A stretch of 36,029 bases of DNA from a virus (Duplodnaviria; Caudoviricetes), in the IMG/VR virus record IMGVR_UViG_3300009703_000050, positions 1 through 36,029 of that record, one strand, 5' to 3'. Both the position numbers and the translations under genes were made by a program. How positions within the stretch are numbered: the stretch's first letter is position 1; every line of letters starts with the position of its first letter. Below, piece after piece: positions 1-36,029 of this stretch. The notes below the pieces were generated by a model, which made no database searches, was not told where the DNA came from, and worked only from the letters and a program-made list of their open reading frames with translations.

Positions 1-112
1 CGGGTGCGCGGGTGCGCGGGTGCGCGGGTGCGCGGGTGCGCGGGTGCGCGGGTGCGCGGGTGCGCGGGTGCGCGGGTGCGCGGGTGCGCGGGTGCGCGGG
101 TGCGCGGGTGCG
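1..112. repeat. Perfect tandem 8-mer repeat (CGGGTGCG)x14, runs off the window edge
   Basis: Read directly: 14 exact copies from 1 to 112. Confidence 0.97.
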
Positions 113-121
113 CGGTGTTAC

Positions 122-203
122 GATGCAACGCCGTGGCCGTGGGGGTGAGGATGCAACGCCGTGGCCGTGGGGGTGAGGATGCAACGCCGTGGCCGTGGGG
201 GTG
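122..203. repeat. Tandem 28-bp repeat GATGCAACGCCGTGGCCGTGGGGGTGAG, about 3 copies
   Basis: Copies at 122-149, 150-177 and 178-203 (last lacks final AG); no spacers. Confidence 0.95.
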
Positions 204-224
204 CAAATAAAGCCGAAATAGGGG

Positions 225-253
225 TTGATAACCTGTGCGTAACCTGCTATCAT
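225..253 (+). promoter_or_regulatory. sigma70-type promoter
   Basis: TTGATA-17 nt-TATCAT, A-rich upstream, strong SD (GGAGGAGG) downstream. Confidence 0.7.
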
Positions 254-284
254 TGATTTGACAGTGAGAGGAGGAGGTGCAACA

Positions 285-365
285 ATGAGAGAAACCGTGT
301 TGAACTGGGTACTGTGTGCTATAATATTAACTACGTGCTTAGCTTGTAGCTGGTACGTCAACTAA
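285..365 (+). CDS. 26-aa hydrophobic micro-protein (MRETVLNWVLCAIILTTCLACSWYVN)
   Basis: Hand-translated; GAGGAGGAGG SD before ATG; first gene after the promoter. Confidence 0.65.
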   Translation: MRETVLNWVLCAIILTTCLACSWYVN

Positions 366-383
366 CAAAAGGAGGATATACTG

Positions 384-701
384 ATGAAGGATTTACTGAT
401 AGGAGTGTTAAAAACAACCATTGCGGTGGGCATCGTGCTGGCAGCGTTCAGCTTTGCCAATGCGTCATCCAGCCCGGCGGGGACGATAGAGTGCAAGAGC
501 GCAGGCTATGACTGTGACGGCGGGGTATGCGTAGGCGTACCGTTCCCTCACGTCATATCGCTGGAAGCCGACAGGCGTTCGGCGTGTGCGTTCAGCCGAT
601 TTGACCTGAACCGCGACGGCAAGGTCAACAGGACAGACATCAGGGTGCTAAGGCAACTGGGTATCGGTCAGCCGTACAAAGCGGAGCGAACCTGCAACTG
701 A
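384..701 (+). CDS. Secreted Cys-containing protein with dockerin/EF-hand-like Ca-binding loop
   Basis: AGGAGG SD; signal peptide ending ANA; DLNRDGKVNRTDIRVLRQ fits the dockerin type I DxNxDGxVxxxD loop-helix. Confidence 0.75.
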   Translation: MKDLLIGVLKTTIAVGIVLAAFSFANASSSPAGTIECKSAGYDCDGGVCVGVPFPHVISLEADRRSACAFSRFDLNRDGKVNRTDIRVLRQLGIGQPYKAERTCN

Positions 702-720
702 AAATAGTTTGCCTGAGGAC

Positions 721-749
721 TTGACATTGCATGAGCCTTCAGGCATACT
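721..749 (+). promoter_or_regulatory. sigma70-type promoter, TTCAGGCATACT class
   Basis: TTGACA-17-CATACT with upstream AAAATAG tract. Confidence 0.8.
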
Positions 750-759
750 CGTATACATC

Positions 760-915
760 ATGAGGAACAAATTAACAGACAAACAGAAGCGCGCACTGAA
801 GCGCAGCAAGCAGTTGAGCCGCGAGGTCTTCGACGTGCCTGCTGGTCGCCGTGTGGAGAAGAACCGCAAGAGCAAGCTGGCGGCCATACGCCGCAAGGAA
901 GCAGCGTCGTGGTAG
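760..915 (+). CDS. Small basic protein (51 aa)
   Basis: ATG just after the promoter; K/R-rich; the upstream TTG start lies across the promoter. Confidence 0.7.
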   Translation: MRNKLTDKQKRALKRSKQLSREVFDVPAGRRVEKNRKSKLAAIRRKEAASW

Positions 916-1031
916 CCACGCCATGCCCCAAGTGCAAGGGCGCAGCATTTCAGTTGCAGCCCGGCACCGTGCTGACCTGTACAGCCTGCGGCCACCGATT
1001 CGTTACGAGAACAAGGAGGGACACACCATGA
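909..1031 (+). CDS. 40-aa Zn-ribbon micro-protein (not in ORF track)
   Basis: GTG start; VVATPCPKCKGAAFQLQPGTVLTCTACGHRFVTRTRRDTP with two CxxC; stop overlaps next ATG (ATGA). Confidence 0.7.
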   Translation: MVATPCPKCKGAAFQLQPGTVLTCTACGHRFVTRTRRDTP

Positions 1032-1264
1032 TTACAGGAAAAGTAGAACCGGGCGACATTGTCAAGGGTAAAAAGTTTCGTGGGCTGGCTGTGGTTATCA
1101 ACACCGTAGGCGCTCGTGCGCACGTCTTCACCGAACACTGGAGACATTTCTCTGACTGCCATCTAGCCGAGCTAACGATGGTGACACCTGTCGCCGAGCA
1201 GAAAGAGTTGACGACTGAGGCCATAGCACCAGAATGTTGTCCGGCTTGTGGTCACGCGCTGTGA
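1028..1264 (+). CDS. Hypothetical protein, KOW/SH3-like N-terminus, C-terminal CPACG
   Basis: AAGGAGG SD before ATG 1028; PGDIV..K motif. Confidence 0.7.
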   Translation: MITGKVEPGDIVKGKKFRGLAVVINTVGARAHVFTEHWRHFSDCHLAELTMVTPVAEQKELTTEAIAPECCPACGHAL

Positions 1265-1464
1265 AAGACCGCCTGCGAGCATTGGGGCGGCTAGGCTGTA
1301 CGTCTGGCCTGCTCGACCTGCACGGCCCTACGCGCATCAGCGCGTGGTGCGAGGCCTGTTGGCAGCCGTTCGCCGGAATGTTCTGGGGTACGTCGGCCAC
1401 GACAGGCGACCGTGTATGGGTGAGCCTGTGCAAGGATTGCAGACGGGTAGTTGACACGCCGTAA
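1261..1464 (+). CDS. Small Zn-finger protein
   Basis: GTGA overlap with previous stop; CEAC...CKDC. Confidence 0.6.
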   Translation: MKDRLRALGRLGCTSGLLDLHGPTRISAWCEACWQPFAGMFWGTSATTGDRVWVSLCKDCRRVVDTP

Positions 1465-1485
1465 CGGATGTGGTAGGGTATTGAT

Positions 1486-1737
1486 ATGAGCTTATTCGTA
1501 GTGAAGAACATGGAGTTGATAGACGAGTACGGGCAAGACTGCGTGTACAACGAGTTCGACGGCTTCTGGACTTTGACTTATGAAGAAGAAGCCTATACCC
1601 TGACATTGAAGTTTCATCACCACCGGGACTGTAAGGACGGCACGGTGGCATGGCTGGATATTGGAGACAGGCAATACGAGTTCTACAATTATGACGATAA
1701 CGGCGGCTGGCAGCCGCAAGGAGAAGGAGAAACATGA
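1486..1737 (+). CDS. Acidic hypothetical protein
   Basis: Coding-like codon use; stop overlaps next start. Confidence 0.7.
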   Translation: MSLFVVKNMELIDEYGQDCVYNEFDGFWTLTYEEEAYTLTLKFHHHRDCKDGTVAWLDIGDRQYEFYNYDDNGGWQPQGEGET

Positions 1738-2012
1738 GTGAATTTTATGATGGATACGAACAAGACATCGAAGACCTGAACAACCCCGAGCTACAGGGCA
1801 GCGTGAACTTCATTCTGCTTTCACTGGTGAACGAGTTCATGGCTTGCGTGGATTACGAGTCTAGCGTGGTGTACTCGACGCACCCGCAGCAACTCATTGC
1901 TGATTTCACTGCATACGCGGGCGCGCACGTCCAGCTTATTGACCGGCTGGTCGAAGCTGCGAGTGACGGCATGGTAAACGTCAACGCGGGGAACGTAGAC
2001 AACGAATGTTGA
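1734..2012 (+). CDS. Acidic hypothetical protein
   Basis: AAGGAG SD, ATGA coupling. Confidence 0.75.
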   Translation: MSEFYDGYEQDIEDLNNPELQGSVNFILLSLVNEFMACVDYESSVVYSTHPQQLIADFTAYAGAHVQLIDRLVEAASDGMVNVNAGNVDNEC

Positions 2013-2089
2013 AAAACTGCAACAAGTGTAAGCAATCCAAGAAGCGCGACGAACCGCTCGACTATCGAGCTAGGAGGGTACAACTATGA
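2006..2089 (+). CDS. 27-aa CxxC micro-ORF (MLKNCNKCKQSKKRDEPLDYRARRVQL)
   Basis: Fills the gap, overlaps both neighbours; half Zn-ribbon, may be a remnant. Confidence 0.4.
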   Translation: MLKNCNKCKQSKKRDEPLDYRARRVQL

Positions 2090-2187
2090 GTCCAGAAGAA
2101 GTCACTTTTTATCAATACGTCCTGCTGGGCGTGGGTCTTACCGCCCTTGTGGGTTGGGTCGTATGGCTCGACCGGGATGCACGGTGA
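2086..2187 (+). CDS. 33-aa single-TM micro-protein
   Basis: AGGAGG SD; MSPEEVTFYQYVLLGVGLTALVGWVVWLDRDAR; stop overlaps next GTG. Confidence 0.7.
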   Translation: MSPEEVTFYQYVLLGVGLTALVGWVVWLDRDAR

Positions 2188-2531
2188 GAATCTTGCTGAC
2201 GGCCTTGGCGCTCGCATTACTGATGCCTGCTTCAGCAATGGCTGGCTGCAACTTCACGACCTGCTCGCGAGAAGTATACGACACGCTCGACCAGACAGAA
2301 GCTAAGGAGTGTTCGTTGCGGTGGAGTTGCGCGGCGACCTTGCGATACCTTGAGCATCTCATGGCGCAAGGCCCGGAGGGCGAGGCGCAGACAGAGGCGT
2401 TGCTGGAAGACAACCGCGACCTCGCGCTTTGCTTGTACAGGCTTCAGTTATTGAACCACAACAACGACCAGTACTGCAACCTCGTCACGCCTGAACGCGA
2501 GCGCAACGCACCTCGCGGTTGGGTAGACTAA
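2184..2531 (+). CDS. Secreted Cys-containing protein
   Basis: GTGA coupling; signal peptide RILLTALALALLMPASAMA; six Cys in the mature part. Confidence 0.7.
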   Translation: MRILLTALALALLMPASAMAGCNFTTCSREVYDTLDQTEAKECSLRWSCAATLRYLEHLMAQGPEGEAQTEALLEDNRDLALCLYRLQLLNHNNDQYCNLVTPERERNAPRGWVD

Positions 2532-2542
2532 AAGCCCAATGA

Positions 2543-2555
2543 AATCAGGTACTTG
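2543..2555 (+). promoter_or_regulatory. IHF-consensus site
   Basis: AATCAG-GTAC-TTG matches WATCAR-N4-TTR, about 45 bp upstream of a -35 box. Confidence 0.4.
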
Positions 2556-2597
2556 TACTATATTTTCGACACGCTGCAAATAAATGTACAAAACCTC

Positions 2598-2626
2598 TTG
2601 ACAAGCCCTGAAGTTTCAGGCATACT
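2598..2626 (+). promoter_or_regulatory. sigma70-type promoter, TTCAGGCATACT class
   Basis: TTGACA-17-CATACT, upstream AAATAAATGT. Confidence 0.85.
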
Positions 2627-2674
2627 CTTTATCAGTGGCAGGGAATACTCCTTTGTCATCTTAGCTGGCCGTTG

Positions 2675-2696
2675 GGGCGGGACGCAAGTCCCGCCC
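2675..2696 (+). other. 9-bp hairpin with GCAA (GNRA) tetraloop in a 5' leader
   Basis: GGGCGGGAC-GCAA-GTCCCGCCC; no U-tail. Confidence 0.7.
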
Positions 2697-2746
2697 TGCA
2701 AACCGACCCCGGAGAAGAACACCATGAACAACGAGGGAGAAAAAAT

Positions 2747-3022
2747 ATGAACTACTTTTCACAGGACGGAATCGACAGCGCGGTCATAGACTGCGTGGTC
2801 ATAATCAAAGAGGAGGACAGTGGAGTCATCCGTGCGCTCGACCACACCGAAGTCATGCAAGTGCTGACCTACGACGCGGACGTGTCTACCATCAACATCG
2901 ACGACGTGCGGGAAACCCTCGACGACGTTGAGAACGAGAGCGGCCACGACAGCGCTGACTACGAGGCTGCCTTGAAGGAGCTTCGCGAGCGGGTGTCTAG
3001 CTCAATGGAGACTGTAGCATGA
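2747..3022 (+). CDS. Acidic hypothetical protein
   Basis: GAGGGAG SD before ATG 2747. Confidence 0.75.
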   Translation: MNYFSQDGIDSAVIDCVVIIKEEDSGVIRALDHTEVMQVLTYDADVSTINIDDVRETLDDVENESGHDSADYEAALKELRERVSSSMETVA

Positions 3023-3108
3023 AGACAGACAAGGAGCTAATAGAGGAGATGAAGACAGACAAGGAGCTAATAGAGGAGATGAAGACAGACAAGGAGCTAA
3101 TGGAAGAG
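3019..3108 (+). repeat. In-frame 30-bp tandem repeat x3
   Basis: ATGAAGACAGACAAGGAGCTAATAGAGGAG twice exactly, third with 2 changes. Confidence 0.95.
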
Positions 3109-3279
3109 ATAAGGACTGAGAGAGTAGAGGAGCTAGAGGAGGCTCGCAAGGCTCAACTTCGTATGATTGAATCAGTGAAACCTGTGCTGGCGAACGAGGT
3201 TAAGCTCGTGATGTTCATTGTGTCCCTTGTCGTCTTTGTCACAGTCGTCACACGGGCGCTTGCGGTGGTAGCGGGATGA
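3019..3279 (+). CDS. Membrane-anchored protein with N-terminal MKTDKELIEE repeats
   Basis: ATGA coupling; C-terminal hydrophobic helix. Confidence 0.75.
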   Translation: MKTDKELIEEMKTDKELIEEMKTDKELMEEIRTERVEELEEARKAQLRMIESVKPVLANEVKLVMFIVSLVVFVTVVTRALAVVAG

Positions 3280-3337
3280 GTTTGGCGAGGCGGTACAGCA
3301 GCAGACGACAGAGGTGAAAATAAATGTTGCCCAGCCC

Positions 3338-3366
3338 TTGACAAGCGATAGGGTTTCAGGCATACT
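3338..3366 (+). promoter_or_regulatory. sigma70-type promoter, TTCAGGCATACT class
   Basis: TTGACA-17-CATACT, upstream AAAATAAATGT. Confidence 0.85.
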
Positions 3367-3409
3367 GATTGAAGTGGCGATTAGGCCACCAACAACACGG
3401 AGAAGAACA

Positions 3410-4507
3410 ATGAGCATAAACATTACAGAAGCAAAGAGCATGGTGACAGAACTGATGGCAGCCGACCTGCCGGTCATCCTGTGGGGGCCTGCGGGCATTG
3501 GCAAGACCAGCATCGTTCACCAGTTGAGCGACGAGCTTGGCCTGCCCGAGTGGGAAATAATCCTCTCCTCGCGTGAACCCACCGACCTCAGCGGCCTGCC
3601 GCGCTTCCCTGACAACGACGCGACGCAGATAGACTGGGTTGCGCCTTCCGACATCCCTTTCATCGGTGTCAAGGCTCCTGACGGAGTGGTCATCGACGAA
3701 GATTACGAGTGCATCTTGTTCATCGACGAGTTCAGCACGTCGGTGCCTGCGATGCAGAACGTCGCTCTCCAGTTGTTGCAGGAGAGGCGTGTCGGCCCTC
3801 ACCGGTTGCCCAAGGGCGTGAGGATTATCCTCGCGGCTAACAAGGCCAGCCACGGTGCCCACGTGACCCGGCTGTCGGCCCCGGCTAAGAACCGAATGCT
3901 GCACTTGCACGTCGAGCCGAGTTGGAACGAATCCAGCCGACCCTACTTCATCGAGAACGGTTTCCGTTCGGAAGTAGTTGGCTACCTCGATACCAAACCG
4001 GATATGCTCAACGTCGTGCCTGAGGGCGACGTGGATGCCTTCGCGACCCCGAGGTCGTGGGAGATGTGCAACACGGTTCTCAACGCAACGTTCGGCGAGG
4101 AGCCTGTGACCGATTACGCCAAGATGCTCCGGTTGGCAGCGATGGCTGTCGGCACGGCGGCGCACGAGCTTGTAGCGTACACGAAACTGTACGACAAGGT
4201 GGATGCCGTCAAGGTGCTGACGGATGGCGTAGCAGTCGAGTGGGATGCCTCTGAGGCCAGTCTGAAGTTCGCAGCGGCGAGCGCAGTAGCTAACGCCCTG
4301 TTCAACAGGGTGGGCAAGATTACTGACACTCACCTCAAGAACTTGGTGAAGTTCTACGGCACACTGGACGCTGAGTTCGGACTCTATTTTCACCGATGCG
4401 CTGACTGGTCTTCCAGCCCGGCGCGCTACAAGGTCTTCGAGCGGCTCATCGACTTGGAGCCTGAGTTCGCGCAGGCGGCTTCGGACTTGGTGGATATCAT
4501 CTCGTAA
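3410..4507 (+). CDS. MoxR-type AAA+ ATPase
   Basis: Walker A GPAGIGKT, Walker B LFIDE, AAN, NR, ATPRSWE; start set at ATG 3410 after GGAGAAGAACA. Confidence 0.9.
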   Translation: MSINITEAKSMVTELMAADLPVILWGPAGIGKTSIVHQLSDELGLPEWEIILSSREPTDLSGLPRFPDNDATQIDWVAPSDIPFIGVKAPDGVVIDEDYECILFIDEFSTSVPAMQNVALQLLQERRVGPHRLPKGVRIILAANKASHGAHVTRLSAPAKNRMLHLHVEPSWNESSRPYFIENGFRSEVVGYLDTKPDMLNVVPEGDVDAFATPRSWEMCNTVLNATFGEEPVTDYAKMLRLAAMAVGTAAHELVAYTKLYDKVDAVKVLTDGVAVEWDASEASLKFAAASAVANALFNRVGKITDTHLKNLVKFYGTLDAEFGLYFHRCADWSSSPARYKVFERLIDLEPEFAQAASDLVDIIS

Positions 4508-4513
4508 TCTCCG

Positions 4514-4572
4514 GGTGGCCCCCGCGCTGTGAGTTGCTCGCTCACGGCGGTAACGGGGGTCACTATTGAGGT
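4514..4572 (+). other. Conserved structured RNA element, copy 1
   Basis: Stem GGTGGCCCCCG/CGGGGGTCACT, inner stem CGCTGTGAG/CTCACGGCG, then ATTGAGGT; homolog at 26594-26650. Confidence 0.65.
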
Positions 4573-4746
4573 GCATAGGAGGCTCTCTAAGCGATTATAA
4601 TTTAGACCCTCACTCTACCTCTCATGCGAGAGAAAAATGGCTTAGAGTGGCTTAGATGCAAAACAGGCAAAATTATGACCAGTAAAATCAGGGGTTTCAG
4701 AAGCACTATTTACGGACGTAACTTGCCACTTAACAGGAGAAGAACA

Positions 4747-4905
4747 ATGACAGAGAGAATAATGCAATTTACACTCAAAATGGTCAATGGCAGGACTGGC
4801 GTGGTACGAGTTGCGCCTGAGTTGGCCGGTGAAACTTACGAGCAAATCGTGGCTGACGAGGCCGTGGCTGAGGTCGATATCGTCGAGCTAGAGGTGGAAG
4901 CGTGA
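4747..4905 (+). CDS. 52-aa hypothetical protein
   Basis: AGGAGAAGAACA-ATG, same RBS as the AAA+ gene. Confidence 0.7.
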   Translation: MTERIMQFTLKMVNGRTGVVRVAPELAGETYEQIVADEAVAEVDIVELEVEA

Positions 4906-4971
4906 GCGCGATGCTTCAGGTAGCCTTTGCCCTTGTGGCGCACGGGTATGCAACTTTATTGCACACGGCAC

Positions 4972-5000
4972 TTGACAACGCCGACGAACTCCTGTAGAGT
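4972..5000 (+). promoter_or_regulatory. sigma70-type promoter, ATG at predicted start site
   Basis: TTGACA-17-TAGAGT-7 nt-ATG. Confidence 0.7.
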
Positions 5001-5007
5001 AGTACAC

Positions 5008-6270
5008 ATGATGAAAGACACACAAACAGAAGTGACGACCGAGAAGAAGAACCTCGCTGAGAAGCGCATCTCTGATGCACGCGCTCGTATGCTCGCAACG
5101 CAACAGTTCTTCGGGGTCATCGGCCTTGAGCTTAACCTCGTGCTGCGGACGGATTTGCCTTTCAAGACGATGGGTGTGGACGGCAAGAACCTGTTTTACG
5201 ACCCGGACTTTGTGTTGGGCGAGGCAATCGAGAACGTGCGCGGCGTTGTTCTGCACGAGGTGTTGCACGTGGCCCTCGACCATCTAGTGCGCGTCGAAGG
5301 TCGTGACTTCTCGCTCTGGAACCAAGCTGCCGATTACAGCATCAACAGCATCGTACTCGACCAGCCCGGCATGGGGCTGCCTGAGGGCGCACTGTACCGC
5401 CCCGAGTTCCGAGGCCTGACCGCCGAGGTCATTTACGACCGGCTGCTTCAGGAGCAGAAGGATGAGCAGGAGAAGAAAGATAACGAGGACAGCGACGACG
5501 ACAGTGAGAGCGGCGACGAGGGCGGGGGCGAAGGCAGTGACAGCCAAGCTCCCGGCCAAGGCGAAGCTCCGGGTGAAGGTAAGGGCGAGCCTGAATGGCG
5601 TGATTACCACGGCGAGGTCAAGGGTGACGACATCGACGAGATGCGCGCCAAGGTCGAGTCGGCTTTCGACAACCTCTCCAGCGAGGAGCAGGGCAAGGTG
5701 CCGGGCGACATCCGCAGGCTCATCGACAAGCGCCGGTCACAGGTGGACTGGAGGGAATACTTGCGCGCTACCACCATCGACGTAATGGCCCGTGAAGATT
5801 ACAGCTACAAGCGTCCGAGTCGTCGGTCGCACGGCGCTGGGTGTTACCTGCCGTCGCTCATCGGAGAAACGAACACCAAGCTCATGGTCATCGTTGACAC
5901 CAGCGCTAGCGTAGGCAAAGAAGACCTCGACCAGTTCTGCGCTGAGATTGATGCAGTGAAGGAATACGCCGACCGCACCGACGTGGTTAGCGTAGACACA
6001 CGCGTCCACTACCCTATCGACACCATCGGGAAGGGCGACAGCATAGCTGAGTCCGTGAAACCTCGTGGAGGGGGTGGTACGAGCTTTGACGCGCCTTTTG
6101 AAGACATCAACGCGGGCAAGCTGGAGTCGCCTGAGATGGCCATCTACCTGACTGACGGTTACTGTTCTTTCCCTAAGCAACAGCCTAGCTTCCCGGTGTT
6201 GTGGGTCGTGACTCGTAACGGCTGCGACCTTGCTAATATACCGTGGGGGATGAAGCTCAGGCTCGACTAG
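5008..6270 (+). CDS. HEXXH metallopeptidase-like plus VWA domain protein (DUF2201-like), partner of the AAA+ ATPase
   Basis: TMGVDG, LHEVLH, WNQAADYSIN, acidic linker, VDTSAS, GGGGTSF, YLTDG. Confidence 0.88.
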   Translation: MMKDTQTEVTTEKKNLAEKRISDARARMLATQQFFGVIGLELNLVLRTDLPFKTMGVDGKNLFYDPDFVLGEAIENVRGVVLHEVLHVALDHLVRVEGRDFSLWNQAADYSINSIVLDQPGMGLPEGALYRPEFRGLTAEVIYDRLLQEQKDEQEKKDNEDSDDDSESGDEGGGEGSDSQAPGQGEAPGEGKGEPEWRDYHGEVKGDDIDEMRAKVESAFDNLSSEEQGKVPGDIRRLIDKRRSQVDWREYLRATTIDVMAREDYSYKRPSRRSHGAGCYLPSLIGETNTKLMVIVDTSASVGKEDLDQFCAEIDAVKEYADRTDVVSVDTRVHYPIDTIGKGDSIAESVKPRGGGGTSFDAPFEDINAGKLESPEMAIYLTDGYCSFPKQQPSFPVLWVVTRNGCDLANIPWGMKLRLD

Positions 6271-6337
6271 GCTAGGCTAAGCTAGGGAATTAATGCCCAA
6301 AACCAAGCTCGACTGAAAATAAAGTTGCCGGGGGGCC

Positions 6338-6366
6338 TTGACAAGGCTCCCCGGTTGCGCTATACT
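6338..6366 (+). promoter_or_regulatory. sigma70-type promoter, ATG at predicted start site
   Basis: TTGACA-17-TATACT-7 nt-ATG; upstream AAAATAAAG. Confidence 0.85.
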
Positions 6367-6373
6367 CTTATAT

Positions 6374-8059
6374 ATGATGAAGAACACGAAAACACAGACC
6401 AGCTACTGGCAGCCTCTTTTTGAGATGGAGCGTGCTGAGGATGGTAGCTTTACGGACACCGACCAGTGGCGTGCCCAAGCTGCGGCCAACGAGATTGCCG
6501 TCTGCGCCAGCACTGACTCGTGGCAGGAGTGGAGTGGCCCGGTCGTCACCTTCTACCGCACTTACGAGGAGATTCCGACCGAGCGCCTTGCGGCTGCTTG
6601 CGTCGCTGTGGCCAAGGCCATGAGCGCAGGAATGGATATCTCCGCGCTCGTCTTACACAAGGGACTCACTCAGGTCAACAGCGACGAGTGCCGTCCGATT
6701 GTGTACGACCCCGACAGCGGTTCCTCTTACCTGCGCGGCGGCCAGTTCTCTCGCGGCTACGGGGAGAGCTTTCTCCATACATACTTAGAGCAGTTCGACC
6801 GGCTGCTGGCTGAGGGCAACTTGGATACCAGCGAGAGCTACGAACCTTACCTGTCATCCTATTACGAGGATAACACCTGCTGGAAGGTCTTCGGTGCTGT
6901 GTGTCCGACGGGTGCGCTCAAGGCAGACTCACCGAGCGCGCAGCAGTTCGTTCTGCGGCAGCGATACCTTGACGAGGCTGCTGAGTACGGCCTGACCGCC
7001 GAGGTCATCATCGACTTCCTGTCCCTCACTGGACTGGACGCTGAGAAGATGAACTATGCTTGCTACATCAAGAGAAACTCCGCCACCACGAGGATGAGTT
7101 GCGCCGATGCGAGGATGACCACCGAGGTCGCCAAGGACGTTGCAGTCGCCATAGGAGCCATTCTGAGCCACGTTACCGCCAGCGTAAGGGGCAGAGGTGT
7201 CACCGAGGGGCTGGTGCCGCTGAGCGTCGGTTCTGCTCTCTTTAACCCTGCCATGCGGACAGACGTGCAACGTGACAGTCTCCAGTACCAAGTTCGGTGC
7301 CAAGGCAAGCGGTGGCTCGACGACAAGGTGCTGGTGGCCCTGCGGCAGTTCGTTTCGGCGGCAGGCGCGCAGGTTGTCCACGGCGCTGCTCACGGCGAGG
7401 TTGCTGGCGACCTGTTCATCGACCTCATCGAAAGCGGTGCCGTCCTGAACCTGACGAAGAACACAAGCATCAACGACGCGACCTTGTGCCTTGCTGCTCG
7501 GAGTGTGAGTAGCATGAGGGAAGGCGAGGATGAAGTAGCGGCTACTACCGCAACCAGCGAAGACCGCTACAGTGGTAATCGTAAACTGCGGAGCCTGTTC
7601 GGTGAGCTTGTCAGGTTGAAGCCTGAGCTTGCGACCGAGGCGCTGGCCGCACTGCTGGCCCGGCCCGGCATCGTTGGAGGTGGAGACAATGACTGGCACA
7701 CGCCTTACGGCTACATGCGCGGCTTCGCCTCACCCGACGACCCGAGTATCGACGCTGGCGCGCTGGGCAAGCTCATGCGTGGGCGTGGCCTGAAGATGAC
7801 CAAGAACCGGCTCAAGAGTCTCGTGCGCTTCACCGCGTACCTGTCCAACCTTGAGGCGTTCAATCCGTACCTGCTCAAGTTCCTGCTGGGGACTGAGAAG
7901 CACGGCAAGCGCGCAGCGAAGGAATGGCAGCTTAGGGCCAAAGCCGAGACAGGCGAGAGGGAGAAAGCTGCGTTGAATACGCCGACCGCCCTGTGCGTCG
8001 AAGAAGCGGACACGACCGAATACATAACCGTAACCACTGGCACCTACGATGCCCAGTAA
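6374..8059 (+). CDS. Large hypothetical protein (561 aa)
   Basis: Long ORF, typical codon use, own promoter; no motif recognised. Confidence 0.85.
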   Translation: MMKNTKTQTSYWQPLFEMERAEDGSFTDTDQWRAQAAANEIAVCASTDSWQEWSGPVVTFYRTYEEIPTERLAAACVAVAKAMSAGMDISALVLHKGLTQVNSDECRPIVYDPDSGSSYLRGGQFSRGYGESFLHTYLEQFDRLLAEGNLDTSESYEPYLSSYYEDNTCWKVFGAVCPTGALKADSPSAQQFVLRQRYLDEAAEYGLTAEVIIDFLSLTGLDAEKMNYACYIKRNSATTRMSCADARMTTEVAKDVAVAIGAILSHVTASVRGRGVTEGLVPLSVGSALFNPAMRTDVQRDSLQYQVRCQGKRWLDDKVLVALRQFVSAAGAQVVHGAAHGEVAGDLFIDLIESGAVLNLTKNTSINDATLCLAARSVSSMREGEDEVAATTATSEDRYSGNRKLRSLFGELVRLKPELATEALAALLARPGIVGGGDNDWHTPYGYMRGFASPDDPSIDAGALGKLMRGRGLKMTKNRLKSLVRFTAYLSNLEAFNPYLLKFLLGTEKHGKRAAKEWQLRAKAETGEREKAALNTPTALCVEEADTTEYITVTTGTYDAQ

Positions 8060-8072
8060 GAAGGAGAAGCGT

Positions 8073-8252
8073 ATGGACAGAGAGACACAGGAGAAGTTTG
8101 AGTTGCTCGTGGTTCGACTGCGGCGACAGTTTGGCGAGGGCGCTGTAATGCGCGCAGTCGCTGAGAAGTTTGGGCTGACATGGAAAGAAGCCCAGAAGCA
8201 ACTGAAGAAGGTGCCGCGCACTGCGAAGCAGAAGCGGAAGGGAGGTAACTGA
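8073..8252 (+). CDS. Small basic helical protein
   Basis: AAGGAG SD 6 nt before ATG 8073. Confidence 0.7.
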   Translation: MDRETQEKFELLVVRLRRQFGEGAVMRAVAEKFGLTWKEAQKQLKKVPRTAKQKRKGGN

Positions 8253-8253
8253 T

Positions 8254-8445
8254 ATGAAAGTAAGCTACACACTTGGCAAGACCATCAACGTCGGGAACTA
8301 CAACAGCGTGAGGATTGAACTCACGGTTGAAGACGAAGGCGACAACACTGACGGCGTTCTTTATGAGCGCCTGAGAGACTACGCTACCGACCGCGTGGCT
8401 GACGAAGAAACGCGCCTGCGCGCCGAGGCCGGTTCCAATGAGTAG
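8254..8445 (+). CDS. Small phage protein with TINVGNYNSVRI motif
   Basis: GGAGGT SD; resembles a recurrent TxNxGNY(E/N)SxR phage family (from memory). Confidence 0.75.
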   Translation: MKVSYTLGKTINVGNYNSVRIELTVEDEGDNTDGVLYERLRDYATDRVADEETRLRAEAGSNE

Positions 8446-8752
8446 GCACGAGTCTCTGCAAATCGAAGTAGTCGAGCCGGGCGCGTCGAGCGTCGAGTGT
8501 TCCCTTGAGGAGCGCCGAGCGGCGACCGGGCACAGCGGCGAGCATCGCCTGTATCGTTCGCTCTTGATGTCAGCTATTGCCGACGCATCGCGACCCGAGA
8601 ACTCGCACGAGCGCGAAGCTGCGCGCCGCTGGTTCGACGACTACAATGGCGACGAGCTTCATCCTGTCCTGTCGTGCAAGGCCGTGTGTCTCGCGCTGGA
8701 GATTGGCGAGCGTGAACTCGCTGCCGCGCTGCGCGCCAAGGTGTCGCTGTGA
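8438..8752 (+). CDS. Hypothetical helical protein, similar pattern to 33604-34002
   Basis: RL..SLL..AI.D...A.RWF......S...VC.ALEI pattern; overlaps neighbours. Confidence 0.75.
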   Translation: MSRHESLQIEVVEPGASSVECSLEERRAATGHSGEHRLYRSLLMSAIADASRPENSHEREAARRWFDDYNGDELHPVLSCKAVCLALEIGERELAAALRAKVSL

Positions 8753-9039
8753 TTCGCAGCGGGGAACTCGCGTACAGGCTTGGCGGCCTTGCGCTGCGCT
8801 ACGTCGCGTCACCACTCTCACACGCCGTCATGTTGGCGGGGGTTTTACACTTGACCTTTGGCGACTCAAGCCGGGTCGTTGACGGAGCCGTGGCCCTCGT
8901 GGTCGTGGCTCACGCGGCTTGGTTTGCTGTGACGCTGGAAAGCTGGAACGCGAGCGGGCAACGCATGACTAACGTCCTGCGTAGTTTTACCGAGCGCGGC
9001 AGCTTTCAGACACAGGAGAATGAAGATGAAGATGTATGA
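8749..9039 (+). CDS. Membrane protein
   Basis: GTGA coupling; hydrophobic segments. Confidence 0.65.
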   Translation: MIRSGELAYRLGGLALRYVASPLSHAVMLAGVLHLTFGDSSRVVDGAVALVVVAHAAWFAVTLESWNASGQRMTNVLRSFTERGSFQTQENEDEDV

Positions 9040-9286
9040 TATCGTAAGAATCCTCGCAGGGGCGCTCTCGACGACGTGGACGGCTCTAATGATAGGCATA
9101 GGAGTCACCCTACTGGTCGTGGCTGAACGTGGCGCTACGGGGCTAGGTTTGGTTCTGCTGGCAATTATCTACTACCAGTCGCACGTCAAGATGACGACAC
9201 TCACACAACTAACCACTCTGAGCCACGCGCTCGTGAGTGCCCAGATGTCAGTTTTTGAGGAGGATATCAACAATGAGGATAAGTAA
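9026..9286 (+). CDS. Two-TM membrane protein
   Basis: AGGAG SD; two hydrophobic helices; start could be 9020, 9026 or 9032. Confidence 0.7.
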   Translation: MKMYDIVRILAGALSTTWTALMIGIGVTLLVVAERGATGLGLVLLAIIYYQSHVKMTTLTQLTTLSHALVSAQMSVFEEDINNEDK

Positions 9287-9689
9287 CACAGCGGTACGAA
9301 TAGTGACCTACGAGGCCGAGGTCGAGCGCAAGGCTGACCAGCTTCGCGGCAAGATTGTGGAGGCCGACGACCAGCGCTTTGCTGACGACATCGACAGGCA
9401 AGGCGAACTCTCCGGGTACGGGTTCGACGAGGACTTGCGCCGGAGCGATTACACGCACGACACCACCGAGGGCGAGCTTGCTGACGACGTAATGGACGCG
9501 GCTGCGGATGCCGTGCGTCAGGACGTTATCGAGAACCGTTCGGTCTTCGTCAGCGTCCAGCCGGGCGAGAGCGCCGGGGCTGCGAGCGCTCGCGGTGTCG
9601 AGCTTCTCGACGAGTGGCAGGAGCAGGACGCGAGGCCGGGGACAGTAATTCTCATCTGGAGTCATACTTTGAACGAGGTGTCAAAATGA
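9273..9689 (+). CDS. Acidic hypothetical protein
   Basis: GAGGAGG SD before ATG 9273. Confidence 0.75.
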   Translation: MRISNTAVRIVTYEAEVERKADQLRGKIVEADDQRFADDIDRQGELSGYGFDEDLRRSDYTHDTTEGELADDVMDAAADAVRQDVIENRSVFVSVQPGESAGAASARGVELLDEWQEQDARPGTVILIWSHTLNEVSK

Positions 9690-9970
9690 AGAAGAACGGT
9701 TCAACATCAAGAACGAAATCCCAAGCTCGACGCAAGGCTGCCAAGAAAGCGAGGCGGCGAAAGCGTAAGGGTCAAGGGGGAAGTGAGAACGAGGGTGCGC
9801 GTCGTATTCTTCAGGGGCGCGGCTTCGATATGAGTAAGCTGAGGGCCTTGGCCTCGCGCTCGACCGAGGTCGCCTCGTTACGGAACGATGCAGCTAGCCG
9901 AGAGTTCGATGGTGCAGGCCTGATAGGGACAGCGGTCGGCGCAGGCGAGGATGACAAGGGAGGCGAGTAG
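9686..9970 (+). CDS. Hypothetical protein with K/R-rich N-terminus
   Basis: GAGGTG SD, ATGA coupling. Confidence 0.6.
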   Translation: MKKNGSTSRTKSQARRKAAKKARRRKRKGQGGSENEGARRILQGRGFDMSKLRALASRSTEVASLRNDAASREFDGAGLIGTAVGAGEDDKGGE

Positions 9971-10131
9971 ACGAACAACAGCGTCTGGTCGAATGGGTCA
10001 ACGCAGAAGCTGACGGGGTTCTGGACGACGTAGCAGGGCCGAAAGCGGTCTTTCAGGTAGTCCATTTCCTCTTTGCGGTAGGCAGCCTCGGTGTGCAGCC
10101 ATAAGAAGGCGCTGAAGATAAAATCGGTCAT
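9811..10131 (-). CDS. Antisense hypothetical protein (106 aa)
   Basis: On - strand TG-A-TATAAT 5 nt before ATG; first ~55 codons mostly C/G-ending and fill the + strand gap. Confidence 0.55.
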   Translation of the reverse strand: MTDFIFSAFLWLHTEAAYRKEEMDYLKDRFRPCYVVQNPVSFCVDPFDQTLLFVYSPPLSSSPAPTAVPIRPAPSNSRLAASFRNEATSVEREAKALSLLISKPRP

Positions 10132-10144
10132 TACTTATTATATC

Positions 10145-10669
10145 ATGAAACGAAGAAGCAAGCAGGAAGTAGACCAGTTAATCGAAGACCTCATGGAGCG
10201 TGCGTCTGACTTAGCCGAGTTCCATCTGGGTTTTCGGCTGGAGGTGCCTATCCGGGTCTTCACAGGCACCGGCTATGCTGGTTGCGTGATATGGGAAGGA
10301 GACGACCAGCCGCTCATGCGGCTGGCGAGGCACGTCCTCGTCAACGAGTCGCTGACTCAAATCATGGACTTGTACCACCACGAACTCGCGCACGTCTTCA
10401 CGCCCGAGGACGACAACCACGGCAGCGAGTGGCTGAAGATGTACATGGAGCTGGAGCCTCTGTCGCCGAGCGGCTGGTCAGAGAAGTGCGAGCTGCATTT
10501 CCACCGGGAAGACTGGCGCTACATAGGGGAGTGTTCCTGTGGCCGTGGCCATGAACGTAGGCGTGACAGGAGGCCGCGAGCAGACTGGACTTGCGCCAAG
10601 TGCCACGAGCCAGTCAGGTACGAAAGAAATGACGATTTTATGCCTTACAGGCTTGACGCGGTGCGGTAA
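10145..10669 (+). CDS. SprT-like zinc metalloprotease
   Basis: HHELAH...HGSEW plus C-terminal CSC...CAKC Zn ribbon. Confidence 0.85.
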   Translation: MKRRSKQEVDQLIEDLMERASDLAEFHLGFRLEVPIRVFTGTGYAGCVIWEGDDQPLMRLARHVLVNESLTQIMDLYHHELAHVFTPEDDNHGSEWLKMYMELEPLSPSGWSEKCELHFHREDWRYIGECSCGRGHERRRDRRPRADWTCAKCHEPVRYERNDDFMPYRLDAVR

Positions 10670-10682
10670 AGTATGATACAAT
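10653..10682 (+). promoter_or_regulatory. sigma70-type promoter with extended -10
   Basis: TTGACG-18-TACAAT, TG-N before -10. Confidence 0.7.
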
Positions 10683-10713
10683 GAGAGTATCAATACAACG
10701 AAGGAGGAACCAA

Positions 10714-10803
10714 ATGAACAACGACAACAACGAAGGTAAACACGGCTTCACGCTACTCACCATAATCTGTATTCTCGCAGCTTATATCAGTCTCGCAGTG
10801 TAA
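10714..10803 (+). CDS. 29-aa micro-protein with prepilin-like GFTL motif
   Basis: AAGGAGG SD; MNNDNNEGKHGFTLLTIICILAAYISLAV; stop abuts helicase ATG. Confidence 0.65.
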   Translation: MNNDNNEGKHGFTLLTIICILAAYISLAV

Positions 10804-12147
10804 ATGATTTACGTCAAAAACTACAGGCACGTTGCAGTCGTGGACAATCCCACGCCGGCAATCGACGAGTTGCTGACGAAGCAGCTACAGGTGAAGGCCG
10901 AGAAGCCTTGGTTCTCACCTGCCTACAAGAGCGGGCGGTGGTCAGGATTTTACAATCACTACCAAAAGCGCAGCCACGCCTTCGCGGCAGGACTACTTCC
11001 CAAGCTCGTAGAGAAGGGACTGGTCGAGGTCGAGGAGATGCAGAAGTGTCCTAAAATCACCAAAAACCTCACCTGTGGGGGTAGGGTAGAACCCCGCGAC
11101 TACCAATTGGAGGCCGCTACGGCGGCCCTAGCGGCAGGTAGGGGCATCATTCAGGTGCCTACAGGTGGCGGGAAGACCGTAATCATGTCTATGATGGCTC
11201 ACGCCATAAAGGGCCGCATACTGGTCATCGTGCCGACCAAGGCGCTACTGATGCAGACCGTCAAAGAGCTTCACAAGTTTCTACAGGAGCCAATCGGCGT
11301 AATCGGCGCAGGCGAGTTTACCGAGAGGCGCGTAACGGTGGGAATCATCAATAGCGTCAAAGTGGCCGAGAAGGAGTTCTTTCAGACTTGGGATGCTGTC
11401 TTCGTAGACGAGGCACAGCGCGCATCGGCGAAAGGCTACCAAGACACGCTTTTGGCCTGCTCCGCATATCTCCGTTTTGGCTTCAGCGCCGACGCACTCG
11501 ACTCCGAAGGCGTAAAGGCCGAAAAGGGCCAAACCCGGCAACAGATAGTTGGCGCTCTTGGCCCGCTGGTCTACAAGGTCAGTATGAGCGCGCTGAAGGA
11601 GGCGGGACACGTTGCAGAGCCGATTATCAAGCTGGTGAAGGTAGATGACCGAAATGGCGTAGATGACGAGTATGCGGAAGCGTATTGCCGGGCGCATTGC
11701 ACGAATGACCGCCTACAAGACGCAATCGGCCAAATAGTCGAAAATCACCCAAATGAGGCAACGCTGATTCTCGTCAGACACATCGCACACGGCGATTCGC
11801 TCCATAACGCGATTTCGGGCAGTAGGTGGGTTCACGGCAATTCCGACATTAAGGATATTGCCGCTGCGGTCGCAGATTTCCGAAATGGCGACTTTAACGT
11901 CTTAATCGCGTCTGACATCTTTAAGGAAGGAATCGACATTCCCGAAATAGACGTTTTAGTCATGGGAAGCGGAGATGTCGCTCCTACGAAGCAAAGGCTC
12001 GGTCGCGGATTGCGTAAAAAGGCCGTAGGGGCGAATAACAGCGTTTTCGTCTATGACTTCCAAATAGGCGAAAATAAGCATATTAACCGACATCTCAAAA
12101 AGCGCGTTAAGGTCTATCTGGCGGAAAAGCATAAAATCACCGTATGA
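10804..12147 (+). CDS. SF2 DNA helicase (UvsW-like)
   Basis: PRDYQ, PTGGGKT, VDEAQ, EGIDIP, QRLGRGLR. Confidence 0.92.
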   Translation: MIYVKNYRHVAVVDNPTPAIDELLTKQLQVKAEKPWFSPAYKSGRWSGFYNHYQKRSHAFAAGLLPKLVEKGLVEVEEMQKCPKITKNLTCGGRVEPRDYQLEAATAALAAGRGIIQVPTGGGKTVIMSMMAHAIKGRILVIVPTKALLMQTVKELHKFLQEPIGVIGAGEFTERRVTVGIINSVKVAEKEFFQTWDAVFVDEAQRASAKGYQDTLLACSAYLRFGFSADALDSEGVKAEKGQTRQQIVGALGPLVYKVSMSALKEAGHVAEPIIKLVKVDDRNGVDDEYAEAYCRAHCTNDRLQDAIGQIVENHPNEATLILVRHIAHGDSLHNAISGSRWVHGNSDIKDIAAAVADFRNGDFNVLIASDIFKEGIDIPEIDVLVMGSGDVAPTKQRLGRGLRKKAVGANNSVFVYDFQIGENKHINRHLKKRVKVYLAEKHKITV

Positions 12148-12153
12148 GCGTAT

Positions 12154-12232
12154 TAGCCAATATAAGACAATTCAATCCATCGAAAAACTTTGGATTGACC
12201 CCTATGGGGGGGTGCCCCCCTTTCTGTGTCAG
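12154..12232 (+). repeat. Dispersed ~80-bp element, copy 1, ending in G7/C6 terminator-like hairpin
   Basis: Aligns by eye with 18032-18110: TAGCCA-N4-AAGACAATTCAA...AAAAA...TTG...TATGGGGGGG. Confidence 0.7.
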
Positions 12233-12266
12233 GTTTTCAGATGCGCCGTATATATAGCCGCACCAC

Positions 12267-12295
12267 TTGACACCAGCGTTTGATTCGTGTACAAT
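12267..12295 (+). promoter_or_regulatory. sigma70-type promoter, ATG at predicted start site
   Basis: TTGACA-17-TACAAT-6 nt-ATG. Confidence 0.85.
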
Positions 12296-12301
12296 GGTAG
12301 T

Positions 12302-12730
12302 ATGAACAGTGAGAAACCACTAAGAGGACGCTTCTGGGGGACAGCCCAGAAAGCTAAAGAATGGGTCGCGGCAGGGCATATCCCTGTCAACAACCCAACA
12401 GGACACAAGGTAGCAGTACCGGAGGGATATGAAGTGCCAAAAGGAACCTTAGTTATACCAACAGGAAACGCAGGCCGCAAGTTCATGTACAGCGGAGGAC
12501 GAGGGCATTGCTCCGTCTGCCTGCGTTCTATGCCGGGCGGCCCCGAGGTCTGGCAGAAGCATAACACCGAGTGCGATGCCTGCCCCGCTACCATCACTGT
12601 CTGCGACGAGTGTGCTAACGTAGAGTTCCGCGCCCACGTCGTACCCAAGCGTGTGCTGGGCAGCTTTCTGTTCTGCTGCGAGCAGTGCAAGGATAACTTC
12701 AAGCTCATACCCATAAAGAGGGAGAGCTGA
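12302..12730 (+). CDS. Multi-CxxC zinc-finger protein
   Basis: CSVC, CDAC, CDEC, CEQC. Confidence 0.8.
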   Translation: MNSEKPLRGRFWGTAQKAKEWVAAGHIPVNNPTGHKVAVPEGYEVPKGTLVIPTGNAGRKFMYSGGRGHCSVCLRSMPGGPEVWQKHNTECDACPATITVCDECANVEFRAHVVPKRVLGSFLFCCEQCKDNFKLIPIKRES

Positions 12731-14100
12731 TGGGTGACATGGATATGTTTGAGGAAGACCCGACAGCCTTTGAGGCTGCCATCCTACAGCTAGGCCAGAC
12801 ACTCTGCGCCCTAAAGCGCGAGCCTATCGTGCAGACCACGAGTCCGCAGGACATCGGGTTCCTGTTCCTTGCCAGCGAGGGCTTTCGTACCGTCTACGGC
12901 GAGGGCGTGCTAGACTCCTACTTCGGCAAGCTCTGGACAGAGAAGCAGTGGGGCAGTCGCGTTGGGCCGTACAGCTTCGCCGACCCCGGCGTGCTTGCGA
13001 CCGAGGCACTGGCCCGCAAGCTGGGCAAGACCCTGCCCTGCTACAACACCGTCCTTGATAAGATAGACGTAGCCAAGTACACTGCGCTTATCGCCAGCGC
13101 GGCAGGCGTAAGTCTCCGCATGGTAGAGGCAGGCACTTGGGTTACAAGCGAGGGCCACGCAGGCGAGAGGATAGACGACCGCACCGTAGTCTATTATCTG
13201 CTGCTGGCCTTCGCCATCTGGTTTGTGAACAGAGGAGAGCTACACGACAAAGCTCACCTGATGTTCTCGCCTTCCTACTTACCGGGACTGACTGTCCCTA
13301 GTATATCTCTGGTCGAACGGTTCCTGAGTAACCCGAACTACGACAAGCAGCTCTACACATTCGTGGAAAGGTTCTGCAACCTGCCTAACGTCGTAGGGCC
13401 GTTCGACCAGATTCATTCACTCTTTCCGACCCACGCCGGGCTGCCGTTGATACTGCGACAGCTAACGCTAGGCCTGCACCGTGCCATCTACGAGGAGAGC
13501 GGACACAAGCCCAGTGAGCGTGTGCCTGCGAGCCGTCGCTACCCTGCGCTGTTCGCTGTTGGGTACGTCAACCTTACCACGCCTGACCCTGAGAACGAGA
13601 CAGAGATACTTACGAGTGAGCTTGACCTGAACTGGTTCACCAAGGCGCAGGAGGAGGAGTTGATAGTCAGCTTCAATCAGATGAAGGCACCCGAGCTTCG
13701 GGCGTACCTCACCGTGGGACTGCTGGAGATTAACTGCCGCGAGGGCGACAGCGAGGCGCGTAACCGGGAGCTAGTAGGCTTAGCACGGGTGAACCTCGCC
13801 CGACTGATGCGCCCCTACATGAGTAAGCTCACGCCGCTGGCTAAGTTCTCCATCGGAGAGTATGACAGTGACGTGTACCCCGAGACAGGACGCGAGATAG
13901 GACTGGTGCATCGCGCTGGACGTAAGCGTAGGAAGTGGGCTGGCCGGGAGTACGACGACGTGCAGAGGATAGTAGCCCGCGAGAAGGGCGACCAGTGGCA
14001 CTCGATGACCGAGGAGGAGCGCAAGGTTATCCGCGCCAGCCCCGACAGTCAACTAGAGATGGACACGGAACTCATGGCGGACTTTCTGAATGGACTCTAG
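12730..14100 (+). CDS. Hypothetical protein (456 aa) in the replication module
   Basis: Long ORF coupled at both ends; no motif recognised. Confidence 0.85.
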   Translation: MGDMDMFEEDPTAFEAAILQLGQTLCALKREPIVQTTSPQDIGFLFLASEGFRTVYGEGVLDSYFGKLWTEKQWGSRVGPYSFADPGVLATEALARKLGKTLPCYNTVLDKIDVAKYTALIASAAGVSLRMVEAGTWVTSEGHAGERIDDRTVVYYLLLAFAIWFVNRGELHDKAHLMFSPSYLPGLTVPSISLVERFLSNPNYDKQLYTFVERFCNLPNVVGPFDQIHSLFPTHAGLPLILRQLTLGLHRAIYEESGHKPSERVPASRRYPALFAVGYVNLTTPDPENETEILTSELDLNWFTKAQEEELIVSFNQMKAPELRAYLTVGLLEINCREGDSEARNRELVGLARVNLARLMRPYMSKLTPLAKFSIGEYDSDVYPETGREIGLVHRAGRKRRKWAGREYDDVQRIVAREKGDQWHSMTEEERKVIRASPDSQLEMDTELMADFLNGL

Positions 14101-14683
14101 ACGAGCAACGAGAATAGCGTTCGACCTCGACGGTACGCTTGCTAACTTCACTGGCAGTATGATTCGTGAAGTAAAGGAGCGCGAGGGCATCGACTTGACA
14201 CAGGAGACACTGCTCAGGGCATGGGACGAGTGCGACACCGAGGTGGGGCAAGCCGTCCACCGTGTGCATGAGTTCAGCCCTACCCTGTGGACGGACATGG
14301 ACTCGCTTGCGTCCCCCGAGGAGGCGGCTCGCATACAGGAGCTTGCCAACGACAGGCACAGCACCGTCTTGTTCATGACGTACCGGCCTACCAGCACGCA
14401 TCACGATAACTACGAGTGGTTGCAGCGGACGCTGGGCATCAAGTACCCTATCCTGCTCTCAGGAGCCGAGGATAAGAGCGACATCTGTCGGGGCATGAAG
14501 GTACAGCATCACATTGATGACCGTTGGTTCATTGCTCACGACATCAAGCTGAGCTGTCCCAACACCACGAGCTACCTAATAGACCAAGAGTATAACCAAG
14601 ACCACAACTGCGAGGCGCACGGGATTGTACGAGTAAATAATATTTCCGAATTCCTTGACATGAGCGTACCAAAAGGAGTATAA
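14090..14683 (+). CDS. HAD-family 5'(3')-deoxyribonucleotidase-like
   Basis: FDLDGTLA motif I, T.R motif II, K, IDDR motif IV. Confidence 0.85.
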   Translation: MDSRRATRIAFDLDGTLANFTGSMIREVKEREGIDLTQETLLRAWDECDTEVGQAVHRVHEFSPTLWTDMDSLASPEEAARIQELANDRHSTVLFMTYRPTSTHHDNYEWLQRTLGIKYPILLSGAEDKSDICRGMKVQHHIDDRWFIAHDIKLSCPNTTSYLIDQEYNQDHNCEAHGIVRVNNISEFLDMSVPKGV

Positions 14684-14684
14684 T
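14655..14684 (+). promoter_or_regulatory. Consensus sigma70 promoter inside the HAD 3' end
   Basis: TTGACA-18-TATAAT-6 nt-ATG. Confidence 0.8.
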
Positions 14685-14690
14685 AGAAGT

Positions 14691-15002
14691 ATGAAAGCAC
14701 AACAGGTAGAAGAGTGGGTTGAGATATCGAACGAGGCAGGAGTCAGTGGCAGGCTTCAGTCTGACCTGATAGACAAGATGTCGAAGGGCACGCGAGACTA
14801 CGGGGACTTTGACCCGACCGAGAAAGACGGGCGTGACCTACATCAGGAGTGTGCCGACGAGCTTGTCGATGCAGCCAACTACCTCATCATGAAGGTGCTA
14901 CAGCAGAAGGCAGACAACACCGACGTGCTGACCTCTACGACTCGCGTGGCACTCAAGTCCGTCGTGGCTTGTCTGGCAGAGGTACGGGCTGCGAACGGCT
15001 GA
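14691..15002 (+). CDS. All-alpha (MazG-like) NTP pyrophosphohydrolase-like protein
   Basis: KG..DYG then ECADELVDAANYL acidic helix. Confidence 0.6.
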   Translation: MKAQQVEEWVEISNEAGVSGRLQSDLIDKMSKGTRDYGDFDPTEKDGRDLHQECADELVDAANYLIMKVLQQKADNTDVLTSTTRVALKSVVACLAEVRAANG

Positions 15003-16429
15003 TGCTCCTAGACATCAAGCAACAGAAACGTGTGGTGTCCTGTCTCGTACAGGACACAGCGTTCTCCTACAACTGGAGCGACCAAGCTCGTGTCCTGTTG
15101 AGCGACTACGACTCCGGGCGCAAGCTCGTCGAGGTCGTGGCCGAGTTCCGCGACACCAACCACAGACTACCCAACACCTTGATGGAGTTGGAGTCCTACA
15201 TCGAAAGCACCTCGACCAACGACGAAGCAGTCGCAAGCCTGCTGGCCTGCGCGCAGCGTGCCTACAGCGAGAAGGTAGACAGCCAGACCGCCGAGACTAT
15301 CGGTAAGGCCACACAGGAGGCTCTGAGCCAGCACATCGCCATGCAGGGCATGGCAGCACAGATGGCCGCCGGGGCAGAGGAGGGCAAGCTAGACCTTGAA
15401 GAACTGTCCAAGATGTTCTCCGAGACTATCCCACGAGCAGCCAACGCAACCCAGTCAACAGCTACGTCCTTCCTCGACTTCCCGCAGGAGCTTATCACTC
15501 ACCGTGAGAACAGCGCACTGCGTGGCGTTAAGACCACCTTCCCCTCGCTGGACAAGCAGTTGCGTGGTGGACAGGGACTTGGCCCCGGCGAGTACGCCAT
15601 CGTGGTTGGCCCTACCAACTCCGGTAAGACCTCTGTCCTCATCAACCTTGGCCGTGGTATGTACATGGACGGTAAGAAGGTGCTGCACATCAGCCTAGAG
15701 ATGACGAAGGAAGCCATGATGACCAAGTACCTCGCCAGCATGGCCGACATACCTATCCATGAGCTTGATGTCATGGGGCCGTCTGCTATGCGTAAGCTGA
15801 CCAAGGACGTGGCGATGATGTCCGAGGGTGAACTCAAGCTGGAGTACGTCGAAGCCATGTCTCTGTCTGTGAGCGGACTGGAAGGAAGGATTCGCACGCT
15901 CATGGGTACACAGAACTGGACTCCCGACGTTGTTATCCTCGACTACGCTGACCTGCTCAAGGCCACCAAGGCTAGAGATGCGGGCTGGGCTGAGCAGGAG
16001 GAGACTCACGTTCGCCTGCGCTCGATGGCTGCCTCGCTCAACCTGCCTCTGTTCACCGCGTCCCAGACCAACAGGTCAGGGCTGGCTGTCAACTTCAACG
16101 AGTCAGGCAGGCGCATCGCTAAGGTAACGCCGGGCGGCAACCATCAGGTCGCAGGTAGCCTTGGCAAGATTATGACCGCCGACTACGTGTTCACACTGGG
16201 TCAGCAGTTCGACATCGACCTCGACGATTGGAGGCCACAAGAGAAGGCCATCGTCATGCGTACTACCAAGAGCAGGCAGGGTGCCGTTGGCCTCGACATG
16301 ATATGGCAGGCTGACTTAGGTCGCTGTCGTATGGAAGACGCGGTGCCTACTACTGACCTGTTGACCGCCATTAAGGAGTACGGCAGCAAGGGCGAAGCTG
16401 AAGTCGAAGGGGAGTTGAACGTAGCGTAA
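15002..16429 (+). CDS. dnaB: Replicative DnaB-type helicase
   Basis: GPTNSGKT, ISLEM, ILDYADLL, TASQTNR, ADYV, KSR; ATG overlaps upstream stop. Confidence 0.92.
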   Translation: MLLDIKQQKRVVSCLVQDTAFSYNWSDQARVLLSDYDSGRKLVEVVAEFRDTNHRLPNTLMELESYIESTSTNDEAVASLLACAQRAYSEKVDSQTAETIGKATQEALSQHIAMQGMAAQMAAGAEEGKLDLEELSKMFSETIPRAANATQSTATSFLDFPQELITHRENSALRGVKTTFPSLDKQLRGGQGLGPGEYAIVVGPTNSGKTSVLINLGRGMYMDGKKVLHISLEMTKEAMMTKYLASMADIPIHELDVMGPSAMRKLTKDVAMMSEGELKLEYVEAMSLSVSGLEGRIRTLMGTQNWTPDVVILDYADLLKATKARDAGWAEQEETHVRLRSMAASLNLPLFTASQTNRSGLAVNFNESGRRIAKVTPGGNHQVAGSLGKIMTADYVFTLGQQFDIDLDDWRPQEKAIVMRTTKSRQGAVGLDMIWQADLGRCRMEDAVPTTDLLTAIKEYGSKGEAEVEGELNVA

Positions 16430-16728
16430 TGTACGACGTGTTCTACAAGGTCAAGATGGCGCTCGACGATGCGTCGTACCGTATCAAGAAAGCGGGCGGC
16501 AAGCGTACGCGCATGGACAACAGTACGATTGCCAAGCTGTACATCGCTGCCCGTGACCGGTACGGGTGGCAGTGTCACGTCTGCAACGCGCAGCTACTCC
16601 CTACTGATGCGTCTACTACCCTCGACCATCTGATTCCGATAGGGCAGGGTGGCACCAACGACCTCGACAACCTCAAGCCTGCCTGCCGTGACTGTAACGT
16701 AGGCAGAGGCGACCACTGGATTTTCTAG
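16429..16728 (+). CDS. HNH endonuclease
   Basis: RD...CHVC, TLDHLIP...GGTN...NL...CRDCN. Confidence 0.9.
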   Translation: MYDVFYKVKMALDDASYRIKKAGGKRTRMDNSTIAKLYIAARDRYGWQCHVCNAQLLPTDASTTLDHLIPIGQGGTNDLDNLKPACRDCNVGRGDHWIF

Positions 16729-16734
16729 AAAATA

Positions 16735-17625
16735 ATGACTACAATAGAAGCAGTAAAGGTTAAGTATCCTGAAGCCATCCGTGGCACCGGGCCAGAGATT
16801 AGAATTAACTGCCCTATGTGCGTCAAGCGTGTAGGCAGCCCCAACGTGACACTCAAGTTGTACCTCAACGCCAACACGGAGCGGTTTATGTGCTTTAGAT
16901 GCTCGGCTAAGGGTGTTGGACTCAAGCGGCTCGACATCGAGAGTGGTACGCCCGTGTATGACCGTGAGGCTATCCGAGGCATGGCATCAACTATGCACGC
17001 CGAGGAGAAGTTGGTCAGCGACTACGTTGCTGCGCCTGACGGGTTTCAGCAGGACTGGAGGATACCGACCGAGGGCCTCAGGGCTCTTCGCTACCTGAGG
17101 GAGCGAGGCGTGACGCTAGAGCAAGCAGAGGGTTGGGGTCTCGGCTACTGCACCGAGGGTAAGCTCAAGGACTTCATCATTCTCCCGGTGTGGCACGTCA
17201 GCGGAGACTACATGGTCTACTGGGTTGCTCGTTCGATGACAGGCAAGAGCTACATTAACGCACAGGTTCCAAGTAACGACATCCTCTGGAACTGGGTTGG
17301 GCAGGAGCATATCATACTGGTCGAAGGTATCTTCGATGGCATAGGTGCTGGCCGTAACGCTGTCGCTATGCTTGGTAAGCTCCTGAAGAAGGGACAGTTG
17401 GCCAAGCTGGTCATGTGTCCCCCGAAGTCAGTGTGTGTCATGGTCGACCGGGACGCACGAGCGGACGCTATCAGCATAGCCTCGCGCCTGCAACCCTTCG
17501 TCGAACACATCACCATAGCAACGCCGCCCGAGGGCAAAGACCCCGGCAGCATGACCCCGACCGAGATACAGGCGTGTGTCGTCACGGCTAAAACACTGGA
17601 GAAGATAAATCGTGAAGTTTCTTAA
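16735..17625 (+). CDS. dnaG: DnaG-type primase
   Basis: CPMC...CFRC Zn finger, YLRERG, TOPRIM VEGIFD and DRD, KDP. Confidence 0.9.
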   Translation: MTTIEAVKVKYPEAIRGTGPEIRINCPMCVKRVGSPNVTLKLYLNANTERFMCFRCSAKGVGLKRLDIESGTPVYDREAIRGMASTMHAEEKLVSDYVAAPDGFQQDWRIPTEGLRALRYLRERGVTLEQAEGWGLGYCTEGKLKDFIILPVWHVSGDYMVYWVARSMTGKSYINAQVPSNDILWNWVGQEHIILVEGIFDGIGAGRNAVAMLGKLLKKGQLAKLVMCPPKSVCVMVDRDARADAISIASRLQPFVEHITIATPPEGKDPGSMTPTEIQACVVTAKTLEKINREVS

Positions 17626-18022
17626 ATCCAAGATTAAAGTAGAGGTTCGTATTCCTTACGACGCAGCAGTGGCTCGTCTTGGAGCGAAGGAGAGACACAC
17701 GTTCAAGCTGGTGGAGGCGTGCGGCAGTTTACAGAAGGCCGCAGACATTCAGAACATTGACAGGCAACGAGTTTATAAACACATCAAGGGAGCCATGCAG
17801 AACCTTCGCGTGTGGATGACTCCGAGAGAATACTACAACTGTCTGGCTCGCATGAAGAAGCGGTGCCGGATGCCGAAGAAGCTCGGCGTGTTCGGAAAGA
17901 TTAACGACGAAACTCCTCGACTGTACGTGTGGCTGACCATCCAGCAGATACGAGGTCTAGCCAAGGGCACCGTCACGCAGTACGGCAAAGAGAAGCCCCT
18001 CGTTACGAGGAAGAAACCATAA
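17612..18022 (+). CDS. Sigma70 region-4-like HTH protein
   Basis: AVARLGAKERHTFKL...SLQKAADIQNIDRQRVYKHIKGAMQNLR resembles ECF sigma region 4. Confidence 0.65.
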   Translation: MKFLKSKIKVEVRIPYDAAVARLGAKERHTFKLVEACGSLQKAADIQNIDRQRVYKHIKGAMQNLRVWMTPREYYNCLARMKKRCRMPKKLGVFGKINDETPRLYVWLTIQQIRGLAKGTVTQYGKEKPLVTRKKP

Positions 18023-18031
18023 CCGGGAGTG

Positions 18032-18110
18032 TAGCCATGCAAAGACAATTCAACTCAACTAAAAATCTTTCCTTGGGCTTTATGGGGGGGGTCTCCCTCT
18101 TTGGTGACAG
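18032..18110 (+). repeat. Dispersed ~80-bp element, copy 2, containing a 26-aa ORF (18037-18117) coupled to polA
   Basis: Homologous to 12154-12232; GGGAG SD; MQRQFNSTKNLSLGFMGGVSLFGDSK; stop overlaps polA ATG. Confidence 0.7.
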
Positions 18111-18113
18111 CAA

Positions 18114-21100
18114 ATGAGCTTGTGCGAGAACTGTGAGCTAACCTCTACCATAGCTGCGTGTAATAACGTGGGCGGTCGTGGGCCAGAGAAGCCTAAGCTG
18201 CTGGTCGTCACTGAGTTCGCTCCGCGTGGAGAGAGCGTGGCACCCAAGCGCGTGAAGATTATCCGTGACGAGCTGGTTGCGATGGGTGTTGACCTGTCGC
18301 AGGTGCGCTGGACAGGTGCGCTCCGCTGCCACTCAGCCATGCGACATATCGGTGAGTCTATCGAGGAGCAGAAGACTGCCATCGAAATCAACCGCATCGT
18401 TAAGGGCTGCCGCGAGCATCTCCTTGCTGAGATAAAGGAGTGCCAGCCCAAGGTCGTGCTGCTCGTGGGTAACATCGCCCTCAAGACTGCCTTCAATAGG
18501 AAGAGTGGGATGGACAAGTACAAGGGGAGCATCTTCCAAGAGGGTGACATCACTTACCTCGTGACCAAAGACCCGCTGCACATACCTAAGAAGAGCCGTG
18601 CCGAGGCCGAGTTTCTCGCCAGCCTGAAGAAGGTGAAGGCGTGCCTGACTGGTAAGCTGGAGGGTGACGGCAAGTACATGATGCCCAAGACCACAGCAGA
18701 GCTACAGGCTGCGCGTAAGATACTCATGTCACAGGACGTACTGACCTTCGACTTTGAGATTGCGATGTCTCTCAGCAAGGGAGTCAGAGACACCGACAAG
18801 CTGCTGGGCTGTGGCTTCTCGTGGGAAGCAGGCAAGGCCATCTACATACCCCTCGACCACAAGGACTCCCCCTTCAACGGGACACAGGAGGCTCACGACG
18901 TGGTGAAGGAGGTGCTGGCTGCCAAGGGCATCAAGAAGATAGCACACAACGGTTACTTCGACTGCCACGCAGCCAAGGTGTTCTACAAGGAGCTGCCGGC
19001 AAACTTCCACTTCGATACCATGCTGGCTCACCACCTGCTCGACCCGACCACGGGTACGCACGGGCTGAAGTACCTAGCTGGTATGCACACCGACCTCGGT
19101 GGATACGAGGAGAAGATTAGTGCCATCCTAGACAAGCTGCCCAAGGCCGAGCGGAACTACGGTGTCCTGCCTCTCGATATGATAGCTAAGTACTGCTGCA
19201 TCGACGCGGACGTGACCTTCAGGCTGTACGGCAGGTTCAAGTTTGAGCTTGAGGAGATGAACCTCACCGGGTTCTTTGAGAAGATAACGATGCCTACCAT
19301 CATGACGCTCATCGACATGCGGGTGCGTGGCTTCAACCTCGACCTCGGCAAGCTGGACATGCTCATCGACCTGTACGAGAAGGAGGTCGTGTCTACCCTG
19401 AAGGAGGTCATCGCCTGCCCCAAGGTGCAGGAGACTAACGCCGAGCTTAACGTGAACTCCCCCAAGCAGATAGCAAAGCTGCTGTTTGAGGTGTACAAGC
19501 TGCCTGTCCTCAAGAAGACAGCCAGTGGTGCGCCTGCTGCGGACATGGCTACGCTGCTGCGTGCTGCCAGTACCATCAAGGACGAGGGGGAGGTGTCTAC
19601 GTTCATCAACGCCTACCTCGCACACAAGAAGGCTAAGAAGACACTGGCGACCTACCTCATCAGCATGAGAGAGAAGGCACACAAGACAGAGGACGGCATC
19701 CGTATCTACACAGACTACCGACCACTGACAGAGACAGGTCGTCTGATGTGTGTGAAGGGAGATACGCTAGTCCAGACACGGAAAGGCCTAGTGGAGATGC
19801 AGGACGTTCGAGTGGGTGATGAGGTTGCCACCCATAAGGGAAGATATAGGAAGGTTTTGAAGGAAATCTTCAAAGGGTACGATACGATGGTAACGATAAC
19901 AATGGACAACGGTGAGTCACTCACCTGCACCCCCAGTCATAAACTACTACTAAAAGACGGCTCTTGGAAGACTGTCGAGGAGATTGAAAATGTCAGTATC
20001 GAAAACGTGGGTGAAGAACCCAGAGAATATACGGAAGACTTTGGAGTTGTACTTAGACATGGGCTTGGGGCTAACTCTAGCGAAGGTGGCAGAGGCGCTG
20101 GGGACATCATACCACAACGTCGGGGCAGTGGCCAAGGAGAATCTATCCCCGAAGCTACTAAAGGGCGTACAGGCCAGCAAGTACTCAGCTTCCAAAACAG
20201 GAAGCAAAAACCCAATGACAGCAAAGAGCGGACAGCAACATCACAACTGGAAGGGGGACTGCGACGACGGCTACGGATACAAGACGAGGAAGGTAGGACA
20301 GAGGAGGTACTTCGTACATCGGATAGTCTTTGCGGAACACGTATTGAAGATTCCAGTGGAACAACTATCGGAGACAGTACACGTACACCACATCGACGGC
20401 GACACGCTGAACAATCATCCAGACAACTTAGCGGCTGTAACCACCAAGGGGCACAAGGCTATCCACCACTTGCAGGACGTAACAACAAAGACAGTGTCAG
20501 AATTGAAAGCATCAGCGTTGCAGGAACTTACGGAGTCTATGACATCACAGTTGAAGAAGACCACTCTTACCTAGCGGCGGGTATTTACTCGCACAACTCT
20601 AGCTCGCCCAACCTACAGAACCTACCCGCTGACCACGACAAGAAGCACAAGGTCAAGGACATCTTCACCGCACCCAAGGGCTATCAGTTCATGGAGATGG
20701 ACTTCTCCCAGATTGAGCTGCGTAACCTAGCCAACACCACTCGTGACGAGCAGTTGGTGGGTGCCTACCTGAACGGGGAGGACTTGCACACCAAGACAGC
20801 GCAGCTCCTCTTTCAGCGGGACGAGGTGACATCGGGCGAGCGTAAGCTAGGCAAGACCATCAACTTTGCCTCAGTCTATGGCGCAGGGCCGTGGCGACTG
20901 GCCGAGACTATCACTACCGGGAACCTGCTTGACGGGCCGGAGACTCTCGCTATGGTCATGGACACGCTGGGCCTCGACGCGAAGCAGGCCAAGACTAGGA
21001 TTAGTCGCAACCTCAACGCAGCATTGGCTGACGTGGGGGAGGTGCTGCTTGACCGCTTCTTCTCCTCGTACCCGGCTGTGTCCTCGTGGCAGACCAAGAT

Positions 21101-21524
21101 TGAGTCGTATGTGGCCAAGCATGAACACTTACGCACACCCTTCGGACGCATCAGGTACATCGAGACACGCACCAAGCGAGGTGCCAAGTACACAGCCCAG
21201 TGGCAGAACATCGCACGCAACACGCCAATACAATCGGTGTCGAGTGACTGCCTGCTACTATCACTGGTGGCCTGTAACGATTTACTCAAGGCCAGAGGGG
21301 CTAAAACAAAGGTTGTTGGCACGGTACACGACTCCATCCTCTTCTACATCCATGAGGATGAGATGGATTTGCTGCCTATCATCAAGAAGGAGATGGAAAT
21401 TGCACCGACAAGATTCATGCCTGACTTCTTCGTCGTGCCTCTGGTCGCGGACATACAAATTGGCCCATCGTGGGGTAAAATAGTACCGCTTGAGCTAGAC
21501 GACACAGCAACATCTGTGCTATAA
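18114..21524 (+). CDS. polA: Family A DNA polymerase: UDG-like N-terminal domain, 3'-5' exonuclease, intein-containing
   Basis: Exo DFE, HNGYFD, YCCID; TGRL..SPNLQN; motif A DFSQIELR, B KTINFASVYG, C VHDS. Confidence 0.96.
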   Translation: MSLCENCELTSTIAACNNVGGRGPEKPKLLVVTEFAPRGESVAPKRVKIIRDELVAMGVDLSQVRWTGALRCHSAMRHIGESIEEQKTAIEINRIVKGCREHLLAEIKECQPKVVLLVGNIALKTAFNRKSGMDKYKGSIFQEGDITYLVTKDPLHIPKKSRAEAEFLASLKKVKACLTGKLEGDGKYMMPKTTAELQAARKILMSQDVLTFDFEIAMSLSKGVRDTDKLLGCGFSWEAGKAIYIPLDHKDSPFNGTQEAHDVVKEVLAAKGIKKIAHNGYFDCHAAKVFYKELPANFHFDTMLAHHLLDPTTGTHGLKYLAGMHTDLGGYEEKISAILDKLPKAERNYGVLPLDMIAKYCCIDADVTFRLYGRFKFELEEMNLTGFFEKITMPTIMTLIDMRVRGFNLDLGKLDMLIDLYEKEVVSTLKEVIACPKVQETNAELNVNSPKQIAKLLFEVYKLPVLKKTASGAPAADMATLLRAASTIKDEGEVSTFINAYLAHKKAKKTLATYLISMREKAHKTEDGIRIYTDYRPLTETGRLMCVKGDTLVQTRKGLVEMQDVRVGDEVATHKGRYRKVLKEIFKGYDTMVTITMDNGESLTCTPSHKLLLKDGSWKTVEEIENVSIENVGEEPREYTEDFGVVLRHGLGANSSEGGRGAGDIIPQRRGSGQGESIPEATKGRTGQQVLSFQNRKQKPNDSKERTATSQLEGGLRRRLRIQDEEGRTEEVLRTSDSLCGTRIEDSSGTTIGDSTRTPHRRRHAEQSSRQLSGCNHQGAQGYPPLAGRNNKDSVRIESISVAGTYGVYDITVEEDHSYLAAGIYSHNSSSPNLQNLPADHDKKHKVKDIFTAPKGYQFMEMDFSQIELRNLANTTRDEQLVGAYLNGEDLHTKTAQLLFQRDEVTSGERKLGKTINFASVYGAGPWRLAETITTGNLLDGPETLAMVMDTLGLDAKQAKTRISRNLNAALADVGEVLLDRFFSSYPAVSSWQTKIESYVAKHEHLRTPFGRIRYIETRTKRGAKYTAQWQNIARNTPIQSVSSDCLLLSLVACNDLLKARGAKTKVVGTVHDSILFYIHEDEMDLLPIIKKEMEIAPTRFMPDFFVVPLVADIQIGPSWGKIVPLELDDTATSVL
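19749..20597 (+). mobile_element. Intein in PolA (283 aa), no in-frame endonuclease
   Basis: Starts CVKGDTLV, block B CTPSHKLL, ends VYDITVEEDHSYLAAGIYSHN, +1 Ser; removal restores TGRLM-SSSPNLQN. Confidence 0.95.
19990..20574 (+). CDS. HTH/NUMOD-like plus HNH homing endonuclease overprinted in the +1 frame inside the intein (194 aa)
   Basis: GAGGAG 19977-19982, 7 nt, ATG; TLAKVAEALGTSYHNV HTH; KNPM...HHNWKG; HRIV...VHHIDGDTLNNHPDNL...H...H. Confidence 0.9.
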   Translation: MSVSKTWVKNPENIRKTLELYLDMGLGLTLAKVAEALGTSYHNVGAVAKENLSPKLLKGVQASKYSASKTGSKNPMTAKSGQQHHNWKGDCDDGYGYKTRKVGQRRYFVHRIVFAEHVLKIPVEQLSETVHVHHIDGDTLNNHPDNLAAVTTKGHKAIHHLQDVTTKTVSELKASALQELTESMTSQLKKTTLT

Positions 21525-21525
21525 T
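21496..21525 (+). promoter_or_regulatory. Extended -10 promoter overlapping the polA stop
   Basis: TAGACG-18-TATAAT with TG-N; AAGGAG SD downstream. Confidence 0.75.
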
Positions 21526-21555
21526 AGAAAGATACCAGCTAAGGAGATTATTACT

Positions 21556-24306
21556 ATGCCAAAAGAACTTACCGGCCTGTCGAAGGTCATACATGAAGAG
21601 CGTTATGCTCACGACAACGAGACGTGGGCGGACACCTGCAAGCGGGTCGCCGACTACGTTTCTATGGCCGAGAACGGAGACAAGGCCGAGTGGGCTGAGG
21701 CGTTTCGTGTGCTCATGGAAGACCAAGCATTCATTCCCGGCGGTCGCATCCTCGCTAACGCAGGCAGAGTAGGCGGGCAGTTATTGAATTGCTTCGTGCT
21801 ACCAGTCGAGGACAACCGCGAGTCGATAGGCGACCTCATCAAGGAGGTTCTCATCGTGTCAGGCACAGGTGGGGGCATTGGTATCTCCTTCAAGAACCTG
21901 CGCTACCGAGGCGCTAAGATTGTCCGCGCAGGAGGCACCAGCTCAGGCTCTGTCTCTTTCATGAACGTGGTCGATGCCGTGGCTGCTACCATCAAGACAG
22001 GAGGAGGCAGGCGTGCTGCGCTCATGCTCTCACTCCCAGTAGACCACCCAGACATCGAGGAGTTCTTGAAGCACAAGCTCGACCTCAACAACCTGAACAA
22101 CGCTAACGTCAGCGTCGAGATTAACAACGACTTCATCGACGCAGTGAAGCGCAACAAGGACTGGGACTTGGTGTGGGCAGGGCAGGTCGTCAAGACCGTG
22201 AAGGCTCGCAAGCTGTGGAACAAGGTGTGTAAGAACGCCGTCAAGTGTGGCGAGCCGGGCATCCTCAACCTTGAACTCATGGAAGAGAAGTCCAACAGCT
22301 ACTACTACGCTAAGATTCTAGCGACCAACCCGTGTGTAACAGGCGAAACTACTATCCTAACCGATAAGGGACATGTTCGTATCGACTCGGTAGTTGACCA
22401 GCGGGTTAACGTCTGGAACGGCAAAGAGTGGAGCAAGGTAACCCCTAGGGTGACCGGAGAAGACCAAGAGATTATCGACGTGGAGTTCAGCGATGGGTCG
22501 GGCTTGGCTTGTACTCCTTACCATAGCTTCCCTATCGTTAAAGGAGTAGACGCTCGTCATCCCAGAGTGACCAAGGTACAGGCCAAGGACTTGCAAATTG
22601 GCGATAAGATAGATAAGTGGGAGCTTCCTGTGATTACAGGCAATACTGAGCTTAGGGAAGCCTACTCTAAGGGCGCTTTCGCGGGGGATGGATATATGCG
22701 AAGAGGAGATACGCCTGTGATAGACCTGCATGGTGTCAAACGAGACCTCATGCCCTACTTAGACGTAAAGACGCACAATGAAGGGCCGAGCTGCAAAGCA
22801 CACAACAAGATTAATGTCACCTTGGATAGCCTCCGTAGAAAGGGAGGCATGACCGACTACTGCAAGACTTTTGTGCCGGACAACACCTACACAGTCCAGT
22901 CTAGGCTGGATTGGTTGGCAGGTTACCTCGACACAGATGGGACACAGCAGAACGGTGCGGCTAGTATGTCGTCAGTAAACCGTGAGTTCTTGCTGGAACT
23001 CAAGAAAATGCTGATGACCTTAGGGGTACAGAGTACCATTAGCCTTTCTCACCCGGCTATGGTTAGGGCCATGCCCGATGGGCGCGGAGGGATGAAGGAC
23101 TATAGAACACAGGCATGTTATCGTATTACTTTTGGTTCGGGATACGTTGCGCACCTACTTAACTTGGGCCTGACCTGTCACCGTTTGGACTTCTCGAAGG
23201 CTATCGGTAGGCGCGTGAGAGCCAACGCGGTACGTATTACCAAACTTACTCCGAGGACTAAGCGCGAAGCAAAAGTGTACTGTTTTAACGAACCAAAGAG
23301 ACATATAGGCACGTTTGGTTGCGTCTCAATAGGGAATTGCGGTGAACAACCTTTGCCTGCCTACAGTGCGTGTTGCTTGGGCAGCGTGAACATCAACAAC
23401 TTCGTAAAGAACGGACGCATCGAGGAGGCTCCCTTCAAGCGGGCCATCGCTACTGCCATCCGCTTCCTCGACGACGTGCTGACCGTCAACACCTACCCTC
23501 TGGATGCTATCAAGTCTACCGTGACTGCCGAAAGGCGTATCGGTCTGGGCCTGATGGGGATTCACTCTGCCATGTTGCAGATGGGTATCAAATACTCCAG
23601 CCGTGAGGGCTTGGAGTTCATCGAGTGGGTGTACAAGACCCTGCGTGACGAGTCCTACAAGGCTTCGTGCGCTCTTGCTGCCGAGAAGGGTGCCTTCGGT
23701 CTGTTTGAGGTCGAGGCGTTCCTTGACAGTGGCTTCGTTAAGGGGCTGCCCATCGGTGTGAAGCGTAAGATACGCGAGAGCGGTATGCGTAACGTGACTG
23801 TCAACACAGCGGCACCCACAGGCACGACTGCTATGCTCTGTGGTGTCAGCTCAGGCATCGAACCCATCTTCGCTCCTGTCTACAAGCGTACCTTCTTCTC
23901 CGACAAAGCGGACGACGGCGGGCGCAAGAGTGAGATAGTGGTGGACGTTGAGGTGCAGAACGCTCTGGAGAGTGGCAAGTCCTTCGATGAGTTGGAGCAT
24001 TTTGAGGGAGCCTACGACGTACCAGTGGAGCAGCACTTCAGGGTGCAGGAGACAGTACAACGCTGCCTCGACAGCGCCACATCTAAGACCATCAACGTAC
24101 CTAAAGGATTCGACTACCAAGAATTAGAGCGGCTAATGCTCAAGTACGCTAAGACCCTCAAGGGTACGACCGTGTACATGGCGGGCAGCCGAGCGCACGA
24201 ACCGCTCCAGCCTGTCGAGTTCACCGAGGCCAACCTGAAGAAGGCCATTCGCAAAGCAGAACGCGAGGCCCGAGAGGACTGCGCTGACGGCACCTGCGAA
24301 GTATGA
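21556..24306 (+). CDS. nrdJ: Ribonucleotide reductase, probably class II (B12-dependent), intein-containing
   Basis: PGGRIL, NCFV, GGGIG, TNP-[intein]-CGEQPL, CCLGS, APTGT, SSGIEP, C-terminal Cys pair; no ATP cone and no NrdB in the window. Confidence 0.88.
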   Translation: MPKELTGLSKVIHEERYAHDNETWADTCKRVADYVSMAENGDKAEWAEAFRVLMEDQAFIPGGRILANAGRVGGQLLNCFVLPVEDNRESIGDLIKEVLIVSGTGGGIGISFKNLRYRGAKIVRAGGTSSGSVSFMNVVDAVAATIKTGGGRRAALMLSLPVDHPDIEEFLKHKLDLNNLNNANVSVEINNDFIDAVKRNKDWDLVWAGQVVKTVKARKLWNKVCKNAVKCGEPGILNLELMEEKSNSYYYAKILATNPCVTGETTILTDKGHVRIDSVVDQRVNVWNGKEWSKVTPRVTGEDQEIIDVEFSDGSGLACTPYHSFPIVKGVDARHPRVTKVQAKDLQIGDKIDKWELPVITGNTELREAYSKGAFAGDGYMRRGDTPVIDLHGVKRDLMPYLDVKTHNEGPSCKAHNKINVTLDSLRRKGGMTDYCKTFVPDNTYTVQSRLDWLAGYLDTDGTQQNGAASMSSVNREFLLELKKMLMTLGVQSTISLSHPAMVRAMPDGRGGMKDYRTQACYRITFGSGYVAHLLNLGLTCHRLDFSKAIGRRVRANAVRITKLTPRTKREAKVYCFNEPKRHIGTFGCVSIGNCGEQPLPAYSACCLGSVNINNFVKNGRIEEAPFKRAIATAIRFLDDVLTVNTYPLDAIKSTVTAERRIGLGLMGIHSAMLQMGIKYSSREGLEFIEWVYKTLRDESYKASCALAAEKGAFGLFEVEAFLDSGFVKGLPIGVKRKIRESGMRNVTVNTAAPTGTTAMLCGVSSGIEPIFAPVYKRTFFSDKADDGGRKSEIVVDVEVQNALESGKSFDELEHFEGAYDVPVEQHFRVQETVQRCLDSATSKTINVPKGFDYQELERLMLKYAKTLKGTTVYMAGSRAHEPLQPVEFTEANLKKAIRKAEREAREDCADGTCEV
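22333..23337 (+). mobile_element. LAGLIDADG intein (335 aa) just before the RNR radical Cys
   Basis: Starts CVTGET, CTPYH, GAFAGDG and WLAGYLDTDG, ends VYCFNEP...SIGN, +1 Cys. Confidence 0.95.
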
Positions 24307-24336
24307 GCTTAGCGCTCGCTTTATTTCCCTAACCCG

Positions 24337-24366
24337 TTGACAACAGCCCGAAAAGTGTGGTATACT
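24337..24366 (+). promoter_or_regulatory. sigma70-type promoter with extended -10
   Basis: TTGACA-18-TATACT, TG-N. Confidence 0.85.
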
Positions 24367-24426
24367 ATATGTATAGCTACACATTAACGACCTAAACGAA
24401 ACGACCCAACGAAAAGGAGACCCATT

Positions 24427-24999
24427 ATGAAGAAGATACTTTTCGCCCTGACCCTTTCCCTACTCGCCTCGCCTGCCCTCGCAGTGTGTGGTGACGTAAA
24501 CGCAGATGACAAAGTCACTGCCGCAGACGCGCTGATGACCTTACAGAAGGCTGTCGGACAGAACGTAACCCTCACCTGTACTGGCGGGGGGACACCCACT
24601 ACTAGCACCACCACTACCACCCTGCCCTCCAACCGTGTAGTCTCAGAAATGAGATTTCGTCACCTGCTTGTCTGTGGTGGCAACGAATTCAGTGCTACGC
24701 TCACTGCTAACTCGCCCGGTGGACGGTTCAGTCGCTCAGCGTGGTCGGGTAAGTACAGTGCGTACCAGCGCCTCTACGCAGACAACACACCGTTCAGCGG
24801 TTTCAGGATGACGACTCCGACGTGTGGCACTGTGAGGTGGGGTGGCTCGGTTGATGTACCCAAGGGTATCTTCATCCGCGCACAGGTAACTGCTACCAGC
24901 GCGGGCGTTGCTCTGGACTTCTACAACGAAGGCCCGCTCGGTGGTCGCGCAACAGGTAAGGCCAAGCTGATTGGCTCACTGCTGGGAGACTTTGAGTAA
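24427..24999 (+). CDS. Secreted protein: dockerin-like repeat, Thr-rich linker, beta-rich C-domain
   Basis: AAGGAG SD; signal peptide ending ALA; CGDVNADDKVTAADALMTLQKAVG; PTTSTTTTTLP. Confidence 0.85.
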   Translation: MKKILFALTLSLLASPALAVCGDVNADDKVTAADALMTLQKAVGQNVTLTCTGGGTPTTSTTTTTLPSNRVVSEMRFRHLLVCGGNEFSATLTANSPGGRFSRSAWSGKYSAYQRLYADNTPFSGFRMTTPTCGTVRWGGSVDVPKGIFIRAQVTATSAGVALDFYNEGPLGGRATGKAKLIGSLLGDFE

Positions 25000-25001
25000 C
25001 A

Positions 25002-25424
25002 ATGAAGTTCAACGCCAAAGAATTCCTAACTATAGACATCTCAGCCCTTGAAAGGGAGTACATCGAGGCCGCCCTCAAGTACAACGAAGTGTCCGACGCT
25101 CTGTCCTCTGCCACTCGGCAGTTAGCAGAGCATGACCTCCGCATCGACATAGCAGAGGCTACGTTCGGTGCGGAGGTGAGGTCAGCCAGTGCCAGTAGTA
25201 AGGTACGGATGACCGAGAAGGCTCTCGACGAGAAGATGATGCTCTCGCCCGAGATACAAATCCTGCGCCAGCAGAAGATAGAGTTGAAAGAGAACCGTGA
25301 CGTACTCGTCGGGCTACAGCGTAGCCTTGAGCATCGCCGCGAGGCTCTCAAGTCTCTGTCCTACACGATGCGACAGGAGTCCACCCTCACTGACGGCCTC
25401 GACCCCGATAAGGTGTTGAGCTAA
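25002..25424 (+). CDS. UvsY-like recombination mediator (coiled coil)
   Basis: 140-aa helical protein with TEKA motif, upstream of SSB and RecA. Confidence 0.6.
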   Translation: MKFNAKEFLTIDISALEREYIEAALKYNEVSDALSSATRQLAEHDLRIDIAEATFGAEVRSASASSKVRMTEKALDEKMMLSPEIQILRQQKIELKENRDVLVGLQRSLEHRREALKSLSYTMRQESTLTDGLDPDKVLS

Positions 25425-25597
25425 TGTTTAAGCTGACAGTAGAGTCACCAGATGCCAATGGTATCAAGATTCTGCTCAATGCAGAAGGCTATCGCGCAGT
25501 AGTAGAGGAATTGCTGCGGTTAGCCGAGGAAGGAACACGGATAGACCCAGAAGAAATCATATCAATATGCAAAAACAACGGCGTAAACGTCGGATAA
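25424..25597 (+). CDS. 57-aa hypothetical protein (not in ORF track)
   Basis: TAATG coupling; MFKLTVESPDANGIKILL...; fills the gap. Confidence 0.7.
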   Translation: MFKLTVESPDANGIKILLNAEGYRAVVEELLRLAEEGTRIDPEEIISICKNNGVNVG

Positions 25598-25612
25598 CAA
25601 GGAGAAATAACA

Positions 25613-25837
25613 ATGAATACTAAAATAGTTCTGGCCGTACTGGCCGCCGCACTCTTGGCCTGTTGCAGCTACTGCTGCTACTCACAGTCCAACACCGTTG
25701 ACGAACTCACTACCCGCATCGACACCATCGAGCAGGCTGTAGTTCGCAACGGCACCAACGTCGTTACCATCGTGGAGTTCTTGAATGAAGCCACTAAGGT
25801 GAGCGGCGACACTAACACAACACAGGAGGCTAACTAA
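25613..25837 (+). CDS. Small membrane protein or lipoprotein with coiled coil
   Basis: AAGGAG SD; hydrophobic N-terminus ending LLACCSYCC. Confidence 0.7.
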   Translation: MNTKIVLAVLAAALLACCSYCCYSQSNTVDELTTRIDTIEQAVVRNGTNVVTIVEFLNEATKVSGDTNTTQEAN

Positions 25838-25838
25838 C

Positions 25839-26582
25839 GTGGCTACTTTTAACGACTTCGACGTCAATAAACTCGACACGACCGTAGGGAAATTCTTGAA
25901 GCTGGAGGCGGGTGACACCGTTCTTCGCGTCATGCCTCCGTGGGCTGAGGGAGAAATGTACTTCCATCAGTTCCAAGTCCACTTCGGACTGAACATGCTA
26001 CAGGAACACGGACTGGTTCACGAGTGGTTTGCAGAAACCTGCTCGATGGACGAGAAGGGCTACTGCCCGCTGTGTGAGCTGGCTGTCAAGGCTAAGGCTG
26101 TGGGAGCCAAGACGAGTGACGACAAGTTGCTCGACCTGTCTTCGCGCATCCGTGCCAAGAGGCAGTACCTCATCAACGCGGTTGACCTTGCCAACCCGGA
26201 GGAAGTCAAGGTACTTCAGTTCGGTGCCAAGGTAAGCGATGGCTTGCGCGCTCTGTTCACCCGTAAGGGGAACATCACCAACCCTGAGACTGGATTCAAC
26301 GTAGTTGTGTCCAAGAACAAGGTGCCGGGACAGCAGTGGTTCGACTACTCTGTGTCGCTCGATGAGAAGTACGATGCTTCGACCGAGTGGGACAACTGGT
26401 CTACGCAACTGCACGACCTGACCGACGTTCCTAAGACCTCTGACCCTGCCATCGTAGCTCAGAAGCTGGAAGGCGTGGAGTTTGAGGACATCGCAGCCCC
26501 GGCTGGGTACACCGAGGAAGCACCTTCATCCGTGTCGGACGACGACATAGAAGAGGCGCTCGCTAAGGTCTCGGAACTGTAG
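25839..26582 (+). CDS. gp32-like single-stranded DNA-binding protein
   Basis: LRVMPP, H..C..CPLC Zn site, NPETG, acidic tail; AGGAGG SD, GTG start; next to recA. Confidence 0.82.
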   Translation: MATFNDFDVNKLDTTVGKFLKLEAGDTVLRVMPPWAEGEMYFHQFQVHFGLNMLQEHGLVHEWFAETCSMDEKGYCPLCELAVKAKAVGAKTSDDKLLDLSSRIRAKRQYLINAVDLANPEEVKVLQFGAKVSDGLRALFTRKGNITNPETGFNVVVSKNKVPGQQWFDYSVSLDEKYDASTEWDNWSTQLHDLTDVPKTSDPAIVAQKLEGVEFEDIAAPAGYTEEAPSSVSDDDIEEALAKVSEL

Positions 26583-26593
26583 GATTGTCTCTA

Positions 26594-26650
26594 GGTGGCT
26601 CCGGCCTCTCATGCGTGCATGGGTTAATGCGTCGGAGTCACCATTGAGGT
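26594..26650 (+). other. Conserved structured RNA element, copy 2
   Basis: Stem GGTGGCTCCGGC/GTCGGAGTCACC then ATTGAGGT, whose GAGGT is the recA SD. Confidence 0.65.
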
Positions 26651-26656
26651 ACGAAT

Positions 26657-27673
26657 ATGAGTACAGTCAACGACATCGTAGCCAGCCTGAAGAAAGACTT
26701 CGGCTCGGCTAACCTAACAACCCTTGGAGAGGAAGCTGACTTCCACTCCAAAATCCCCTACTGGATTGAGACTGGCAGTACCCTGCTGGATATCGCAATC
26801 AAGCAGGGAATCCCCGGTGGTCGTATCATCGAGTTAGCAGGCAAGTCTGCTTCGGGTAAGTCCTGCATAGCCTATCACATGATAGCTGCTGTGCAGAGGC
26901 AGGGTGGCATAGCTGTCCTGTTGGATACCGAAGCGAGTGCGGACATCCAGTTCGCCCAGTTGTGTGGTGTAGACACCGACAACCTGATACTTGCTCAGCC
27001 TGACACGGTGGAAGAACTCTACCGGGACGCTGGCCTTCTCGTCGAGAAGTTCAAGGAAGACCTTGACGAGGACATCCCTGTCCTTATCGTGGCCGACTCT
27101 TGTACCCCCCCGACAGAAGGTGAGGCACAGAAAGACCTCGTAGAAGCACCGAAGATAGCACACAACGCTGTAGTACAGCGGCGTGGACTGCGTAAGCTGG
27201 TCAACAGCATAGCGCGGTCGAACATCACGTTCGTGGGTGTCAACCATCTGGTTGCTGACCCTATGGCTATGTTTGGGCCGAAGCAGGTGTCTACAGGCGG
27301 CAGCGCGTGGAGTTACTTCCCTGCGGTACGCATTACCCTGACCATGATTGGTAAAATCAAGGGCAAGGTGAAGGGCGGCAGCATAGGAATCAACATCCGT
27401 GCCATCGTCAACAAGTCCAAGGTAGGGCCGCCCGATAGGGTGGCTGAGTTTCCCGTGTACTTCGCACGTGGCATTGACAACGTCGAGTCTATGGTTGACT
27501 TCGGACGAACCAATGGTTTGTTCGGGACGACTAAGGGCTGGATGGAGTTCGGCGACAAGAAGTACCGGAAGGCTGACTTCTTGGCCTTCCTTCGTGAAGA
27601 CGAAGAAGCACAGGCATGGCTCTTAGAGCAGTGCCGGGAGCTTATCTATGATGTCGAGGACGTCGCTAAGTAA
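26657..27673 (+). CDS. recA: RecA/UvsX recombinase
   Basis: TGS..LD, GIPGGRIIE, GKSASGKS, LDTE, QPDT.E, IVADS, TGG.A, KSKVGPP. Confidence 0.95.
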   Translation: MSTVNDIVASLKKDFGSANLTTLGEEADFHSKIPYWIETGSTLLDIAIKQGIPGGRIIELAGKSASGKSCIAYHMIAAVQRQGGIAVLLDTEASADIQFAQLCGVDTDNLILAQPDTVEELYRDAGLLVEKFKEDLDEDIPVLIVADSCTPPTEGEAQKDLVEAPKIAHNAVVQRRGLRKLVNSIARSNITFVGVNHLVADPMAMFGPKQVSTGGSAWSYFPAVRITLTMIGKIKGKVKGGSIGINIRAIVNKSKVGPPDRVAEFPVYFARGIDNVESMVDFGRTNGLFGTTKGWMEFGDKKYRKADFLAFLREDEEAQAWLLEQCRELIYDVEDVAK

Positions 27674-27973
27674 GTGGCTGACTCGTTTCTAGATGAGTTG
27701 ATTGCCATCTGTGGGCTGAAGGCTACGCGCAAGCTGCTCCTGAAGCACGGTGGCAAACAGGTGTCGCTCCCTAGGTATGAAGTATTACTTAGGGAGCGAC
27801 GAGACTTACGTATCTACATCGAGCATACAGTAGGCAAGTACAACAAGGCCGAGCTGGCTCGACGGTGGAGCCTTAACCGTGACACCATCACTGCTATCAT
27901 CCTCCGCGTGAGTAAGAAACGAGAGGACGTGTTGAACAGTCACGGCTACACAGTAGAGAAGGATGATGAGTAA
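27674..27973 (+). CDS. Mor-family transcription activator
   Basis: G..A..KL...GG..V.LP, RDLRIY, HTH NKAELARRWSL. Confidence 0.8.
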   Translation: MADSFLDELIAICGLKATRKLLLKHGGKQVSLPRYEVLLRERRDLRIYIEHTVGKYNKAELARRWSLNRDTITAIILRVSKKREDVLNSHGYTVEKDDE

Positions 27974-28982
27974 GATAGCAGTTTTAGCGGACGTGCATCT
28001 TCATCCATTCAGTCAGTTCAGCACGACTGTCGATGGAGTCAACAGCAGGCAGGCGTGGACGCGCTCAGCCCTTGACTGTATAGTCAAGCGAGCCGTAGAC
28101 CATGAGGCTGACGGCGTCTGTGTACTGGGTGACGTGTTCCACAGCCGAGGCAAGGTGGACACAGCTAGTCTGGTCATCTTCAAACGCTGGCTGGACATCT
28201 GTGTTGCGAACGACCTGTTCGTGACCCTGATAGCGGGCAACCACGACCAGAGTGACGTGCAGGCTAACTTCAACGTGCTGTCGGTGTACCACAACCCTGT
28301 CTCCCGCATCTTTGTAGTGAGTGAGCCTGTCATACACGAGGGTGACGGCTGGGACGTCGACAAGCGGTGTCTGTTGCTGCCTTACCATGAAGACCACTCT
28401 GTCCAGCAGCGTTGCATCGCTGAGGCAGGTGACTTAGATTACATATTCGGGCATGCTGCCATCCGTGGCGCTGCTCTTACACAGACGGACTACCGAGTTG
28501 ATGAAGGACTTGAGCCGTCGAAAATTACAGTGCCTAGTTATTGGGGCCACTACCACCAGCGCCAGAGCGTGACTCCCAACGTCCACTACATAGGCAACCT
28601 CTTGCCACAGACGTTCCACGACGAGGGGCAGACCAAGGGCTTCGACATCCTTGACCTCGACACCAACGAGCGCACTTTCATACCTACGATGACACCCCAG
28701 TTCCGCACCATCACGGTACACACGGAGAGCGACCTGCCTGACCCGAAGGAGTACCCCATAGACTACATCAAAATCATAGCTCACTGCCCTGTCAGTGCTA
28801 CCTACCGCGCTCAATTTGAGGAGCGGCTGGTTGTCATGTCCCCCGAGGCTGCGTCCGTTACGTCTGCTCCTACGGCTGTCACAGGCACAGCACTGGGCAA
28901 CTACATCAAGAACGAGGTGGTTGACAACAAGACTGCTCTCTACAAGAAGGTGAAAGGCTTTGTGGACACCAAACTCTCTTAA
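27963..28982 (+). CDS. sbcD: SbcD/Mre11 (gp47-like) nuclease
   Basis: DVH, GDVFH, GNHD, GH, GHYH; next to SbcC. Confidence 0.92.
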   Translation: MMSKIAVLADVHLHPFSQFSTTVDGVNSRQAWTRSALDCIVKRAVDHEADGVCVLGDVFHSRGKVDTASLVIFKRWLDICVANDLFVTLIAGNHDQSDVQANFNVLSVYHNPVSRIFVVSEPVIHEGDGWDVDKRCLLLPYHEDHSVQQRCIAEAGDLDYIFGHAAIRGAALTQTDYRVDEGLEPSKITVPSYWGHYHQRQSVTPNVHYIGNLLPQTFHDEGQTKGFDILDLDTNERTFIPTMTPQFRTITVHTESDLPDPKEYPIDYIKIIAHCPVSATYRAQFEERLVVMSPEAASVTSAPTAVTGTALGNYIKNEVVDNKTALYKKVKGFVDTKLS

Positions 28983-30651
28983 GATAAAGAACTTCCTTAG
29001 CTACGGCGAGGCTGAGCTGGCTCTGCCTGCTGCTGCTGGGCCTGTTCTGCTCGCCGGCAAAGTAGGGAGCAGCGAGAACAGCAACGGTGCAGGTAAGACT
29101 GCTCTGTTCGACTCTGTGCTGTGGGTGCTGTTCGGTAAGACCTCGCGAGGCGTGAAGGCTGATGAGGTGGTACGTCGTGGCTCTGAGGACGGCTGTACGG
29201 TCACTCTACAGGGTACGAAGGACGGTAAAGCCTTTGAGGTCACACGTTTTCGTGCTACAGAGGACGGTAACGGCCTTAACTTCACCGTGGAAGGGGCAGA
29301 TGCCCGTGGTGCTACCATTCCAGAGACACAGGCCAACATCGAGTCGTTCCTCAAGACCACCTTCGACCTGACCCTCGCAACCTCTATGTTTATACCCTCA
29401 GCGAGTGAATCTTTCCTCGGAGCGGGTGATGCCAAGCAAAAAGCACTGCTAGAGAGCCTCTTAGACCTCACCAAATTCGAGGAGGGTGGCCTAAGGGTGC
29501 GTGGAGACATCGCAACCTGTAAGAAGAACATCGCTGCACTGGAGATTAAGATAGCAGCCACCTACAACCAGCGAGAGGACTCTATCCACTCAGGCTGGGG
29601 TGCGCTGGGTAAGATACGCAACATGAGGGAGCATGGTATCGAAACGTCTAAGATACGAGAGGCAGCGTCGAAGACAGGCATCAGGGAGACACAGACCCAG
29701 CTCGATATGCTCGACGGAGAGCGACTAAAGGAGGAGGCACGCACCCACATAGCCACCATCAGCACCTCTACCTCTACTGTTAAGGCGCTACGCAGGCAGC
29801 TAGACGACGGACAAGACAAGAACTGTCCTACCTGTAAGCAGCTCGTACAGGCTGGGGTCGTGGAGGAAGGAACCGAGGCTCGTATCAAAGAAGAAGAGAC
29901 GAAGGCACAGCGGGCGCATAAGATGCTAGAGCTGCTCCGTAAGAACCTTGACGACCACAGGAGCCTGACTACTGTGATGCGGGGCTACGAGAACAACCTT
30001 AAGGAGGCACAGATGGACATCGCTACCTACGAGGCGCGAGTAGAGGAGCAGAATGACGTACTGAAGGAGGCGCGGGCCTCTAGTCGTACTCATCTCGGCA
30101 CCATGCAAGACCTCAAGGCTAAGTTGGTGGACGAGGAGGCCGAGCTAGTCCTGCTGGAGCAGGCGAAGAAGGCTCTGTCGGTCAAGGGCATCCGTGCCTA
30201 CGTCATCGATGCCATCCTGCCAGTCGTGAACAGTAAGCTCAAGCATTACGCCCGGCGGCTCACCAGTGGGGAGATGGACATAGAGATGACCAGTACCACC
30301 ACCGGGAGCAGCGGCAAGGTGACCAACAAGCTAGACACCAAGGTACACAAGGACGGGCGTTCAGTCTCATACAGTAGCCTCAGTGCAGGCGAGCGCAAGC
30401 GGGTAGACATCTGTGCCCTGCTAGCCCTGCTCGACGTACTTATTGTCAATGGTAAAGCCAGTGGCCTACTGGTACTGGATGAGCTGTTCGATGCGCTGGA
30501 TTCAGCCGGTATTGAGGCTGCTGTGGCCCTGATTCACGAGCTTCCGCACGATAACATCTTCGTCGTGTCGCATAACAGCGAGCTAAAGAGTCTTTTCAAC
30601 TACGTAATAACCATCGAGAAGGAGGACGATGGCTCTAGAATCGTGCTATAA
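28960..30651 (+). CDS. sbcC: SbcC/Rad50 (gp46-like) ATPase
   Basis: NFLSY, NGAGKT, CPTC zinc hook, LSAGE, LDE..D.LD, VSH. Confidence 0.93.
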   Translation: MWTPNSLKIKNFLSYGEAELALPAAAGPVLLAGKVGSSENSNGAGKTALFDSVLWVLFGKTSRGVKADEVVRRGSEDGCTVTLQGTKDGKAFEVTRFRATEDGNGLNFTVEGADARGATIPETQANIESFLKTTFDLTLATSMFIPSASESFLGAGDAKQKALLESLLDLTKFEEGGLRVRGDIATCKKNIAALEIKIAATYNQREDSIHSGWGALGKIRNMREHGIETSKIREAASKTGIRETQTQLDMLDGERLKEEARTHIATISTSTSTVKALRRQLDDGQDKNCPTCKQLVQAGVVEEGTEARIKEEETKAQRAHKMLELLRKNLDDHRSLTTVMRGYENNLKEAQMDIATYEARVEEQNDVLKEARASSRTHLGTMQDLKAKLVDEEAELVLLEQAKKALSVKGIRAYVIDAILPVVNSKLKHYARRLTSGEMDIEMTSTTTGSSGKVTNKLDTKVHKDGRSVSYSSLSAGERKRVDICALLALLDVLIVNGKASGLLVLDELFDALDSAGIEAAVALIHELPHDNIFVVSHNSELKSLFNYVITIEKEDDGSRIVL

Positions 30652-30652
30652 T
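30644..30652 (+). promoter_or_regulatory. Extended -10 promoter overlapping the sbcC stop
   Basis: TG-C-TATAAT, no clear -35; AGGAGG SD downstream. Confidence 0.55.
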
Positions 30653-30703
30653 AGTAGCATAGGAAGCGTGGCGTATAGTCACGCCATAACAGGAGGAACT
30701 AAT

Positions 30704-31060
30704 ATGAGTTCATTAAAGTCACTGTGGGCGTTCCTGAGGATAATGTGGCGGACTGTGTTCGGCCAGCTTACTCTCGACAGCGCACTACAGATTGTCAAAG
30801 AAGTCGGTAGCCCTGTTGCTGACGCTCTGACCGAAAAGGCCAGAGTCAAGGCAGCAAAGCTGGAGCTGGAGTACCCCGGTACGAACAACGGAGAGAAGAA
30901 GAAGGCTGAACTGTTCAGTTACCTTGCAGACGTAGCGTCTGTGATGGGTGTGTCGCTTGCGGCATCGAGTCTGAACCTCATCATCGAAACCGTCGTATCA
31001 GCACTCAAGCAGCTCGGAGCGCAAGGGGTTGCTGAAGTGGCAGCGGAGGAGCTGGTCTAA
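30704..31060 (+). CDS. Holin-like protein (LL-H-type pattern)
   Basis: AGGAGG SD; GEKKK and LNLIIETVV pattern; lysis context; weak TM signal. Confidence 0.5.
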   Translation: MSSLKSLWAFLRIMWRTVFGQLTLDSALQIVKEVGSPVADALTEKARVKAAKLELEYPGTNNGEKKKAELFSYLADVASVMGVSLAASSLNLIIETVVSALKQLGAQGVAEVAAEELV

Positions 31061-31281
31061 TGGACAGCTCGCAGCCGCTCGGACTGCCCGCTGGCTCGGT
31101 TAGAGCCATCGTGACCTTGTTTCTGACTGGTGCCATCGTTGGTGCCCAGATTCGAGGCATCGCTCTGGAACCCTCACTCGTTACGACGTGGCAGGCATTG
31201 CTTGCTGCTTACGTAGGGACACGGGCCTACACAGGCGTTGCTGAGGCGAAAGCTAAGGCGGCAGTTACCGTCAAGAAATAA
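31060..31281 (+). CDS. Small two-TM protein, holin candidate
   Basis: PLGLPAGSVRA, two hydrophobic helices, basic tail. Confidence 0.55.
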   Translation: MDSSQPLGLPAGSVRAIVTLFLTGAIVGAQIRGIALEPSLVTTWQALLAAYVGTRAYTGVAEAKAKAAVTVKK

Positions 31282-31302
31282 CTCGTTTCATACGTGTTGC
31301 GG

Positions 31303-31340
31303 CCCCCATTTAGCCTCGTGCTAGGTGGGGGTTTTTCTTT
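31303..31340 (+). terminator. Rho-independent terminator
   Basis: CCCCCATTTAGC-CTCGT-GCTAGGTGGGGG then TTTTTCTTT. Confidence 0.9.
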
Positions 31341-31349
31341 GGGCTAGAC

Positions 31350-31379
31350 TTGACAAGAAGCAGCAATATATGGTATAAT
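31350..31379 (+). promoter_or_regulatory. Consensus sigma70 promoter, ATG at predicted start site
   Basis: TTGACA-18-TATAAT with TG-N, 7 nt to ATG. Confidence 0.88.
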
Positions 31380-31386
31380 AAAACGT

Positions 31387-31617
31387 ATGATTAGTTCAAT
31401 TCTACGCATAGTGGCAACCCTGATGGGCCTGCCCAAGAGACTATCAGCATGGTGGATGCGCCGCAAGGTCGCCAGATTACAGATGAGCCGTGCCAAACTT
31501 CAAGTCAAAATCAAGGAACTAGAGGCCAAGGCCGTCTACGACCTACACAAAATGGAGAACAAGTATGAAAGCAAGTCAAAAGATATTGATGATATTCTTG
31601 ACGACCTTAATGATTAG
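31387..31617 (+). CDS. Putative i-spanin (Rz-like)
   Basis: Weakly hydrophobic N-terminus, coiled coil, 3' end overlaps a lipoprotein gene. Confidence 0.55.
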   Translation: MISSILRIVATLMGLPKRLSAWWMRRKVARLQMSRAKLQVKIKELEAKAVYDLHKMENKYESKSKDIDDILDDLND

Positions 31618-31807
31618 CGGGTGCGCCCCAAAGGTGCCGCTAGTGCCTAGTTATGAGGTGCCGATAGGCCCGAACATCCCGGCCTTGGGCCTGTGGGTAG
31701 ACGAGAACGGGGACTATTGTATGACCGAGGACGCAGTTAGGGACGAGTGGAAGTTCAGAGAGGACTACAAGGCGTACCACAAAGCCGTACAGGAGACGTG
31801 TGAATAA
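31565..31807 (+). CDS. Lipoprotein, putative o-spanin (Rz1-like)
   Basis: GGAG SD; lipobox ISG-C then Pro-rich segment. Confidence 0.7.
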   Translation: MKASQKILMIFLTTLMISGCAPKVPLVPSYEVPIGPNIPALGLWVDENGDYCMTEDAVRDEWKFREDYKAYHKAVQETCE

Positions 31808-33041
31808 CATGAAGACTTATACAAAGACTCAGAAGACTGAGATGGTAGAGAAGGGGGTGGCCGCTGTTGTAAAGCAGCAGAGGTGGTTGCTGTCAACCAA
31901 TAGCCCTGTACCCGAAACAACTGTGAGGCGGGTGTTCGGCTCGTCCTTCGCGTATCAGGAGCTAGTCAGACAGTCCTACATCGACCAGTTCGGTGTGCCT
32001 GCGTGGGAAGTACCCACCGCCAAGAAGCCCAGCAAGAGGGTTGACCTCATCACTGAGCTAACTACTATCACTGAGAGGGCCATAGAGAACGCTCAGAGCC
32101 TCTCGGCTCTGCCCAGCAAGCGTATCACCCCAGCGAGCAACACAGAGTCCCCCAGCGAGCTGTCTATCGTCATCAGTGACGTACACGTTGGCGAGGAGAC
32201 AGAGGAGAACCTCGTGGCTGGACTGGGAGAGTACAGCACCTCTACCTTCCACCGCTCGGCTGACATACTAGAGGAGCGGTTGCTCTTCTTCAACAAGATG
32301 TATGGCCGCAGCTTCCCCATCGACACCCTAGTCATCTACTTCTTGGGCGACATCATAACCGGCGAGAGTATCTTTGCTGGCCAGCCCTACGAGATAGACC
32401 ACGGTGTAGTCGAGCAGATATTCATAGCCGAGGAACGGTTCGTTAAGATGTTCCAGAACTGGGCTGCTCACTTCAAGAACGTAGTCATCTACGCTGTACC
32501 CGGCAACCACGGACGTGTGGGCCGCAAGAACGATGGTCTGCATCCGTTGACCAACTTTGAGTTCATGCTCTATAGGATGATGGCCCGACGTACCGAGGAC
32601 ATCAAGAACATCGAGTGGAAGATAGCTACCGGGCCGTCGCTCATCGTGGAGAGAGGAGAGTTTAACTTCCTCCTGCATCACGGCGATAGCATACCCGGTA
32701 ACGGCCCCGGCAAGGGGAACTTCGGTTCACTTGAGAAGAAGCTCCGCAACATGAGTGCTATGGCCAACGTGCCTATCCACTTCTCTGTGTGCGGCCATTA
32801 TCACAGAAGCTCTTCGCTCTCTGTGAGCGGGGGTGGTAAGGTGATAGTCAACGGTAGCTTTCCCGGCGTCAGTCCCTTTGGGGTTGAGGTCTGCCAAGCA
32901 GCCAACGTGCCTAGTCAGCAGCTCTTCTTGTTCAACGATAAGCACGGCATCTTTTGCCAGACTGATGTGCTGCTAGAAGACAGAGTAACCCTCACGCCTG
33001 ACAAGGATGGCATCCTCTCAAAGAACTGGATTGCACGATGA
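31800..33041 (+). CDS. Calcineurin-like metallophosphoesterase with N-terminal helical domain
   Basis: SDVH, LGD, GNHGR, HHGD, GHYH, NGS. Confidence 0.88.
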   Translation: MNNMKTYTKTQKTEMVEKGVAAVVKQQRWLLSTNSPVPETTVRRVFGSSFAYQELVRQSYIDQFGVPAWEVPTAKKPSKRVDLITELTTITERAIENAQSLSALPSKRITPASNTESPSELSIVISDVHVGEETEENLVAGLGEYSTSTFHRSADILEERLLFFNKMYGRSFPIDTLVIYFLGDIITGESIFAGQPYEIDHGVVEQIFIAEERFVKMFQNWAAHFKNVVIYAVPGNHGRVGRKNDGLHPLTNFEFMLYRMMARRTEDIKNIEWKIATGPSLIVERGEFNFLLHHGDSIPGNGPGKGNFGSLEKKLRNMSAMANVPIHFSVCGHYHRSSSLSVSGGGKVIVNGSFPGVSPFGVEVCQAANVPSQQLFLFNDKHGIFCQTDVLLEDRVTLTPDKDGILSKNWIAR

Positions 33042-33088
33042 CTGAGCTTGCGCTCGCTTTATGCTTACAACAAGGAGTTACACATAGC

Positions 33089-33607
33089 ATGACAACCAAA
33101 GAAATCATTCAACAGCAGAAGGCTGCTATCGAGACCGAGTATGGGGTGTCAATCGACACCAACCTCGTACTGGCTATCATCCACGTAGAGTCAAACGAGA
33201 ACTCCTACGCCGTGCGTTACGAGCCTCGCTTCTACGAATGGCTCAAGGGCCGCATCACCACAGAGAACTGGGCTAGTATCCCTACCAAACAGACTGAGCT
33301 TCGCCTTCGGGCTACCTCGTTCGGCTTGATGCAGGTGCTAGGTCAGGTGGCACGGGAGCATGGCTTTGAGGGAATATACCTCACCGAGCTGTGCGACCCC
33401 GAGGTCGGCATCAGATTCGGGATGCGGGTGCTGGCCAAACAACTGCGTCGTTACGAGAAAGAGGATGACGCCGAAGCATACGCGGTGAGCGCGTACAACA
33501 GGGGCAGCGCAGGTAAGTCTGCGAATGGCTCGTTCCACAACCAGTATTACGTCAACAAAGTCTACAATAAGTTCGCTCTCCTTACCCAGAAAGAGAGGCT
33601 GGGATGA
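33089..33607 (+). CDS. Lytic transglycosylase (SLT), probable endolysin
   Basis: AIIHVES, SFGLMQV, AYNRG, YVNKV; AAGGAG SD before ATG 33089. Confidence 0.9.
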   Translation: MTTKEIIQQQKAAIETEYGVSIDTNLVLAIIHVESNENSYAVRYEPRFYEWLKGRITTENWASIPTKQTELRLRATSFGLMQVLGQVAREHGFEGIYLTELCDPEVGIRFGMRVLAKQLRRYEKEDDAEAYAVSAYNRGSAGKSANGSFHNQYYVNKVYNKFALLTQKERLG

Positions 33608-34002
33608 ACGAGAACGATTTTGAGGTTATCGTAGCAGGCGAAGGCAACAGACGAGAGACAACCATCGACCACCCCGACTTGAGGTTGGGAGTGGCAGTCT
33701 TCGTCTTTGCTCTACTCGACCTGTTAGTTATCCGTAAGGCTCGCCTGCAAAAGGTAGTAGATATGTATGACCTCCCCATAGAGCTAGACAAGTCTGGTAT
33801 TACACGGGCTGACGTGGCTGACGCGCTCGACTACATTGTGGCAAATGACAATGAGTGGGCCACGTCCTTTAACAACGCCTGCTGTACGTTAGGCTTGAAC
33901 TGCGAGGCCACACGAGAGGAGCTAGTAGAGATGGTTAGGTGCAGCAAGAACCCACACGTGAAAGCGGGGTTGAAGATACACCAAGCGAGGAGTGAAGGAT
34001 GA
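33604..34002 (+). CDS. Hypothetical helical protein, similar pattern to 8438-8752
   Basis: RL..AV...AL.D...A..YI.....W..SF...C..LGL...R pattern. Confidence 0.75.
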   Translation: MNENDFEVIVAGEGNRRETTIDHPDLRLGVAVFVFALLDLLVIRKARLQKVVDMYDLPIELDKSGITRADVADALDYIVANDNEWATSFNNACCTLGLNCEATREELVEMVRCSKNPHVKAGLKIHQARSEG

Positions 34003-34481
34003 GACCCGGAGGACAGAAGCAGAAAGGTTCACTTTTTGAGTCACAGGTAGCTAAGAAGCTAGGACTGTGGTACTACAACGACGAGAACGCTCTCGCTCGT
34101 GTACCTACGTCCGGTGCTATGGGTACTGTGCGTGGCAAGGACTTCGTGGAGCAGGGCGACATCAGACAGGTGGCTCACCACGAGCGGCCCTTCCCCTTCA
34201 GTGTTGAGTGCAAATTCCATGCTGAGATACAGGTAGCGCCCTTCCTCCTCGGCAATGAAAAGTGTAAGTTGGCTCGCTTCTGGCAGCAGTGCATTAGGGA
34301 TGCAGAGAAGCAGGAACTTATTCCCTTGCTAATCTTTAAGCAGAACAGGGGAGTGGCTTACGTATGTATGACTGCTCCTGTGAGTATGGAACCAGCACCG
34401 CGTGAGTATATGCTGGGCCGACAACATTTAATAGTCACGCTGGAGGAATTTACACATGAGCGAATTGAGCAAGTACGATAG
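33999..34481 (+). CDS. Holliday junction resolvase (Hjc-like PD-(D/E)xK)
   Basis: KG..FE..VA, R.P.SGA, GD, VECK, W.Q, PLLIFK. Confidence 0.85.
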   Translation: MRPGGQKQKGSLFESQVAKKLGLWYYNDENALARVPTSGAMGTVRGKDFVEQGDIRQVAHHERPFPFSVECKFHAEIQVAPFLLGNEKCKLARFWQQCIRDAEKQELIPLLIFKQNRGVAYVCMTAPVSMEPAPREYMLGRQHLIVTLEEFTHERIEQVR

Positions 34482-34860
34482 AAAGAACAACAGGTTTTAC
34501 ATGAAGGGCAGTAGCCTGTGCGTAGACATCATGCGTGGAGGAGACACGCAAGTGACTAAGGTGGTGGGTGACCTCACTCAGAACCTGAACACCGGTATCG
34601 TTACCCTGACTGTCGTGCGTGAACCTCGCCATCTGACAGAGAAGGGCTACCTCGTAAGTAGCTTTGCGTTGGAAGCGTTCGACGTGAACCGCTTGGTCGT
34701 CGCAGTAATGGACGAGACAGGTGGAGTGAAGGAGAGTTACATCCTACACGACCCCCAGACGGCTCCTCACTGGAGCTTCAAGCCCGAGACCGGGTATCTA
34801 GGGAACGATGAAGACCAAAAAGCCTTCGATTTGCTCACCCTAGAGAAAATGGCCGGATAA
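34456..34860 (+). CDS. Hypothetical protein, last gene of the + arm
   Basis: GGAGG SD; typical codon use. Confidence 0.75.
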   Translation: MSELSKYDRKNNRFYMKGSSLCVDIMRGGDTQVTKVVGDLTQNLNTGIVTLTVVREPRHLTEKGYLVSSFALEAFDVNRLVVAVMDETGGVKESYILHDPQTAPHWSFKPETGYLGNDEDQKAFDLLTLEKMAG

Positions 34861-34969
34861 ACTGCCTCAGAACACCCGCTAGATGGCCCACACGTGGCCG
34901 TGGTTAAACGAACTATTTGCGTTAGTAGTAAGGCCTACCTCGCCTATTTTGGAGGGCTTAGAGAGCCTC

Positions 34970-35443
34970 CTAGTGGCTGTTATGGTGGGTCATGATGGCT
35001 TCAACACGGGTCAGACTGATGCCATACCGCTGGGCCACTATCTTAGCTGAGTCACCGTTCAGTGTGTCTCGAACGACTCCTTCTACCAGCTCAGCTTCAA
35101 TCTCAAACTGATTATCGCGGTAGTAGTGCTTGCCTGTGACCATCGCCTTCAGTGATGCAAGACCGTAGTTGACGAAGAACATGATACCGTGCTTCTTGGC
35201 CTGACGAACGTGTACTTCCTCGTGTGCTCTGCGTACTTCATTGAAGCCGCCGTTCACGTACAGGACTACATCACCTAACGTAATTGCTGCCTTGTTTGAG
35301 CTACGCATTATCTTGTCGAACCTAGAGCCTGCCTCGGCTTCGTAGTGTCCCTTGTAGTGTTCCGTCCAGCTCTTGCTGCCGACACTCTTGACGGCTCTTC
35401 CAACCGCACTGTTAAACTTTCCTAGTAAATCTCTGGTATTCAT
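34970..35443 (-). CDS. HEXXH (DUF4157-like) protein with C-terminal HTH-like tail
   Basis: AITLG, HEEVHVRQ, Y..N.FE.EA; AAGGAG SD on - strand. Confidence 0.75.
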   Translation of the reverse strand: MNTRDLLGKFNSAVGRAVKSVGSKSWTEHYKGHYEAEAGSRFDKIMRSSNKAAITLGDVVLYVNGGFNEVRRAHEEVHVRQAKKHGIMFFVNYGLASLKAMVTGKHYYRDNQFEIEAELVEGVVRDTLNGDSAKIVAQRYGISLTRVEAIMTHHNSH

Positions 35444-35454
35444 AATCTATCTCC

Positions 35455-36029
35455 TTAGTTGTTATCGCTGAATGATATCTGCGCCCACCTAGAGCCTCCC
35501 GAGGATATCTGATACATGAGCTGTATGGTGTCCTGCGGATGTGTTAGCGTAAGTGATGCAGCAGTCAGGGCAAGGGCAGTCCCCGAGGTGCCTCCTTCGT
35601 CGAAAGACACGTCATCGTTGCCTGCGATAGTGTGAATCGTCACAATCGTACCAGCCGTGCAGTTCGAGGTGCCCGCAGACCCACCAGCACACCACAAGTC
35701 TGTTATGACGCATGTACCTACGTCTGTGTGGGATATTCTCATATACGCGCCTGTCACCTCATCCCCAACAGAGGCCGGGACGCCGTCAGCTCCACAATCA
35801 GCACCTAGGTCGGAGTCTACTTTCGAGTGCGTGACTAGCCCATCTAGTACGGTTCCACCTGATACATCTAAGTCAGTAGTCAGTACTTTTCCTGTTACGG
35901 TCAGGTCACCTGTCATAGTGTCCCCTGCGACAGCTACGTAGGTTGAGGCTATGGTGGCTGTATCTACTAGCGTAGCGTCGGTCAACTGGGTGTTCAGTTC
36001 GGCCAAGGTGTCTAGCTCCAGTTCCTCAA
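35455..36029 (-). CDS. C-terminal part of a virion structural/tail-fibre-like protein (5' truncated)
   Basis: Frame open to the window edge (ELDTLAELN); YVAVAGDTMTGDL fibre-type motif; Thr/Gly-rich. Confidence 0.65.
   Translation of the reverse strand, partial: EELELDTLAELNTQLTDATLVDTATIASTYVAVAGDTMTGDLTVTGKVLTTDLDVSGGTVLDGLVTHSKVDSDLGADCGADGVPASVGDEVTGAYMRISHTDVGTCVITDLWCAGGSAGTSNCTAGTIVTIHTIAGNDDVSFDEGGTSGTALALTAASLTLTHPQDTIQLMYQISSGGSRWAQISFSDNN

Follow-up and report, generated by a model that had tools for sequence, protein, structure and literature searches.

The family A DNA polymerase gene (polA) of this phage carries an intein whose central part encodes, in the +1 frame, an HNH endonuclease gene with a start of its own. 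As judged from the sequence, the element is likely a mobile PolA intein, in which the polA-frame filler would be spliced out together with the intein, and a separately started +1 HNH nicking enzyme would copy the element into empty polA alleles. The HNH locus is real and under selection, and it is probably active. The window analyzed here is an entire linear virus record of 36,029 bases with a completeness estimate of 21%, and the two runs that contain most of it, X1 and X2, are both subsurface metagenomes; X1 may be its source. No RNA data set was among the runs listed as containing it. Its replication module comprises helicases, a primase, polA, a class II ribonucleotide reductase, SSB, a UvsX-like recombinase, and SbcCD-like genes. 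According to Pfam, the polA product consists of a UDG-like N-terminal domain, a 3'-5' exonuclease, and a polymerase domain; the UDG-like domain (window 18114-18590; Pfam UDG, E = 1.7e-05) is common to the relatives P0020-P0024. Elsewhere in the window, a 447-aa ORF (4927-6270) matches phrog_1314 (E = 5e-88), which is labelled HNH endonuclease, a putative assignment that we give as labelled.

Table 1 Features of the intein-bearing polA gene, in coordinates of the window
Feature	Positions	Strand (frame)	Basis or remark
polA, phage family A DNA polymerase precursor, 1136 aa including the intein	18114..21524	+	Single open frame; PF03167, PF01612, PF00476
Class-1 intein, 283 aa (849 bp), site TGRLM^SSSPN	19749..20597	+	Cys1, block B His, C-terminal His-Asn, Ser+1
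N-terminal splicing region, about residues 1-80, polA frame	19749..19988	+	TIGR01445 on residues 1-67; 75 of 79 residues as in the P0021 mini-intein
Shine-Dalgarno (SD)-like GAGGAG, 7 nt before the HNH ATG	19977..19982	+	Codes for Glu-Glu in the polA frame; SD-like 4-mer in 14 of 18 loci
Low-complexity linker, polA frame, about residues 81-246	19989..20486	+	Unconserved except for being stop-free
Overprinted HTH + HNH gene, 194 aa, homing-endonuclease-like, I-PfoP3I group	19990..20574	+ (+1 frame)	Pfam HNH_3
HNH catalytic motif (H133, H134, N142, N146, H155, H159)	20386..20466	+ (+1 frame)	All catalytic residues kept in the window copy
C-terminal splicing region, blocks F and G	20487..20597	+	TIGR01443; overlapped by the HNH tail to 20574
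Three Ser codons TCT AGC TCG directly 3' of the intein	20598..20606	+	5-7 of 9 bases differ from close empty alleles

The splicing blocks all lie in the polA frame, as the initial annotation had read them, with block B (TCTPSH) at 19923-19940 and block F (VYDITV) at 20535-20552. Pfam Intein_splicing matches the window intein with E = 3.4e-12, and both TIGR01445 and TIGR01443 score over cut-off, while the insertion site was fixed by comparison with the empty allele P0020. These motifs, together with the position in an essential host gene, suggest that the intein would splice out of PolA. The middle of the intein has another character. Residues 81-246 consist to 46% of R/G/S/E and to 16% of large hydrophobic residues, and searches of this stretch in the polA frame with Pfam, PHROGs, and TIGRFAM-type profiles matched no nuclease family, in agreement with the earlier description of an R/G/S/E-rich, nuclease-free filler. 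A single-sequence fold of the intein gave a pLDDT of 34 throughout, a value too low to inform on the structure of the linker. The window intein does not have the canonical bifunctional layout, in which blocks B and F flank an in-frame endonuclease. An in-frame endonuclease does occur, as had been noted, in the intein of the class II ribonucleotide reductase (335 aa, window 22333-23337), which has a LAGLIDADG match in frame.

The nuclease is found in the +1 frame, where Pfam HNH_3 matches the ORF with E = 1.5e-10, above gathering, so that the proposed HNH gene with GAGGAG ahead of its ATG holds up. The ORF contains the motifs KNPM, HHNWKG, and HHIDGD-N-NL-H-H. Its endonuclease labels come solely from Pfam HNH_3 and PHROGs HNH, and none belongs to the published Endo VII-like, LAGLIDADG, or VSR-like types. 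The TAG stop codon lies 23 nt short of the intein end, which places the HNH tail within block F, where the initial annotation had put it. An AlphaFold2 model built on a 25-row alignment (mean pLDDT 86) has a helical N-terminal half, including three helices at the N terminus with pLDDT above 90, and a beta-beta-alpha core; it supports the predicted HTH at the N terminus, a region with no Pfam hit. With this model, Foldseek returned I-HmuI as the top match (E = 0.063), along with weak matches to HTH proteins and none at E <= 0.001, and I-HmuI was likewise the top hit of a sequence search of the PDB (E = 0.01); we treat both results as leads only. The prediction that gene callers would miss such a gene was borne out for this copy, as the exact HNH protein is missing from a collection of 15 billion proteins in which the polA of the window is present, and not for the family, since homologs have been called as genes in other genomes.

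The same arrangement recurs in a family of loci. Close HNH relatives, defined by a profile score above 100 bits plus L241, are present in 27 other loci among those fetched with the HNH and three GenBank records: 21 lie in the +1 frame within a PolA intein, five in intron-like breaks of polA, and one is free. In these 21 loci, which are related to one another and hence do not count as independent events, the intein site is identical and both frames are open, and the host polymerases are very divergent. The strict catalytic pattern is complete in 18 of the 21 HNH copies; the other three are L008 (Asn to Asp), L009 (His to Tyr), and L090, which is truncated with an internal deletion. L090 (2875-3309) has the appearance of a decaying allele, with a 220-aa intein, an HNH gene that is internally deleted and stopped ahead of its last histidines, and an open polA frame. 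In L163, L164, and L166, the N-terminal splicing region is shorter, and the HNH gene, for which no SD match was seen, starts at intein codon 70-71. L006 (1770-2788) belongs to the intein-type HNH group and is located outside any intein, with nine stops in the old host frame. Its HNH gene adjoins a polA-like fragment on the opposite strand and matches a Sphingobium protein (P0016); this locus is possibly a rearranged remnant. More widely, the HNH profile hits form 74 clusters at E <= 1e-30. Among GenBank phages, 42 records match the HNH and 15 match the intein N terminus only; four of the 42 were examined, and all four have a split or intron-bearing polA, so that no cultured phage with both a PolA intein and a +1 HNH was found among them. 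A search of viral contigs for close intein-bearing PolA relatives gave one distant match only.

This recurrence bears on whether the locus could be an ordinary in-frame HNH intein thrown out of frame by two compensating indels during assembly. Nothing was found that speaks for such an error, and it is hardly credible, because the X1 and X2 contigs span the intein without indels, the layout is repeated in the 21 other loci, and a tail that lies over block F cannot be in frame. A longer homolog with the HNH fused was not found among 7994 candidates, which is weak evidence, and the best 75 profile hits to the HNH are at most 275 aa long. In the homologs, the +1 frame is kept open, L090 being the one truncated copy.

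Selection on the two frames is clearly unequal. For the stop counts and selection analyses, L002 was left out because its HNH is identical to that of L001, and the truncated L090 was left out of the per-frame selection analysis and the HNH trees. Across HNH residues 2-160 of 20 sequences, every one of the 190 pairs is more alike in the HNH frame than in the polA frame (mean identity 0.44 versus 0.23); of 182 columns, 64 reach 70% conservation in the HNH frame and 14 in the polA frame. Differences by HNH codon position (0.45, 0.39, and 0.62) peak at the third position. The HNH-frame dN/dS ranges from 0.07 to 0.23 in the six of the ten closest pairs with measurable dS, the other four being saturated, and the polA-frame dN/dS of 1.5-3.7 in the ten closest pairs is the mirror effect expected of an overlap. 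Purifying selection on the +1 frame, as anticipated, is thus present in the middle of the intein; at its block F end, where the polA frame had been expected to prevail, both frames are equally conserved (0.38 versus 0.40).

What the polA frame does retain is freedom from stop codons. Across the HNH gene, all 21 intein loci have zero polA-frame stops, compared with means of 3.9-9.8 after synonymous-codon shuffling, and six of six non-intein HNH relatives have 9-28 stops in the other frame. For the window HNH, the shuffles gave a mean of 4.6 polA-frame stops, and zero stops arose in 0.25% of 2000 shuffles; the double open frame is not due to chance. T is found at 0 of the 43 third positions where it would create a polA-frame stop, compared with 16% elsewhere. 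Selection maintains the HNH protein, and the polA frame is merely kept stop-free. Since its stops have been purged while its sequence is unconserved, the filler must be a translated stretch in which openness counts and the actual sequence does not.

Several features at the 5' end of the HNH gene point to how it may be expressed. Wherever the start is visible, in 18 loci, the aligned codon is ATG or GTG. In 14 of these loci it is preceded, at a spacing of 5-10 nt, by at least an SD 4-mer (background 10%), and in 10 by an SD 5-mer (background 2.4%), although part of this enrichment may stem from the polA frame, as the SD overlaps intein motif codons (Glu-Glu, Gly-Glu, and Gly-Asp). A stop closes the +1 frame within 0-3 codons ahead of the HNH start in 10 of the 18 loci, and in L164 it stands directly before the ATG. 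A promoter scan of 19600-20700 found no sigma-70 site on the + strand; two overlapping matches on the minus strand (0.9 expected) were dismissed as chance. Because no + strand promoter was found, we infer that the HNH is translated off the polA mRNA. Sharing strand and mRNA with polA would also allow for a programmed +1 ribosomal frameshift out of the polA frame, which would yield a fusion of N-extein, intein N terminus, and HNH, and four of the 18 loci (L009, L163, L164, and L166) do have no 4-mer SD. However, a frameshift would not account for a start codon retained at the aligned position in each of the 18 loci, for the closure of the +1 frame just upstream, or for the intron-borne homologs, which, as free proteins, start close to the same residue. 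The start, the SD, and the upstream closure favor internal initiation, and frameshifting seems most improbable.

Comparison of polA alleles suggests that the intein has moved. P0020, the polymerase nearest to that of the window, lacks an intein, and its exteins match those of the window at 94% and 96% identity; the site is also empty in four more sequences of the P0020 cluster that extend across it. Overall, 117 of 120 PolA hits were scored as empty by a motif screen that misses at least two inteins (P0034 and P0044); these two, found in the polymerases of other phages, are unrelated mini-inteins that occupy the identical polA site. Contigs from five of six low-share runs (X3, X4, X6, X8, and X10) join across the intein site, and that of X5 falls short of it. 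P0021 shows the opposite relationship to that of P0020: its exteins are 47-48% identical to those of the window, and its splicing regions are 95% and 93% identical. The P0021 intein is a 130-aa mini form without the start and body of the HNH, and its junction is the same in P0021, P0293, and P0294. Loose contig ends in X1 and X2 read as P0021 flanks, and a short X2 contig carries the mini junction with 30 letters on one side, below the 31 used by the tool; DNA of the P0021 phage was absent from the viral contigs searched. In quick-method trees, as all trees here are, the window sequence clusters with P0020 by its exteins and with P0021 by its splicing domains, only loci that have both intein ends being used for these two trees. 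These patterns indicate recent lateral movement of the intein between phages that occur together in these samples. The mini form more likely arose by deletion, because the +1 HNH is old in the family. In the 9 nt directly 3' of the intein, the window departs strongly from close empty alleles (Table 1), compared with base changes of 2-5% elsewhere. This flank looks like a short co-converted tract; an alternative is escape by the empty alleles. The patchy distribution of empty, mini, and full alleles supports a mobile intein, in line with the original proposal that the whole element could be mobilized.

The mini form also raises the question of whether the window HNH is a relic in an intein that still splices and has lost homing. 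The close sister intein P0021 without an HNH and the decayed copies L090 and L009 fit such a loss. We nevertheless regard it as very unlikely for the window, whose copy retains the catalytic residues, the SD, and the start, and whose close relatives are empty, as would be expected after a recent arrival.

A characterized relative of the HNH is I-PfoP3I of Pf-WMP3, to which the window HNH is homologous over its full length (HHalign 99.8%, E = 4e-30, 142 columns; BLASTP 31%). I-PfoP3I is described in the accessible part of its report as a tested polA nickase that nicks the coding strand 4 nt upstream of a Pro^Asn intron site, with a recognition site mapped to -3 to +11 around Pro^Asn (PMC3428280). 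The intron site in Pf-WMP3 is 12 nt downstream of the window intein position, and the nick maps 8 nt downstream of the intein site, near the 9-nt flank change. The five relatives in polA breaks also sit at Pro^Asn, a few codons past the intein site, and the annotation of two of them joins the polA parts into one gene, in one case naming an intron explicitly. Rfam Intron_gpI gave weak, sub-gathering matches in L083 and L084 and none in the window locus L081 or in L082, L089, and L094. In a quick tree rooted at the midpoint, the intron-type HNH proteins separate from the intein-type ones (SH-aLRT 98). A loop present in five of seven intron-type proteins is kept by the intein copies L087 and L088 and occurs in none of the 18 other intein copies, which suggests that the HNH went from a group I intron to the intein. 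The initial annotation held that a free-standing HNH gene had invaded a mini-intein out of frame. The 21 loci, the per-frame selection, and the conserved start context support a separately started HNH gene within an intein whose polA frame is kept open. As its source, however, an HNH lineage that was encoded in introns and already aimed at PolA is more likely than an arbitrary free-standing HNH. The fullest version of this history, in which a lineage of Pro^Asn group I intron nickases entered an intein 12 nt away, retained its own start in the +1 frame, had the polA-frame stops purged, and now drives the intein between polymerases less than 50% identical, is one that we put forward tentatively, as a possibility that falls somewhat short of probable.

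Put together, the mechanism that we propose would run as follows. A polA-targeting HNH gene of the intron type would have entered a mini-intein, after which the polA-frame stops were lost. At present, the filler would leave PolA with the spliced intein, and the +1 HNH would be made from the internal SD and ATG on the polA mRNA. By homology to I-PfoP3I, the HNH would nick intein-less polA on its coding strand, some 8 nt past the intein site, and repair from the intein allele during co-infection would copy the whole 849-bp element. The choice of target is the one point at which a different account departs from this one. Because the intein, inserted 12 nt upstream, leaves the I-PfoP3I recognition sequence intact, the target and self-immunity of the window HNH cannot be read from I-PfoP3I: its specificity may have shifted, the changed flank may give immunity, or both alleles may be cut, as I-HmuI and I-HmuII cut intron-plus and intron-minus alleles alike (PMC3428280, in the portion available). 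In the last case, the HNH would act as a partly independent selfish gene, comparable to I-HmuI or to free-standing enzymes, nicking the polA of other phages with or without the intein (marker exclusion), and the intein, a hitchhiker, would be its harmless seat. Besides the retained recognition sequence and the precedent of I-HmuI and I-HmuII, the family member L006 outside any intein is consistent with such independence. Yet 21 of 27 close relatives hold to one intein site across very divergent polymerases, and the intein itself moved between 47%-identical polymerases. We therefore consider the selfish nicking of both alleles unlikely and prefer the homing of the intein as a unit.

In 59 of the 241 loci screened for HNH relatives, the HNH is out of frame or antisense in an intein-bearing gene, and in two it is in frame. 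Distant HNH ORFs in the +2 frame of intein-bearing genes account for 32 of the 241 loci, some of them duplicates, and include L015, L020, L024, L029, L043, L050-L058, L074, L105, L107, L115, L130, L135, L155, L160, and L185; the host gene of L015 looks like a large terminase. An antisense HNH-like ORF lies opposite an intein-bearing gene in four of 241 loci (L102, L120, L151, and L238), an antisense HNH not being among the types listed in the accessible text of Gosselin et al. (bioRxiv 10.1101/2025.01.02.630785).

How inteins gain homing endonucleases is an open question on which this family bears. In the published model, a separate nuclease gene enters a mini-intein and later slips into frame, and the PolA HNH family looks like a long-lived middle stage of that process. 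As I-PfoP3I already cuts the same stretch of polA, the idea of a pre-adapted nuclease becomes testable with the empty, full, and mini alleles; this three-allele set and a characterized relative that predicts the nick position are what the locus adds. The family also shows that annotation goes wrong for phage inteins whose linkers are long and featureless. Specialists will no longer be surprised by the layout as such. In the literature searched, which covered neither preprint supplements nor most subscription journals, we found no published family A polymerase intein with a +1 HNH and no link of one to I-PfoP3I, and the available text of PMC7468147 contains nothing on alternative frames.

Four known systems come close. 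Gosselin et al., in the text accessible to us, describe actinobacteriophage inteins with a frame-3 gene for an endonuclease VII-like enzyme, with antisense LAGLIDADG or VSR-like genes, and with in-frame HNH (bioRxiv 10.1101/2025.01.02.630785). Like the window intein, these keep the host frame open, have the endonuclease in another frame of the central region, and are patchily spread, and the same origin, invasion by a separate endonuclease gene, is proposed for them. However, the window has an HTH-HNH gene in frame 2 (+1) of a family A polymerase with its tail over block F, whereas the polymerase host named there is DNA polymerase III alpha, and 'PolA' appears 0 times in that text. The cyanobacterial dnaX intein of Phillips et al., which has a LAGLIDADG +2 ORF, is similar in its same-strand overlapping ORF with an SD, frame-specific dN/dS, disordered filler, and coexisting empty, mini, and full alleles, as far as the accessible part of that report describes it (bioRxiv 10.64898/2026.09.14.751524). 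It is cellular and uses a LAGLIDADG enzyme in a different frame, whereas the window has a phage gene, a probable nickase, and transfer between 47%-identical hosts. The insertion ShiLan in phage DNA methylases likewise carries its HNH out of frame while the host frame stays open across the insertion; unlike the window intein, it has no splicing domain, its HNH carries zinc fingers, and the frame is 3, going by the available text (Arsenault et al. 2025, PMC11855218). The I-PfoP3I-type intron nickases share full-length homology, a C-terminal HNH, and the same gene and conserved stretch (PMC3428280, accessible part), but they are borne by RNA introns and are not dual-coding, and no group I intron was found at L081 with Rfam. 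The general layout is thus published for other genes, and the PolA family described here is a variant of it with an HNH endonuclease.
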